From: Escherichia coli
GTDB taxonomy: Bacteria > Pseudomonadota > Gammaproteobacteria > Enterobacterales > Enterobacteriaceae
Length of the DNA: 53,474 bases
Strand: one strand, 5' to 3'
NCBI GenBank assembly: GCA_017639185.1
Contig: GCA_017639185.1_4892.1
Below are positions 1-53,474 of this stretch, piece by piece. Positions within the stretch are counted from its first letter, which is position 1; each line of letters starts with the position of its first letter. The translations under genes and the position numbers were made by a program. A model generated the notes under the pieces. It searched no databases. It was not told where the DNA came from and worked only from the letters and a program-made list of their open reading frames with translations.

Positions 1-901
1 GAATAAGTGCCAATAGTGCGTACGAAGTTATTGCAACCATTAACGGGAAGTTATCCCCGATAACGTAGATAAGTCGTTTTATATTTTCAATTGTATTGAA
101 TACAATTTCATCAAACTTTTTAAATGCTGCAGTAAGTGTGGTATCGTTAAGCACTGCAGTAAGTGACTTAACCATATTTATCGCGCCTTTGGTTACCTCG
201 TCCCATACTCGGGTCTGGGTAATCTTAGAGCGAGCAGCATACCAAATTGTACTCAGGTTAGTTAACTGCGCTTTGAGTGTCTGCGACACTTCGTGGGCAA
301 TTGGTTTTAAACGTTCGGCTTCTTGTTTGAGCGCGCTAGTCAGTATGTCGGCAGTGATTTGCTTCTGCCGCATCATATCCTGAAGCTCGCCAAGCTTCTT
401 ACCAGTGTAGCGGGACAATGCGCCCCAGATGTCAACACCGGCGTTAATGAATTGGTTCTTTTCCTGGCCCTGCAATGAACCCATCGCAGTTGCCTGGCCA
501 TACGCAACAATGGTACGCGCCAAATCACCGCCTGTTGCAGCAGTGATTGTTTTGAGCATTTGTAGTGAACCGTTTAACGGGTCAACGCCATACGCTTTAA
601 GTTTAGTAAAGCCGTCTAGTGCCTCTTGAAATGGTGTACCCATTTGCAAAGACATATCCATCAGCGTTTTCCACGTCGATTCGACGTCGTAGCCGAAGCC
701 TTTAATCTTGGCGGCGAGTACGTCAGCCTCTAACGCAGGCGCAAACATCCTACCGAGCGCACCAGCGGCACGCTCAGCAAGATTGATTACATCGCCGAGG
801 GTAATCACAAAACGGCGGGACAGCTGGTCGAAGAGGTCAAAGCCTGCGCTATCGGCTTTACTCTCAAGCGTTACCAGAAAGCTATCGATTATGGTCGCCA
901 T
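1..901 (-). CDS. tail tape measure protein, N-terminal part (runs off window start; joins 52714..53474 if circular)
   Basis: Hand translation from ATG at 899-901 gives MATIIDSFLVTLESK... with a TMP-type segment LKAYGVDPLNGSLQMLKTITAATGGDLARTIVAYGQATAMGSLQGQEKNQFINAGVD. GAGGA RBS upstream. Open to position 1. Not in the ORF track because its stop lies outside the window. Confidence 0.75.
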   Translation of the reverse strand, partial: MATIIDSFLVTLESKADSAGFDLFDQLSRRFVITLGDVINLAERAAGALGRMFAPALEADVLAAKIKGFGYDVESTWKTLMDMSLQMGTPFQEALDGFTKLKAYGVDPLNGSLQMLKTITAATGGDLARTIVAYGQATAMGSLQGQEKNQFINAGVDIWGALSRYTGKKLGELQDMMRQKQITADILTSALKQEAERLKPIAHEVSQTLKAQLTNLSTIWYAARSKITQTRVWDEVTKGAINMVKSLTAVLNDTTLTAAFKKFDEIVFNTIENIKRLIYVIGDNFPLMVAITSYALLALI

Positions 902-1492
902 GGATTTCCTCTAACTCGGCATAGTCCAGAATAGCAATATGCAGGTCGCACAAATCACACAAGCTGTAAGACGACTTTAATTCTGCAAGGGTCACATGAC
1001 CCTTGAGAATAGGAAGCCAAATGAACCAGTCAGTTTCTTGCGTCCCTGACTGTTGCTTGCGTTTTATTTCGTCAAGGGCGTGGCTAGACCCGCTAGACCT
1101 GACAGGCCATTCCCTTTGAAAAAATCCGCGAACTGATATACCAATCCCTCCTTAAGCACACCGAAGATGTGGCTACGATATGCGTTGAAGTGTTGGTCTT
1201 TACAGTCAGACAGCTTACGCGGTTTGCCATCAACTACAACAACAGTATTGCGGAAGATTAATTCCTCAATAGCTGTCATCTCGTCAGAACCTGCGTTCTC
1301 CAGAACAGCGTCCAACAGGACCAGCATTGCTTTCTTACCGTCCACTTTGCCGTCTTTACCCACAATGTCAGCGTTGCCAATGCCTTTGAACAGCTTACCT
1401 GCTTTTTTCAGGACTGTCCAGGCTTGCAGCGCGTTTGCGAGTGTCATGTTGTACGTTACGTCGTCGATGTCAAATGATTTGGGCTCAGTCAT
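882..1492 (-). CDS. tail assembly chaperone, candidate -1 frameshift-extended form (GT-like)
   Basis: The -1 frame is open from the slippery site T_TTT_TTC (plus 1118..1124) through the gap between chaperone stop (1064) and tape measure start (901), ending at TAG 882..884. Hand-translated extension: FFQREWPVRSSGSSHALDEIKRKQQSGTQETDWFIWLPILKGHVTLAELKSSYSLCDLCDLHIAILDYAELEEIHGDHNR. Confidence 0.4.
1064..1492 (-). CDS. tail assembly chaperone (G-like)
   Basis: 142-aa ORF between the tube-like gene and the tape measure gene, the conserved position of tail assembly chaperones. Carries a slippery heptamer near its 3' end. Confidence 0.55.
   Translation of the reverse strand: MTEPKSFDIDDVTYNMTLANALQAWTVLKKAGKLFKGIGNADIVGKDGKVDGKKAMLVLLDAVLENAGSDEMTAIEELIFRNTVVVVDGKPRKLSDCKDQHFNAYRSHIFGVLKEGLVYQFADFFKGNGLSGLAGLATPLTK
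1118..1124 (-). promoter_or_regulatory. candidate -1 ribosomal slippery heptamer (U UUU UUC)
   Basis: Minus-strand GAT TTT TTC in the chaperone zero frame matches X_XXY_YYZ. Sits 18 codons before the chaperone stop. Confidence 0.4.
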
Positions 1493-1510
1493 TTGTGCTT
1501 TCCTTTATTG

Positions 1511-1942
1511 TTACTGGTCAAAGCCTTCAGTCAACTGCATGCCACCTTGGTGGAACACAATAGAGAAGGTAGTCGGGTTATGGCCGTTACCACGAGTCCA
1601 CGGGGAACCGTCGGTAAAGTAACCTTTCTTACCCCATGCTAAATCCTGGTTTAGCAGGTCTTTAGCTTGCAGCACAAACGGGACGAATCCACGAATGTTG
1701 TTACGCTGCAGGTTGTATTGGTCGTTAAGCCATTTGGCGTCCGGACCACTTTGCTTAACTTTGATAGTCAGCTTAATGGCTTTGGACGGGTTCATAATCT
1801 GGATACCACCGCCATCAGCGCCTGCAAGATAGGTGGAAGCTGGGTCCACCCATTGCACGTCAATGACATCGGCACCGTCTGCCCAGTCGGACAGCTGAAC
1901 ACCATTCAGGCTCAACACGCATTCAGAAGAATCGATGATCAT
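1511..1942 (-). CDS. tail tube-like protein
   Basis: 143-aa ORF directly downstream of the sheath-like gene and upstream of the chaperone and tape measure. Call by synteny only. Confidence 0.5.
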   Translation of the reverse strand: MIIDSSECVLSLNGVQLSDWADGADVIDVQWVDPASTYLAGADGGGIQIMNPSKAIKLTIKVKQSGPDAKWLNDQYNLQRNNIRGFVPFVLQAKDLLNQDLAWGKKGYFTDGSPWTRGNGHNPTTFSIVFHQGGMQLTEGFDQ

Positions 1943-1953
1943 TGATCTGCTCC

Positions 1954-3093
1954 TTAGCGAGTGAAGTTAATCAGGATGTCGCTGGAGTGGATTGCACCAG
2001 CCAGCTTAATCGCGATTTGCATTACAACGGCCTGACGAGCTTCACGCTCATCCAGAGGCTGGTCATCTACGTCAGGGATGTAGATGTAGAAACCTGTTTC
2101 GAGTCGGTCACCATAAGACAGTGTACCAAACTCATCACCGTACCAGATACCAGGTGCAACCAAGCCGTTGTCGACAGCCTGCTGACAAGCAACAGCTGCA
2201 GCACCGGTAAGGCGCTCGTGACCTTTGTTCGTCTGCGGCACCTTCGTGGGTGACGTAGCGATTGAGTTGAAGACGTAAGTCTGAACTGCATTACAGAACC
2301 AGTCTAGACCGTGTACTTCATCCCAGAAGCGCGGCGGCTTGGACGTACCAAGGACAGTACCTTCTGCAAGCATAGCAAAGGTGCTGTAGTAGGTGTACCA
2401 GTTAATACCCAGCGCTTTACACTTGTTAGCTTCAGTAAGCGTTAAAGTGTTGTTCGGTGTAATACCAGGCTCTTGTTTGAACTTCATGGTAATCGTGGTG
2501 CGGTTACCAGAGAAGTTAACGGACAGAGCACGCGCCATAGCAGAGATGTCTGCGTAGTGCTGGTTGTTCTTATCATACTGAAGCCACATATTGTTGTAGC
2601 CTTTACCAGCCAGAACTTTAATCGGGTTGGAGTCGCTGTTTTCAATATGAGTTGCTTTAGTGGTAGTATAGCTGCAACGCTTTTTGTCGTAAGCAGCAAC
2701 AGTTGACGCCAGCAAATCGATGTCATCGTCAGACAGCTCACCAGTAGGTGGGAGCGGACGCAGAACATACCAGTCAGGGTACACATCGTTGAATGCTTTA
2801 ATAGCCGCATCCAGAGTAGAGGTGTTGTTCCATGAGGCGATAACTACTGAACGAGGACGCGGAGATTGTGCAAAGAAAATCTTCAACGCGCCAAGCACAA
2901 CTGAACCAGTACCCCAATAAGACTCGGCTTCAGAGTAGCTGCCGATTTCAACATAGTGTCCGTTTTCGCTGTCAGGAAAAGCAGTGCCAGGGTCCTGAGT
3001 TAAAAGAGCCAGCTTACCGAAGTCACCTTTGCTGATACCAGTTGGAGTGTTGTTCAGTTGAACGTTTACAATCTGGTTTACATTCAACGGCAT
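1954..3093 (-). CDS. tail sheath-like protein
   Basis: 379-aa ORF in the sheath position (before tube, chaperone, tape measure), with baseplate-like genes further downstream. Call by synteny and size. Confidence 0.5.
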   Translation of the reverse strand: MPLNVNQIVNVQLNNTPTGISKGDFGKLALLTQDPGTAFPDSENGHYVEIGSYSEAESYWGTGSVVLGALKIFFAQSPRPRSVVIASWNNTSTLDAAIKAFNDVYPDWYVLRPLPPTGELSDDDIDLLASTVAAYDKKRCSYTTTKATHIENSDSNPIKVLAGKGYNNMWLQYDKNNQHYADISAMARALSVNFSGNRTTITMKFKQEPGITPNNTLTLTEANKCKALGINWYTYYSTFAMLAEGTVLGTSKPPRFWDEVHGLDWFCNAVQTYVFNSIATSPTKVPQTNKGHERLTGAAAVACQQAVDNGLVAPGIWYGDEFGTLSYGDRLETGFYIYIPDVDDQPLDEREARQAVVMQIAIKLAGAIHSSDILINFTR

Positions 3094-3179
3094 TTTTGAT
3101 TACCTCTTGGGTGGACTTTCCGGCCATTATACTCAGTAAGTTTACCCAAGTAAATGGCCGAGGCAAAGTTAATTAATTT

Positions 3180-5312
3180 TTATGCTGCATCGACGGACTG
3201 ATAAGAGCTGTCCGACGCTGTAGCGTTTCTCACAGTTACTGTGGCACCAATACGACATCCACCACTACCAACACCAGTAATAACACCAGCATTACTTACA
3301 GTAGCGACAGTATCGTCTGTAGTTGTATACTGAATGCTATAGCCTGCGTCTGTCTTAGCGTATTCAGGTCTAACAGTTACAACGAGCTGCTGCGTGTTAC
3401 CAACAGTAAGTGCAGGCAGCGAATCCGTAGTAACAGAAAGCTCAGACACGTAAGGAGATGTTGTACCAGAAGCAGCAACACCGTTCATTACAACGTTAGC
3501 AGTAATAGTTGCTGAACCTTCAGACTTAGCAGTCATCAAGCCATTTGCATCTACACTAATGATAGAGTCATCTGACGAGCTATAAGTAACAGTAACGCTC
3601 TTAGAGTCCGACGGATAGATCTCAACATCAAGTTGTTTGGTGTTACCCACAAGCCATTCAGCATACTGCGGATAGACCTGTACCCTCTCAGAAATTTGTG
3701 CCCAAGCAGCTGCGCTAATGTCAGCGCCATTACTAGTTGCGTAAATCCAGATATTACATCCGCCCTCAGCAACACCAGTTACAACGCCAGACGAATCAAC
3801 AGTTGCAATAGCTGGGTTAGCAGATTCGTAACGAATATCAGTTAGATCCGCGTCAGACGGGCTAACAGTGTAAGTGAACTGCTGAGTACCACCGACTGGA
3901 ATACCACCAAGACCATCTGGTGTAATAACAGCCACCTCTGTGCAAGTAGCTACAAACGAAGCAACAAGTCCACCGTCGTCTGTTGTAACTGTAATAGTCG
4001 AAGTTCCAGGAGATTGACCGTATATAACTCCGTTAGTGTCAACAGTAACAGCGTCTGGGTTTGAACTATTGTAGCTAACTTTTTTGTTGGTTGCGTTGTC
4101 AGGTGTTATAACAATTTTAGTCTGCACCTGATGGCCGGCGCTTACTTTAGTCGGAGAGTCAGGAGCCCATGCAACATCCGTAACTGCGATGCTGGGGTCT
4201 GTAACTTTAACCTCGATTCTATCAGTAAAGTTCCCGTCGTTAGTGATAACAGTAACATCAATTAAGCCTGCAGCGTTAGCGGTTACCAAACCAGCTTCAG
4301 TCACAGACGCAACTTCTGATACAGGAGCACTCCATACAACAGATGGGTCAGTAGCATTTTCAGGAGTCACAGTGGCATGTAGCTGAAGAGTGTCACCAAC
4401 TTCCATGGAAGCTGTATCGCCTTCGTCAATACTTACACCGGTAACATTTACAGCAGGTACCCTGACTATAATGTCAAGCGTGTCAGTCTTATCACCGTCA
4501 TTAGTCTTAACAGTAACAGTGGCATTACCAGCTATAATACCCGTAACATTTCCGTCAGTATCCACAGTTGCTACATCAGGCTCACTGCTTTCGTACGTCA
4601 CTGTTTTGTCAGTGGCGTCTTCTGGCGATATACGAATACTAGTCCCAGCTGTGCTTCCGATATTAACGTTAAGAGGCGACTGAGTAAGAAACTCAACTCC
4701 TGTAACGTGTACAACAGGCGGAATAACAGTTACAGTACAGCTATCGAATATAGAGCTGTCAACACCGTACTGTACGTTTACAGTTGTTTCACCATCTCCA
4801 ATGGCAGTGACAAGCCCGTTGTCGCTAACGACAGCAACAGACTCATCATCTGAAATCCAGTAGAAATCAAGATTATCTGCATTAGCAGGTAAATAGGTGT
4901 ATGTCAGGCGTTGAGTCTTGCCCTCTTCAAGCGTCACACTTGTGGGAGACACTGTAACAGATTCAACAAGGATAGGTGCCCGAGCAATGTTAAACTTTGC
5001 CCGTACTGTATAACCGCCGTCAACAGACGTACCAGTCACGTATGCAACACCTTCCGCCAGTGGCTTCACAAATCCGAGCTCATCAACAGTGATAACGTCC
5101 GGGTCGCTAGATTTCCATGCCATACCACGCTCAGTAGCGTTGGTTGGAATGTAACGCACAACTAGCTGAACAGGGTCATCACCCGCGACGATTGAGTACT
5201 CGTAGTTGGAAAGCATTATACCTTCCAGCGGAACATTGGGGGTAAAACCTTTACCCCCGTTGCTCTTACTGAACTGGACGTCGACAACCTCATTAAGTGG
5301 AAGCGACATCAA
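3180..5312 (-). CDS. virion protein with about 7-8 tandem bacterial Ig-like (Big_2-type) domains
   Basis: 710 aa with a recurring unit ending in VATVD..G.VTGV..G.ATVTV (for example VATVDTDGNVTGIIAGNATVTV, IATVDSSGVVTGVAEGG, VAVVSDNGLVTAIGDGETTVNV). Confidence 0.65.
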   Translation of the reverse strand: MMSLPLNEVVDVQFSKSNGGKGFTPNVPLEGIMLSNYEYSIVAGDDPVQLVVRYIPTNATERGMAWKSSDPDVITVDELGFVKPLAEGVAYVTGTSVDGGYTVRAKFNIARAPILVESVTVSPTSVTLEEGKTQRLTYTYLPANADNLDFYWISDDESVAVVSDNGLVTAIGDGETTVNVQYGVDSSIFDSCTVTVIPPVVHVTGVEFLTQSPLNVNIGSTAGTSIRISPEDATDKTVTYESSEPDVATVDTDGNVTGIIAGNATVTVKTNDGDKTDTLDIIVRVPAVNVTGVSIDEGDTASMEVGDTLQLHATVTPENATDPSVVWSAPVSEVASVTEAGLVTANAAGLIDVTVITNDGNFTDRIEVKVTDPSIAVTDVAWAPDSPTKVSAGHQVQTKIVITPDNATNKKVSYNSSNPDAVTVDTNGVIYGQSPGTSTITVTTDDGGLVASFVATCTEVAVITPDGLGGIPVGGTQQFTYTVSPSDADLTDIRYESANPAIATVDSSGVVTGVAEGGCNIWIYATSNGADISAAAWAQISERVQVYPQYAEWLVGNTKQLDVEIYPSDSKSVTVTYSSSDDSIISVDANGLMTAKSEGSATITANVVMNGVAASGTTSPYVSELSVTTDSLPALTVGNTQQLVVTVRPEYAKTDAGYSIQYTTTDDTVATVSNAGVITGVGSGGCRIGATVTVRNATASDSSYQSVDAA

Positions 5313-5320
5313 TCAGCTCC

Positions 5321-5959
5321 TTACTCAGCAGTAACAGTTACTGACGCGGTGTCAGTGAAGCTGCCATCAGCTGTTTTGACAGTGATGGTGACGACGCCAG
5401 CTGCTTTACCAGTCACCAGACCGGTAGCGCTAACAGTAGCTTTAGCCGTGTCATTGGACTCGTAGGTAACAGCTTTGTTAGTAGCGCCAGCAGGCAGCAC
5501 AGTTGCAGTCAGCTGTACAGTAGAGCCTACTACAACGCTGGGCGACTTAGGCGCTAACGTAACACCAGTGACGGCTACAGGCGGAGCAGTTACCGTAATT
5601 GCTACGGTATCGGTTTTGGCAGGGTCAAGCTTGGATTTAGCAGTAATAGTTGCTGAACCTACTTTGATACCCTGAACACGACCTGAACCATCAACAGTGG
5701 CATTAGCAGGTGTATCGCTTTCCCACAATACGGTGACGTCATCTGCGTCTGCCGGGGCTACTGCTGCTGTCAGAGTAGTAAACTCACCAACAGCAATTGA
5801 CTTAGCTTTAGGGGTAACAGTTACACCGGTAACTGGGGTTGGAATGAATTTTCCGTTCTCATCAAGCTTGGTCGGCTTGGCTAACGGGAACTGAGTAACC
5901 GACTCTTGACGCAGGTCTGCGTCTTTAACAGGACGGTTGGCTGTAGTACGATTTGCCAT
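5321..5959 (-). CDS. virion protein with two Ig-like (Big_2-type) domains
   Basis: 212 aa. Repeats ATVDGSGRVQGIKVGSATITA and ATVSATGLVTGKAAGVVTITV. Ala/Thr/Val-rich. Confidence 0.6.
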   Translation of the reverse strand: MANRTTANRPVKDADLRQESVTQFPLAKPTKLDENGKFIPTPVTGVTVTPKAKSIAVGEFTTLTAAVAPADADDVTVLWESDTPANATVDGSGRVQGIKVGSATITAKSKLDPAKTDTVAITVTAPPVAVTGVTLAPKSPSVVVGSTVQLTATVLPAGATNKAVTYESNDTAKATVSATGLVTGKAAGVVTITVKTADGSFTDTASVTVTAE

Positions 5960-6026
5960 CTGGAGAATCCTCTTATTGGGTGCGCCAGCTTATTATAGGC
6001 TGGCGCCTCGGTTAAGTAAATAGTGG

Positions 6027-8984
6027 TTACGGACCTAAATCATAAATATCTGCTTTAGCCCCTTTGTTTTTGTACAGCAGGTATAAGCCCAACCCTCGTA
6101 ATATTTCGCCAGAGTAAAAACCATAGTACATGGCGTTGCTTTCAGGTCCGGTACCAGTTTCAAGGCGTAACGCTGGCGACCAACCACCATCCATTACATG
6201 CCCCGGAATACCAGTTAGGTCATAGTGGTCTTCTAGCTCATTGACAAGCATATCCATCAGCTTATCAAGTCCTGATACTGTTGACCCACAAAGGGCCGAC
6301 ATAGCTGCACCAGCAAGCCATAGTCCACACATGTGACCTGTGAAGTCTGAAGGGACTGGCAGAGCAACACCTTCTTGCGGGAAGTTAGAAGGTGACACAC
6401 CTCCTGACCTTTCCATGAAGTCAAGCAACCATTTTGACCAGTTATCCACATAAGCAATAAGCTTACTCGGAACTGGCTTACCACGGTTTACTAGCTCATA
6501 CCATCCACGTGCTGCGGAGAAATAAGCACGAGGCTGGTAACCTGACCATGCACTACCATTACCCCAGTGATACATGGTAAACGTATCAGGTACACCGTAT
6601 TTAAAGTTATCCCAACGGTTCCAGATAAAAGCAGATGCACCAGGACCTAGCTGACCAAACTTCTTAAAGTACCATTGCTGAGAATCGTACAAAAAGTTAA
6701 CCATGTTGTTCAGCCTGATTGTACCTGCTGCAGTATCGTCATGCGTAAAGACAAACGGATACTGATACCCAGGGTAAGGTAGACCGTGCCAACCGTCAAA
6801 CTGCTGAGAATCAGGGTTATAAATGTTGGAGAACGGAATAACACCAGGCGTATAAGCAAGGTTATCATTCTCATAGTCCAGCACAGTACAGTCACCTAGC
6901 TTAGCTGTGTACGGGTTATCAGCCGAGAAAGTAAGACGGTACTTAATCGTATAACCAATCGGCCAGTTATAGCGAGGCGGAACATCATTCACACAGTACC
7001 AGCTAATACTTGTCGACGTATCAACACCATCAGGCAGTACAAACGAGAACTGCTTAATCTCGCCGAATTGTGGGCTAGCTGGTGGTGTACCTGTGTTTTC
7101 CTGGTATGAAGCCAGCCTGAACTCCCATGTACGAATCTGCTGAGTTACCCAGCCTGGTGCGGCAGGTAAATCACGTACCCAGCTCCAGCCTTGCGTGTCA
7201 GTTACTTTGATGCACAACGGACCTGTAGAAGTATACGTCAGCGAGTTTAAAGGTGCCTGGGAAGATTCCAGTAACCAAAAGCCTATAATGGCACCTGACG
7301 AACTATCAGGTATTGTCATACGAACAGTGTTGCCACGTCTGTTGTCAAGTATGTCAGTACGGTAAGACACCGCAATAGTGGCATTGCCATAATCAGTGGA
7401 TGAACGAATATCAGCTAAGATATACTCAGAACCGTCTGGCTTAGTACCTGCGACAAAATCGCTTAACGGAATGTCGTAGTTAGCAGGCGAAGCACCAAGA
7501 GCAGGTAGCTGTGTGACAAAACGATAGATGTTTTGCTCGACGTCAACCTTCTCACGGTTCATGTACATTTCCACCTTGACACTGATATTCTGACCAGCAT
7601 CATCTTTGCCACCGACCTCTGTACGTATCTTAGCTGTTGGCTTACACTTAAACCATACAGCCTGTTGCTCCAGAGATGATTGAGCTTTTTCGTTCTGACG
7701 CAGAACTATATAACCATTTTCATCACGTGAATATATAGCTTGTGCCAGTTCAGGATAAGACCAATCATAAGAGATGCCATCAGTAAACGGAGATGACGCG
7801 TGAGAGTCTTGACGGAAGAACTGGTCTTGTTTATCAATATCAATATACTCCTCCAGCGTAAACAGGACAGCTTGCCAAGCGTTGTAATACTTTTGCTCTT
7901 TAGTAATTCGCCACAGCATATAGCAGCAGTCGCAGAACCACAACTCAGCATCCGCAGCATTACCCCGCTGAAGCTCGCCGTACAGTGGAACGTTTACAGG
8001 TCTGTTGTGCCATACTTCATTTCGCTTAAGCAAATAACCACCGTGTTCAACAGGAAGCTTAACGGCGTAGTTAAGCAGATACACACCGTTGACAGTGTGG
8101 TCACGGAGTTGAATCTCACCTCTGCGAGAGTTAGGCAGTCCAGTCTCAAGAATCTCGCCTCCCCATAGCTCATCGTTTTTGCCAGGTAGAACACCAATCT
8201 TGTTATTGGTCCACGCAACAATATACTCGATGAGATGTACAGGAGGTTCAGCAGCTGACCAGTCCACAGTGTAGCTTGGTTCACCCAGATACCTCGGCCA
8301 GTCAATCCAGGCTAACTGATTCCACGGGTCAGCTGGCATGGTAGTGATGCGATAATTGTTGTAAATATCGTCCCAGTCAACTTTATTTTTAATAACACGG
8401 ACACCACCATTAATAGCAGGCCATGCCATGTGTCCCCTGTGGGCCCAAGTAGCAACATCCAGGTACTCGCCCCAGAAAGGAGAACCATGAGGGATTTGTG
8501 CTTTGCCGTTAACAAATTTAACAGGCACATTTTTATAGCCGCCCTGTGTTGGTGAATCAGGGTTGATCGGGAAGCTGGCTAGCACAGGCTCTTTGCCATT
8601 ACAAAGCCAGTTAGCTATCCAGCGACGAGGAGTATCAGGGATTGGGTCACCCTCGTAATAGTATTTGACGTAAGCATTGAAGTACTCAATTGCTTTGTCC
8701 AGATACCGCTGTTCCTTAGTAGCAAGGTACGCGTGAATTTCGCCGAGTATCAGCAGCGACTGACTTTCAGACGGAGCATCACCGTTAGGTTGGTACTCCA
8801 TCATAGTGTGCGCAATAAAATGGCGGTTGTTCGACACTACTCCTTCTGGGTTGAAGATATAGTGCTGACGCGTAGCGTCGTCAGTTCTACCAGTATTGCG
8901 CTCAAGAAAGTGGTGGTGACCTTCGATAAGGCTTTCGACATTAGCTCGATGGTCTGATCCGTCTTTAAGCAACATCGTGTGCAT
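6027..8984 (-). CDS. 985-aa Trp/Tyr-rich structural-module protein, function unknown (candidate carbohydrate-active or neck-appendage protein)
   Basis: Long uninterrupted ORF. Start codon overlaps the upstream stop (TAATG at 8982..8986). Aromatic-rich composition. Lies between neck genes and the sheath-like gene. Confidence 0.55.
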   Translation of the reverse strand: MHTMLLKDGSDHRANVESLIEGHHHFLERNTGRTDDATRQHYIFNPEGVVSNNRHFIAHTMMEYQPNGDAPSESQSLLILGEIHAYLATKEQRYLDKAIEYFNAYVKYYYEGDPIPDTPRRWIANWLCNGKEPVLASFPINPDSPTQGGYKNVPVKFVNGKAQIPHGSPFWGEYLDVATWAHRGHMAWPAINGGVRVIKNKVDWDDIYNNYRITTMPADPWNQLAWIDWPRYLGEPSYTVDWSAAEPPVHLIEYIVAWTNNKIGVLPGKNDELWGGEILETGLPNSRRGEIQLRDHTVNGVYLLNYAVKLPVEHGGYLLKRNEVWHNRPVNVPLYGELQRGNAADAELWFCDCCYMLWRITKEQKYYNAWQAVLFTLEEYIDIDKQDQFFRQDSHASSPFTDGISYDWSYPELAQAIYSRDENGYIVLRQNEKAQSSLEQQAVWFKCKPTAKIRTEVGGKDDAGQNISVKVEMYMNREKVDVEQNIYRFVTQLPALGASPANYDIPLSDFVAGTKPDGSEYILADIRSSTDYGNATIAVSYRTDILDNRRGNTVRMTIPDSSSGAIIGFWLLESSQAPLNSLTYTSTGPLCIKVTDTQGWSWVRDLPAAPGWVTQQIRTWEFRLASYQENTGTPPASPQFGEIKQFSFVLPDGVDTSTSISWYCVNDVPPRYNWPIGYTIKYRLTFSADNPYTAKLGDCTVLDYENDNLAYTPGVIPFSNIYNPDSQQFDGWHGLPYPGYQYPFVFTHDDTAAGTIRLNNMVNFLYDSQQWYFKKFGQLGPGASAFIWNRWDNFKYGVPDTFTMYHWGNGSAWSGYQPRAYFSAARGWYELVNRGKPVPSKLIAYVDNWSKWLLDFMERSGGVSPSNFPQEGVALPVPSDFTGHMCGLWLAGAAMSALCGSTVSGLDKLMDMLVNELEDHYDLTGIPGHVMDGGWSPALRLETGTGPESNAMYYGFYSGEILRGLGLYLLYKNKGAKADIYDLGP

Positions 8985-9607
8985 TATTTAATCCATCCAC
9001 CGTTAAAGAAACCCATCCAAGTTGCTCCTGAGTCAAAGGTAAGCAACGTAACAACATCTGTGTAACCCACAAGGAATGACAGAACGGGCTTTCTGTTGTT
9101 TGCCCATTTTATTCTGGGATCCCAAGCGGTCACCTTGTTAGAACCAGTACCTTGCTTAATAGCAATAGTAATCTGACGCGCAACAGTAGACGGGTCAGAC
9201 ACACCACCGATATTAATTACGGTGTTTGGCTGGTTAAGAGTAAGACTGACAATTGTTTTAGATGCAGCAGGTATAGTTACGGTAGCTGCACTTGCAACAT
9301 TGCCATACTCATAGATTGCTGACGTCGAAGATACTGTAGCCTGTTCAGCTGCGGCTTCTGCAGCTTCTTTGGCTGCAATAGCTGCATCACGAGCAGCGCG
9401 CGCCTGGATAGCAGCTTCGTTAGCATTTTCAAAGTTTGGTATAGCTTCATTGATTGCAGCGTTAATGCCTTCGAGTGTGCGTATGACACCGCCTTCCGGG
9501 TTAGGGATGCTTGAGTCGTCTGACATACCGAAGTCATGAATAAGCTGGACAGCAGTTGTTAGCTTATCCAGCTGCGCTTGCAGTTCCGGGTCTACTTCAG
9601 TTGCCAT
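8984..9607 (-). CDS. fibrous virion protein (N-terminal Ala/Glu-rich coiled coil, beta-rich C-terminus)
   Basis: 207 aa. Segment AIQARAARDAAIAAKEAAEAAAEQ followed by a Thr/Val/Ser-rich region. Translationally coupled to the 985-aa gene. Confidence 0.45.
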   Translation of the reverse strand: MATEVDPELQAQLDKLTTAVQLIHDFGMSDDSSIPNPEGGVIRTLEGINAAINEAIPNFENANEAAIQARAARDAAIAAKEAAEAAAEQATVSSTSAIYEYGNVASAATVTIPAASKTIVSLTLNQPNTVINIGGVSDPSTVARQITIAIKQGTGSNKVTAWDPRIKWANNRKPVLSFLVGYTDVVTLLTFDSGATWMGFFNGGWIK

Positions 9608-10164
9608 TACGGTTCCTCTACTGTACCAGTCGCTTTGTTACCGTTATCATCCATACAAGTGATGTCAACCTTGTAGATGTACGGTTGCTCAATTTTAACT
9701 TTATGTACATAGCTAATGTCGACAGTCATCATTGACTTCTGGGCATAGCCTGCACCGATAGCACCACCGACATTATCAATCTTCGATATTTTGGTTATTG
9801 CATAATGTCGTAAACGGTTAAACTGCTTAGCTGGTGAACTACCCAGTGCTATGTGTAGCTTACGCATTAGCTCAGCAGCATTCTTACCGACAGCTGTAAT
9901 ACGTACAGATGTCATCATAGGCTTACTGACGTACTCAAAGCCGTCAGCGCCTTGTCTGGTTCGAGGAGGTCCGAAGTCATATGCGTCGCCAGGGCGCAAG
10001 TAAACATACGGACTACCGTCAACTGTACCAGACTCTTCACCAATAATACATGTCCCGTCAGGTAATGGTAAAAGCTTCTGAACGAGCTCCCTGAGGTCCT
10101 TTATGGAGAATTGCTGTAACGTAGTAGTGGCCATGACGACTCCATGGGTCGATACGGAATACAC
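9607..10164 (-). CDS. neck/tail-terminator-like structural protein
   Basis: ORF in the head-tail joining block. Likely true start at the internal Met (MATTTLQQF, about 10134). Overlaps the upstream gene. Confidence 0.4.
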   Translation of the reverse strand: MYSVSTHGVVMATTTLQQFSIKDLRELVQKLLPLPDGTCIIGEESGTVDGSPYVYLRPGDAYDFGPPRTRQGADGFEYVSKPMMTSVRITAVGKNAAELMRKLHIALGSSPAKQFNRLRHYAITKISKIDNVGGAIGAGYAQKSMMTVDISYVHKVKIEQPYIYKVDITCMDDNGNKATGTVEEP

Positions 10165-10435
10165 GGTATGGTTGGTCTTCGTATATAACGAAGTCTCCGA
10201 GCTTCAGCTCTTGTCCACTGTATATCGCAATACGTGGGAACTCATGCTCGCCATCGTCTTTAGTCAACAGGTTAGGCTGGTTGGTAGCTGCACCAGGTTG
10301 AATGTTACACAGATACTTTGCAGCTGTATATTCGTCTTCGAAGTCGCCATTTGGTAAGCGCGAATCGTTTCGGAGAAGAACATCCGTTAATGCTACAAAG
10401 GTTTTATCCTTCATTAGCGAAGTTATCTTGAGCAT
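10058..10435 (-). CDS. head-tail joining protein (unknown family)
   Basis: 125-aa ORF within the run of four small genes after the capsid gene. Synteny only. Confidence 0.4.
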   Translation of the reverse strand: MLKITSLMKDKTFVALTDVLLRNDSRLPNGDFEDEYTAAKYLCNIQPGAATNQPNLLTKDDGEHEFPRIAIYSGQELKLGDFVIYEDQPYRVFRIDPWSRHGHYYVTAILHKGPQGARSEAFTIT

Positions 10436-10923
10436 TATAGCCTCCAGTTTCTGCCAACCTTGTAACCTATCGAATCATACAACTGCATAGATTCTCTAAG
10501 CGTACCAGGCCCGCGTTTGCGTTCTTCTGTCAGCTCGGTGTTAGGAGGTGGCACGTCACTGTCCATTCTGTCGTGAACAGCGTCAACAAGCATACGGCCT
10601 ATTTTGTCGTTAAGCTCATGTGCAGTCATGCTTCCTCTGAGAACAGCAGGCACATTATCACGGAAAGCTTTGTTTATTGCCTGTCGGCCTTTACCCCTGC
10701 CACCAACAGCACTACGGAGAAAGCTTCGTTCTGGCAGACCGTTAAGACCGTACTCATGCACCATTGCTAGCTCGGCGTTTGTTATACGGTCCCTAGGATT
10801 TATACGTCTGTTGTGCTCTGGATGAACACCTACTGATACGCCTTGACCTTCAAACGACTTAAAGGCACGGTAGGTGAACTCGAACTTTTGTTTGTCACGA
10901 CGTTCAAGGCGTATACGAATCAT
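10435..10923 (-). CDS. HK97 gp10-like tail-component/head-tail joining protein
   Basis: Likely starts at MIRIRLERRD (ATG overlapping the upstream stop at 10923). C-terminal segment NTELTEERKRGPGTLRESMQ resembles the gp10 family by eye. Confidence 0.45.
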   Translation of the reverse strand: MIRIRLERRDKQKFEFTYRAFKSFEGQGVSVGVHPEHNRRINPRDRITNAELAMVHEYGLNGLPERSFLRSAVGGRGKGRQAINKAFRDNVPAVLRGSMTAHELNDKIGRMLVDAVHDRMDSDVPPPNTELTEERKRGPGTLRESMQLYDSIGYKVGRNWRL

Positions 10924-11423
10924 TATACTCTCCGCGCTCTCAGTGATGCACCCACAAGGTGCTTGAGCATGACCTTGACGTCTGAAGTCCAAAGGTCAGT
11001 TGCACCGGTAACACCTGACTTGGAGTCGAAGTATTCAATCTCCAGGTTACCAACTTTCTTACGGCGCAAAGCCTGGTCACCGCGTACACCTTCCTCGCCG
11101 TCGTAGCTCAATACGCTAGCCAGCATATAAAGCTGTGCCAGCTTAACTTCTCGCGGAATTACAGACTCCGCGATGTCAACATTGCATGCACCGAGGCCTG
11201 TACGCGGCCAGGCCATGTTCTGCGTTTTGCTGACCTTACGACCTAGCCAGTTAAACTGGTTATCAAGTCGAATAGCTGCTTTGGCAGCCTGGTAGTACGG
11301 GTCAGTTCCTGGTTGAATGAGAATACCTTCGTTAGTGATAAATTCATCAACTTCTGCAGCGCTAACATACGAGTTAGCACCCGGAACGATTGAACCGTCT
11401 TCCACAACAAGTGTGTATGCCAT
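10923..11423 (-). CDS. head-tail connector (gp6-like) protein
   Basis: 166 aa, first gene after the capsid terminator. N-terminal pattern NSYVSAAEVDEFI...AAKAAIRLDNQ resembles connector/adaptor proteins by eye. Confidence 0.4.
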   Translation of the reverse strand: MAYTLVVEDGSIVPGANSYVSAAEVDEFITNEGILIQPGTDPYYQAAKAAIRLDNQFNWLGRKVSKTQNMAWPRTGLGACNVDIAESVIPREVKLAQLYMLASVLSYDGEEGVRGDQALRRKKVGNLEIEYFDSKSGVTGATDLWTSDVKVMLKHLVGASLRARRV

Positions 11424-11477
11424 ATAAAGCCTCCAGCAAGTTTAGTCCGATTATATACCAGAACTTTATACGTGTAA

Positions 11478-11510
11478 ATAAAAAAGGCGAGCTCGTCAGC
11501 TCGCCTTTTG
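11478..11510. terminator. bidirectional intrinsic terminator downstream of the major capsid gene
   Basis: A-tract, then stem GGCGAGC (11486..11492), loop TCGTCA, stem GCTCGCC (11499..11505), then T-tract. Confidence 0.7.
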
Positions 11511-11527
11511 TTAGTCCCGTTTGTGGG

Positions 11528-12505
11528 TTAGATTGCAGACTTAGCCAGCAACATAACACCAGCGGTGTCTTTGTTGGAAGTCGCAACTTTAGACCAGGAC
11601 GCCTGAGCAGCCAGGTCTTCATCAGTCGGAGACTGACCAGCTTTGTGACCGACCCAGCTGTAGCCTTTCAGCGACACGTTGAAGTCGTATTCACCCTGCA
11701 TCTGACGCAGGATGTTTTCACCACCGGTTTGCTCGGAGGTAACCATGTCGTACAGGCCGCCGACCTGAACGATTGCAGCAGACGGGGTCAGACCCAGAGT
11801 GCGGTACTTAGCGGAAGCACCGGCGCCATCAACCAGAGCCGGGATGTCGGAAACGACATAACGACGACCCAGGAAGTCTTTGTACACGTTCAGGTCACCA
11901 ATCTGGAACAGGTGTTCTGTGTTGTTGATAGCCTGGTCGATGAGGGAGTGGAACGCAGTAGAGTGCATGATGTACGCACGAATCTGCTGAGAACGGTCAC
12001 CCATCTTCGCGTTGACTTTGTTCAGGTTCTGCATGGTGATGTTTGCAGCAGCACCGGAGCCTGAAGTTACGTCCAGAACAACATCAGCGTTTGCGCCGAT
12101 AGCAGCTACCAGACATGCAGCAGTGGTGTTCAGGTAGTCCTGGAACATCGCAGCAGAAGCCTGTGCAGCAACAACAGCTGCTGGTTCAGTATCACCTGCA
12201 CCGATGCGACGCATCATAGTACCGGTAATGTTCAGAGGACCAACACGGCCGTCGATTTTAACAGAGCGGTCCAGAATCTGGCCCAGAGTCTGTGCATCAA
12301 CTTTGTTGGTGCCTGCGTAAGCATTACGGCGAGTAGCGATGCCGTCAACCAGCTGCCACATTGCCTGCTCAACGTAATCACCAATTACGTACTGGTTACC
12401 CAGGATAAGGGTACCTGCAGAAGCTTCGTTGAACTTCTGTACGTCCTGGTCGACCAGTTCGGTGGCGGTAGAACGTACTTGTTCGTTAAAAATATACAGT
12501 GACAT
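11528..12505 (-). CDS. major capsid protein
   Basis: 325-aa ORF directly after the scaffold gene and followed by a strong terminator. Confidence 0.65.
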   Translation of the reverse strand: MSLYIFNEQVRSTATELVDQDVQKFNEASAGTLILGNQYVIGDYVEQAMWQLVDGIATRRNAYAGTNKVDAQTLGQILDRSVKIDGRVGPLNITGTMMRRIGAGDTEPAAVVAAQASAAMFQDYLNTTAACLVAAIGANADVVLDVTSGSGAAANITMQNLNKVNAKMGDRSQQIRAYIMHSTAFHSLIDQAINNTEHLFQIGDLNVYKDFLGRRYVVSDIPALVDGAGASAKYRTLGLTPSAAIVQVGGLYDMVTSEQTGGENILRQMQGEYDFNVSLKGYSWVGHKAGQSPTDEDLAAQASWSKVATSNKDTAGVMLLAKSAI

Positions 12506-12508
12506 AAC

Positions 12509-13222
12509 TTATTTGCCCCATTGTGTGTTTTGGATTTTAGCACGAGCACGTGCTATGCGGTCATCCCCGCCCCCGAAAGTGTGCTGTTCGCCACCGCCGT
12601 TCCCACCAGGATTAGCTCCGCCGCCGTTGGCACCGCCACCGCCAGCCTTGGTTCCACGCACAAGAGGTGCAAACTGCTTATCAGCGCGCATATGTTCCAC
12701 TAGTTCATCTGGCGTTGTAGCAGTCGGGTTACCCATAACATCCACGACAGTAGTACGCCACTTACCATCAATTTCCTGAGCGCGCAGTCGGGCCTTGATG
12801 TGTGGCATAATAAGTGCCGGGGTGTCAGAGAGTTGGTTAGCCAGGTTCAGCGCCAGGTTATCAACCATTTGCGCTTCCAGCTGAGCTTGCAGCTGTGCCT
12901 GACGATTAGTATACTGTTCCAGTTCAGCCTGATGCTTCTCTTTGATAGAGCGCTCAAGAGATTCAACATCACGCTCACGACGTGCGCGTTCTTCTTCAGC
13001 CAGGCGAGCACGTTCAGCTTCTTTTTTCTTTTCTTCGAGAAGCTTTTTGGTGTGCTGTTCCATACGCTGTTTTTCTTTGCGCAGGTCTTCTAATTCTTTC
13101 AGCGTTTTTTCGTCTGGTTCAACGTCCAAACGGAATGCGCCAGATGCTTCGTCTTTGATATACAGGCCACGGAAGCCTTCATCAACTTCGGTAAGGTCAG
13201 TTACAACTGTTTTAAGTGCCAT
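12509..13222 (-). CDS. capsid scaffolding protein
   Basis: 237 aa, highly charged coiled-coil region (EELEDLRKEKQRMEQHTKKLLEEKKKEAERARLAEEERARRERD). Lies between portal and capsid genes. Confidence 0.65.
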   Translation of the reverse strand: MALKTVVTDLTEVDEGFRGLYIKDEASGAFRLDVEPDEKTLKELEDLRKEKQRMEQHTKKLLEEKKKEAERARLAEEERARRERDVESLERSIKEKHQAELEQYTNRQAQLQAQLEAQMVDNLALNLANQLSDTPALIMPHIKARLRAQEIDGKWRTTVVDVMGNPTATTPDELVEHMRADKQFAPLVRGTKAGGGGANGGGANPGGNGGGEQHTFGGGDDRIARARAKIQNTQWGK

Positions 13223-13399
13223 AATTTTACAATCCTATATGAGAGGGGCTCAATCCACTCAAGTGGGCTCTGAACAGGTTTGGGTCAAACCGCGCAGCCA
13301 GCCATCCGAAATCCACTGAGCCCTGCAGACTCTCGTGGCCGGCTGTTGCGCGGTTGACATGAAGGATTATATAGCCAGGTAAACCGAAAGTAAATAGCT

Positions 13400-14962
13400 T
13401 TATTCAGTTTTTTCTGGATTATTTTCCTGCCCATCGCTGTTCTTAGCTGCTTGAGCGTTCTTTTCTGCTTCTTTTGCTACCTCACGTGCATCACGTTCAG
13501 CCAGCTCTTCGTCAATGAGCTTCTTGGCTTCTTCGTCAGTGAGTTTAGCAATGCCAGCCTGTTTGAGATTACTACGCATCTCACTGAACGTGATAGCACC
13601 AGCAATCCATTCGTTAACCAGCTGTTGGCGTTCTTGATACGTCAACTGGCTATAGATGAAGTTGTAGCTCAGGTTAATCGTAATCTCTTCTTTAGGGTGC
13701 CCGTAGAACAGACCACACCATTCGATTGCCTTACGGTAAGCAGCTTCAACGTTCTGCGCAACAGTTACGATAAGCGATGCCTCAGATGCGGCTTCGTTTT
13801 TAATCTCAACTTCGCGTCGTTCTACCTTACCATTCTCACGAATCAGTCGAGCACCGATGGCAATCATCTGCGCTTCTTTCTGCTTCATCGCTTCAAACGG
13901 CTGGGTGTTAGGGCTGGTCTGGATAATACCTACAGCGGCGTTAGCCGGCAGCGGAATACCACCAAACGAACCGAGTCGCAGTTCACCTTTCAGTACATCC
14001 TCAACCCAGGCCTCAGTAAGTCCAGAAGCCCATACTGTGGGTTGACCTGTTACGAAGCATGATTCTTCGTAGTCAGCAGAGTTACGGTAGTGTGCAATAT
14101 TAAGCACAGCTAAGTCGTACATCGGCGGAGGGTCAATCTCAGCGCTGTTTGTTTCAGAACCAATAAACTGGAACGGAATAAACTTCAGCGGTAAGCCATT
14201 GGAGTCGCGTAGGACAACATTCTCTTGCGTGACATACACCGCGCCGCCGGAGACGTTCTGCGCGTTCTTGTCGCCCTTATTGACCCACAAAGACTGGTTG
14301 CAATTGCCTTCTTCATCCAGGTAAAGGTGACGCCACACGGGTGTGTAGTCTTGCTGAAAGCCATCAGTAACCCCCGGTATTTGCTCGCAAATGACAACTT
14401 GAGTGAGCATCACTTTACCGTTGCGATACTCTTCTCGCCAGTTTATAATCTGCCATGGCATGTACAGCGTTACTGTCGGCTGCACTTCTCCGTCCATTAG
14501 TTCTTTACGGGTAAAACCAATGGATTCACCAAACTCACCGATACGTGCTTTTGGAAAGTCAGTCAGCAATCCTGCCCGTCCAAACGCAAGCACTGATTTA
14601 AAGCACTTACGCATTTGCTGAATAGCACCGATACCTGCGCCGTCGATATTTACTTTCAGCACTTCCATATCATCAGGCATCAGCATTTCAGGTTGCTGCT
14701 GGAATACCAGGCCAGTCATACCCGAAAGAGTTCGCTGTAGTACGTTATAGAACACAGCGCGACGCAGGTACGAATTGTACCGCATCAGGTTTTCTTCTGT
14801 GCAGTTCGTAGGGTCAGGACGAGGCAGATAAAAATCACCGCGTGCTTTAACAGCTTCCTGACCCTCGATGCAGTCCTTAATCATTCGGTACTTACCAGCG
14901 TTCTTAGTCAGCTCAGGACGCTGGTATCCGACGTTAGGCGTGCTGCTTGGGGTTATCGACAT
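13400..14962 (-). CDS. portal protein
   Basis: 520-aa ORF immediately downstream of the large terminase gene. Acidic/charged C-terminus. Confidence 0.6.
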   Translation of the reverse strand: MSITPSSTPNVGYQRPELTKNAGKYRMIKDCIEGQEAVKARGDFYLPRPDPTNCTEENLMRYNSYLRRAVFYNVLQRTLSGMTGLVFQQQPEMLMPDDMEVLKVNIDGAGIGAIQQMRKCFKSVLAFGRAGLLTDFPKARIGEFGESIGFTRKELMDGEVQPTVTLYMPWQIINWREEYRNGKVMLTQVVICEQIPGVTDGFQQDYTPVWRHLYLDEEGNCNQSLWVNKGDKNAQNVSGGAVYVTQENVVLRDSNGLPLKFIPFQFIGSETNSAEIDPPPMYDLAVLNIAHYRNSADYEESCFVTGQPTVWASGLTEAWVEDVLKGELRLGSFGGIPLPANAAVGIIQTSPNTQPFEAMKQKEAQMIAIGARLIRENGKVERREVEIKNEAASEASLIVTVAQNVEAAYRKAIEWCGLFYGHPKEEITINLSYNFIYSQLTYQERQQLVNEWIAGAITFSEMRSNLKQAGIAKLTDEEAKKLIDEELAERDAREVAKEAEKNAQAAKNSDGQENNPEKTE

Positions 14963-14963
14963 T

Positions 14964-16412
14964 TTACCGTCCCATATTTATTTTGAGCTTGGTAGTATAA
15001 CGGTTGATGCCACGCAACACCATGTAACGACAATCATCGTATACGTGGTCTTCAGAGTTCGTGTCGACATCTTCCGTGTTGTTCTTGTCACGCGGCAGAA
15101 CCGGCAACGTGTTTATGGCTGCTGGACAGTTTTCCATGAAATAAATGCCCGGCTTTTCCGTTTCGTCCATCTTAACATTTTTCAGAAGCTGACGGAATAG
15201 CTCTAAGCCATTTATTCTCGAACCTTGTGACTTGTCGGCCTTGACCCAGGTTACGCCTTCGTCTTCCATTTTCTTCGCGATAGTCTCAACGTCTTTTTCC
15301 TTGCACGCATAAATCTGACTATCCGCCGGACCAGGATTAACGTTACTTTGAATCCAGCCACCAGCCTGCAGATTTTCCTGTAGGCGAAGAACACCTTGAG
15401 CGACTTCGGCAGCAGATAGCTTAATACCCCTGTTAGCTTCTTTTTCAGAGCACCCATACCATTCAGCTATACGTATAATTGAACCACGCGGAATAAAGTA
15501 CTCATTGCCTTCGTCGTCTGTAAGCGAGGCACCATTTGCGATAGCCCAGATACCAACAGAGAACGGGTGAGTAGAACCCCAGTCAAGAGAACGTTCGATA
15601 GTCCAGCCTTTCGGAATACGCATACGCGGCAGAATACACTTGGTTGACCATACGTCGTCAAGCGCACCACCAGCAACAATATCCCAGTCACCCTCTTTCA
15701 TCGCAGCAACAAGAGCCGGGTCACCAAGACCTTCAAGACGGTCACCGTAGTCAGGGTCGTTTTCCATCAGCGTAGGGTTATCAGTCATCTTAGCCGGAAT
15801 GTACTGACGAGCCATACCGCCTTCGCGTTTTTCCTGCTTAACGATTTTCATCGGAGGAGCAGCAGTTACGAAAGTGCGCTTAACCCAGTTATGACCAACA
15901 CCACCAGGGTTTGACCCACAAAAGATGAGTGGCAGTGGCCGGAAAAAGTTCTCAGGTACTTTGAGAGCACCGAGTCGGACACGGTTACGCAAGAAGCGGT
16001 ACATCGTTTCTGTGAAGTGAGTAAGCTCATCCATCAGCAGAACGTGAATCTCCGCACCCTGGTAGGTATAAATATCTTTTTCGTACTGGAGGTGACAGAG
16101 TTTGATGTTCGCACCGTTCCAGAATTTGATAGTGTTGCTCGAGTAGTTAATCTTGCACTTGCCAGCTTTGCACATACCATCCAGCAAGGCAGGATAACTT
16201 GTGGGACCAACCATGTGGTTAGCCGTAAGGTCGTTATAGTTTCGGCGGAAAAGGTAAATCTGCAAGTCAGGAATCATGCAACACATGATAATTGACATTA
16301 CACGCATAAGGTGAGACTTACCACCACCAGCAGCACCACCGTACAGAATCTCAGTTGCCTGAGACTGCAGAGCGGCACCTTGTCTGTCATGCAGGTGAAA
16401 GTCAAGATTCAT
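14964..16412 (-). CDS. terL: terminase large subunit
   Basis: Walker A YGGAAGGGKSH near the N-terminus, Walker B-like VLLMDE, nuclease-sized C-terminal half. Followed by the portal gene. Confidence 0.85.
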   Translation of the reverse strand: MNLDFHLHDRQGAALQSQATEILYGGAAGGGKSHLMRVMSIIMCCMIPDLQIYLFRRNYNDLTANHMVGPTSYPALLDGMCKAGKCKINYSSNTIKFWNGANIKLCHLQYEKDIYTYQGAEIHVLLMDELTHFTETMYRFLRNRVRLGALKVPENFFRPLPLIFCGSNPGGVGHNWVKRTFVTAAPPMKIVKQEKREGGMARQYIPAKMTDNPTLMENDPDYGDRLEGLGDPALVAAMKEGDWDIVAGGALDDVWSTKCILPRMRIPKGWTIERSLDWGSTHPFSVGIWAIANGASLTDDEGNEYFIPRGSIIRIAEWYGCSEKEANRGIKLSAAEVAQGVLRLQENLQAGGWIQSNVNPGPADSQIYACKEKDVETIAKKMEDEGVTWVKADKSQGSRINGLELFRQLLKNVKMDETEKPGIYFMENCPAAINTLPVLPRDKNNTEDVDTNSEDHVYDDCRYMVLRGINRYTTKLKINMGR

Positions 16413-16415
16413 TTA

Positions 16416-16706
16416 TTACTCTTCCCCAGTAGTATCTACCACTTTCTGGTCGCCTATTGTAATGTTCAGGTTGACACCATTACCAGACAGGTTCTGGTCG
16501 ATGTCTGCTTTGACAACGGATTCTTTCAGCTTAGGATACATGTACGGCATAACGCCCAGTGCACCATCCATCATTGCTTTGTAGTCGTCTTCACGTTCAG
16601 CAAGTATGATAGCCCGTTGCATAACTTCCAACGGGTCCAGCTGGATACGTCGCATCGTGGCCAACAGTTCTTCTGTTGCCTCACGGGTTTTTTTCGGTTT
16701 TGCCAT
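16416..16706 (-). CDS. terminase small subunit (putative)
   Basis: 96-aa ORF immediately upstream of terL, 4-bp gap. Position only. Confidence 0.4.
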   Translation of the reverse strand: MAKPKKTREATEELLATMRRIQLDPLEVMQRAIILAEREDDYKAMMDGALGVMPYMYPKLKESVVKADIDQNLSGNGVNLNITIGDQKVVDTTGEE

Positions 16707-16883
16707 GGGTGTCGTCCTCGTTAATCCGGATAGTCGGGATTATAACGAGTTACGCGAAGTAAGTAAACAGAATATAAAAATGAAGTGTCTAGAGAGATGA
16801 TGAGAAAGTCTACAGTAGAAAGGCGAATAAGTAGCTTATATAGATGAAGAACTAGCTTAGACGCCTTTATATTTATCCGGTTT

Positions 16884-17174
16884 TTAGGCCATTTCTACCA
16901 GAAACGGGAACCATTTACCTTCGAAGTAACCGCGCTCATCTACAAGAAAAGGCATTACATCTTTTCCGTATTTAATAACGTTCTCGTCGGCTATGGTTGT
17001 TATAGCGTTGTACAGGTGAGTGCACATCGGATGTTCGCTATGGCCTCCGTAATATGCAATCTGCCCGTTGTGGGTTACAGCAGGTTTGCCTGCTACGAAT
17101 TCATCCCAGCTAAAAGGCTTAGCTTCCGCCAAGCCGTTTACTTCAGGGTGTTCGACCATATCGAACAAGTCCAT
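16884..17174 (-). CDS. hypothetical protein
   Basis: 96-aa ORF, co-oriented, abuts the upstream gene. Confidence 0.45.
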   Translation of the reverse strand: MDLFDMVEHPEVNGLAEAKPFSWDEFVAGKPAVTHNGQIAYYGGHSEHPMCTHLYNAITTIADENVIKYGKDVMPFLVDERGYFEGKWFPFLVEMA

Positions 17175-17875
17175 CAGATTACTCCATCCATGTGCTTACG
17201 GATAAAGTTAAGACGATCTGCCAGGTCGTCTGCACGACGTTTTTCAGCGTCACGCTGGGCAATAAGCTCTTTACGCTCTTCGCTGAAAGCACGGTTGTTA
17301 GCAACAGCCGTACCGTTAAGACTACGAATCTCAGCCTCATATTCTTCAGCGCGTTTGCCCATCAGTTGCTGCAGGTCGGTAATCTGTCGCTTATAGGCAG
17401 TAATAAGCTCAGACGCATCTTTATTGCAGCTTTCCAGCTTGCAGATATGCTCCTGCAGCATCTGTACATGCGCCCAGCCTTTAGCAATTTCGCGAGCTGA
17501 CATATCAGCTAACATACGGTCTGACATAGGAGCACCAGTATAACCCGAGGCCTTGCACAAGTACCAGTTTAGCGCACTGCTGAACATCTCACCGGTGCGA
17601 TATTCCAGTTCGTCGTTGAACTTTAGCTGTTCACAAGCTTCATCGTCAGAAGTAGTAATGCTGATGCTTTCTTCACACCCCTCGATGTTAATCTCAATGC
17701 TGACACCTTCAGTACCAGTCACTTCGTTATCTTCAAGAGCACGCTTGGCCAGGCGCAGCAGGTCTTCGCCTGACAGGTTCGGGTTAGTTGAACCCACAGT
17801 AACAGTCTTGTTGACGTCTCCTACGGTTGCTGACAGCGTGACTGAGGTATTGTATACTGGGCTCATTTGTTCCAC
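17174..17875 (-). CDS. hypothetical protein (C-terminal coiled coil)
   Basis: 233-aa ORF with charged helical C-terminus (RAEEYEAEIRSL...RDAEKRRADDLADRL). Confidence 0.45.
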   Translation of the reverse strand: MEQMSPVYNTSVTLSATVGDVNKTVTVGSTNPNLSGEDLLRLAKRALEDNEVTGTEGVSIEINIEGCEESISITTSDDEACEQLKFNDELEYRTGEMFSSALNWYLCKASGYTGAPMSDRMLADMSAREIAKGWAHVQMLQEHICKLESCNKDASELITAYKRQITDLQQLMGKRAEEYEAEIRSLNGTAVANNRAFSEERKELIAQRDAEKRRADDLADRLNFIRKHMDGVI

Positions 17876-18369
17876 TCCTTATTAATACGTTCGTTGATGT
17901 ATTCGAGAGCTGCTTCAGGACCGTCTTCTTCAACAGTCCAGTCGTAAATGAAGAACTGCTTACTCATCATAACCAGCTCGTCAATGAGGTTGTCATACTG
18001 ATTGTATAACGCCTCAAGATTTTCCACAACACCAGGCATTTCGTCTTTTGTAGTTGCTAGTACCTTTTCAACAGGCGGCATACAAAATATAACGATGGCG
18101 TTGTCACACATATCTGCTACATGTGATACATTAATATTGATGACAGGCGTACGTTGAAGAACCAGACAATAGATATACTCAGATATAACAGCGCTGCGGT
18201 CATAAATACAATCGCCTTCCAACGCGTTTTCTTTGGTCTGTTTAGCCATGACAGATTTGGGATCTTTGTCAACAGTATTATGAATAACACTGCGGCCAGT
18301 ATGAGATTTAAGGAACTCAATAAGTGTACTTTTACCAGCATTATCGGGACCCTCGATTATGATGTTCAT
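17863..18369 (-). CDS. deoxynucleoside monophosphate (thymidylate-like) kinase
   Basis: N-terminal P-loop IIIEGPDNAGKSTL in the Tmk-type position. 168 aa. Confidence 0.55.
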   Translation of the reverse strand: MNIIIEGPDNAGKSTLIEFLKSHTGRSVIHNTVDKDPKSVMAKQTKENALEGDCIYDRSAVISEYIYCLVLQRTPVININVSHVADMCDNAIVIFCMPPVEKVLATTKDEMPGVVENLEALYNQYDNLIDELVMMSKQFFIYDWTVEEDGPEAALEYINERINKEWNK

Positions 18370-19040
18370 TCGTGTAAACTCCTGTACCGTTGTATCAGAA
18401 CTTGTTTGTTATCAACATATTCATCATTATAAGTGAAGTCGCTATCAATGTACATCATTAATTTGCTACGATCCATTAAAATATCACTTGGACCTGATTG
18501 CTTGATCGTACTGATAAACATGTTGTCGATACGGAGTAAGTCTTTTGCATGCTCTTCAAGGGCCGAAAGTATCAACTCGGCACCACCTACAATCCAGACG
18601 TCAGTACCTCTGGACTCAAGGTCTGCTGCCATCTCACCCAGATTATTGTAGCCTTCTGAAGCCATAATCTGGCGAGATACCGGCAGCAGTATTCTGTGGG
18701 CTGACATAGGCAGACTCATAGTCATATACGTGTTACGACCGGCTAACAGTACACTATGTCCGACCATTTTTACCGTTACATCTGCTATCATGTTTCGCAA
18801 CTGGTCACTTGGGAATTGTCCCCGTAGTTGCTGATACGCATTATAGCCTGGTTCTGTCGCAATTGAATTAGTCATAGTCCTGAAAAAGAGCATGTCTGAC
18901 GGACATTTCCAGGGCAGACCAGACTTAGGAAGCGCCCGAACCTCTTCCATAGTCTTGCACGAGTCAACCTGATGCTTCATAAACTCCGGTGACAACCCGA
19001 ATTCCCCATTTTGGCCCATTGCAAAGAGAATATTAATCAC
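18366..19040 (-). CDS. dihydrofolate reductase-like protein
   Basis: Segment GLPWKCPSDMLFFRTMT resembles the DHFR PW..P.D..F...T motif. VWIVGGAELILSAL resembles the GGG region. Contains an insertion relative to canonical DHFR. Confidence 0.5.
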   Translation of the reverse strand: MINILFAMGQNGEFGLSPEFMKHQVDSCKTMEEVRALPKSGLPWKCPSDMLFFRTMTNSIATEPGYNAYQQLRGQFPSDQLRNMIADVTVKMVGHSVLLAGRNTYMTMSLPMSAHRILLPVSRQIMASEGYNNLGEMAADLESRGTDVWIVGGAELILSALEEHAKDLLRIDNMFISTIKQSGPSDILMDRSKLMMYIDSDFTYNDEYVDNKQVLIQRYRSLHE

Positions 19041-19518
19041 CTAAAAAGCCCCCAGTAGTGTCAGATAAAAGCGAGTTCATTACGTCTTGTGGCAGTATCA
19101 CAGGATGGTTACCTGTTTCGATTTTTGGCTTATGTTTTGGCGCTTTTTTGCGCTCCATGTGCTCATCATGGGCCTTACAAATGGCATTTACGATGAAATC
19201 GTGCTGATATGCGTACCATTCATCGTTTTCTGGGTCGTATTTAAGCCCTACATAGTTCATCAGCGATGACATTACGTGAATGCCTTCGTGGGAAATGGTG
19301 TTGTACTTCAGGTCGTCTGGGTGGTACAGTTCGACGACGATTAACAGGTACGGATAGCTAACGCGAGAGAATGTAAAGGTAGATGCATTACGCGTTTCCC
19401 GGTCATTCCAGTTGCCAAAATCAGGCAAATCCATCAGTTTTTGGAGCTCTTCGTGCTCTTTTTCGCTACAAACGATAGCCAATTGAGGCGGATATGGCTC
19501 TAATTGAACAATTTTCAT
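19033..19518 (-). CDS. HExxH zinc metallopeptidase-like protein
   Basis: Contains SHEGIHV (HExxH). First gene of the leftward arm, next to the control region. Start taken at ATG 19518 (track start 19530 is GTG). Confidence 0.4.
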   Translation of the reverse strand: MKIVQLEPYPPQLAIVCSEKEHEELQKLMDLPDFGNWNDRETRNASTFTFSRVSYPYLLIVVELYHPDDLKYNTISHEGIHVMSSLMNYVGLKYDPENDEWYAYQHDFIVNAICKAHDEHMERKKAPKHKPKIETGNHPVILPQDVMNSLLSDTTGGFLGD

Positions 19519-19755
19519 AATGTTACCCACAAGTAGGAGACCGTGAGGCCGTTTGATGATTCACATTAATGATAGCGCGTGGAGGAGAGAAAGTACACCA
19601 CTTTTTAGTGAGTGTCTACACAATTTCCGAAAAATATAAAAAAATTTTAGAGGGGCTTCACTTATTATTGTGTTAAGCAAAAGGTTAGCTCCTGCCGTAT
19701 TACTCTGATGATGATTGGTCCTGATAAGGAGAAAATACCAAAAAATAAAAAAAAT

Positions 19756-19828
19756 TCCGCTGGCTCCTGGCGGGTAGCACCCTTGCGAAATTACCCCCCG
19801 CCGCACCTATTTCGATTGAAATGATTAC
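19756..19828 (+). repeat. control-region repeat unit A1
   Basis: About 70 bp, roughly 70% identical by eye to the unit at 19933..20003. Shared blocks CGGCTCCT, GCACCC, ACCCCCGCCG, ATTT.GATTGA, ATTAC. Confidence 0.6.
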
Positions 19829-19932
19829 TATGGTAACTATTGCGATTGATACAATTACCGTGTGAACTACTTCGGCCGTTATAGTACAAAGCGTCTATAA
19901 TTCAGATTGAAATTATATTTTTATAAATAATT

Positions 19933-20003
19933 TCGCCGGCTCCTTTAAGTGGCACCCCTACGTTACTATAACCCCCGCCGACCATTTTGGATTGAGTAAT
20001 TAC
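19933..20003 (+). repeat. control-region repeat unit A2
   Basis: Second copy of the unit at 19756..19828. Confidence 0.6.
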
Positions 20004-20149
20004 ATGCGAAACTATATCAATTGCATATGAGAACCACTCTCAATCGCAAGTGATTATCATTTCTAAAAACTTGCATAAACTTGCAATTCTTTTATGTACA
20101 ATCAATAGCGATTGGTCTATTATATATTTATTGAATGTGATGACTGATT

Positions 20150-20166
20150 GACCAGTCTAACTGGTC
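20150..20166. promoter_or_regulatory. perfect palindrome (candidate operator)
   Basis: GACCAGT-CTA-ACTGGTC, 7-bp arms. Overlaps a TTGACC -35-like hexamer. Confidence 0.45.
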
Positions 20167-20312
20167 TGGAGGATATTGGTATGGTTTAGATTTGGTAGGT
20201 AGTACTTAACCAGTCAACAGGTACATCTGGTAGATGTCAATGGTACCTTTTGCTCTTTAACAATTTGGTAACATGTTTCTTGTTGATAGTAACACTAGTA
20301 ATAGTTTCAACC

Positions 20313-20338
20313 AGTGACTATTGGTATCAATAGTCACT
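20313..20338. promoter_or_regulatory. perfect palindrome (candidate operator upstream of first early gene)
   Basis: AGTGACTATTG-GTAT-CAATAGTCACT, 11-bp arms with 4-bp spacer, about 30 bp upstream of the ATG at 20367. Confidence 0.5.
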
Positions 20339-20366
20339 CCTGGAAACTAATACAAAGGTAACTATT

Positions 20367-20669
20367 ATGAAACTGAACAATATCACGTCTGACGTAGAAA
20401 TGCAAGTCACAATCATGTCAATAGTTGAAGACATGCGCCAAGTGTGTATTGAAAGCAACATCTGTTATGATAACGTACAGCAATTATTTGTTGAACTTAT
20501 TACAGGTGCTGAAATAACTGATAATAAACTCTTGATTGACTTGGTCCGCGAAAGACTGATCTTAATTGGCGAAAACTTTGCGGCAGATGGCTTTAATGAA
20601 ATTTATCATGATGACTTCAGGCATTTGTTGAAAGTCGTACAAGCTGTTGAAAACGCAAGCGCGAAGTGA
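20367..20669 (+). CDS. early hypothetical protein
   Basis: 100-aa ORF, first gene right of the control region. AAAGG RBS. Confidence 0.5.
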   Translation: MKLNNITSDVEMQVTIMSIVEDMRQVCIESNICYDNVQQLFVELITGAEITDNKLLIDLVRERLILIGENFAADGFNEIYHDDFRHLLKVVQAVENASAK

Positions 20670-20762
20670 TTTCAATCATGACAACTTGACAAAAGTTGTC
20701 ATGTTTGGACTTACTTGCCAAGGATTGGCGCTTATCAAAATTCTATCAACGAGGATACATCA

Positions 20763-21332
20763 ATGACAACTATCAACTACGTTTACCTGACTTCCGCTTT
20801 TTCTGTCGAGTCTGTGAAATCTGGTCTGACTACTGAAAGTCTTGGCACTATTGTAGTGCAGATGGATAGTCTTCAGTACTTTGCCAATAACCAGATCATT
20901 AAGATGATTAAGTCGCTTAATGATGAAAGTTCTGTAAGTGTCAAAGACTCTAAAGAAGTGCTGGTGAAGGCTTTGTTTGACGAGCTGAACCAACTGGAAG
21001 TTGAAGAAGTCAAAGTTGCGACAACACGAGCATCCGCTGGTGGCTCTCGCAAATCGTCATCTGGTCCGTCAACTAAAGATACCTGCTATCTGGTGTTCAA
21101 AGATTACAACTTGATGGATAAAGAAGATTCCAAATTGGCGCTCGCTGATGCGATGAAAGCTTGCGGAATGGAAGCGGATGATATTAGAGCAAAACGTGTT
21201 ATCCAGTCATATATGTCATACTACCGGAACGATGTAAAATCTGGTAAAGTGACTGATGGCAAATCAGTAACTGGCAAAAAACCTGATACTGAAGTAAAAC
21301 CTGAAACTGAAGCACAAGAAACTGAAGAGTAA
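20763..21332 (+). CDS. early hypothetical protein with acidic/Lys-rich tail
   Basis: Start at ATG 20763 (GAGGA RBS) rather than track start 20715. C-terminus KPDTEVKPETEAQETEE. Confidence 0.5.
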   Translation: MTTINYVYLTSAFSVESVKSGLTTESLGTIVVQMDSLQYFANNQIIKMIKSLNDESSVSVKDSKEVLVKALFDELNQLEVEEVKVATTRASAGGSRKSSSGPSTKDTCYLVFKDYNLMDKEDSKLALADAMKACGMEADDIRAKRVIQSYMSYYRNDVKSGKVTDGKSVTGKKPDTEVKPETEAQETEE

Positions 21333-21398
21333 TTTTTGAGATGGCGCTCAAGTAGTGCCATCAATGAAAGTTATTCACAATCAACAGGAGAGAGAAAC

Positions 21399-21557
21399 AT
21401 GCTTAAAATTAAACTGACCAAAGACCAGGCGATGGCCTTGCGTGATATGATGATTGAGTTAGAGAAGATGGGCACTTTTTCTGATAGTTCTCACACTTCA
21501 ACTCTTGATTATATTGTTGAAGCCATTGACGACAAATTTTCAGGTTCTGAGGAGTAA
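21399..21557 (+). CDS. small early protein
   Basis: 52-aa ORF. ATG preceded by the 22-bp initiation block ATCAACAGGAGAGAGAAACATG. Confidence 0.45.
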   Translation: MLKIKLTKDQAMALRDMMIELEKMGTFSDSSHTSTLDYIVEAIDDKFSGSEE

Positions 21558-21562
21558 TCAAA

Positions 21563-21820
21563 ATGACTGACATTGAGATGAAAAAAGAACTGGACTTTTA
21601 TGCTGAGCAGTATTGGGCTGAATGGGATGAAGGTTCACAAGAATTTGCGGAACTGGTGATAGATTCAGGAATTGATGAAGTGCGCCAACACGCCTACATC
21701 ATCAACATGAATCTGGCGTCAATTATGGGTATCATCGCCAGCGAATTTTCTGATGGCGAGCGGGACCATGAAGACGTTGTAAGACTGGCAAAAGTTATGG
21801 CTTGGGTGGATGCATTATGA
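21563..21820 (+). CDS. small strongly acidic early protein
   Basis: 85 aa with about 20 Asp+Glu and 6 Lys+Arg by eye. Confidence 0.5.
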   Translation: MTDIEMKKELDFYAEQYWAEWDEGSQEFAELVIDSGIDEVRQHAYIINMNLASIMGIIASEFSDGERDHEDVVRLAKVMAWVDAL

Positions 21821-21990
21821 AAGACCTGAAATTGACTGAAGACGAATTGGCGCACCTGATTGAATTACTGGAATCAAATGCCCAAATTGTGAAAGATCAA
21901 ATATCTGATGCTGTTGGTGGTTCCAAAGAGTTTGATAACTTGATGGAAGATTTCCGGCTGACAATTCAGATCGCAACAAAGTTAGCATAG
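21817..21990 (+). CDS. small early protein
   Basis: ATG overlaps the upstream stop (ATGA at 21817..21820). 57 aa. Confidence 0.45.
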   Translation: MKDLKLTEDELAHLIELLESNAQIVKDQISDAVGGSKEFDNLMEDFRLTIQIATKLA

Positions 21991-22058
21991 TTTCAACAAT
22001 GAACTGTCCAAAGTTGTGATAGTTCATTTTTGAAATTATATCAACAGGAGAGAGAAAC

Positions 22059-22448
22059 ATGTACAGTGCAAAATGCGAAGATGGTATCTATACCGTATAT
22101 TGTGACGGTAAAGTACTCAAAGTTCTGCCAAACGCCTTCAAGTTTGAGCAATTCATGACGGTGTTGTGGGAGAGCCAGGAGATTAGTCGGGAAGACATTA
22201 TTGACCTGATGAATCCCTTGATGGGGTACCATCCAATTCGTGAGTTTGACAGTCGTCCAACTTGGTACAAGCTGGAAGATGGCAAAGTCTGGGAACAAGC
22301 CTGGGACAGATTTGAAGGTGGTTACGGCCACTGGACGGTTTACGTCGATGGTGATGATGCCCAACGCTACTGGGAAGCAATCAAAAATTGTGCGACCCGG
22401 GACGTGACTGATCCGGAATACGACGAGTCAAAATTTGAGGTCAAGTGA
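22059..22448 (+). CDS. acidic early protein
   Basis: 129 aa. Same 22-bp initiation block as the gene at 21399. Confidence 0.5.
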   Translation: MYSAKCEDGIYTVYCDGKVLKVLPNAFKFEQFMTVLWESQEISREDIIDLMNPLMGYHPIREFDSRPTWYKLEDGKVWEQAWDRFEGGYGHWTVYVDGDDAQRYWEAIKNCATRDVTDPEYDESKFEVK

Positions 22449-22648
22449 TGCCACTAGTCAAATTTACGACGGTAGACCTTGCCCATGGATTGCCACCCAA
22501 AGCTGAGCAAAAATTCTTGACAGTTGAGGAGTGGCATATCTGGTGCCAGTCAGCTCTAAAATCTGGGGCTAAACGCACTAATGGTGGAAAAGTGTTTACT
22601 CGCTTCAATAAAGAGTGTATAATAGTAGTTCAGGTAATGATGGAGTGA
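22448..22648 (+). CDS. small early protein
   Basis: ATG at 22448 overlaps the upstream stop (TGATG). Confidence 0.4.
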   Translation: MPLVKFTTVDLAHGLPPKAEQKFLTVEEWHIWCQSALKSGAKRTNGGKVFTRFNKECIIVVQVMME

Positions 22649-22897
22649 TATTAATCAAGTCCTGGTACTGACAGGGCTTGATTAAAAGCTGGTAATTGAT
22701 TCAATCCTGAGGATTTGCCAAAAGTCCTCATGATTGAATTAACCCACAAGTGGAGGCCTTATGGTCCGATGTAAACATGTTGTTGAGTATTCTGTTGTGA
22801 ATCCTGCATATGCTGAAGGTCGGGCTATGAGGAAGCTGGTTGGGATCTTTCTGATAATTCTTATGGTATTGGCTTATGTTTTCTAAGGATGATTTAT

Positions 22898-23065
22898 ATG
22901 ACATTGCTCGACGTGTTAATCAACGCGATTTATCTGGTGTTACCGATCTTTTTTCTGCCGGCACTTCTGACGATGCGGTATTACGCGAAGCGGAGCGGCG
23001 CCAAGCAGAAATACAAAGAACTGCAAGCTGCTGGAATTATCAACCCCCGAAAACTGTACCGTTAA
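22898..23065 (+). CDS. small predicted membrane protein (alternative to track ORF 22876..23121)
   Basis: Hand translation MTLLDVLINAIYLVLPIFFLPALLTMRYYAKRSGAKQKYKELQAAGIINPRKLYR. AAGGA RBS 8 nt upstream. One hydrophobic helix. Confidence 0.35.
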   Translation: MTLLDVLINAIYLVLPIFFLPALLTMRYYAKRSGAKQKYKELQAAGIINPRKLYR

Positions 23066-23120
23066 CCTGGGTTGACATGACAATTTGGTTATTGAATAAA
23101 CTTGGAATAAGGAGCAAATA

Positions 23121-23300
23121 ATGTTTAAATTCTTACAACGTAACCCGGTCAAAGGTGGCATGCAATACTGGGTGGATATTCATGGCGGTGAGTATATGAT
23201 GATCGTCCGCGATGGTAAACCTGCTGAAAGCTCTTTCGCTAAAGGTTGCAACGTTTACAACCAACTGTTTGAGTTCCTGGTTGAAGGCGATTACTTGTGA
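23121..23300 (+). CDS. small early protein (59 aa, below track threshold)
   Basis: ATG at 23121 preceded by AAGGAG. Translation MFKFLQRNPVKGGMQYWVDIHGGEYMMIVRDGKPAESSFAKGCNVYNQLFEFLVEGDYL. Confidence 0.5.
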   Translation: MFKFLQRNPVKGGMQYWVDIHGGEYMMIVRDGKPAESSFAKGCNVYNQLFEFLVEGDYL

Positions 23301-23482
23301 TTGGCTTAATCCTGGCAACATGTGTGGCTACTCATGATTGTAGTTACAAAATTGTTGAATCCAACCCTGAATGGACTACCGTTGAACAATGTGCCGCCGA
23401 TAGTCCATACACCTTACTGAATCTTGGTATTATCCCTGCCAAAAATCAGCGTGTTATTTGTGACGAGCTGAAACAAGATTAA
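23297..23482 (+). CDS. small protein with N-terminal hydrophobic segment
   Basis: GTG start overlapping the upstream stop. N-terminus IGLILATCVATHDCS. Confidence 0.35.
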   Translation: MIGLILATCVATHDCSYKIVESNPEWTTVEQCAADSPYTLLNLGIIPAKNQRVICDELKQD

Positions 23483-23910
23483 TTGACGTGATATTGAGTG
23501 CCGGGCGCAACGTAATAGTTGTAGACCCGGCAAAATTGTTCCCATGTTAATTCTACTAGACCCACAAAGAGGCGATTTGATGCCTCGTTAAAAGTCGTGC
23601 CACTTGGAAAACAGTCAATCACATCAGCCTTATTCATCACCACGGTAGGCTGTTTTCTTGGTAGTTCGTATATCAGCACTGGCATCTTGTTCTGAGCCTT
23701 TGCCGATGCCGCACACTGTCTCCACCATGTTCCGATAGACTTGGTATTGTGCTTCTTCAGTTCAACACTGAAAAACGGCACACCCAGCAAGTCATCCCCG
23801 CCATTAATAGACTGTTGAAGATTGCGCTCAACAGTTAATCCGAACGAGCTATTAAATTTTTTAGCCATTTTACGCTCAAAGTTCTGCCCCTTGGCTCTAA
23901 TATTTACCAT
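23479..23910 (-). CDS. PD-(D/E)XK nuclease, Hjc-like Holliday-junction resolvase candidate
   Basis: KGQNFERK...GGDDLL...FSVELKK pattern (E, D, ExK spacing) read by eye. Stop codon shares bases with the convergent plus-strand stop at 23479..23482. Confidence 0.35.
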   Translation of the reverse strand: MVNIRAKGQNFERKMAKKFNSSFGLTVERNLQQSINGGDDLLGVPFFSVELKKHNTKSIGTWWRQCAASAKAQNKMPVLIYELPRKQPTVVMNKADVIDCFPSGTTFNEASNRLFVGLVELTWEQFCRVYNYYVAPGTQYHVN

Positions 23911-24410
23911 GCACTGTTTCCTTTTAAAATCTGGACTACGCGGTCCAAAGAGTTACCATTTTCTACTTGTTTTTTCCATACTGTCATAATTCTTGACTTA
24001 AGCCTTGCTCTTCCGTGGCAGTCAGCTGTAGCATACGCACGGAGTAAGTCTATTTCATCAGACAGTAGATCCAGCGCTGGTTGAAGCTCTGGTGCAACAT
24101 AATAACCATTCCCACGAATGGTTGGGAATACTTCTTCGTATGCCCAGCGCTGAAATGCTTTAGCTGATTCAAGATGTGAACCGAATATAGCCTGATAAAT
24201 ACCAGGTTCAGTTACCCATACGGCTCCTTTGTCATCAGTAATTTTATAATCGCTGTCTAACCTTTTATAAAGTTTTTTCGAGTGACTGTAGCCTAGCGCT
24301 TTAGATAAATCGCTTCCTTTAACAACAATGAGGGGAACCATTTTGGTTCCTCTATTAATTGATGAAAATGTGATATTTTTACCTTCAAATACTTTTACAA
24401 TTGGATTCAT
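23904..24410 (-). CDS. Bro-N domain protein (antirepressor-like)
   Basis: N-terminal FEGKNITFSSINRG...VKGSDLSKALGYSHSKKLYKRLDSDYK matches the Bro-N pattern. Start uncertain (24410, 24425 or 24473). Confidence 0.5.
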   Translation of the reverse strand: MNPIVKVFEGKNITFSSINRGTKMVPLIVVKGSDLSKALGYSHSKKLYKRLDSDYKITDDKGAVWVTEPGIYQAIFGSHLESAKAFQRWAYEEVFPTIRGNGYYVAPELQPALDLLSDEIDLLRAYATADCHGRARLKSRIMTVWKKQVENGNSLDRVVQILKGNSAW

Positions 24411-24671
24411 AGTTGCACAACTCATCTGTTGAATAATAAATATATTATAACACACACTAACATACAATAACATAGTAAATATCACCGAAGCTTGCCACGC
24501 CTGGCTTTAGACATGCCTACGAATTATTTATCAGTCCGGTTTTTTATTATTTTTCGCCAGCGTAAATTTTTTTTCATCCGGTTCTGATATTAATAAAGAG
24601 ATAAACCGGATCATACATATAGACGCCTCTAAGTAGCTGTTTTTATTACTTCTAATATAATTAATAATATA

Positions 24672-24692
24672 TAATAATAATAATAATAATAA
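24672..24692. repeat. (AAT)n microsatellite inside an AT-rich intergenic region
   Basis: ATAATAATAATAATAATAATAA read directly. Confidence 0.8.
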
Positions 24693-24869
24693 ATAAATAT
24701 ATACCCCCTTTTATCCGGTACTTGGATCCCCTTATTACCCCCCTTTTTCTTTATAAAGGGCTCCATATATTTACTAATTCATGTAAAAAGAAAAGAGTAT
24801 ATAAAACAGTAGCTTAAGTGCACTTAATTCGAAAAACACGGTTTATTTATTCCATAACTAGTCTACCGG

Positions 24870-24922
24870 AGCAAAAAGAGTATATAAAATAAGGGCTTAC
24901 GTATTTTACTACATAAGCCCTT
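24870..24922 (-). terminator. intrinsic terminator after the primase-helicase gene
   Basis: Inverted repeat AAGGGCTTA (24891..24899) / TAAGCCCTT (24914..24922) immediately after the stop at 24927. T-rich run follows on the minus strand. Confidence 0.55.
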
Positions 24923-24926
24923 GATT

Positions 24927-27461
24927 TTACTTAAGTTTCTTGGCTTCGTCGTATCCCCGTTCAGTTAAACAGTAGATATTTGCCGATTTCCCTCTTGTGG
25001 GTTTGTATATTTGAACTGCTAAATAGTCCTGGTCAATCATATCCTGCAGCATACCGTCAATAACCTTGTTATTAGCGGTTATATTAAAGCCATAATTGGA
25101 CTTGAACCAACTTAATGATTGCCGGATAGCATATATGCTAAGCCCGTTCATTTTCAGATGGTCTTCCCGTAAGCTTCTTACAACACCTTCAGGATAATGC
25201 TTAACAATACCGTTCCAGCCTCTTTTGGTGTAAAGGGCCAAAATGTCCCTGTAGACTTTGAGGAAGCCGTCAACTACTTCAGCGTTGGTAGTCGGAGGTG
25301 CGACTATCCTGCTTGTGTTATTGACCCAGGCGGTTATACAACGAAGAACGTATTTGTAAGCCCATTCGATGTTGTCCCTGGTCATTACAGGAGCATCCCA
25401 GTTGTCGAGTAAGCCAATCAGTGCTGCTATGTTGAATACATACTCACCCATTCGGCCCACAAAGGCAGATGCTACTTCGTTGTCCCTGTAATACTGGCGC
25501 ATGTCATTAATATTGCACTGGTATTCGTACAGGAAGTCGTCATCATCCGATTCGTCGTAAATAGGAATCGGGTCATGCCTTAGTTTACCGTTAGGCGGGA
25601 TAGCATTCACATAAGCGATTGCTTCCAGCTTCTCAATCAGTTCCTTTGAAAAGGATGTACGGCGAATCTGCTGGCGACGTCCTACTTTCTCAGGTTTGGC
25701 AAACTCCGCTCGTTCATAGTTAGGGATGAACAGGAAGCGGGGCAAAAAGCCACTTGAGAAGTCTTGCTTGCGGGTGTTGTCAAGAATAAGCTCTTGAGTG
25801 GAGTCACCCAGGATAGAGTAGCACGGTTCGCTTACTGTCTTGACATCATTGTCAGCATTAGCACGTTTGATACCTGTCAGTATACCGCCAACCTTACGCT
25901 TGGTTGAAGCGTCCATCAGAGCTTTCTGAAAGTTGTCCGGGTTGTTAGGATTCATGCGTAAGCCTGAACCTAAAGCCAGACCAAATTCAGGATAGAACAG
26001 CTGGACTGAATGGTATGACGGGTTGGACATCAGTTCAGCAAACGTCCTGGTTGCAAAAGTCTGCTCCCTTGGAATACGATTAAGGCTGATAGGCGATGTG
26101 TCAGGTAAACCAGCCTGGATTTGTGGGAACATTTCGGTATACAACGATTTACCGATTGATGAACCACCCACAAGAATGATGTTGGTTACCAGGAAGTTAG
26201 CATGACCGCCTACTGGACAAACATACTTACGACCAGCGCAGTTGCTCAGGATGTTAAGAGCTGTGCCAATTGCATAGTCGTTAACCCTGTTAGCCGGAGA
26301 TATGTTATCCTGTATCTCAGCAATAAGCCGTTTAAACCCGGACGGGGCCGTTCTGACAAATACATCAGATGGCAGAATATCGTCGTTGACTTTGAACTCA
26401 ACGTTCTCAGCCAGTGATACCCCAGAATTCTTGGCTAACTCTTTGTTAATGTCAAGAGCAAACTTGGTCTTAACGAATAAGCCGTCACGTTGCATCTCTT
26501 TCAGCACAGTCTTACCGACACGACTGAACCACTGATGGTACTTGTCAACAGACAGGCTACGCCGGCTAGGACGACGACCTTCGTATGCTGCAGCTTTGCT
26601 GGCCATAAAGATGCGTTGTGTAACTTCATAGTTACGGGTTACACGAAGCAAGTCTTTTAAGATACGGCTTAAACGTTCAGAACCGTCATTACTCACACCA
26701 ACACCGTCTGGTGCATGCTCATTCAGATAGTGTTCTAAAGCCCAGCGAGTATTGTCGGCTAACTGTTCGTACAGCTCTTTGTCATACTCTTCGCCACGGT
26801 CTTCGTCTTGCTCAAACTCAACATCAATGTCAGGTGCGCTTGATTCAAGAAAGAACTTCTCAATTGCTGCATGCCATTCACGGGCTGAAACAGGATTAGC
26901 ATTGAACTCACTCAACACGTTGCCCGTCATTACCAGGAACATCTCAGCCTTCTGGATTTTGATGTCCAGTTGTTCGTCTTTCTCTTTAGATGTTGCTGCA
27001 GTCCAGGGTAAAGGGATTGCAATGTGTTGCCCTTTGCCAGAGATTGACGTCTCGGCATAAGCACCACGGGTCCCCTCAATTATCGCCTTGTGGGTAGCTT
27101 CAATGTCTGGGTTATCTTCATGGTTGTCCAGGTCAACAAAGTACCACTGGCGAGGAACAACCAAAGCCGGCACAAAGGTGATATTCCCCTGCACAGCTTT
27201 AATCTTCATTTCACGATTGCGAATACAACGTGCCAGGGCGTCGTCGAAAGTCATCCACTCTTCAGGCACTGTTGTGCTGAAGGAACGGCCTGATGGCGCT
27301 CTTGCAGGTTTCTTCGGTTTGGATTGAACTTCAAGAGTCTCGTCTTCGTACGTTAGCTCAAAGATAGCCCAGCGCTTCATATCTTTGAAGACTTGGGGAA
27401 TCCCTTCTGGCTTAAAGTATTTCAGACCGAGAATATCACTCGGCTGACTCGTCATTGTCAT
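24927..27461 (-). CDS. primase-helicase (archaeo-eukaryotic primase N-terminal domain plus C-terminal P-loop NTPase; D5/P4-like architecture)
   Basis: AEP motifs YFVDLDNHED (DxD) and SISGKGQHIAI (sGxGxH). Walker A LVGGSSIGKS mid-protein. 844 aa. Confidence 0.6.
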   Translation of the reverse strand: MTMTSQPSDILGLKYFKPEGIPQVFKDMKRWAIFELTYEDETLEVQSKPKKPARAPSGRSFSTTVPEEWMTFDDALARCIRNREMKIKAVQGNITFVPALVVPRQWYFVDLDNHEDNPDIEATHKAIIEGTRGAYAETSISGKGQHIAIPLPWTAATSKEKDEQLDIKIQKAEMFLVMTGNVLSEFNANPVSAREWHAAIEKFFLESSAPDIDVEFEQDEDRGEEYDKELYEQLADNTRWALEHYLNEHAPDGVGVSNDGSERLSRILKDLLRVTRNYEVTQRIFMASKAAAYEGRRPSRRSLSVDKYHQWFSRVGKTVLKEMQRDGLFVKTKFALDINKELAKNSGVSLAENVEFKVNDDILPSDVFVRTAPSGFKRLIAEIQDNISPANRVNDYAIGTALNILSNCAGRKYVCPVGGHANFLVTNIILVGGSSIGKSLYTEMFPQIQAGLPDTSPISLNRIPREQTFATRTFAELMSNPSYHSVQLFYPEFGLALGSGLRMNPNNPDNFQKALMDASTKRKVGGILTGIKRANADNDVKTVSEPCYSILGDSTQELILDNTRKQDFSSGFLPRFLFIPNYERAEFAKPEKVGRRQQIRRTSFSKELIEKLEAIAYVNAIPPNGKLRHDPIPIYDESDDDDFLYEYQCNINDMRQYYRDNEVASAFVGRMGEYVFNIAALIGLLDNWDAPVMTRDNIEWAYKYVLRCITAWVNNTSRIVAPPTTNAEVVDGFLKVYRDILALYTKRGWNGIVKHYPEGVVRSLREDHLKMNGLSIYAIRQSLSWFKSNYGFNITANNKVIDGMLQDMIDQDYLAVQIYKPTRGKSANIYCLTERGYDEAKKLK

Positions 27462-27768
27462 TGCTGGTTACCTTAGAAGTTGGCTTGTAGTAATAAGATG
27501 ATTCAGTGTGTTGACGTACTGTCAAATAGCCTTCCTCTACAAGTCGGTCAAGACCTTCCTTGATTTTAGCCCGGGCTGCTTCGGGGTCTTTATAATACTC
27601 CGCTGCAGGTACGAGTGTTAGTGGTGATTTGGTAAAGTAGCGAGTTGGTAACTCTTTATTGAACAGGCCGACTTTTGTAATACCGCGTTGCTTGCAGGCA
27701 TACTCATTGCCTTCAGCGAGTAGCTTAATACCGTTGCGAATATGCCGCAACAGTTTTGGCTTTATCAT
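27436..27768 (-). CDS. hypothetical protein
   Basis: 110-aa ORF overlapping the primase start. First gene of the leftward island. Confidence 0.4.
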   Translation of the reverse strand: MIKPKLLRHIRNGIKLLAEGNEYACKQRGITKVGLFNKELPTRYFTKSPLTLVPAAEYYKDPEAARAKIKEGLDRLVEEGYLTVRQHTESSYYYKPTSKVTSNDNDESAE

Positions 27769-27921
27769 TGAGTCTCTCCTCTTGTTTGTGGGGCTCTCAT
27801 TATATACACGTTATTAAACCAGAGTAAATAGACTTTTATGTATTTTATACATTTATATCTATTTACTTTCCCCTCCTTTATATACATAATAGACGTACAT
27901 TCTGCTAAGGAGATACAACCA

Positions 27922-28359
27922 ATGTTTCACACACTCAAGACCTTTCAGGGCGTCAGCCCTAATACCGACGAACAGGTAATTGAAGAGCACTTTGTTACCT
28001 TCCGTACCAGCGACATCGTCGACATTAGCGTAATTGTACACAATGATACTGCCGAAATTGTATACCTTACTTTGCGTGGTACCCAGGACGAAGACGGTGC
28101 ACCACCTTGCATGACCTTCAGACGTGAATGGCACGCTGAAGCTGTTGAATCACTGGTTGCATTGCGTGATGCGCTTCATATTACGCCTACTTATTTCACT
28201 GACAATGACGGTAGCTTATTCCCGTACAGCAATGTCATGTATGTCAACATCAAAACACGAACCATGCATCTGGTAAATGGTGTTGCTATTGCACTCACCA
28301 AAAACGAGTTTGACCGGTTTTATGACGAGTATCGTAACTGGATGGACTTATATAAATAG
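27922..28359 (+). CDS. hypothetical protein
   Basis: Start at ATG 27922 (AAGGAG RBS) rather than track start 27838. Confidence 0.5.
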   Translation: MFHTLKTFQGVSPNTDEQVIEEHFVTFRTSDIVDISVIVHNDTAEIVYLTLRGTQDEDGAPPCMTFRREWHAEAVESLVALRDALHITPTYFTDNDGSLFPYSNVMYVNIKTRTMHLVNGVAIALTKNEFDRFYDEYRNWMDLYK

Positions 28360-28369
28360 GAGCAATTAA

Positions 28370-28738
28370 GTGAGTAACCAACCGTCTATGTCGTTAGTGT
28401 ACCAGGCACCAGCTAAGACTGGTGAGTTTGCAGGTACTATCCACGTAATTCATGCGGAAGAAATCATCAGCATTGCATTCGTGGAAAAAACAAAGAAAGA
28501 AAAAGCTTTACGCGTCACCACTAAAAGTGGTATAATAGACGTAACGGATATTGCTGCGGGCCAAGCGCTACGTACAATGTTCAATAACTATTGTTTACTG
28601 ATCGGTGCAACTATGCACATGCAACCTGAGGAAACAACTGATGGCACTGACCCCACAAGAACTGGAATCGATGGACACGGAACAGCTGTACGACAAGCTG
28701 GCGAATCTGAACCGCTGGATGGCACAAGCGAAAGCTGA
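28370..28738 (+). CDS. hypothetical protein (3' end overlaps next gene)
   Basis: GTG start with GGAG RBS. Last ~30 codons overlap the 28641 gene in another frame. Confidence 0.4.
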   Translation: MSNQPSMSLVYQAPAKTGEFAGTIHVIHAEEIISIAFVEKTKKEKALRVTTKSGIIDVTDIAAGQALRTMFNNYCLLIGATMHMQPEETTDGTDPTRTGIDGHGTAVRQAGESEPLDGTSES

Positions 28739-29081
28739 CCAGGAAACATTGCGCCGGACCATTAAGGCTCGTCTTGAACGCGACATGATTATCAACCGCG
28801 GTAAAGAAGGTACACAAACGGTTGAGTTCAGTATGCATGGCGTACCTGGTAAACTCAAGGTTGAGCAGAAGGTTAACCGCTCACTTGACCAGAAGCTTGT
28901 GCCTGACGTAATGAAGAAGTTACCGAAGACTGTTGTTGCCAAGCTGTTTAAAACCAAGTATGAAATGTCAGTTACTGCATACCGTAACCTGACACCAGAA
29001 CAGCTGGCTATCGTCGACCCTGTTGTGAAGACTTCACCAGGTATTCCGACTGTAACATTCACACCGGCGGATACGGAATAA
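28641..29081 (+). CDS. hypothetical protein
   Basis: ATG at 28641 with GAGGA RBS. 146 aa. Confidence 0.5.
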   Translation: MALTPQELESMDTEQLYDKLANLNRWMAQAKADQETLRRTIKARLERDMIINRGKEGTQTVEFSMHGVPGKLKVEQKVNRSLDQKLVPDVMKKLPKTVVAKLFKTKYEMSVTAYRNLTPEQLAIVDPVVKTSPGIPTVTFTPADTE

Positions 29082-29096
29082 GCCGAGTAATTAAAC

Positions 29097-29124
29097 GGGG
29101 CTTAGCACAAGCCCCCTGACTTTT
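29097..29124 (+). terminator. hairpin / weak terminator
   Basis: GGGGC-TTAGCACAA-GCCCC followed by CTGACTTTT. Confidence 0.35.
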
Positions 29125-29134
29125 GGAGACTTTC

Positions 29135-29434
29135 ATGTTAAAGCATAACGGCAAGAAGTATAATGTTGAAGACCGTTACCGTCACCACCTCGGCATTCTC
29201 AAGTCAATTATGCGTACTGCAGGAATGGACGAGATGGAACCACTTTGCAATATCCTTCCTCGTGTACGTCATATGGTGCAGGATAATGCCGTGCTGAATA
29301 AAGCTATTGAGCAGGCACAGGCTGAGGGTGTTGCATTTATTCGTGTAACCCACAAAAATGATGGCACCAGCCTGGAAGTGGTTAACAGCCGTAACGTGGA
29401 GATCAAGTGTGAAGATAGCCCATCTGATTCTTGA
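29135..29434 (+). CDS. hypothetical protein
   Basis: ATG 29135 after GGAGAC. Track start 29123 is TTG. Confidence 0.45.
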   Translation: MLKHNGKKYNVEDRYRHHLGILKSIMRTAGMDEMEPLCNILPRVRHMVQDNAVLNKAIEQAQAEGVAFIRVTHKNDGTSLEVVNSRNVEIKCEDSPSDS

Positions 29435-29502
29435 TGCCATACTTGTTGGGTGCGTGGTATACGGTTTGTACCTGGCAACACAAATAACGGGGTATATCAT
29501 CC

Positions 29503-29793
29503 ATGGACAATAAGCAGATGCGTGTTATGTTTATGGGCAATCCTGGTCCGCGAGACAAATGGCTGTTTGACAAGTTCAAAGAAAGCCTGATAGGCAAAGA
29601 GCTGGTTATTGACTTTACTCCTGTTGAGAAAAGAGCGGCTGAAGTCTTTCGCAATATCAACCATGACTTAATCGTGATTGACGAAATTGTGGATAAGCCA
29701 ACAAAGAAAGAAGTCGGTACATATGCGGCCATGTTCGGCGTACCGAAGAAAACATATACTCCGCTACACAAACGTAAAGGTAAACGTAAATGA
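29503..29793 (+). CDS. hypothetical protein with degenerate P-loop-like segment
   Basis: MFMGNPGPRDKW and LIVIDEI resemble Walker A/B but lack the GK[ST] lysine context. 96 aa. Confidence 0.4.
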   Translation: MDNKQMRVMFMGNPGPRDKWLFDKFKESLIGKELVIDFTPVEKRAAEVFRNINHDLIVIDEIVDKPTKKEVGTYAAMFGVPKKTYTPLHKRKGKRK

Positions 29794-30080
29794 GTACTCT
29801 AGATTCTCGTGCTAAACTGGCTAAGATTTGTAATGTGACTGTGAAGGAGTCATCTCTTCCGGAGCTCAAAGGTTGTCTCCTTTGTGGGTCAGGCTTCCAG
29901 CTTATTTGGGACCCGTACAAGAACAAGGACCAGGCTATGGATGTGCTTCTGCATTCAGGTATTAGCCTGCAAGTCAACAGTAATGAAGTTGTCGCCAATG
30001 GCGAAGTGTTCTTGTTTGAAGACTACGACCGTGCTCATTATTGTTTGTGTGATGCTATTTGCACTTCTGCCTTAAAATAA
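29790..30080 (+). CDS. hypothetical Cys-containing protein
   Basis: 96-aa ORF, ATGA overlap with the upstream gene. Confidence 0.45.
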   Translation: MSTLDSRAKLAKICNVTVKESSLPELKGCLLCGSGFQLIWDPYKNKDQAMDVLLHSGISLQVNSNEVVANGEVFLFEDYDRAHYCLCDAICTSALK

Positions 30081-30194
30081 ATGTGTACGTCACCACTCAC
30101 TAATGATATAATGTCTTTAACGGTTAAGCAATAAAGCACATGCGCAGGGAATGTCTCTGGCATACAATCAAACTGGTATACAAGGAAACAAGAA

Positions 30195-31100
30195 ATGACT
30201 ACAGTATTTGACCGCAGCGGTAAAGCACACGAAGCTCTGGGTTTTGTTATCTGTGTTGACGAGGGAAACACTTCCCTGTTGACGCAGGGCAAAGTGTATG
30301 CCAACCTGGGTTCTTTCGGCGGGGCTTACGATAACTTATGGGTAATCGACGACCGTGGTCTGAAGCAGAACTTCAGCGTTGACCGTTTCGCTAAGTACGA
30401 ATCTGAAAAACACAACTGGGGTATCGCCCGCCGTTCTTACGCTAACCTGAAAGAAGGTAAGCTGTATCGTGTTGAGAAGAATCGCCCGGGCGTTCGTTCG
30501 CTGGATGGCACTAATCAGATTGCATGCGTGGATGAGACCGGTAACTGGCTGACCTACAATGAAGACGTCTTCCGTCTGTGCCGTCCGTCTCATTCCGAAC
30601 AGTACATGGTAGCTAAGCTCAAAGCGGCTGCACCTGTCAAGAACACTGCAATCAACTTCAAAGTTGAGGAAGAGGTTATTGCAGACGACAAACTGAAGTT
30701 TGTTGGTGTTAAGTTTGAACCGAATGGTCGTGTGTACACTTACAAGTACATCGGCAAAGTAAGTGTAGGTGACAAAGCGGTTGTTGACGTTCGCAATGTT
30801 AACTATCCGGAGCTGAACGGTACCAAGCTCGTTGATGTTGTGTCTGTAAGTGCAGCCAATACTTCTGGCTATAATACTGCAACTCTCAAATGGCTTGTTG
30901 ATGTACCTGACTTTAACAAGTATCAGCGCCGTCAGCAGGTTGAAACCTTATTGCGTGAAGCATCAGCACGCCTCGACCTGGAAGTTGAGAAAGAGCTGGA
31001 ACGTCGTCGTCAGTCAGTTGTTGCAGACCTGGCAGCATCTAACCCTGACATCAAAGCGTTGCTTGATGGTATCGCTGCACTGAAAGCAGAACTGCTGTAA
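30195..31100 (+). CDS. hypothetical protein
   Basis: 301-aa ORF. Hairpin GGCGGG-TACAAG-CCCGCC (31108..31125) downstream. Confidence 0.5.
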   Translation: MTTVFDRSGKAHEALGFVICVDEGNTSLLTQGKVYANLGSFGGAYDNLWVIDDRGLKQNFSVDRFAKYESEKHNWGIARRSYANLKEGKLYRVEKNRPGVRSLDGTNQIACVDETGNWLTYNEDVFRLCRPSHSEQYMVAKLKAAAPVKNTAINFKVEEEVIADDKLKFVGVKFEPNGRVYTYKYIGKVSVGDKAVVDVRNVNYPELNGTKLVDVVSVSAANTSGYNTATLKWLVDVPDFNKYQRRQQVETLLREASARLDLEVEKELERRRQSVVADLAASNPDIKALLDGIAALKAELL

Positions 31101-31148
31101 TAACTTTGGCGGGTACAAGCCCGCCAGTCTTCCTCCCTGGAGAGTACT

Positions 31149-31595
31149 ATGGACCTGTTCAAGACTAAATATATTGTTTATAAAGCGCCAACTACTGAAG
31201 AGCATAACGTTGTGTATGCAGTTGATGTGCTAAACGTCAATGCCTTCTTCTCTTGTCGTTTCTTTATCAGTACAAAGGCACGTGCTGACCTCAAAACAGA
31301 GCTTACAGAACGTGTCGTGCACGGTATTGTTAACAGCGACGAGTTCCGTAACTTCTGGAGTAATAACGGCGTTGAGCTTCCGTCACGCGAGGATGGTAAT
31401 CTTACTGTTGTGCGTGTTGACAAAGCACACAAACAATTGTTTACGTTCAACGTATACAGCGACCATCTGAAGGGCGTCACCATCCCTTTGTGGGTAGAAG
31501 CATACAACGAAGAACATGCAGGAGTATTGCTCGATGGCGTTATAGCCAACCTCGGTTTGTCACGGCTATCGTGTCAAGCTGTTAGTGTAAAATAG
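31149..31595 (+). CDS. hypothetical protein
   Basis: 148-aa ORF. Confidence 0.5.
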   Translation: MDLFKTKYIVYKAPTTEEHNVVYAVDVLNVNAFFSCRFFISTKARADLKTELTERVVHGIVNSDEFRNFWSNNGVELPSREDGNLTVVRVDKAHKQLFTFNVYSDHLKGVTIPLWVEAYNEEHAGVLLDGVIANLGLSRLSCQAVSVK

Positions 31596-31599
31596 TAGT

Positions 31600-31630
31600 G
31601 TACTTACCCCATGTAAGTGGTGTATAATAT
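31600..31630 (+). promoter_or_regulatory. candidate promoter (extended -10 TGTGTATAAT)
   Basis: TATAAT at 31623..31628 preceded by TG. Adjacent inverted repeat ACTTAC/GTAAGT. Upstream of the gene at 31656. Confidence 0.45.
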
Positions 31631-31655
31631 CCTCATACACATGAGGAGAGAGAAT

Positions 31656-31886
31656 ATGAGCATCCAAACTATCGAACAATTTCGTTCAACATGTAAGCTT
31701 GTCGCAAAAGATAACTGCGATTTATGGACATATGGCGTTCATCATGACTGGCACATCGTCGAGTCATTTGATGAACCCACAACGTACTCCGTCTGTGGCG
31801 AGGAGTTCGACACTCTGGAAGAAGCCGAAGAAGCTCTTTATCGTATGTATTGCGACGAAGAATCACTTTACGAGGACTATCATTAA
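31656..31886 (+). CDS. small acidic Cys-rich protein
   Basis: ATG 31656 after GGAGAGAG. 76 aa. Stop overlaps the next start (TAATG). Confidence 0.45.
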   Translation: MSIQTIEQFRSTCKLVAKDNCDLWTYGVHHDWHIVESFDEPTTYSVCGEEFDTLEEAEEALYRMYCDEESLYEDYH

Positions 31887-32770
31887 TGGTTCAGATTGTA
31901 TCTACTAAACAAGCCGTAGAAAATAAGCGACCTAAGGTCGCTATTTACGGCGCGTCAGGTGTTGGTAAAACCACCCTGGCTAAGACCTTGCCTCATGACA
32001 AGGTTCTTGTCATTAATGCCGAAGGCGGTTTGATGTCAATTGCAGACGCTGACATTGACTCTACGCCAATCAATACGTTCAACGACATTCTGGCGTTGTA
32101 CAAATGGCTTACAGAAAGTAAGGATGCGCAGAAGTATGAGCATCTGATTTTCGACTCGTTGTCAGATGTAGCTGAAGTTTGTCTGGACTACGAGAAGTCG
32201 CAGGTTAACGACAAACGACAGGCATATGGTAACACCAACGACAAGATGATGTATATCATGCGCCAGTTCCGTGACTTGCCTTTCAGCGTTGCATACCTGT
32301 GCAAGCTTGAGAAGAACAAGGACGAGGTTACCGGTGCAATGTTGTACTCACCTCTTATGCCTGGCCAACAGCTACCTAAGCAGTTGCCGTACCTGATGGA
32401 TGCGGTGCTTGCTTTACGTATGACTGCGCCTGATGCCAACGGTAACAGCGAGCGCTACATCCAGACCCAGCCTGACTACCAATGGGAAGCTAAGTGCCGT
32501 AACGCACCAGGCCGTGAACTGGATGCACGTGAACCTGCAGACCTGGGCTGGATTTATGACAAGCTGCAAGGCTATCATCCTTACCAGCTGTGGTACTATC
32601 ATCCGGAGTCAGACAGCTACTTGCTTTTGACAGGTCGAGCTGCAGAACAGATGCAGAACGACGACCCGAACGTGCAGCTCACTAAAATCGGTTCGGACGA
32701 ATCGAAAGAGAAGCACCAAGCCTGGATGGCGAAGAAAGCCGCTCAAGCTGAAAAAGAAACCAGCAAATAA
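31886..32770 (+). CDS. RecA-fold ATPase (AAA_24 / Sak4-like recombination-associated)
   Basis: Walker A VAIYGASGVGKTTLAK near the N-terminus, then VLVINAEGG. Located with a nuclease and a helicase. Confidence 0.6.
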   Translation: MVQIVSTKQAVENKRPKVAIYGASGVGKTTLAKTLPHDKVLVINAEGGLMSIADADIDSTPINTFNDILALYKWLTESKDAQKYEHLIFDSLSDVAEVCLDYEKSQVNDKRQAYGNTNDKMMYIMRQFRDLPFSVAYLCKLEKNKDEVTGAMLYSPLMPGQQLPKQLPYLMDAVLALRMTAPDANGNSERYIQTQPDYQWEAKCRNAPGRELDAREPADLGWIYDKLQGYHPYQLWYYHPESDSYLLLTGRAAEQMQNDDPNVQLTKIGSDESKEKHQAWMAKKAAQAEKETSK

Positions 32771-32775
32771 AAGTG

Positions 32776-32816
32776 TTTACGCCATGATAAAAAGTGGCGT
32801 ATAATAAGCATCACGG
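32776..32816 (+). promoter_or_regulatory. candidate promoter with embedded inverted repeat
   Basis: TACGCCA (32778..32784) / TGGCGTA (32805..32811) inverted repeat running into TATAAT (32810..32815). Confidence 0.45.
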
Positions 32817-32877
32817 CCGAACGCTGCCGGTAAAGCGTTAAACGAAATTAAATTAAACTTAAACAGGATACCAAACA

Positions 32878-33423
32878 ATGGCTGAATTAAACTTCAACAG
32901 CTCTACCGTCGAACCGCAACAGTCTTTTGACCCGATCCCGAAAGGCTGGTACAACTTCATGATTGAAGAGGTTGAGCTGAAGCCGACTAAAGCAGGTACC
33001 GGTTCTTATCTGTCCCTGCGTCTGAAAGTGCAGGAAGGTGAGTTCGCTAACCGTGTTGTGTTTGACATGATTACTTACTCCAACCCTAACGCACAAGCTG
33101 TTGAAATCGGTCATCGCAAACTGTCTGCATTGTGCCGTGCTCTGGGTATTGTTGAACTGACTTCTACTGGCCTGCTGGAAAACCGTATCGTAGCTGGCAA
33201 AGTAGGTATTCGCGTTGACAAGACCGGTGAGTACGACCCGCAGAACGATATTCGCGAATACAAAGCGTCAACTGAAGCAACTACTGCAGTAGGCGGTCAG
33301 TCTCAAGCAACTGCATCGACGACGAAGAAAGTAGGTGCAGGTGCGGGTACTTCAACGAAGGCGAATGCTACTGCAACGGCACCTGGTGCTGATGACGGTG
33401 AAGCAGCTCCTTGGGAAGAGTAA
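32878..33423 (+). CDS. putative ssDNA-binding / recombination accessory protein (DUF669-like by position)
   Basis: 181 aa downstream of the AAA_24-like ATPase. Gly/Ala/Thr-rich flexible C-terminus ending in acidic DDGEAAPWEE. Synteny-based. Confidence 0.3.
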   Translation: MAELNFNSSTVEPQQSFDPIPKGWYNFMIEEVELKPTKAGTGSYLSLRLKVQEGEFANRVVFDMITYSNPNAQAVEIGHRKLSALCRALGIVELTSTGLLENRIVAGKVGIRVDKTGEYDPQNDIREYKASTEATTAVGGQSQATASTTKKVGAGAGTSTKANATATAPGADDGEAAPWEE

Positions 33424-33443
33424 TCCCTGCCGAGTAGATATTC

Positions 33444-33470
33444 AATAGGGGCTTCGGCCCCTATTTTCGT
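33444..33470 (+). terminator. UUCG-tetraloop hairpin / intrinsic terminator
   Basis: AATAGGGGC-TTCG-GCCCCTATT followed by TTCG. Confidence 0.55.
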
Positions 33471-33484
33471 ATACGGAGACTACC

Positions 33485-33970
33485 ATGCAAAAGAAGAAGA
33501 TGGACAAGTGGGACAGGCGGTTTATGCGCATAGCTTGTGAAGTTGCAAGCTGGTCTAAGGACCCGAAACGCCAAGTTGGTAGCGTTCTTGTGGACCAGAA
33601 CAAGCGTATTATTTCCACTGGATATAACGGTCTGCCTACGCAGCTAGACTCTATAAGAATAGTGCCTAATAGCCTCAAGAACGCTCTAACTATTCATAGC
33701 GAGATAAACACCTTAGCTAATATAAGGAGTGAGTTAGACACTCCTTCTTTAGGCCCGGTTACCATCTACATAACCTACCCGCCGTGCGAACATTGTGCTG
33801 ACATGCTGATAGCCAACCTTAACCTGGTACGTGTAGTTGCATTAGCACATACAGCTTCACAATCCAAGTGGAAAGAGAGCATGGCAAATGCCGTCGCTCA
33901 TTTGTGGGCACATAACATTGTGTACGATGAATTCAGCATTGAGGAGTTTAATAATGCCCAGTCCGTTTGA
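33485..33970 (+). CDS. dCMP (cytidine/deoxycytidylate-family) deaminase
   Basis: Zinc-binding motifs HSEINTLAN and PCEHCADMLI. Confidence 0.7.
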   Translation: MQKKKMDKWDRRFMRIACEVASWSKDPKRQVGSVLVDQNKRIISTGYNGLPTQLDSIRIVPNSLKNALTIHSEINTLANIRSELDTPSLGPVTIYITYPPCEHCADMLIANLNLVRVVALAHTASQSKWKESMANAVAHLWAHNIVYDEFSIEEFNNAQSV

Positions 33971-34832
33971 CGACCTGCAGAAACGTATTGATGTCAAGAT
34001 AGTCGAAGCCCACGAAAGAGAAGAACGACGCGGGCATCTTGGAGCATCGCAGATAGGACACAACTGCTATCGCTATCTTTGGCACGTTCTGCACTGGTCG
34101 TTCAAGGAGAAGTTTACCGCTAAGCAACTTCGTCTGTTTGAACGTGGTAACCTTGAAGAAAGCAGAATTGTGAAGTGGCTTCGTTCCGTATGTGATGAAG
34201 TGCTGGACGTCAACCCTAAAACAGGTAAGCAGTGGCGCATACACGATTTCAATGACATCTTCTCTGGGTCTTGTGACTGTGTAATCAAATACAAAGGCGT
34301 ATGGGCACTTGCTGAATTCAAAACGCATGGTGATAAGTCGTTTAAAGAGCTAATCAAGCTCAAGTCTGTTAAAGCCAGTAAGCCGGTACACTATGCTCAA
34401 ATGCAAGTATACATGCGGAAGCTTAAGCTGAATCAAGCTGTGTATATTGCAATTAACAAGAACACCGATGAGATGTATTTTGAAGTGGTCGAGATTGACT
34501 TACTTGAAAGTGATATACAACTGAGCAAAGCAGAGGCTGTCGTATATGCGGAATCTGGTTTGGATATGCCGAAGATTTCTGAATCGCCTATTTGGTGGGA
34601 GTGCAAGCCAGGAATGTGCACGTACCACCACTTGTGCCACAAAGGAGCAATGCCCGACAGGAACTGCAGAACCTGCCACTACAGTAAACCGCTCCAGGGC
34701 AAAGTGTGGTATTGTAACAAACACCAGAAAGAGCTCGAAACAACCGAAGAGCAATTAGCAGCTTGTGATGATTATCGACCTGCTGATGTCTTCCCGCAGG
34801 ATGAGAAGCCCGTTAAACTTTCCTTAAAATAA
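33954..34832 (+). CDS. PD-(D/E)XK exonuclease with C-terminal Cys cluster (Cas4/RecB-like)
   Basis: ATG 33954 after GAGGAG. Core CDCVIKYKGVWALAEFK (D...ExK). Cys cluster CKPGMCTYHHLCH...CRTCH. Confidence 0.55.
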   Translation: MPSPFDDLQKRIDVKIVEAHEREERRGHLGASQIGHNCYRYLWHVLHWSFKEKFTAKQLRLFERGNLEESRIVKWLRSVCDEVLDVNPKTGKQWRIHDFNDIFSGSCDCVIKYKGVWALAEFKTHGDKSFKELIKLKSVKASKPVHYAQMQVYMRKLKLNQAVYIAINKNTDEMYFEVVEIDLLESDIQLSKAEAVVYAESGLDMPKISESPIWWECKPGMCTYHHLCHKGAMPDRNCRTCHYSKPLQGKVWYCNKHQKELETTEEQLAACDDYRPADVFPQDEKPVKLSLK

Positions 34833-34840
34833 AAGTATAC

Positions 34841-34865
34841 TTTACCACAAGGAAGTGGTATAATA
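34841..34865 (+). promoter_or_regulatory. candidate promoter TTTACCAC-N6-GTGGTATAAT
   Basis: Inverted repeat TACCAC (34843..34848) / GTGGTA (34855..34860) fused to TATAAT (34859..34864). Upstream of the HNH gene. Confidence 0.5.
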
Positions 34866-34893
34866 TATAAAGTTAATGAGGAGATGATAACAA

Positions 34894-35394
34894 ATGTCAC
34901 GTAATGCTGAAGCAAGAGAGGCTCGTGAAGCTGGGTTAACTCGGTTTATATCTTCTTATCCTTGTCGTAAATGCGGAGGAACAGAGTTTAAAGTAGCCGA
35001 CGCTTCTTGCTGGACATGTAGGAAAGTAAAACAAAACGCTGTTAGGGCAACAGAAGAAGGTAGACAGTACGCCAGGGATGCTTGTAATAAGTTCCGTAAA
35101 GAAAACCTTGAAGAAGAAAGAGCACGAGGTCGTGCTTATTTCAAGACTGAGCGGGGTAGAGCATTAAACCGTGAAAGACGAACAAGACGAAGAGCTATTG
35201 TAAAACAACAAACACCTGGCTGGGCAGACTTGGAGGCTATTAGAATGTTTTATCTTAATTGTCCAGCTGGCTATGAAGTGGACCACATTATTCCACTTAA
35301 AGGCAAATTGGTATCAGGTTTGCATACTCTATCAAATCTGCAATACTTACCTGCAGACGTCAACAGAAGTAAAGGAAATAAATATGAGCTTTGA
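34894..35394 (+). CDS. HNH endonuclease
   Basis: Zinc-ribbon CRKCGGTEFKVADASCWTCRK, then HNH core GYEVDHIIPLKGKLVSGLHTLSNLQYLPADVNRSKGNK. Confidence 0.75.
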   Translation: MSRNAEAREAREAGLTRFISSYPCRKCGGTEFKVADASCWTCRKVKQNAVRATEEGRQYARDACNKFRKENLEEERARGRAYFKTERGRALNRERRTRRRAIVKQQTPGWADLEAIRMFYLNCPAGYEVDHIIPLKGKLVSGLHTLSNLQYLPADVNRSKGNKYEL

Positions 35395-37054
35395 AGCGCG
35401 TTGGTACCAGGTTGAAGCGGTCACAGCTTGGTGGTCGTACTTCAATTCTTATAGTGGTAATCCACTTATTGTCATGCCGACAGGTTCAGGTAAATCACCT
35501 GTGCTTGGTATGTTGATGAAGGATATTCTTACCAGCTATCCCCGTCAGCGCATTCTTATATTGACACACGTCAAGGAGCTGGTAGAACAAGACGCCAAAG
35601 CGATTGTACGCCACTGGCCACAAGCACCCGTATCTATCTACTCTTCAGGCGCAGGACACAAAGACTTTTCAGGTCGTATCGTTGTAGCGTCAGTACAGTC
35701 GATTATTAAGAACCTGGAAGAAGCAGGTAAGTTCAATCTTATATTCATTGACGAAGCCCATCTTGTTCCTGAGAAGTCTGAAACAACATACCGTAAGGTT
35801 ATTGCTCACTTCAAAGAGCTTAATCCTAAGGTAAAAGTAACAGGACTTACAGCAACTCCGTATCGCCTGGCAGGTGGTCATTTACTTGACTGCGGTATAT
35901 TTACTGACATCTGCTATGACCTTACAACACCTGACGCATTCACCAGACTGGTAAATGAAGGCTTCCTGTCACGCCTGGTCAACAAGAAAGTGTTAACCAA
36001 GATTGACACCAGTAATGTTGGCGAAAGGATGGGTGACTATATCCCGTCAGAGCTTGAGAAGGTAGCCAACCAGCATAGTATAACAGTCGCGGCTATTCGT
36101 GAGATGATGCACTACGGTAAAGACAGGAACCACGTTCTTGTATTTGCCACAAGTGTTGAGCACGCCCACAACATAGCAGACGAGTTTAATCTGCGAGGTT
36201 GGCAGACTGTAGTTGTGCATGGCGGTCTTACAAAGAAAGAACGTGAAGCCGCACTGGAAGAGTTTACTAGCGGACGAGCACGGGTCTGTGTAAACGTAAA
36301 CGTATTGACTACAGGATTTGACTATCCTGAGATTGATATGCTCGGTATCTTGCGCCCGTCCACTTCTGTTGCTTTGTGGGTGCAGATACTTGGTCGAGGA
36401 TTACGTACAGCGCCTGGCAAGCATGACTGCCTTGTTATGGACTTTACATCTAATACCATTGACCTTGGACCTATTGACGACCCGGCTGTTCCGCCACGTC
36501 TTGGTAAGAAGAAAAAGAAACGGTCAGAGAAAACGCCTGGTGGTAAAGAGTGCCCTATCTGTCACCAGGTAAGTGGCTATGCTGCTCGTACGTGTAAACA
36601 TCCGGCTAAAGGAAGTACGCCAGACGAGAATGGTGTATATCCGATGTGCGGACATGAATTTGAGTTTACAGTTAACGGACCTGCTATTGCCTTCACTTCA
36701 TCAGAAGAAGAGGTAATGACTAACGGTCAGCTTCGTGTTGTGGACAAGGATGTTACGCTGGTAAACTATTCTTTATTCCAGAAGCAAGGACGGCCTGACA
36801 GTATAAAGGTTGTGTACTACTCAAACCTGGAAGTGTACACAACTTGGGTAAATATTGAGGCCCATGGTAATGCTAAACAAATGGCAGATGCCTGGTGGCG
36901 TAATGCTGCAGGAACAGAACCGCCTGAAACATGCGATGAGTTTATTCGCCGTAAGGGTGAGCTGGCCATTCCTAAGCGTATCAAGGTATGGATTAAACGA
37001 CCCTACCCACAAATCATGAACTACGACTGGGGAAACGGATATGGCGCTCGATGA
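35384..37054 (+). CDS. superfamily-2 DNA helicase
   Basis: Start at ATG 35384 (overlaps the HNH stop). Motif I MPTGSGKS, motif II IFIDEAHLV. C-terminal CPICH zinc-finger-like segment. Confidence 0.75.
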   Translation: MSFEARWYQVEAVTAWWSYFNSYSGNPLIVMPTGSGKSPVLGMLMKDILTSYPRQRILILTHVKELVEQDAKAIVRHWPQAPVSIYSSGAGHKDFSGRIVVASVQSIIKNLEEAGKFNLIFIDEAHLVPEKSETTYRKVIAHFKELNPKVKVTGLTATPYRLAGGHLLDCGIFTDICYDLTTPDAFTRLVNEGFLSRLVNKKVLTKIDTSNVGERMGDYIPSELEKVANQHSITVAAIREMMHYGKDRNHVLVFATSVEHAHNIADEFNLRGWQTVVVHGGLTKKEREAALEEFTSGRARVCVNVNVLTTGFDYPEIDMLGILRPSTSVALWVQILGRGLRTAPGKHDCLVMDFTSNTIDLGPIDDPAVPPRLGKKKKKRSEKTPGGKECPICHQVSGYAARTCKHPAKGSTPDENGVYPMCGHEFEFTVNGPAIAFTSSEEEVMTNGQLRVVDKDVTLVNYSLFQKQGRPDSIKVVYYSNLEVYTTWVNIEAHGNAKQMADAWWRNAAGTEPPETCDEFIRRKGELAIPKRIKVWIKRPYPQIMNYDWGNGYGAR

Positions 37055-37262
37055 CAGAGAACTATTTGAACGGGTAGCAACCCAGGCTAAAGCTTTACCG
37101 CGGCACGTTCGCCGGCAGCTTATTATATACCTGCAGGATATGAGCTGTGCGAACTGCCGTAGCTTCCAGGCAGGAGGCTGTCTATTATCCGGAGGCAAAA
37201 CACCACCGCCGGCAGTTCTGTCTTCCGGATGTAAACTTTTTGACTATGATGTGCCTTTCTAG
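37041..37262 (+). CDS. small Cys-rich protein
   Basis: 73-aa ORF overlapping the helicase 3' end. CANCRSF...GGC. Confidence 0.4.
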   Translation: MALDDRELFERVATQAKALPRHVRRQLIIYLQDMSCANCRSFQAGGCLLSGGKTPPPAVLSSGCKLFDYDVPF

Positions 37263-37369
37263 ACACTAATGAAAAAAGTTTAAAAAAGGTGTTTACACAC
37301 TCTTTTAAATGACGTATATTAACTCACGTAACGAACAAACATTAAGCCCTGTAGACGAGGAAAAAATTA

Positions 37370-37836
37370 TGAGCGAGAAACTGACTTTTGTAACTGGTAA
37401 AGAAGAAGTTAACGGCGTACTGTATCCGGCAGCTGGTACTGGCGCACGTTACGTATGGGACCTGGCTGATAAAGCCCATGAAGAAGGCAAGTCCAGCTCT
37501 GATGTTATGGACGAAGTTGTTGCCACTACCGAAATGTCACGTGGTACTGTTTCTTCCCAGCTGACCTACTGGCGTAAAGCCACTGGTAAAGTTCTGGCTA
37601 AGCGTGTTGATACCGCTAAAGCAGAACGCGATGCTGCTAAAGCCGCTGAAAAACAGCGTAAAGCTGAAGAGCGTGCTCGCATCAAAGCTGAAAAAGCCGA
37701 AGCGAAAGCTGCTGAGCAGATTCGCAAAGCTGAAGAGAAAGCTGAAAAAGCTCGCCAGAAAGCAGAAGCTGCTAAAGCTGAAGCTGCTAAACTGGCTGGC
37801 GCGATCGAAGGCGACAACGTAGAAGTTGCTGAATAA
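37370..37836 (+). CDS. Lys/Ala/Glu-rich charged protein
   Basis: ATG 37370. C-terminal low-complexity KAEKAEAKAAEQIRKAEEKAEKARQKAEAAKAEAAK. Confidence 0.45.
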
Positions 37837-37852
37837 TAGCGCTGATCTGAAC

Positions 37853-37870
37853 GCACCTCTACGGAGGTGC
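37853..37870 (+). terminator. UACG-tetraloop hairpin (processing/stability element or weak terminator)
   Basis: GCACCTC-TACG-GAGGTGC, perfect 7-bp stem, 17 nt after the upstream stop. No U-tract. Confidence 0.4.
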
Positions 37871-38409
37871 ATTCAATGGACATCCTTACATCTCTCTTCT
37901 TATCAACAATCAATTAAGCCTGGTGTGTTGAAACAGTGAGGGTGTCCAGTGAATGCAGTTCAATTCTGCTCGCTGACCGAGATTTGGTAAAAGCCGTGAT
38001 GTGTGAGGTTCGATTCCTCCAACGCTGAAAAGGGTATTGGCTCGCTACCTTGACCCCAGGCGCCTGGCGTAGACGGCGGTCACAATTTTAGTTGTGGTGT
38101 TTTGGCGTATCTTTTTGACACCCGTCGGGTGCAGGTTATCCACAGTAACTCAGGTGCTAAGACACCACAACTAAGGTTGTACTCGCTGTGTGCTTTTGCC
38201 ACTACAACTGTGTGATAAGTGTAACGCTATATACTTTTCATGTGGTAAGAGCACACAGCAAGTAACGCATATGTGATTGGCTACTTGATGGTACCTCCTT
38301 TCTGACTCGTCGCGGGGATTAAGTCGGTCAGTCCTTTAGCCAATCTCATATGCGCTGCCTGGTTGCATAACTGCGATTCCTTGTATCTCCTTACGCCACC
38401 CTGCCAAAA

Positions 38410-38440
38410 GGACCAGTTAACGCTGGTCCTTTTTTATTTT
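38410..38440 (+). terminator. intrinsic terminator
   Basis: GGACCAG-TTAACG-CTGGTCC followed by TTTTTTATTTT. Confidence 0.7.
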
Positions 38441-38460
38441 ACCCGAAGCATAAAAAGTGC

Positions 38461-38490
38461 TTTACCACTAGAGAGTGATGTGGTATAATA
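38461..38490 (+). promoter_or_regulatory. candidate promoter TTTACCAC-N11-GTGGTATAAT
   Basis: Same architecture as 34841..34865. TATAAT at 38484..38489 with flanking TACCAC/GTGGTA inverted repeat. Confidence 0.5.
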
Positions 38491-38515
38491 AGTTATCTTT
38501 TAGAGGAGAGATACA

Positions 38516-38914
38516 ATGAATCTACAACGTGTCGCTGAAGCTTATTATAGAATTTGGATACTTCGTCTTGAAGGTCAAATTGACTACGTAAACACTGTCG
38601 GTCGTGAAGACTACCTGCCTGCATCCTCTTTCCATGAGGTATGTAACCTTGCTCAAACACTCGAGCATGAATTTGATAAGGTTAAATTTACACGCGAAGC
38701 GCAAAATAACTTTATCAAATTTGAAACAACCATGCGTTGCAAGTTCCCGTTTATCAAGCGTATATCTCGCACCGGCCTCTTCATTGTCCCCTTTCCTGTG
38801 GGTAAAGACCGTTGGGACATATTAGAGAAGGCCCGACATATAATCTGGTCTACTGAAACAAAACGTAAGTTTATCGAAACTGTTTGTAAGGAGTTAAGAA
38901 ATGCGATTCAGTAA
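38516..38914 (+). CDS. hypothetical protein
   Basis: 132-aa ORF with GGAGAG RBS. Confidence 0.5.
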   Translation: MNLQRVAEAYYRIWILRLEGQIDYVNTVGREDYLPASSFHEVCNLAQTLEHEFDKVKFTREAQNNFIKFETTMRCKFPFIKRISRTGLFIVPFPVGKDRWDILEKARHIIWSTETKRKFIETVCKELRNAIQ

Positions 38915-39494
38915 AATTGCTGCAGGCGTTACAGCTTTCCACGAGAAGTTTGACCTCAAGCCCATTAGTCAGGGCGGTAAGCCAGAGTTCAAGCTTCGCT
39001 ATGACCGTCTTATTGAGGAGATGGAAGAAATTAAACAAGCTAAGAAAGACGGCGACAAAGCTGGCTTCTTAGATGGTATTGTAGATTTAATTTACATTGC
39101 TGCAGGTACGTTATACCTGTATGACCAGACTGCATGGTTCACCAACGAATTTGAGTATCCGATTCTGTTAACTACGCCATGCGGATTTATGGACCGTTTC
39201 GATGCTGATGGCCTTATTGTATACGTTAAGGATACTGAAGACACTCATTGCGACCGTCTGGCCCAGTTAATTATCCACCTGATTACCTGGTGTGCAAACA
39301 ACAACTGGCCACTTGACGCAGCATGGGATGCGGTACAGGCTGCTAACATGGCGAAAGAACGCGCTAAGCCTGATGCAAGCAACAGCAAGCATAAGTCTAG
39401 TCAGGATATTGTTAAGCCTGAAGGATGGAAAGCACCTGACATCCAGGCCATTATCGACGCACACGTTAACCCGGCTCAAAAGGAACTGTTTTAA
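38901..39494 (+). CDS. all-alpha NTP pyrophosphohydrolase-like protein (MazG/dCTPase-like, tentative)
   Basis: EExxE-type acidic helix RLIEEMEEIKQAKKDGD and DGIVDLIYIAAG. Immediately upstream of the thymidylate-synthase-family gene. Confidence 0.35.
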   Translation: MRFSKIAAGVTAFHEKFDLKPISQGGKPEFKLRYDRLIEEMEEIKQAKKDGDKAGFLDGIVDLIYIAAGTLYLYDQTAWFTNEFEYPILLTTPCGFMDRFDADGLIVYVKDTEDTHCDRLAQLIIHLITWCANNNWPLDAAWDAVQAANMAKERAKPDASNSKHKSSQDIVKPEGWKAPDIQAIIDAHVNPAQKELF

Positions 39495-40378
39495 TGAAAA
39501 CATATAGCACTGTCGATTCTCTTTACAGCGACATCATTTCTTTTATCTTGCGTAAAGGCGAGGATGTTGTAGACCGTACAGGTGTTGGTACCCGCCGTTG
39601 TTTTGGTACGGCGTTTAAACTGGCTTTCAACGACAACAAACTGATGGTGCCGGTGTTTAAACCTGTTAACATCAAAGCTGTTGCTGCTGAGCTTTACTGC
39701 TTTATCAACGGCATTTCAAACGTCGACACGCTCAAAGGCTTTGGCTGCAACTGGTGGGAAGGTAACCTGCAGGACGCAAACAAACGTTGGGGTACGCCAG
39801 ACAACCGTGACCTAGGTCCTGTGTACGGCGTGCAGTGGATTAAGCCTTTCTATAAGAATGGTGTTCTCACTAACCAGCTTAAAGATGTTATTGAAACGCT
39901 GAAGGTTAAACCTACCGATCGCCGGGCGTACATTACGGCATGGAACCCACAAGAGATGGATGCTATGGCCCTTCCGCCTTGTTACCATGGTTTTCAGCTG
40001 TTCATTAACAACCGTAATGAATTAGAGCTGATGTTCCATATGCGTAGTGCGGACGTTATCCTTGGTCTGCCACATGACATCCTGCTTCATCAGATGTTGC
40101 AGATTACCATTGCTGCTGAGCTGGGTACTGGGGTAGGTGATATGACTGTTACGTTGGGTGACTATCACATCTATCAGAATCATATCGATGCGGCAAAGAT
40201 TTTCCTGCAACGTATCGTAAGCAATTCTGATACTACACTGGACACTAACTTTGAAGGTCGTCCTGACATTAACGCGATTTATGACGTGTCAGTATTTGAC
40301 TTCACTCCTGCCGATGTTGCGCCAATGGTTGAGAAGTACAAACCAATGCCAAACATCAAACTCCAAATGGCCGTATAA
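39494..40378 (+). CDS. thyA: thymidylate synthase family enzyme (ThyA-like; dUMP-type specificity Asn present)
   Basis: Motifs VDRTGVGTRR, DLGPVYGVQW, ALPPCYHGFQLF (catalytic Cys), GDYHIYQNH (Asn at specificity position). Residue after the catalytic Cys is Tyr, not the usual His. Confidence 0.65.
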   Translation: MKTYSTVDSLYSDIISFILRKGEDVVDRTGVGTRRCFGTAFKLAFNDNKLMVPVFKPVNIKAVAAELYCFINGISNVDTLKGFGCNWWEGNLQDANKRWGTPDNRDLGPVYGVQWIKPFYKNGVLTNQLKDVIETLKVKPTDRRAYITAWNPQEMDAMALPPCYHGFQLFINNRNELELMFHMRSADVILGLPHDILLHQMLQITIAAELGTGVGDMTVTLGDYHIYQNHIDAAKIFLQRIVSNSDTTLDTNFEGRPDINAIYDVSVFDFTPADVAPMVEKYKPMPNIKLQMAV

Positions 40379-40385
40379 GATGGAG

Positions 40386-40401
40386 CGGGGCTTCGGCCCC
40401 G
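40386..40401 (+). terminator. UUCG-tetraloop hairpin
   Basis: CGGGGC-TTCG-GCCCCG, same core as the hairpin at 33444. Confidence 0.4.
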
Positions 40402-40408
40402 TTATACT

Positions 40409-41404
40409 ATGAGCAAGTTTAACTATGACACCAAACAAATACAGATTGCCGTTCAACAAGCTCGTCCCATCAAGTATACTGATAGCGGTCTTATGGGCAA
40501 AATATGGATTGCAAACGAAACAATCCATTCATACTACAAGAACGTATTACTACGAGCGCCATGTAAAGGATTCCCAGACCTGCAAGTGGATGCTGAATCA
40601 TTTCGTAAGGCCGTTAATGCGGCAAGAACTGAACAGATTACTTTTAACATTACAGCCGCTGGAAACCTCACAGTCACAGCAGGCGTACTTAAAACAAGAA
40701 TGCAAGCGCTTAATGAACCAATACCGCCGCTTGCTACAGTTAACAACTGGTATTCAGCGCATGGCGAATTACTCCCGGTGCTAACTGCCCTGGCCAAATG
40801 GGTACCTAACGAAGCACCGCAGGTATGGGCAACATCTTTACTTTTGCGCGATGGTTATGCTTACGCCACTAACGGCAAGTATATGATACGCGAGAAGTTG
40901 AACGTAGATTTTGAATTTGAATGTGCCATAGCCAAGCCAATGCTTGAGGCCTTGGTTAAGCTGAAGATGGAACCCACAAGCGTAGGATATGCCCGCGGTC
41001 AGATGTTCTTCGGCTTTGCGGATGGCGTACAGATGGATGCTCCGGTACTCGCAGCCAAATGGCCAGACGTATCGAAGTTCTTCAATATGGAAATGGATAT
41101 GCAGGCCATCACTCCTGAATTCCTGGAAGTTATGGACCAGCTTACTGGGTATGACGAAGGTCAAGCCATTCTGGAGATAACAGGCGAGTCAACAGCAAAA
41201 GCAGATTTACCAGACAAGATTATTCCGAAGATGTCCGTCGACATTAAGTTCCAGTCGACTAAGTTTAGTAAACCGTTCAACTGTGTTATTAGTCAGATGA
41301 GTAAACTGGCTAAAGGCATGGAAAGAATAGGGCTTGGTAGTCAGGCGCTCAAAATGGAAAACTCAACTCGTACAGTTGTAATTGCGTATGTGAGAGGGGA
41401 CTGA
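40409..41404 (+). CDS. hypothetical protein preceding DNA polymerase
   Basis: 331-aa ORF. Stop overlaps the polymerase start. Confidence 0.45.
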   Translation: MSKFNYDTKQIQIAVQQARPIKYTDSGLMGKIWIANETIHSYYKNVLLRAPCKGFPDLQVDAESFRKAVNAARTEQITFNITAAGNLTVTAGVLKTRMQALNEPIPPLATVNNWYSAHGELLPVLTALAKWVPNEAPQVWATSLLLRDGYAYATNGKYMIREKLNVDFEFECAIAKPMLEALVKLKMEPTSVGYARGQMFFGFADGVQMDAPVLAAKWPDVSKFFNMEMDMQAITPEFLEVMDQLTGYDEGQAILEITGESTAKADLPDKIIPKMSVDIKFQSTKFSKPFNCVISQMSKLAKGMERIGLGSQALKMENSTRTVVIAYVRGD

Positions 41405-43371
41405 TGAGCTTTTTATTCGATAGCTTTGAAGGTGCAAAGAATGTTAAACCTATCAACCGTCCTATACCATACGTCAGGGATACTGGATGGCGGCCGCGCG
41501 CGCATTACCCGGATTTGTCTTCTGCGAAGATTATCGGTCTTGACTGTGAAACATACGACCCAGGGATGGATACAAATGGTAGTGGTTGGGCCAGGAGGGA
41601 AGGTCATATCGTTGGAGTTAGTATCGCTACGGACAATGGCTTCAAGGCTTACTACCCAATCAGACACGAGCTCGGCGAAGAGGATAACCTTCCAGCTGAG
41701 GAAGTACTTGGTTGGCTTCGGCTCGAACTCTCGCGACCTAACCAAGTTAAAGTCGGTGCTAACATCACATATGACTTGGGCTGGCTTGCAGCAGAAGGCG
41801 TGGAAGTCAAAGGATTGTGCATGGATGTACAATTCGCGGAAGCATTACTCGACCCAGGCGCGCGTGTTGCACTTGAAGGACTTGGACGAAAGTATGTAGG
41901 CGAAGGTAAAGACTCAGCTGAGATGTACCAATGGATTTCAGATGCTTATGGTTGTAAGCCAACAGGTGAAGCCAGAAAGTACATCTACAAAACACCTCCT
42001 CGTCTTGTGGGTTACTACGCTGAATCTGACGCCGACTTACCAATACACATTATCAAAGCCCAGTGGCCTTTGTTAAGTCGCTGGTGTTTAACAGACGTAT
42101 TCTATATGGAGTGCAAGCTCATTCCATTAATGCTTAAGATGCGTTTTGCAGGTGTGCGTGTTGACCTTGACAAAGCCAAAGAGGCGGATGATACGCTTAG
42201 CGCTGAAATAAGGAAAATGCACCAGCAGATTAAAGACCAGATTGGCTTTAACATTAACGTTAACTCCGGTCCTGATTTAGCACTTGCATTTGACCATTTA
42301 GGTCTGGAGTACTTCAAAACAGCGGCGGGTAATCCGTCGTTTACAGCGGACTTCTTAGCAGGCTTGCACCATCCGTTTGCGGAACTGGTGTCTGAGATTA
42401 AGTCTTATGAAAAAATCCAGTCCACGTTTATTCGTGGCTATATATTGGGGATGAATACAAATGGCTTCCTTCACGGTCAATTCCATCAAATGCGCGGTGA
42501 TGACGGTGGAACCGTTAGTGGTCGGTTTAGCTCATCTGACCCTAATCTACAGAATATACCGTCTCGACACAAAATACTGGGACCACTCCTTCGTGCTTGT
42601 TTCGTACCGGATGTCGGACACCGATGGGGATCAGCAGACTACGCCCAAATTGAATATCGATTCATGGCGCATTTTGCAGTCGGCCCGGGCGCTGATGAGT
42701 TACGAGCAATTTTCGCGGCTAACCCGGAAGCAGATTACCACAATGTTATGGTCGATATTATCAAGGAAGCCTCAGGTCACGTTATAGAGCGTAAACCGGC
42801 TAAGACCATCAACTTTGGTTTGTTGTACGGCATGATGCTTAATGCTCTTGCCCGTAAGTTAGCAATGACACCTGAAGAAGCAGAACCTGTTCTGAAGGCG
42901 TACCATCAGGGTGCACCATTCATTGGTGCTACCATGAAGCATTATGAAGATTTATGTTATAGCCAGGGGTATGTAGAAACCTTTATGGGCCGGAAAACGT
43001 GGTTCAACAAATGGGTCCCAAAACGTGGTGGATTCGGGAAGATGCCTTTGCCATTTGAAGAAGCACGTCAGGAGTATGGCCCAAACATTAAACTGGCAGA
43101 CACCCACAAAGCAATCAACCGAGTGCTGCAAGGGTCGTCAGCAGACCAGATGAAGTCTGCAATGCTGAAAGGGTATGAAGACGGTTACTTCGACGTGATT
43201 GGCGTGCCTCGCCTGACGGTACACGATGAGCTTAACTTCTCTCTACCAACTGGTAAGCAAGCAGAAGATGGATTCTACGATTTCGTACGGGTCATGGAAA
43301 CTGTGCTACCGCTTCGTGTACCTGTTCTTACTGATGCTAAGATAGAAAGTAACTGGGCAGAGGCGCACTAA
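41404..43371 (+). CDS. family A DNA polymerase with 3'-5' exonuclease domain
   Basis: Exo I IIGLDCETY. Pol motif A DYAQIEYRFMAHF, motif B RKPAKTINFGLLYGM, motif C VHDEL. Confidence 0.85.
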   Translation: MSFLFDSFEGAKNVKPINRPIPYVRDTGWRPRAHYPDLSSAKIIGLDCETYDPGMDTNGSGWARREGHIVGVSIATDNGFKAYYPIRHELGEEDNLPAEEVLGWLRLELSRPNQVKVGANITYDLGWLAAEGVEVKGLCMDVQFAEALLDPGARVALEGLGRKYVGEGKDSAEMYQWISDAYGCKPTGEARKYIYKTPPRLVGYYAESDADLPIHIIKAQWPLLSRWCLTDVFYMECKLIPLMLKMRFAGVRVDLDKAKEADDTLSAEIRKMHQQIKDQIGFNINVNSGPDLALAFDHLGLEYFKTAAGNPSFTADFLAGLHHPFAELVSEIKSYEKIQSTFIRGYILGMNTNGFLHGQFHQMRGDDGGTVSGRFSSSDPNLQNIPSRHKILGPLLRACFVPDVGHRWGSADYAQIEYRFMAHFAVGPGADELRAIFAANPEADYHNVMVDIIKEASGHVIERKPAKTINFGLLYGMMLNALARKLAMTPEEAEPVLKAYHQGAPFIGATMKHYEDLCYSQGYVETFMGRKTWFNKWVPKRGGFGKMPLPFEEARQEYGPNIKLADTHKAINRVLQGSSADQMKSAMLKGYEDGYFDVIGVPRLTVHDELNFSLPTGKQAEDGFYDFVRVMETVLPLRVPVLTDAKIESNWAEAH

Positions 43372-43386
43372 TTAAAGGTCTATGAT

Positions 43387-43662
43387 ATGTCTAATATAGG
43401 TTTAGAGTATAAGGTAGATGAAACGCTTAAGTTAAGGGCGAAGGAGATACTAGACGCCTCAGGCTGCACGTCAGGCCTGGACTGGTTTATGAAGATATTC
43501 CAGGAAGAACCAGAAGCTGTTGCCAAAAAGATTTACAAGAGCGATATTTTACGACAGGATATTCCTGTGCTGTGCTTCCAGATACGTGGCGAGGATGATT
43601 ACTGGACGCAACAGCTATGCGATGAATTAGAAACCCTGTATTGTGAAGAAGAGGGAAAATAA
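43387..43662 (+). CDS. hypothetical protein
   Basis: 91-aa ORF. Confidence 0.45.
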   Translation: MSNIGLEYKVDETLKLRAKEILDASGCTSGLDWFMKIFQEEPEAVAKKIYKSDILRQDIPVLCFQIRGEDDYWTQQLCDELETLYCEEEGK

Positions 43663-43886
43663 TGATTGAGTCTATGCGCACATCGGACATTACTGATATG
43701 GCTTCTGAAGCTGAACAAGTTGCCCGGGACGCAGCACTATCGAACCGAGTAAGATACACCGGAGTAAGCCCGCTGACGTGCTACCAGTGTGGGGAAGACA
43801 TTGAAGAAAAACGACGTCAGCTTTTACCCGGTACAGTGCTGTGTGCTGCATGTGCGCAGTATAACGAGCTGAAAGGAAAACGCTAA
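43662..43886 (+). CDS. TraR/DksA-family C4 zinc-finger protein
   Basis: CYQCGEDIEEKRRQLLPGTVLCAACAQ matches CxxC-N17-CxxC. Confidence 0.65.
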   Translation: MIESMRTSDITDMASEAEQVARDAALSNRVRYTGVSPLTCYQCGEDIEEKRRQLLPGTVLCAACAQYNELKGKR

Positions 43887-43891
43887 TAAAT

Positions 43892-43916
43892 AAAGGGGCC
43901 TTCACTCGGCCCCTTT
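43892..43916. terminator. bidirectional intrinsic terminator between convergent arms
   Basis: AAA-GGGGCC-TTCACTC-GGCCCC-TTT. Overlaps the last codons of the o-spanin gene. Confidence 0.7.
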
Positions 43917-44177
43917 GTTACTCCAGTTAATTATGCTGTCCATCTTGTCTGCACAATCATCAAGAGCTGTTCCGCGTTCAATAGCTAACTGACCTATTGC
44001 TTTCCAGGTGTTACCGGTTAATTCAGGCTTATGGCATTTAACCAAGTAGGCACCAGGCGGATAAACCTTGACTATCCTGTCAACATAAACAACTTCAGGT
44101 TTATCAGCGCATGAGGTCAAGAACGGCAGAAGGAGCAACGGTATTAGCGCACGAATCATCTTTTGTAGCTTCGTCAT
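43902..44177 (-). CDS. o-spanin (outer-membrane lipoprotein, Rz1-like)
   Basis: Signal peptide with lipobox MTKLQKMIRALIPLLLLPFLTSC. ATG 44177 with AGGAAAGG RBS. Overlaps the 3' end of the i-spanin gene in another frame. Confidence 0.65.
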   Translation of the reverse strand: MTKLQKMIRALIPLLLLPFLTSCADKPEVVYVDRIVKVYPPGAYLVKCHKPELTGNTWKAIGQLAIERGTALDDCADKMDSIINWSNKGAE

Positions 44178-44433
44178 ATTTACCTTTCCTGTCACGCAGT
44201 TGTTGCTCAAGCTCAGCTATCTTACTGGCGCGTTTGGCTGAAGCCTCACGCTCATCCTTTACGGAATTAATCAGCGTTTGATTAGCAGCAGACAATTCGC
44301 CATTAGTCTTGTTAAGCTGTTTGATTATACCGTCGCGGTCGGTAATATCGCCTTTCAGCTCACGTACCCACAAAGACAGGAACACAATGGCGAGGCCGAG
44401 AATAACTGCAATTATTGCACCGGTTTTAGACAT
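44104..44433 (-). CDS. i-spanin (Rz-like)
   Basis: N-terminal TM helix GAIIAVILGLAIVFLSLWV, then coiled-coil periplasmic domain. Downstream of the endolysin. Confidence 0.65.
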   Translation of the reverse strand: MSKTGAIIAVILGLAIVFLSLWVRELKGDITDRDGIIKQLNKTNGELSAANQTLINSVKDEREASAKRASKIAELEQQLRDRKGKYDEATKDDSCANTVAPSAVLDLMR

Positions 44434-44987
44434 AGCGCTTTTTCCTTTTGCTTACGTATTGTCAAGCCCCTGTACTTACCACCCATATCCCAGTCCGTTA
44501 TGCGGTTACACATTTCAGCCCAGTTTTGTTTACGAGCAGCAGTATATATTTTGGTAGGTGAACCATCCTTGTTCTTACGGAGTCTAGTGCAACCATGGTT
44601 AAATACCATAGAGGTCATGGCGCTGAACTGGTTGGTGTTCATGTCTTTACCGTGAAACCAGTCGTTAACACACTTTTCGGCCTCTTGAATATTCTTGACC
44701 CAGCGGTCAGCAATCTCCTGGTCTGTCAGGCCTTCGCGCCGTACAGCGGGCTCATCGCTGTAGATGCGGCTACCAATGCCAACTGTTAAGTAACCAGTAG
44801 GACATACATACGGGTTGCGCATACAACCTTCTGCATTACCGATTATTTCAAGACCTTCTTTATTAGTACGGACATGTGTACTCGTCATCGACAATACAAG
44901 CCCGATGATAGCCAGCACGCTGCAACCTCCTTTAGTCGCTGCTGATTTCAGACTCACGCAACACCTCTTCTTTCGATGCGACTTCAT
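44412..44987 (-). CDS. SAR endolysin (phage P1 Lyz-like lysozyme)
   Basis: N-terminal weakly hydrophobic Gly/Ala/Ser segment with Cys (KKRCCVSLKSAATKGGCSVLAIIGLVLSMTS). Blocks GLEIIGNAEGCMRNPYVCPTGYLTVGIG, FHGKDMNTNQFSAMTS, YRGLTIRKQKEKALCL resemble P1 Lyz as recalled from memory. Confidence 0.75.
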   Translation of the reverse strand: MKSHRKKRCCVSLKSAATKGGCSVLAIIGLVLSMTSTHVRTNKEGLEIIGNAEGCMRNPYVCPTGYLTVGIGSRIYSDEPAVRREGLTDQEIADRWVKNIQEAEKCVNDWFHGKDMNTNQFSAMTSMVFNHGCTRLRKNKDGSPTKIYTAARKQNWAEMCNRITDWDMGGKYRGLTIRKQKEKALCLKPVQ

Positions 44988-45192
44988 CCTCTATCGGCTT
45001 CTTACGATTGTAATAATCCGACATAATTTTGGTTCGCCGTGTTTGGTTATACGTAACAACAATCAGCATCACCAAGGAACTGAGTATACCGATAAGAGTA
45101 CCCCAATCACTTAGTGATAAAGTACTTACTGTTATTGTTACCCAAGCCACAAACTGACCAATAAGGGAAGACTTGTCGTTGTAGTCAAACAT
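44932..45192 (-). CDS. holin (two-TMD, pinholin-like)
   Basis: ATG 45192 with GGAG RBS. Translation MFDYNDKSSLIGQFVAWVTITVSTLSLSDWGTLIGILSSLVMLIVVTYNQTRR... Two hydrophobic helices and a charged C-terminus. Overlaps the endolysin start. Confidence 0.6.
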   Translation of the reverse strand: MFDYNDKSSLIGQFVAWVTITVSTLSLSDWGTLIGILSSLVMLIVVTYNQTRRTKIMSDYYNRKKPIEDEVASKEEVLRESEISSD

Positions 45193-45226
45193 CCCATATC
45201 TCCGGTTTATTGTATACCCAGAGTGG

Positions 45227-45236
45227 ATTATAGCAC
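45227..45236 (-). promoter_or_regulatory. extended -10 promoter (TGCTATAAT) upstream of the lysis cassette
   Basis: Minus-strand GTGCTATAAT about 35 nt upstream of the holin ATG, just downstream of the tfa terminator. Confidence 0.45.
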
Positions 45237-45244
45237 GACTCAAG

Positions 45245-45288
45245 CGTAAAAGAAACACTACCAGCAACTGCACAAGCTTGCTGGTAGC
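45245..45288 (-). terminator. intrinsic terminator after tail fibre assembly genes
   Basis: 10-bp stem CTACCAGCAA / TTGCTGGTAG (45258..45267, 45279..45288), then a U-rich run on the minus strand. Confidence 0.6.
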
Positions 45289-45294
45289 AATTAG

Positions 45295-45798
45295 TTACGG
45301 TCGTATAGGCCAGTCGATATGCGGCGCATCTGACATAACAAGCAGCAACAAATCGGCACGGAATTTATGGAGAGCGATAATACGTTCCTCATCTTCTTCA
45401 GTGTCGAGTTGTCCTTCAACCCAAGCCTGTTCTTCCTGCAGGCGTTCTTCTGCAATCACCTTCTGCAGTTCAGAGTGCTTAACAAACTTGCCATTAACGT
45501 ACGACCATTCGTAATAGCAATCCGCAAACTTAGCAACAGGGACAGACTCAACAATATGCAAATCGCAATTAACAGGAAACAGTAGCGTAGGATCGTTAGC
45601 ATACGCGGCAACAGCATTGTACTTGTCCACAACAATGTAATGAACCAGCTCTTTATTCTTAGCCAGCTCTTTAGCCAGCTTGCGCCAGTCATTACCATTG
45701 TTATCCTTGATGAATACAACGCCTTGCTTAATCAGCGGAAGTGTCTCCGCTGTCCTTTGTGGGTTGTATTCTGTAAAGTTGAAAAATGACAGTTGCAT
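45295..45798 (-). CDS. tail fibre assembly protein (Tfa-like), paralog 2
   Basis: N-terminal half similar to the adjacent paralog. C-terminus DTEEDEERIIALHKFRADLLLLVMSDAPHIDWPIRP fits the lambda Tfa C-terminal pattern. Confidence 0.6.
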   Translation of the reverse strand: MQLSFFNFTEYNPQRTAETLPLIKQGVVFIKDNNGNDWRKLAKELAKNKELVHYIVVDKYNAVAAYANDPTLLFPVNCDLHIVESVPVAKFADCYYEWSYVNGKFVKHSELQKVIAEERLQEEQAWVEGQLDTEEDEERIIALHKFRADLLLLVMSDAPHIDWPIRP

Positions 45799-45801
45799 GG
45801 T

Positions 45802-46344
45802 TTACTCCGGCATAGGTGGAACAACCATAGCGGAACCAAGGTTAATGTCAAGACGATTGACAGCAATCCTGTAATCACGCCATTTAGCAAATAGCTCTTT
45901 TTCTTCATCGGTAGCATTGCCACTATCAACTGTGTCGCGTAAAACACTGACCTTGGTCGAAGCGATGGACAGAGCTTGTTCTTTACGCTCACGAGCAATC
46001 TCCTTCATCATTGGTGCGTTAAGCGTAAACTCTTTACCGTCAAACAGCCATTCGCCAACCGTCTCGAAGATGTTGAAGGGCGGGTCGTACGTTACAACCA
46101 TATCGCAACCCACAGGATGGAACATAGTTGGATCGGTATGTGCAGCTACAACCACACCGTTCTTATCTACCTGCAAGAACGTTGCACCATTATATTCGTT
46201 AGTGAGCTCTTTTGCGAGATCGTACCAGTCGCGACCTTCCTCATCCTTGAGGAAGATTGCACCAGCATTTACAATGTTCTCGTTCTCTTCTGTTACCTCA
46301 GGATGGTACATGGTAAAATTACGGAACACTTTATGCTTAGTCAT
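45802..46344 (-). CDS. tail fibre assembly protein (lambda Tfa-like), paralog 1
   Basis: C-terminus ATDEEKELFAKWRDYRIAVNRLDINLGSAMVVPPMPE closely matches the lambda Tfa C-terminal region as recalled. Confidence 0.7.
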   Translation of the reverse strand: MTKHKVFRNFTMYHPEVTEENENIVNAGAIFLKDEEGRDWYDLAKELTNEYNGATFLQVDKNGVVVAAHTDPTMFHPVGCDMVVTYDPPFNIFETVGEWLFDGKEFTLNAPMMKEIARERKEQALSIASTKVSVLRDTVDSGNATDEEKELFAKWRDYRIAVNRLDINLGSAMVVPPMPE

Positions 46345-46353
46345 AATAAACCT

Positions 46354-47694
46354 TTACGATACGTTGCTTACGTTAATCCAAGTGCCGTTAATGTAATACT
46401 GTAACGGCGCTGACCAGTATGAACCACCGCGCAGCTCTTTCTTATTGCCGAAGCGCCAGCCAGTCATTACATGCCCAGGGTAGAACGTTGACTCGGATAC
46501 ACCAGCAGCAATACGAGCGCCGAGTCGAATACCCCGAACGTTACCGGCTGAAGTATCGATAGGCTGCGGGTTGTTAGGTGAATATACTCTAACACCATTC
46601 TCGCATAAAATAAAGCTATTTGTGGTAGTTACTCGGCTATTAAGACCATCTACCTGCAAAGCTACTGTACGACGGTCGGCAATACCACCAGGGCGACATA
46701 CTGCCATGTTAATCTGTGTAGCACCACCAGCCACAAGGATGTGCTGGATGTGCGACATAGGCACAGATCCCCAGCGAGCAGCAGTGACAACATTACTGTT
46801 AGCCGCGACAGAAATTGAAGTCAGCAGCTCCTGAACAGCAGTACCGCCTGCGATGTTACCAGAATACTCAACAGTACCTACACCGGCGGAGTTAGCAGCA
46901 CGTAGCAAGTCGGAAGTAGTACGTGCAATATGTAACCAGCCTACAGTACCTAAGTTGCCGCGGATTGAGTCAGAACCATCCATAGGGATGAAGTCCTGGT
47001 TAATGCCCAGCTCAGATGCCGTAGGTTTATTATCAGGCCCGTAAGAGTATGACCATTCGCCCCAGGTATTGTTAACCTTCTCACGCATGGCTATTACGCG
47101 CTTACCCTTGGTGCGTCCCCACTGTGAAGCGTTTTTCTCATCCCAGTTGATATGCAGAATCTCAGTCTCAACGCCGTTAGTAGGTCCGCCCGTACCTGAC
47201 GCTGGAAGCTGGTAGATACCGTCGTTTACAATGCTGTTGGCATTAGTAACTACCTCAGCGTTGCCACCTAGCCCAAATGCACCGACCTGGATTACGTTAC
47301 CAGAGGCTTTACCGATCTGACGTGCTGCAGCAGATGCAGCAGTCAGGTCAAGTACAGGACGCCACTGCGTAGGGTTAGCAGACGGTACCATGTTAATATT
47401 TTGCACCAGACAACGGTACAGCATATTGTCGGCGTTAACTTTAACCAGTGCACCAACCGGGTAGGTCTCAGTTTCTACCCATACATCAACACCCTGCTGT
47501 AGGATGTAGTGGATACCTTTGTCAGTACGGTTACCGATAAAGTTAAACCACTCCATCGGAGGAATACCTTCCGAGTACCCAAGGGTTGCACCCCAGCCTC
47601 GAGCAAGGTCACCGAACGGCAGCAGTTCACCAGTACCTGCTGAGCTGGCGAAGATGTCGTTATCGGGTCTTGTTTGTACATCAGCCATATACAT
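46354..47694 (-). CDS. tail fibre protein
   Basis: 446-aa Gly/Asn/Thr-rich ORF immediately upstream of two Tfa-like genes. Confidence 0.6.
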   Translation of the reverse strand: MYMADVQTRPDNDIFASSAGTGELLPFGDLARGWGATLGYSEGIPPMEWFNFIGNRTDKGIHYILQQGVDVWVETETYPVGALVKVNADNMLYRCLVQNINMVPSANPTQWRPVLDLTAASAAARQIGKASGNVIQVGAFGLGGNAEVVTNANSIVNDGIYQLPASGTGGPTNGVETEILHINWDEKNASQWGRTKGKRVIAMREKVNNTWGEWSYSYGPDNKPTASELGINQDFIPMDGSDSIRGNLGTVGWLHIARTTSDLLRAANSAGVGTVEYSGNIAGGTAVQELLTSISVAANSNVVTAARWGSVPMSHIQHILVAGGATQINMAVCRPGGIADRRTVALQVDGLNSRVTTTNSFILCENGVRVYSPNNPQPIDTSAGNVRGIRLGARIAAGVSESTFYPGHVMTGWRFGNKKELRGGSYWSAPLQYYINGTWINVSNVS

Positions 47695-48340
47695 TCACCT
47701 GTGCTGGTAAGTTTACAGTAGCATAACGGTACAGGCTATCTGTAACGTCAACGCTCGTATTAAGTTCAATCTTCACCCCTGTGGGGCGCGGAAGAATATC
47801 GTAGTTCTGAATCAACACTTGTTTAAGCGGAGTCAGAGTACTGTATATCTCCAGAGTCATTGTCATATCTTCGTTGTCAGTTATAACGAAGTTATTCATT
47901 CCGAAGAATTCAATCAGGAAGTCAATTAAATACGGCATAGTACCGTCTTGCATGTTCTTCCAGATTTTCATCTTGATGTAAGTACGTAGGTCAATATCAT
48001 CAAGAATTACAGGGTCCCATACTGATGCACCGTAACGGTAGAACGGACCGCCTTTATTACCAGACGAACCGCCGAAGCCAAGCACGTCTGGTACTTTATT
48101 GGTAAAGCCGAAGAACTTACGGTCTACGCCTTTCTTGAGAACACGAGATGCGCCGACGCGGGCTGCAACATTATCAAGACCTTTACCAAAAGCTTTATCT
48201 ATATTAAGGCTATCAACAACTTGTTGGGCGCCGTCCCAGATACCTTGAATTGCATCATCGAAGCCCTTAATAGTTGCAACAGCTTTTGGTTTATCAGCGT
48301 ACTGTTGAATAAGTAGTTTATGATATTCAGCCATCAGCAT
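47681..48340 (-). CDS. baseplate/tail protein (gpI-like by position)
   Basis: 219-aa ORF between a baseplate J-like gene and the tail fibre gene. Confidence 0.35.
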   Translation of the reverse strand: MLMAEYHKLLIQQYADKPKAVATIKGFDDAIQGIWDGAQQVVDSLNIDKAFGKGLDNVAARVGASRVLKKGVDRKFFGFTNKVPDVLGFGGSSGNKGGPFYRYGASVWDPVILDDIDLRTYIKMKIWKNMQDGTMPYLIDFLIEFFGMNNFVITDNEDMTMTLEIYSTLTPLKQVLIQNYDILPRPTGVKIELNTSVDVTDSLYRYATVNLPAQVNVYG

Positions 48341-49499
48341 TCACCACTGCAATAGTGATACGGTCTGCAGCGAATATTGCACGCTCAAGAGCAGTGATAC
48401 GCAGAATCGTATCTGTCGACGGATTAGCTGATTTACCCACAAAGAAAGTCTTGATGTAGAAGTTAGGGCTTACGCCATTCGCTTCTTGAATTAGCTGACC
48501 CAGTTCGTAGGTTGATACCTCTTCACCGATATTGTATACCTTGGACAGAATAGCATTCTTAATAAGTTCCTCGGAAACGTCGGTAAACAGTTCCTTACGG
48601 GCTACAACGAGTGAAGCATAAGCCTCAACATAAGTAGGCTGACTCCATTTCATTGTGCGCTGTGTACCTGACTTATCCGTAATCTGATAAGACACAGTGC
48701 CAATCTGCTTACAGCCATTAGTCTTACGACGGAAGATGCAATCAGCAATAGCCGCAGGTGAACCGCCATCCACAACAATCTGCATACTATGAGGAGGTAA
48801 GCCAGTTAACGGGTCCTGTGTGCTTCCTTCGTTCTCGTAACCGTTACATGCGATAACATCAGTCATCTGACGAATCTCAGCAACAATACCATCGATGCTG
48901 TTCGTGCCAGGTTTGCCGTAAGAAGCATATGCCCGGTCTATTGCCTCAGAGTCGAGCTCAGTGGATGCACCGCCAGACGACACTTGCATGTTGGTAACTT
49001 TACGTACACCAGAAACAATAGTCTGTGGTTTAAGTTCATCGTTTGCAAGTACGACAAAGCGGCCAGTCTTAACAGAGCTGAAGCTTGTTTCTACTACACC
49101 GTTATCATCCAGCGCAACAGTGGAGTTAAGCTGGTATACATTGTTCGAGCTGTCAGTTACATAGTAAGGCGTACGTATAATAGTGTTACGGTCGCCTTCA
49201 ATCTTAACCTTAGTCAACAGCGTTGACATCTCGCCTTTACGCTGAAGCGCTACGTAGGCAAGAAACTGGTCTACGTATACACCAGATGCCTGGTTAGGGT
49301 CAAGCATAGAAAACAGAATTGCAACTTGCTCGTCCTGGTCTGCAAACATCTGTGCCAGAATACCAACCATTTGTCCGTCAGCAGACTTAGCTGACAAATC
49401 AATATCCGCGCCGTACACACGACGGAAGAGCGTTTCGAATCTGCTGATCCAGTCGTCGAGCTTGACGGGAACATAGCCTGTGCTAGTTACAGAGCCCAT
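48327..49499 (-). CDS. baseplate J-like protein
   Basis: 390-aa ORF. Size and position typical of the baseplate J/gp47 family. Confidence 0.45.
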   Translation of the reverse strand: MGSVTSTGYVPVKLDDWISRFETLFRRVYGADIDLSAKSADGQMVGILAQMFADQDEQVAILFSMLDPNQASGVYVDQFLAYVALQRKGEMSTLLTKVKIEGDRNTIIRTPYYVTDSSNNVYQLNSTVALDDNGVVETSFSSVKTGRFVVLANDELKPQTIVSGVRKVTNMQVSSGGASTELDSEAIDRAYASYGKPGTNSIDGIVAEIRQMTDVIACNGYENEGSTQDPLTGLPPHSMQIVVDGGSPAAIADCIFRRKTNGCKQIGTVSYQITDKSGTQRTMKWSQPTYVEAYASLVVARKELFTDVSEELIKNAILSKVYNIGEEVSTYELGQLIQEANGVSPNFYIKTFFVGKSANPSTDTILRITALERAIFAADRITIAVVNADG

Positions 49500-49870
49500 C
49501 AGTTTTCTCCGGTTAAATTAATACTTCTGTTAATAGAGGTTGTGTTGTGGTAAATATCATTAACCTCAACCGAATAAACAGCGTGACGTGAGTCAGGGTC
49601 GAAGCTTAGGGTAAAGCTCTCGATAGAACTAACTCCATACTCCGCAAGTATTGCTGTCTTGATTGCAGCTTCCAGGTCAGCCCATCGAACAGGCTTCTCC
49701 ATTAGTCCGAACCAGTCAATGCCATAGTCCAGGTCATGTACCCAGTCCATAGTATAACAGCGGAGTATCTGCACGATGCGTTGTTCAATGGACTCAGACG
49801 TATCGGCGTAGTCAAGTCGGCCACGCCCAAAATTCCAGTCCCAGTTTGAATCGAGTCGTCTAGTTCGCAT
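49499..49870 (-). CDS. baseplate wedge protein (gp25/W-like)
   Basis: 123 aa. Segment SIEQRIVQILRCYTMDWVHDLDYGIDWFGL resembles gp25-like proteins by eye. Confidence 0.4.
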   Translation of the reverse strand: MRTRRLDSNWDWNFGRGRLDYADTSESIEQRIVQILRCYTMDWVHDLDYGIDWFGLMEKPVRWADLEAAIKTAILAEYGVSSIESFTLSFDPDSRHAVYSVEVNDIYHNTTSINRSINLTGEN

Positions 49871-49880
49871 TGTGGGTTAC

Positions 49881-50528
49881 CTAGTTTTGCGGGCCATTAG
49901 TAATACCACCACCATCACCGTTTTCTTGGTGTCTGTGTTTGGACATCTTAACGCCGCCAATGTCAACTTCTTTAAACTTGGCCACTGTGTTTGGTGCATT
50001 AAGTGTTGGTGTATCAAGCAAGTCCACTGCTGTAGCCTTTATCGATACCTTGCCAGCATTATTAATATTGATATAGTGACTTCCGTCAACCTTACGGATA
50101 GTTACACCTTCCATCCAGTTTGTTATCTTCAGAGGCTTAGGTCTGAAGCCCACAAGACAGAAGCAGTCTGACAGGTCATTCTGTCGGAAGTCACCTGGTA
50201 TAGCGTTTTCAGCCAGCTCATACCATACGTCAATACATCTGTCTGCAACAAGAAGTAAGCACGGGTCGCCTTTCTTTGGTTCAAGCGTTATAACAAAATC
50301 ACCACCGCCTAGCTGGAATAAAGGAACATCAGCTGCTGGTGGTAGTGGTCTCATTGAACCATCTTCGTTTTCGGCACTAACCATAGGTTCAACAACAACA
50401 GTCTGTAGTTTGCTGTTAAACGATACTATACGGCCAGGTAAACAGTGGCGCTTACCAATCATTGCAGCAAACAGTGCAGCTTCAATGGCCTCGTCAAGTG
50501 TTGCTGTATTATAATCAATAGCTGACAT
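49881..50528 (-). CDS. baseplate spike/assembly protein (gpV-like by position)
   Basis: 215-aa ORF. C-terminus HRHQENGDGGGITNGPQN. Confidence 0.35.
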   Translation of the reverse strand: MSAIDYNTATLDEAIEAALFAAMIGKRHCLPGRIVSFNSKLQTVVVEPMVSAENEDGSMRPLPPAADVPLFQLGGGDFVITLEPKKGDPCLLLVADRCIDVWYELAENAIPGDFRQNDLSDCFCLVGFRPKPLKITNWMEGVTIRKVDGSHYININNAGKVSIKATAVDLLDTPTLNAPNTVAKFKEVDIGGVKMSKHRHQENGDGGGITNGPQN

Positions 50529-51508
50529 CAGCTACCTCCGCCTATTGTATGGTCAACACCGGGTTCAGTAACATAGTCATACTCAATCTTCGACAGTTTG
50601 CGTGGCTTCTTGAGTCGACGAACTTTCTTCGCGAACTGTCCACCGAGAACCGTCAAGTCAGCACGCCACGGTCCTTTCGGTTTATTGTCACCCCGAAATC
50701 TTATAGTGTCGATTTTATACTGTCCGTTGTACTGTGTAAACATAGAATTTACTTGTACAAGACCACCGATGGCCAGAGAAGGATTCAGGTTGCAAGTAAC
50801 CTCAAGACCTTTGTCTGTGCCGCGAGGAGCACCAATCATACCAGACGATTCTGACAGCACAACAACGTCGTAGTCAGTAACAGAGTCGTTAGGAATGATA
50901 TTGAGTTTATTGTCTTGTATAGACCAGGTAGCCTTGTTGGCAGCAGCAACCTGGTCGAGTATGCTGTGCGTTTGTCCGAACAGAGCACGTGCCCGTAGGA
51001 AAGCAGGTTTGTTGTTATCAAGGCAGACGTACCCTTCTTCAACGCTTGGCATACTAGCCAGGCAAACGTCAACAACACTGTCATACGTAGAGCCAGCGGC
51101 CAGCGTCGTATTAACAAAGCCATCGTTGTAAGACTTACGGGCATCGCCACATTCGAGAACAGTCTGAATATCAAGGCCGTTTCGTTGGTCATTAGCGCGA
51201 GTAATATCGCCTTCGAATATCAAGCGATAAACTATGTTGTCAAGACCGTAACCCACAGATAGACGGACGTAATCCCAGGTACCCGACGCCAACTTATAAC
51301 GGTTGGATTCAGTCAAGTTGAACACTGTGATTGTCGCTTTATTTGGATGCTTCGTGTTACCCTTTTGAATGTCAAAGGTAACACGAAGATTTGAGATGAT
51401 TATGCCTTCATCTTTACCGTTGCTGACCTCAAGCTTTAACGCGCGGCCAAACTGACGGGTAGGCTGTTTTGTCGACGATGTAGACACTGCAACGTCCTCC
51501 CATGTCAT
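50528..51508 (-). CDS. baseplate hub-like tail protein
   Basis: 326-aa ORF in the baseplate block. Confidence 0.3.
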   Translation of the reverse strand: MTWEDVAVSTSSTKQPTRQFGRALKLEVSNGKDEGIIISNLRVTFDIQKGNTKHPNKATITVFNLTESNRYKLASGTWDYVRLSVGYGLDNIVYRLIFEGDITRANDQRNGLDIQTVLECGDARKSYNDGFVNTTLAAGSTYDSVVDVCLASMPSVEEGYVCLDNNKPAFLRARALFGQTHSILDQVAAANKATWSIQDNKLNIIPNDSVTDYDVVVLSESSGMIGAPRGTDKGLEVTCNLNPSLAIGGLVQVNSMFTQYNGQYKIDTIRFRGDNKPKGPWRADLTVLGGQFAKKVRRLKKPRKLSKIEYDYVTEPGVDHTIGGGS

Positions 51509-51821
51509 CTGTAGTCATAGGACCGATGCGGCTGGAGGATTTGTCACTTACCAGCAACGCTATACGCGTGTCCCAGTTACCAAAAGCAATACGCCCATAT
51601 TGTAAAGCATAACTGGAACAAAGTACAGCATTACTTGATATGTCAGTCACTGTAGCCTGCCAGAGCTGACCTACCGTGTTATAGTACAACTCAATGTTAT
51701 ACGTATATCCAGCGATAGAAATTGATATTGATTGCTTACCTTCGGAGGTAGGTTCCAAGTCGTAAATACCAGAACCATCATTACCTATAATGTCAAGGAA
51801 AGCAGTTGTGGTAAATATCAT
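51429..51821 (-). CDS. tail structural protein, unknown function
   Basis: 130-aa ORF. Confidence 0.35.
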   Translation of the reverse strand: MIFTTTAFLDIIGNDGSGIYDLEPTSEGKQSISISIAGYTYNIELYYNTVGQLWQATVTDISSNAVLCSSYALQYGRIAFGNWDTRIALLVSDKSSSRIGPMTTDDMGGRCSVYIVDKTAYPSVWPRVKA

Positions 51822-52717
51822 CAGAATATGCCTCGTAAGTTAAAGCCAAACATGTCACCGAGTGTTACACCAAAACCGCGGTTATCGTTTACACGTTTCT
51901 CGCTAATCGGTGTAGTTGTGTTTATGTCCTTCTTACTGGTGGCATCACCCTGTCCTTGTGCACGTCCGCTTTTCTTAGTGCCGTTATTAGCAGGGCGGCC
52001 TGTCGACTTAGCGGCTACAGCGTTTGTAACTACAATCGGCACTTCGATGACTTCACGGAACGTAAGGGTAAACGTAGCTGAACCGTCTTTCTCCTGTACA
52101 ACACGAACAGACTTCAAAAGCATATTCGTATACTTGAAGATACCAGTGTCAACGTCACAGTAGATAACGTTTTTCTGTAAATCCAGCAAGGTACGGTATA
52201 CCTGTTCAATCCTCATATTGTCCGAAGACTTAAGCTGTTCAGCTATACTAAAGTCAGGAAGCCATGGAACTAAAGAGCGTGAAATGGTAGCGTCTAAACC
52301 GCCCCAGTCTATAAAGGATGCTAGCTTGTTAACAGCAAAGTCCCTTGTTCCTTCAAGCGCAGTAGACACTACCTGTGGAAGCTGAATATCATCCAAGAAA
52401 TCCATAGACCGTAGACCGGTTACATCCTTAATTGTTGACTCTTGAATTGACTCGTCGATATAACCAACTACCACGCCAGTTACAGTAATAACTTTTGGTT
52501 GTACTGCAGCATGGTCCGAAGCCTTAGCCCCGGACTCAAGTTCATTGTCAGCGATGTCAAGGTCAGACTGATGTTCCTCATTGGTGACAGCATCCATCTT
52601 AATGCCTCCGCAGTTGCGGAAGCGTAAGGTGGTCGTACCGTCGCCCATGAGTCTGTCGCGGGCTTCTTGGTACAAGTCGTTGGCAGCATCAGTAATTCCA
52701 GCAAAGATGTCACTCAT
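51821..52717 (-). CDS. tail protein downstream of tape measure (distal tail / DNA-circulation-like)
   Basis: 298-aa ORF immediately after the tape measure stop. Confidence 0.35.
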   Translation of the reverse strand: MSDIFAGITDAANDLYQEARDRLMGDGTTTLRFRNCGGIKMDAVTNEEHQSDLDIADNELESGAKASDHAAVQPKVITVTGVVVGYIDESIQESTIKDVTGLRSMDFLDDIQLPQVVSTALEGTRDFAVNKLASFIDWGGLDATISRSLVPWLPDFSIAEQLKSSDNMRIEQVYRTLLDLQKNVIYCDVDTGIFKYTNMLLKSVRVVQEKDGSATFTLTFREVIEVPIVVTNAVAAKSTGRPANNGTKKSGRAQGQGDATSKKDINTTTPISEKRVNDNRGFGVTLGDMFGFNLRGIF

Positions 52718-53474
52718 TGTGTTACCGCCGTTTTGTTGTTAGCCCTTACAGTAGCATTCTCTTTCTGCGCCTGTTTGACCTGGTCATTGACCTCACGACC
52801 TACTTCTTGTGGGTTCTGTACACCGGTAATAGTAGCGTCAACTTTAACGCTATTATCCTGGTGGATAACAGTCGCGTTCTGCTGCTGGTTTTGCTTAGCA
52901 GTATTTATCGCCGACTGCATAGCCTGACCGCCAGCTGTCATCTCCCCTGTAATAGGGTTGAAGTTACGCATTGACCAGTTGAGTGCCCTACTCCAGAAGC
53001 TTCCGCCCTGTTCAGTGGTAGGCGACACAGCATTGACAGTAGCCTCCGCACCTGTCACAAGTTTGTTACCAGCAAAGCCCAGTGTAGAATCTAGCTTACC
53101 AAACAACGCCATCAGGAACTTACCGCCAGGCAGCTGGTAAAGTGCTTCAGACAACCACAGCTTTATTTGCTCTATGCCTTGCTTAACTTCGCCGAGGAAA
53201 CCTTGCCACCAGTTACCGAGCCGGTTCCATAAGCGGCCGTCAAATATTGACAGAATAAAGTCTGCAATAACTACGATATACTGCTTGACAATTCCCCATG
53301 CAGCAACAACGTCTTTTGACCACTTAACAACTGTCTCACGTCCTGCCAGAGCATCATCGAGGTCAGCGAGTACAGCAATAACTGCGCCGATAGCAAGTAC
53401 AATCCACGTAAGCGGGTTCATAAGTATTTTGGCAGCTAAACCCACAAAGGCATTGCCGACCTTAGTCAGCACGG
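52714..53474 (-). CDS. tail tape measure protein, C-terminal part (5' end beyond window end; joins 1..901 if circular)
   Basis: Frame open to the last base of the window. Window-end sequence VLTKVGNAFVGLAAKILMNPLTWIVLAIGAVIAVL continues the hydrophobic segment that ends the 1..901 translation. Confidence 0.7.
   Translation of the reverse strand, partial: VLTKVGNAFVGLAAKILMNPLTWIVLAIGAVIAVLADLDDALAGRETVVKWSKDVVAAWGIVKQYIVVIADFILSIFDGRLWNRLGNWWQGFLGEVKQGIEQIKLWLSEALYQLPGGKFLMALFGKLDSTLGFAGNKLVTGAEATVNAVSPTTEQGGSFWSRALNWSMRNFNPITGEMTAGGQAMQSAINTAKQNQQQNATVIHQDNSVKVDATITGVQNPQEVGREVNDQVKQAQKENATVRANNKTAVTQ

Follow-up and report, generated by a model that had tools for sequence, protein, structure and literature searches.

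A thymidylate synthase homolog with aspartate at the dUMP-specificity position is a predicted 5-methyl-dCMP synthase of a Rosemountvirus genome

The question raised by this locus is whether a phage gene annotated as thymidylate synthase (TS) supplies ordinary thymidylate or a modified pyrimidine for the phage's own DNA. The window, which is the whole stretch of 53,474 nucleotides analyzed here (Escherichia coli assembly GCA_017639185.1, contig GCA_017639185.1_4892.1), is a Rosemountvirus genome. Its plus strand carries a TS-family open reading frame (39494-40378) that encodes 294 amino acids and is labelled "thymidylate synthase" in all public records. The gene is 100% identical to that of Salmonella phages yarpen, triss, and zoltan; 47 phage records match it at the DNA level, and 62 are found by a protein search with the Loughboroughvirus homolog. 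One of the matching phages, BP63, is used in a commercial product for Salmonella biocontrol. An earlier note, made from the sequence alone, had weighed a pyrimidine modification route against ordinary dTMP synthesis and had leaned toward the latter. We consider it reasonably probable that the protein is instead a dCMP-specific member of the TS family, a 5-methyl-dCMP synthase, and that 5-methylcytosine (5mC) replaces cytosine in the phage DNA; the blanket TS annotation is probably wrong.

Membership of the TS family, as the earlier note had claimed, is borne out by matches to PF00303 (2.6e-62), PHROG 160 (2.4e-80), and TS sequences in the PDB (best 6e-41). The AF2 model (pLDDT 94.2) has mammalian TS as its best PDB matches (TM 0.82), and the protein shares its fold (TM 0.82) and 35 to 37% of its residues with canonical ThyA from E. 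coli and human. Common to both are Arg21, Glu58, Trp80/83, Tyr94, Arg126/127, Leu143 (L160 of the window protein), Cys146, Arg166, Ser167, Asp169 (D187), His207, Tyr209, and the C-terminal tail, where residue positions follow E. coli ThyA unless given for the window protein itself. In its own numbering, C163 corresponds to the catalytic cysteine of E. coli ThyA, and R28, R143/R144, and R184 correspond to the phosphate-binding arginines. The protein also passes the cutoff of the NCBIfam equivalog model TIGR03284 (172 versus 108 bits), and it is for this reason that it has been labelled as a TS. Foldseek ranking confirms the fold but does not distinguish methylases from hydroxymethylases.

The window protein departs from ThyA in the substitutions Asn177 to Asp, Gln165 to Met, His147 to Tyr, and Phe176 to His. 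The tyrosine after the catalytic cysteine that had been noticed earlier is confirmed: in the PPCYHG motif, Cys163 (TGT, 39980-39982; Cys146) is followed by Tyr164 (Tyr147) and His165 (His148). The claim that Asn occupies the dUMP-specificity position, in IYQNH, does not hold: the Asn in question corresponds to N211 of the E. coli H207/Y209/N211 motif. The E. coli block R166-S167-x-D169-x-x-L-G173-x-P175-x-N177 aligns without gaps and reads RSADVILGLPHD in the window protein, so that the N177 position is Asp195 (GAC, 40076-40078), within LGLPHDIL, and the Q165 position is Met183. Four agreeing alignments give this placement of Asp177; they comprise phmmer against Mycobacterium tuberculosis and Staphylococcus aureus TS, BLASTP against the Xp12 and T4 gp42 enzymes, and MAFFT with a verified E. 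coli ThyA sequence.

Within the clade of the window protein, all 31 members have Tyr147 and 29 have Asp177, whereas Asn177 and His147 are found in 89 of 89 TS matches from outside the clade; this pattern is therefore beyond chance. Since the remaining two clade members share the scaffold but have Asn177, specificity is not set by the scaffold alone. These two lie on contigs of only 1.0 to 1.6 kb, one of which carries a MazG-like gene ahead of the TS homolog. Of the positions that distinguish TS homologs on cytosine-modified contigs from those on unmodified contigs, 147 is among the best two (PMC8670742). The earlier note was right that the residue after the cysteine is unusual and that the gene set could form a pyrimidine modification route.

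In the literature, Asp177 marks the dCMP-specific members of the TS family (T4 gp42, Xp12, and TS N177D). As cited in later papers, the N177D change switches TS from dUMP to dCMP (Liu & Santi 1992; Hardy & Nalivaika 1992), and the engineered enzymes, N177D in E. coli and N229D in Lactobacillus casei, show that a TS scaffold with Asp acts as a dCMP methylase. Judged by its residues, the window protein would in effect be a natural N177D TS with the remaining TS catalytic machinery intact; unlike the engineered N177D enzyme, however, it also differs from TS at positions 147, 148, 165, and 176 and contains eight extra residues inserted after Trp80.

If the protein were an ordinary TS that converts dUMP to dTMP and tolerates these substitutions, as annotated, then its fold, most of its catalytic residues, and its TIGR03284 score would be accounted for. 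His147 is itself replaceable in TS, being Val in Bacillus subtilis ThyA and in phi3T TS. The DHFR, dCMP deaminase, and "thymidylate kinase" genes would then form a textbook dTTP route, as has been proposed for phage S144. However, Asn177, which is invariant in the 89 TS matches from outside the clade, is Asp, and its orienting partner Gln165 is lost as well, so that the two residues that read uracil O4/N3-H are replaced by Asp195 and Met183. The very change seen is the one reported in 1992, as cited above, to turn TS into a dCMP methylase, and the cytosine-linked restriction resistance of the relatives S144 and fHy-Eco03 would be left without an explaining gene. We therefore regard ordinary TS activity as very improbable. 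The presence of DHFR, taken in the earlier note as favoring genuine thymidylate synthesis, does not discriminate, because a dCMP methyltransferase also oxidizes folate and because the DHFR gene of Xp12 adjoins an Asp-type TS homolog. With the Asn mislocated and the DHFR argument neutral, the lean toward dTMP synthesis loses its support.

Whether the C5 substituent is methyl, hydroxymethyl, or hydroxy can be approached through published residue rules, which are correlative. An acidic residue (D/E) at position 143, which lets water reach the methylene intermediate, marks hydroxymethyl transfer and D169N marks 5-hydroxylation (PMC13326640), and the TS tail has been tied to closure of the active site over folate (PMC5175136). 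The window protein combines Asp at N177 with a nonacidic residue at 143 (Leu160) and a retained Asp169 (Asp187), as expected of a dCMP C5-methyltransferase, and keeps a complete TS-type C-terminal tail, YKPMPNIKLQMAV, which ends in PNIKLQMAV. By these rules, the combination of Leu143, Asp169, Trp80/83, and tail would indicate a methyl product rather than a hydroxymethyl or hydroxy one. Leu143 and the full tail are not strict requirements, because the validated Xp12 methylase, with Asn143, Phe83, and a tail four residues shorter, has neither. Among Asp177 TS homologs for which the same prediction was made, 5mdCMP was produced in five of seven in vivo tests (bioRxiv 10.1101/2024.12.05.627091).

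In the alignment against ThyA and the hydroxymethylases that the earlier note had proposed, Leu143 and the tail are TS-like and Asp177 is shared with Xp12 and T4 gp42. A T4 gp42-like dCMP hydroxymethylase would make 5-hydroxymethyl-dCMP and hence 5hmC DNA, possibly modified further. T4 gp42 (PDB 1B5E) has Asp177, Met165, and the catalytic Cys, Glu, and Tyr in common with the window protein, and the shared Asp177 and Met165 favor this alternative; the aligned context of Asp177 is RND in gp42 and PYD in Xp12. The two proteins are 21% identical, however, and gp42 has Asp143 and lacks the C-terminal segment of about 27 residues that closes the TS active site, whereas the window protein has both Leu143 and the tail. 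SPO1 gp29 and M6 gp58 likewise have Asp143 and no such tail in the same alignments. The gp42 reaction, whose product is hydroxymethyl, returns tetrahydrofolate (THF) and has no need of DHFR, yet the window has a DHFR-like gene and a single TS-family gene. Overall, we hold hydroxymethylation to be unlikely, although less so than the other alternatives. A dUMP hydroxymethylase of the SPO1 gp29/M6 gp58 type, characterized by Asn177, Asp143, no Trp80, and a long helical C-terminal extension, was rejected because the window protein has Asp177, Leu143, Trp80, and no extension.

Other C5 products were also considered, namely 5-hydroxy-dCMP, as made by RB69 gp48, an undescribed product, or 5mC or 5hmC that is modified after replication by an orphan open reading frame. 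Unexpected chemistry has recently been shown for TS homologs in the synthesis of 5hoC (PMC13326640), and the Tyr147/His148/His176 triad is rare even among Asp177 relatives, with Tyr147 in only 1 of the 149 nearest representatives. The 5-hydroxy-dCMP synthases RB69 gp48 and DLP3 gp80 are marked by D169N together with L143E, however, and the window protein retains Asp187 and Leu160. We assign a low probability to this group of products.

A close parallel in gene content is the Xanthomonas siphovirus Xp12, in which 5mC replaces all cytosine and whose TS homolog (QNN97214), a dCMP methyltransferase, has been shown to make 5mdC in vivo (bioRxiv 10.1101/2024.12.05.627091). Both this enzyme and the window protein have Asp177, a residue other than His at 147, and a residue other than Gln at 165, and each is the only TS-family gene product of its genome. 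In both genomes, a homologous PRA-PH pyrophosphohydrolase gene lies immediately upstream of the TS homolog, and a dCMP deaminase homolog and a DHFR are also present, so that a four-gene set is shared. The parallel has limits. The two TS homologs are only 28% identical, and the window protein, with Leu143, Trp83, a MAV tail, and Tyr147/His148/His176, is much closer to TS than is the Xp12 enzyme, with Pro147, Asn143, Phe83, and a C terminus four residues shorter; the Xp12 genes are contiguous and those of the window are split over two arms; and the window phage is an enterobacterial myovirus. Cytosine-modified wastewater contigs identified by MetaGPA (PMC8670742; bioRxiv 10.1101/2024.12.05.627091) show the same diagnostic positions, 177 and 147, and share the co-occurring domains PRA-PH, dCMP_cyt_deam_1/MafB19-deam, and DNA_pol_A, although the window deaminase gene lies 5.5 kb from the TS homolog, beyond the +/-3 kb span used in MetaGPA.

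The gene set of the window is that expected to accompany a dCMP methyltransferase: a pyrophosphohydrolase, a deaminase homolog, a DHFR, a dNMP kinase, and no second TS. As the earlier note had stated, the set is split, with the deaminase and MazG-like genes on the plus strand and the kinase and DHFR-like genes on the minus strand. The TS homolog belongs to a unit headed by a promoter-like site (TTTACC-17-TATAAT with TG, 38461-38489, plus strand; a consensus match only), which is preceded by a terminator-like hairpin (38406-38433) and followed by orf132 (38516-38914), the MazG-like gene, and the TS homolog. The MazG/PRA-PH-like all-alpha NTP pyrophosphohydrolase gene (38901-39494, plus strand) overlaps by its stop codon the ATG start of the TS homolog (ATGA). 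Its product matches PF01503 (31.5 bits; cutoff, 21.3) and PHROG 671 (8.9e-25) and is homologous (E value, 1e-10) to the Xp12 protein encoded directly upstream of the TS homolog in that phage, itself a PRA-PH protein (6.6e-15); a BLASTP comparison with the T4 dCTPase gp56 revealed no similarity. PRA-PH domains co-occur with TS homologs on cytosine-modified contigs (PMC8670742). The dCMP deaminase family gene (33485-33970, plus strand) encodes a product with matches to Pfam dCMP_cyt_deam_1 (3.4e-21) and MafB19-deam (6.8e-12) and 33% identity (E value, 3e-23) to the Xp12 deaminase.

On the minus strand, a divergent DHFR-like protein of 224 amino acids (18366-19040, GTG start) matches Pfam DHFR_1 (28.8 bits; cutoff, 25), PHROG 316 (4e-24), and PDB 1zdr (1.3e-4), and its translation shows the motifs LPW..D..FF(R)..T, GRNTY, and VGG. 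The P-loop dNMP kinase gene (17863-18369; GPDNAGKST) matches PHROG 761 "thymidylate kinase" (8e-26), and it matches Pfam dNK and TIGR00041 only weakly and only over the P loop. PDB sequence searches gave only marginal matches for the MazG-like protein and the kinase, whose substrates are therefore inferred. A family A DNA polymerase gene (41404-43371, plus strand) shares a gene string with the TS homolog; a published study relates the polymerase to those of Mesyanzhinovviridae, and DNA_pol_A is among the domains that adjoin deaminase and TS homologs on modified contigs (bioRxiv 10.1101/2024.12.05.627091).

The TS homolog is the sole TS-family open reading frame of the window, and a search of all six frames found no second TS, ThyX, or SAM-dependent C5-methyltransferase there. 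One RHRxxS match was judged to be spurious, as it falls in a stop-to-stop frame opposite an annotated minus-strand tail fiber gene. A Pfam scan of 24 open reading frames, all in the replication and early gene arms, detected no glycosyltransferase or carbamoyltransferase domain, which argues against further modified 5hmC and against post-replicative modification by a recognizable transferase; a transferase of the former kind could nevertheless hide among the several orphan open reading frames. It is quite doubtful, in our estimate, that the Tyr147/His148/His176 triad or a cotranscribed orphan such as orf132 yields an undescribed C5 modification, a cytosine derivative that is neither 5mC nor 5hmC.

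For the preferred reading, the synthesis of 5-methyl-dCMP, we envision the following pathway. The pyrophosphohydrolase encoded upstream would act as a dCTPase that converts dCTP to dCMP, thereby supplying the substrate and excluding dCTP. The TS homolog would then methylate dCMP by transferring and reducing the one-carbon unit of 5,10-methylene-THF, generating 5-methyl-dCMP and dihydrofolate, from which the DHFR-like protein would regenerate THF. The phage dNMP kinase and the host NDP kinase would convert 5-methyl-dCMP to the triphosphate, which the family A polymerase would incorporate, so that 5mC largely or wholly replaces cytosine in virion DNA and shields it from most type II restriction. 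The deaminase homolog may secure dTMP and dTTP, either by supplying the host ThyA with dUMP made from dCMP or by acting on 5-methyl-dC nucleotides, whose deamination is described in the literature for Xp12 and mSCD-B5.

The earlier note saw no direct evidence of modified DNA. This statement stands for the sequence alone; however, published digests show a cytosine-linked modification in two relatives with the same signature, and all restriction data discussed here come from such relatives, with TS homologs 61 to 73% identical to the window protein. The S144 homolog carries the signature (the P0003 protein is 99.7% identical to the S144 gene by tblastn and 73% identical to the window protein). 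S144 DNA resists seven of seven GC-containing enzymes tested and is cut by SspI and PacI only; the published study described it as "modified on the cytosine," identified no gene responsible, and proposed that the gene set forms a dTTP route. In fHy-Eco03, gp55 has the same signature and 61% identity to the window protein, and of NcoI, NotI, ScaI, SphI, AflII, EagI, Sau3AI, and SmaI, only ScaI cut the DNA, which was published as carrying "an unknown modification." Of these eight enzymes, ScaI digests Xp12 5mC DNA in part and the other seven leave it uncut, and T4gt 5hmC DNA is ScaI resistant. Xp12 DNA is also cut by MboI, DpnII, TaqI, BstNI, and KpnI. On our analysis, both sets of digests appear consistent with 5mC, and cutting by ScaI speaks against 5hmC; the S144 digests do not separate the two bases. 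The authors of the fHy-Eco03 study could not account for their pattern by known methylation sensitivities, which leaves some room for another C5 product, whereas plain 5mC DNA reproduces that pattern enzyme for enzyme. ScaI digestion was partial on Xp12 DNA and gave a complete pattern for fHy-Eco03, and the enzyme suppliers differed. In published accounts of swi3, vB_SenM-1, PA13076, SPHG1, SE13, and AV127, we found no restriction data.

The prediction provides a candidate gene and pathway for the DNA modification of S144 and fHy-Eco03, whose restriction-resistant DNA the predicted 5mC replacement would explain. If it is confirmed, this would be the first case known to us of pre-replicative cytosine replacement by 5mC in phages of E. 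coli and Salmonella. DNA of this kind would escape type II restriction but be open to attack by McrBC, McrA, and Mrr-type systems, and this would bear on phage host range as well as affect the cloning, restriction mapping, and methylation-aware sequencing of these phages. For the enzyme family, the window protein would add a predicted case to the already known 5-methyl-dCMP synthases, and as a very TS-like natural dCMP methylase it would be a useful variant for studying how members of the family choose their substrates and products.

The thymidylate synthase (TS) homolog encoded at nucleotides 39494 to 40378 (plus strand; 294 amino acids), whose ATG start overlaps (ATGA) the stop of the ORF that precedes it, carries Asp in place of Asn at the substrate specificity position. 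An earlier note placed the protein in the TS family, and full-length matches to Pfam PF00303 (2.6e-62) and PHROG 160 (2.4e-80) bear this out; the best 60 of 124 matches in a PDB sequence search were TS chains throughout. The AF2 model (pLDDT 94.2) is closest among PDB structures to mammalian TS, including dUMP/antifolate ternary complexes (TM 0.82), which confirms the TS fold and has no bearing on the product. Eight nucleotides past the stop codon and 7 nucleotides ahead of the next gene lies a hairpin (CGGGGC-TTCG-GCCCCG; 40386 to 40401, plus strand) that joins a perfect 6-bp GC stem to a TTCG loop; lacking a T-run, it is not a classical intrinsic terminator, and it could act in RNA stability or processing.

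The note also described a non-His residue after the catalytic Cys, and the motif PPCYHG indeed contains Cys163 followed by Tyr and then His. Its choice of the Asn in IYQNH as the dUMP specificity position was mistaken: against the E. coli ThyA sequence (identical to PDB 1AOB), which provides the residue numbers below, HIYQNH aligns with H207-L-Y209-S-N211-H. E. coli N177 lies within the gapless conserved block R166-S167-x-D169-x-x-L-G173-x-P175-F176-N177, which reads R-S-A-D-V-I-L-G-L-P-H-D in the phage protein; therefore, the specificity position is its Asp195 (GAC, 40076 to 40078). Four alignments concur: MAFFT alignments and phmmer comparisons with S. aureus and M. tuberculosis TS gave the same placement, and BLASTP paired Asp195 with the Asp of T4 gp42 and of the TS homolog of Xanthomonas phage Xp12. 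Position 165, which in TS is a Gln that orients Asn177, is Met, as in T4 gp42. All other catalytic and cofactor residues checked are TS-like (R21, E58, W80, W83, Y94, R126, R127, L143, R166, S167, D169, H207, and Y209), and the protein has a complete TS-type C-terminal tail (...YKPMPNIKLQMAV); human TS ends in ...MAV.

Previous studies provide rules for reading these residues. N177D makes TS prefer dCMP, and the two positions that best discriminate TS homologs of cytosine-modified viral contigs from those of unmodified ones are 177 and 147 (PMC8670742). Leu143 keeps water out, L143D/E is the mark of hydroxymethyl producers, and D169N marks 5-hydroxy-dCMP synthases (PMC13326640); the TS tail shuts over the folate, and hydroxymethylases, because they give back THF, can do without a DHFR (PMC5175136). 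Applied to the combination of Asp177, Leu143, Asp169, and a full tail, these rules indicate a 5-methyl-dCMP synthase. From such residue rules and experiments with relatives, on which all our functional statements rest, we infer that the substrate is very probably dCMP.

Four characterized proteins were aligned for reference: T4 gp42, a dCMP hydroxymethylase; SPO1 gp29 and M6 gp58, dUMP hydroxymethylases; and the Xp12 homolog, a dCMP methylase with demonstrated 5mdC production. T4 gp42 shares Asp177 and Met165 with the phage protein, and a dCMP hydroxymethylase is accordingly the first alternative to be weighed; however, all three hydroxymethylases have Asp143 and lack the closing tail, gp42 being truncated and gp29 and gp58, which both keep Asn177, having long unrelated extensions, whereas the phage protein combines Asp177 with Leu143 and a TS tail. 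We regard this alternative as unlikely. It counts against the methylase reading that the Xp12 enzyme, a validated methylase, does not follow the pattern at Leu143 and the tail.

A search of 5.8 billion proteins recovered a tight phage clade of homologs (P0001 to P0031; 48 to 99% identity, mostly on 44- to 54-kb contigs), past which identity falls to about 37% (bacterial ThyA). Asp177 is present in 29 of the 31 clade members, and Tyr147, His148, Met165, and His176 are present in every one; the remaining hits, outside the clade, have Asn177, His147, Gln165, and Phe176 (89/89). In a second search, of 1.84 billion representatives at 50% identity, the whole clade was one representative, and its nearest neighbours mostly combined Leu143, Met165, Asp169, and Asp177 with TS-like C termini. 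Asp177 occurred in 36 of the top 149 representatives and Tyr147 in one; thus, the Tyr after the Cys is real and nearly clade specific. The rare Tyr147/His148/His176 triad and the orphan ORFs give some scope for another or further-modified product, which we consider quite improbable; Asp169 excludes the known 5hoC signature. The two exceptional clade members, P0013 and P0020 (L009:584-1462 and L010:53-931, on short contigs), have Asn177 and Lys127 and retain Tyr147, His148, Met165, His176, and the MAV tail; in P0013, the MazG-like gene still overlaps upstream. Asn177 on the same scaffold counts against the methylase reading; it may represent a natural Asp/Asn substrate switch.

Each accessory gene listed in the note was located: a PRA-PH/MazG-like pyrophosphohydrolase gene (38901 to 39494), a dCMP-deaminase-family gene (33485 to 33970), a P-loop dNMP kinase gene (17863 to 18369), and a divergent DHFR-like gene in which the substrate and NADPH motifs can be recognised (18366 to 19040), the last of which is a further point against a hydroxymethylase. 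No second TS-family ORF was found in any frame of the window, and no ThyX or C5-MTase motif was found there. Xp12, in which 5mC replaces all C, has the same four-part set around a single Asp-type TS homolog. Its QNN97215 (L003:46207-46980, minus strand), directly upstream of the dCMP methylase and publicly annotated as "hydrolase (HAD superfamily)," is PRA-PH/MazG-like (PF01503, 6.6e-15) and homologous to the MazG-like gene described here (E value, 1e-10); therefore, the adjacent PRA-PH and Asp177 TS pair is common to both phages. The deaminases share 33% identity. The next Xp12 ORF upstream (46973 to 47455) matches HhH-GPD (5e-7). PRA-PH, dCMP deaminase/MafB19, and DNA_pol_A also adjoin Asp177 TS homologs on cytosine-modified contigs (PMC8670742; bioRxiv 10.1101/2024.12.05.627091); five of seven such homologs tested made 5mdCMP, and a linked deaminase turns 5mdCTP into dTTP, bypassing the need for a true TS (bioRxiv 10.1101/2024.12.05.627091).

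Going beyond the residues, their conservation, and the gene set, which are shown, we postulate that the PRA-PH enzyme would convert dCTP to dCMP, from which the TS homolog, using CH2-THF, would make 5-methyl-dCMP and DHF; the DHFR-like protein would return DHF to THF, and the phage kinase and host NDK would take 5mdCMP through 5mdCDP to 5mdCTP for incorporation by the phage Pol A. For thymidylate, the deaminase could provide dUMP to host ThyA; alternatively, 5-methyl-dC nucleotides could be deaminated, as happens in Xp12. Taken as a whole, this pathway, with a 5-methyl-dCMP synthase at its centre, is the reading that we somewhat favour.

A promoter-like site (38461 to 38489) after a terminator-like hairpin heads the unit of orf132, the MazG-like gene, and the TS homolog. 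The orphan orf132 (38516 to 38914, plus strand; 132 amino acids; PHROG 36727, with no Pfam hit; gp57 in phage fHy-Eco03) lies just past this site and extends over the first bases of the MazG-like gene; it appears to be cotranscribed with that gene and with the TS homolog, and it may contribute to the pathway in some way. Two further orphans (17174 to 17875, 232 amino acids, PHROG 37540; 19033 to 19530, 164 amino acids, PHROG 1365) lie on either side of the kinase-DHFR pair and overlap it, all in a single compact minus-strand string; neither gave a Pfam match or any other functional assignment. The fHy-Eco03 equivalents of the former and of the DHFR-like protein were seen in virion preparations by mass spectrometry.

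Restriction data from relatives bear on the virion DNA, which we infer to contain 5mC. Loughboroughvirus S144 encodes P0003 (99.7% identity to the S144 gene, 73% to the window protein), with the same active-site signature. S144 DNA resists XhoI, EheI, Bsp120I, Cfr42I, MauBI, NotI, and SspDI, and the only enzymes to cut it were SspI and PacI, which have AT-only sites; its authors concluded that cytosine was modified, did not find the responsible gene, and took the TS, deaminase, kinase, and DHFR genes for a dTTP pathway (PMC7432712). The signature is identical in gp55 (61% identity to the window protein) of fHy-Eco03, a Rosemountvirus according to its authors. Of NcoI, NotI, ScaI, SphI, AflII, EagI, Sau3AI, and SmaI, only ScaI cut fHy-Eco03 DNA, the modification of which was left "unknown" (PMC8145870). 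In NEB tables, Xp12 (5mC) DNA is partly cut by ScaI and resists the remaining seven enzymes, whereas T4gt (5hmC) DNA resists ScaI too (PMC7653180); the fHy-Eco03 pattern thus fits 5mC and not 5hmC, which again argues against a hydroxymethylase.

Across the window, GATC is strongly avoided (35 sites, against expectations of 159 under a Markov model and 206 under a zero-order model; z, about -9.8), and GATATC is absent (13.8 expected); the GC-rich palindromes CCGG, CGCG, GCGC, CCCGGG, and GCCGGC occur at or above expected frequency. In the NEB tables, MboI and DpnII (GATC) cut Xp12 5mC DNA and EcoRV (GATATC) cuts T4gt 5hmC DNA, Xp12 having no EcoRV site. C5-modified cytosine thus does not stop the enzymes of either avoided site. 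This pattern fits a genome purging only the sites that its modification cannot protect, although enterobacterial phages commonly avoid GATC.

The window is a virtually complete Rosemountvirus genome; its TS homolog gene is 100% identical in DNA to those of Salmonella phages yarpen, nenneke, zoltan, and triss, and of 47 matching phage records, 46 show an identity of 90% or more. All but one of the listed records annotated at this position use the name "thymidylate synthase," and the uniform RefSeq name probably arises because the protein passes the cutoff of the NCBIfam equivalog TIGR03284 (thym_sym; 172 versus 108 bits) despite missing the specificity Asn; it falls below the cutoff in every one of the narrower PRK01827 models. 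That the enzyme is, as named, an ordinary TS is very improbable given Asp177 and Met165, and it would leave the modified DNA of the relatives unexplained.

In conclusion, this kind of enzyme and its pathway are already known from Xp12, N177D mutants, and MetaGPA contigs, and no published link between the present phages and a 5mC pathway was found in the literature. What is new is the proposed assignment of a dCMP methylase pathway to the present clade, myoviruses of E. coli and Salmonella, which would correct the annotation and provide a candidate gene for the two published, unexplained observations in S144 and fHy-Eco03.

Follow-up and report, generated by a model that had tools for sequence, protein, structure and literature searches.

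Tail genes at the ends of the window

The window, meaning here the whole 53,474-bp stretch of DNA that was analyzed, begins and ends within minus-strand open reading frames (ORFs). The original prediction proposed that an ORF starting at 901 and open to position 1 and an ORF ending at 52714 and open to position 53474 belong to a single tape measure protein (TMP) gene divided by the window ends, and that the window is probably a complete 53,474-bp genome. The features flanking the two ends, listed in minus-strand order, are the following:

1954..3093, minus strand: tail sheath gene (phrog_205, E = 9e-94; yarpen RefSeq annotation gp60/gp61)
1511..1942, minus strand: tail tube gene (phrog_280; yarpen RefSeq annotation gp60/gp61)
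1064..1492, minus strand: tail assembly chaperone gene, encoding 142 aa and immediately preceding the TMP gene (Pfam Phage_TAC_9, E = 3.7e-33; Phage_TAC_15, E = 1.7e-16)
882..1124, minus strand: predicted programmed -1 frameshift (heptamer T_TTT_TTC at 1124..1118; -1 extension of 78 aa)
1..901, minus strand: 5' part of the TMP gene (ATG at 901..899; codons 1-300 and the first base of codon 301)
52714..53474, minus strand: 3' part of the TMP gene (last two bases of codon 301 at 53474 and 53473; codons 302-553; TGA at 52716..52714)
51821..52717, minus strand: Dit-like distal tail protein gene (Pfam Dit_like, E = 5e-22; phrog_817)

The minus-strand order of sheath, tube, chaperone, TMP and Dit-like genes, followed by the baseplate genes as annotated in phage yarpen, matches the standard arrangement of contractile tail modules and becomes complete only when the window is read as a circle. 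The ATG of the Dit-like gene overlaps the TMP stop codon as ATGA.

Translation bore out the extent of both terminal ORFs: the one opened by ATG at 901..899 contains no stop codon down to base 1, and the frame closed by TGA at 52716..52714 remains open upward to base 53474. The reverse complement of 52714..53474 concatenated with 1..901 is 1,662 nt long, divisible by three, and translates as one ORF of 553 aa with a single terminal stop and no internal stops. The junction codon, formed by the complement of base 1 followed by those of 53474 and 53473, reads CCC (Pro301), confirming the codon and the common frame that had been anticipated, in the residue context ...NFPLMVAITSYALLALI-P-VLTKVGNAFVGLAAKIL... 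A Kyte-Doolittle scan of the joined protein revealed a hydrophobic segment at residues 284-307 that straddles the join, again as foreseen, and further hydrophobic segments at 313-345 and 356-378. Two unrelated reading frames would agree by chance in about one case in three, and the decisive evidence must therefore be homology.

A Pfam search with the joined protein identified one family, TMP_3 (PF20155), at residues 73-226 with a score of 73.1 bits (E = 3.1e-20), above the curated cut-off of 41 bits for this family. Among the PHROGs, phrog_29251 ("tail length tape measure protein") aligned over residues 1-553 to positions 1-560 of a 560-position profile, in one stretch and with 1243.9 bits, and about a dozen further TMP families matched the joined protein more weakly. 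Since a single full-length match runs through both halves, these cannot be unrelated, and the tape measure protein of about 553 aa put forward in the original prediction is upheld by this profile and by TMP_3. The profile score above threshold, together with the position of the gene in the tail module, places the product in the TMP family, and the two terminal ORFs are halves of a single TMP gene. The product is an ordinary TMP, with a TMP_3 domain near its N-terminus and hydrophobic segments in its central part.

The same gene is uninterrupted in relatives. Both yarpen gp58, annotated in RefSeq as "tail length tape measure protein", and JEP7_16 are 1,662 bp long, equal to the joined ORF, and their products differ from the joined protein at two residues (yarpen) and at one (R463K, JEP7). 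In alignments with the more distant TMPs of ZCSE2 (73.8% identity), Erwinia phage SOI901 (63.0%) and fHy-Eco03 (62.2%), the join is ungapped, Pro301 is invariant and its neighbors are also conserved. The TMP gene already has an annotation in RefSeq relatives. Compared with the TMP_3 and PHROG 29251 families, the protein shows no notable difference, and its 553 aa are short for a TMP. TMPs span approximately 0.15 nm of tail per residue, which would correspond to about 83 nm here, against the 120 nm reported for the tail of the relative swi3; this discrepancy was not counted as anomalous, since the published length is an electron-microscopy measurement whose span is unspecified. Homologues of the protein have been seen in virions by mass spectrometry, namely fHy-Eco03 gp35 (record note) and S144 ORF23.

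A separate observation concerns the chaperone gene located immediately upstream. Tailed phages have a conserved chaperone frameshift of the G/GT type, and by analogy with it the heptamer T_TTT_TTC is predicted to act as a programmed frameshift site. The -1 frame of the chaperone ends at TAG 884..882, 17 nt inside the TMP gene, and the predicted fusion product would comprise about 203 aa. The heptamer, its codon position and a -1 extension of 76-79 aa are conserved in ZCSE2, SOI901 and fHy-Eco03. Frameshift site, codon position and extension sequence persist across four lineages, the most distant of them at about 62% TMP identity. Among the records listed, the fusion product is unannotated, and in two of them just the final part of the -1 frame is annotated, as a small gene of its own.

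Colinearity with complete relatives

Terminal redundancy had been suggested as a check on completeness. A search for exact overlaps of 5-400 nt shared by the window's termini found none. Without an overlap, closure is unprovable from the window alone, and evidence was therefore taken from these relatives. A 3-kb junction query, consisting of the last 1,500 and the first 1,500 bases of the window, matched 58 records of the phage collection, and in 50 of these the match extended across 80% or more of the query. Each of the best 30 of the 58 matches formed one colinear piece, with JEP7 at 99.5% and yarpen at 99.3% identity. Comparison of the whole window via blastn revealed colinearity throughout with JEP7 (52,936 bp, in a circular record) and with yarpen (52,464 bp), of each of which the window is a circular permutation, with its end bases located as follows:

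Window base 1: JEP7 position 16412; yarpen position 39852
Window base 53474: JEP7 position 16413; yarpen position 39851

The window ends are therefore neighbors, with no base missing or duplicated between them. A total of 52,375 of the 53,474 window bases align to yarpen, leaving only 86 bp of yarpen without a counterpart in the window. Over 98.0% of its length the window is 98.6% identical to yarpen, a product of 96.6%. Under the ICTV criteria, the product of identity and coverage is at least 70% for members of a genus and at least 95% with respect to a species exemplar; with these thresholds, the window belongs to genus Rosemountvirus and, by the 95% rule, to species Rosemountvirus yarpen. 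Self-comparison of the window detected no internal duplication above E = 1e-5 except an 80-nt palindrome, and a tRNA scan of the window returned no tRNA genes. Its GC content is 46.0%, versus 46.02% reported for Rosemountvirus swi3. Records identical to the window or opened at the same point were sought in the phage collection; the best matches reached 98-99.5%, and none 100%.

The two closest relatives, yarpen (NC_048863.1) and JEP7 (MT764207.1), both assigned to Rosemountvirus yarpen, share the gene order of the window genome-wide and differ from it in the base at which the record opens, which lies inside the TMP gene in the window and elsewhere in theirs, and in a few accessory genes. Two window segments, 23911-24516 and 34891-35383, are missing from yarpen. 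They contain the following ORFs, both present in the window and absent from yarpen and JEP7:

23904..24485: Bro-N/anti-repressor-like ORF, in segment 23911-24516; also found in 16 further records of the group
34894..35394: HNH/endonuclease VII-like ORF, in segment 34891-35383

Within the phage collection, the latter segment was found only in phage renfri, where it is 100% identical. Conversely, the homing endonuclease JEP7_67 is present in JEP7 and absent from the window. The net insertions of about 520 bp and about 493 bp explain the 1,010-bp difference in size between the window and yarpen.

Two alternatives to a complete genome with an exact join bear on these results. The window might be an incomplete fragment whose terminal ORFs come from different genes and share a frame by chance, a reading to which the one-in-three prior for frame agreement and the lack of an overlap proving closure lend some room. 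It is nevertheless extremely improbable in view of the one-stretch, full-length match of the joined protein to a TMP family, its distance of one or two residues from the uninterrupted TMPs of relatives, and the adjacency of the ends in two complete genomes to which the remainder of the window is fully colinear. Alternatively, the genome could be complete and the join slightly in error, through loss or duplication of a few bases, making the 553-aa reading accidental, since circularization and trimming do sometimes leave or remove a few bases. The chance of this is minimal: a 300-nt sequence spanning the join (150 nt per side) is exact in JEP7, no base separates the two ends in either JEP7 or yarpen, the alignment across the join is ungapped and the gene has the 1,662-bp length seen in relatives. 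We are highly confident that the window represents, in full and without redundancy, the genome of a virulent Rosemountvirus with a contractile tail, of the species represented by yarpen and JEP7, opened arbitrarily within TMP codon 301. The proposal of a complete genome is supported by the base adjacency and the colinearity with JEP7 and yarpen, with the qualification that 53,474 bp measures the non-redundant sequence and not necessarily the virion DNA. The genome type itself is already known, with over 50 public records and several papers devoted to it.

Opening point of the record

Public Rosemountvirus records start at many different places. The JEP7 record starts at the terminase gene, and the records of the yarpen group start upstream of the portal gene, cutting the gene equivalent to window ORF 12509..13222 (JEP7_03). 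The start point of a record is a choice of assembler or depositor, and the break at the window ends is a linearization artifact, with nothing biological located there. In the proposed sequence of events, the assembly would have been closed into a circle and written out from an arbitrary base within TMP codon 301; circular closure is expected for this group of phages because their packaged DNA is terminally redundant. We infer a circular contig with its overlap trimmed, which fits both the lack of overlap between the ends and their base-exact adjacency in relatives.

The join itself brings no new biology, and its value is mainly practical. The window may be used as a whole phage genome, and the truncated ORFs at its ends should be annotated as one TMP gene, an instance of the apparent partial genes that an arbitrary opening point produces.

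Predicted chromosome ends and terminal repeat

Repeat boundaries mapped in two relatives, fHy-Eco03 and vB_SalM_Sz, correspond to the same two positions of the window, 24558 and 19762, delimiting the following predicted features:

19762..24558, minus strand: single-copy counterpart, 4,797 bp long, of the direct terminal repeat in relatives (fHy-Eco03 and vB_SalM_Sz repeat mapping)
24558, minus strand: predicted left end, with sequence GGCGAAAAATAATAAAAAACCGGAC...
19762, minus strand: predicted right end, with sequence ...GGTGCTACCCGCCAGGAGCC

For fHy-Eco03, PhageTerm identified direct terminal repeats of 3,699 bp encompassing 11 genes, which restriction digests confirm (PMC8145870); its record (MW602648.1) annotates both copies, and its authors remark that the BP63 sequence lacks the repeat (PMC8145870). 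The 57,020-bp record of the Rosemountvirus vB_SalM_Sz (PP236111.1) carries, as deposited, 4,263-bp ends that are 100% identical. For S144, a member of the sister genus, restriction mapping ruled out both cohesive ends and a circular map and placed an end in the gap between the last and first gene clusters (PMC7432712), a gap homologous to window positions ~19.5-20.4 kb; its authors read the digests as indicating short, not long, terminal repeats (PMC7432712). The linear LPSEYT record opens at most 10 nt from 19762, and a check of that record for a terminal repeat found none. Most Rosemountvirus records have been deposited without the repeat. Genome ends are not addressed in two other Rosemountvirus papers, and the packaging information used here comes from the S144 and fHy-Eco03 papers.

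The genome architecture of fHy-Eco03 and vB_SalM_Sz is that of the window, in which both repeat-boundary sequences are recognizable, and their repeat spans the same small early gene cluster and RusA-like resolvase gene. The stretch differs in being present once in the window and twice in these two phages, and in its length of 4,797 bp, compared with 4,263 bp in vB_SalM_Sz and 3,699 bp in fHy-Eco03; the excess over vB_SalM_Sz is mostly due to the Bro-N insertion in the window. If the boundaries act here as they do in relatives, the packaged DNA would measure about 58.3 kb and the window would represent its collapsed unique sequence. This prediction of a terminal repeat is drawn from two relatives, and the predicted 58.3 kb (the window plus a 4.8-kb repeat) exceeds by 2% the 57.0 kb found in each of the two relatives whose repeats are mapped. 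The packaged DNA is probably about 58.3 kb long, with ends that lie about 20 kb from the window ends and not in the TMP gene.

A competing explanation takes the window ends for physical ends, with headful packaging from concatemers yielding circularly permuted chromosomes, and the sequence reflecting a molecule or population that ends in the TMP gene. The many opening points of records in the genus would suit such a mechanism, but they are accounted for by arbitrary opening, as in the yarpen record that cuts the equivalent of ORF 12509..13222, and the match of the large terminase to a T4-type N-terminal domain, which also points this way, is weak (19.7 bits, under the 22-bit cut-off). A headful molecule would moreover carry terminal redundancy, and the window ends do not overlap. 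Relatives with mapped ends show fixed termini and exact direct repeats, not permuted ones, and the window retains, at 19762 and 24558, the sequences that bound these repeats. We consider this explanation very unlikely, and headful packaging with permuted ends was rejected as the cause of the position of the window ends in view of the fixed ends and exact repeats of relatives.

Under the preferred reading of a circularized assembly opened at an arbitrary base, the true chromosome ends would by homology lie at ~24558 and ~19762, in or beside non-coding DNA, and the terminal repeat of ~4.8 kb would have been collapsed to one copy in the assembly. "Complete" circular phage assemblies can in this manner conceal a collapsed terminal repeat. 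A better opening point for the record would be the predicted end near 24558 or 19762, or a position upstream of the terminase gene. More broadly, we lean slightly toward the view that this phage, and probably the whole genus, has a chromosome of ~57-58 kb with a direct terminal repeat of ~4-5 kb bounded by a conserved inverted cut-site motif, that most public genomes would consequently be ~4-5 kb short, and that the chaperone has a frameshifted product, unannotated among the records listed.

The two predicted repeat boundaries share a motif, with one copy inverted relative to the other, which reads A-tract-TT-(N)-CGCT|GGC in the window and in vB_SalM_Sz. The boundary motif of fHy-Eco03 is TGCC|GG; the motif thus differs between the window and vB_SalM_Sz on one side and fHy-Eco03 on the other, and within each phage both sides change together. 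The 80-nt palindrome detected by self-comparison is imperfect and is located at 20286..20365, in a divergent intergenic gap.

Counterpart of the long direct terminal repeat

The window carries a single copy of a stretch equivalent to the long direct terminal repeats with which two related phages, fHy-Eco03 (MW602648.1) and vB_SalM_Sz (PP236111.1), have been deposited.

19762-24558, minus strand: counterpart of the terminal repeats of fHy-Eco03 and vB_SalM_Sz
24540-24600 and 19740-19780: predicted repeat boundaries, sharing a motif in inverted orientation
20286-20365: imperfect 80-nt palindrome, 77.5% self-complementary

The fHy-Eco03 repeat spans 3,699 bp, as established with PhageTerm and digests (PMC8145870), and that of vB_SalM_Sz 4,263 bp, its two copies being 100% identical in the record sequence. 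Mapping placed the repeat boundaries of both phages on identical window bases, 24558 and 19762, and the linear record of the related phage LPSEYT starts within 10 nt of position 19762. Because the repeat-equivalent stretch is present only once in the window, the virion DNA of this phage is probably ~58.3 kb long.

With a slash marking the predicted boundary, the left end in the window reads GAAAAAAAATTTACGCT/GGCG and the right end, in reverse complement, TAAAAAAAATTCCGCT/GGCT. In contrast, fHy-Eco03 presents TGCC/GG at both of its repeat boundaries. Since the motif differs between the window and fHy-Eco03 at both boundaries together, the sequence comparison suggests that it is a candidate site at which the packaging nuclease binds or cuts.

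The palindrome sits at the edge of a ~560-bp divergent gap (19806-20367) separating a leftward from a rightward gene cluster, and may correspond to a divergent promoter/operator region or to a replication origin.

Gene content relative to yarpen and JEP7

Comparison with the closest relatives, yarpen (NC_048863.1) and JEP7 (MT764207.1), delimited two segments of the window that both lack.

23904..24485, minus strand: Bro-N domain gene, anti-repressor-like
34894..35394, plus strand: HNH/endonuclease VII-like ORF (phrog_1035, phrog_338)

The Bro-N gene, located within the predicted terminal-repeat stretch and adjoining a RusA-like resolvase gene, belongs to a segment (23911-24516) where yarpen and JEP7 have 86 bp of other sequence; 16 further records of the phage group also carry the gene. 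The HNH/endonuclease VII-like ORF, absent from both relatives, forms a clean insertion (34891-35389) with the Cas4-like exonuclease gene on one side and the helicase gene on the other, and its sole match in the phage collection, in Salmonella phage renfri, is 100% identical. The ORF behaves as a mobile homing endonuclease would. A different homing endonuclease, JEP7_67, is encoded by JEP7 and missing from the window.

The linear yarpen record is cut within the counterpart of window ORF 12509..13222 (JEP7_03 in JEP7), which is consequently left without annotation in yarpen. It adds to the cases in the genus in which a gene is split by an arbitrarily placed record start.

Predicted frameshift in the tail assembly chaperone gene

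882-1492, minus strand: tail assembly chaperone gene (Phage_TAC_9) with its -1 extension
1124..1118, minus strand: -1 slippery heptamer T_TTT_TTC, conserved in sequence

The predicted -1 extension comprises 78 aa and stops at 884..882, within the start of the tape measure gene. Both heptamer and extension are kept in fHy-Eco03, ZCSE2 and SOI901. The predicted frameshift fusion is not annotated in the public records listed, and the tail of the -1 frame is called alone as a small ORF in ZCSE2 (gp14) and SOI901 (SOI901_59).
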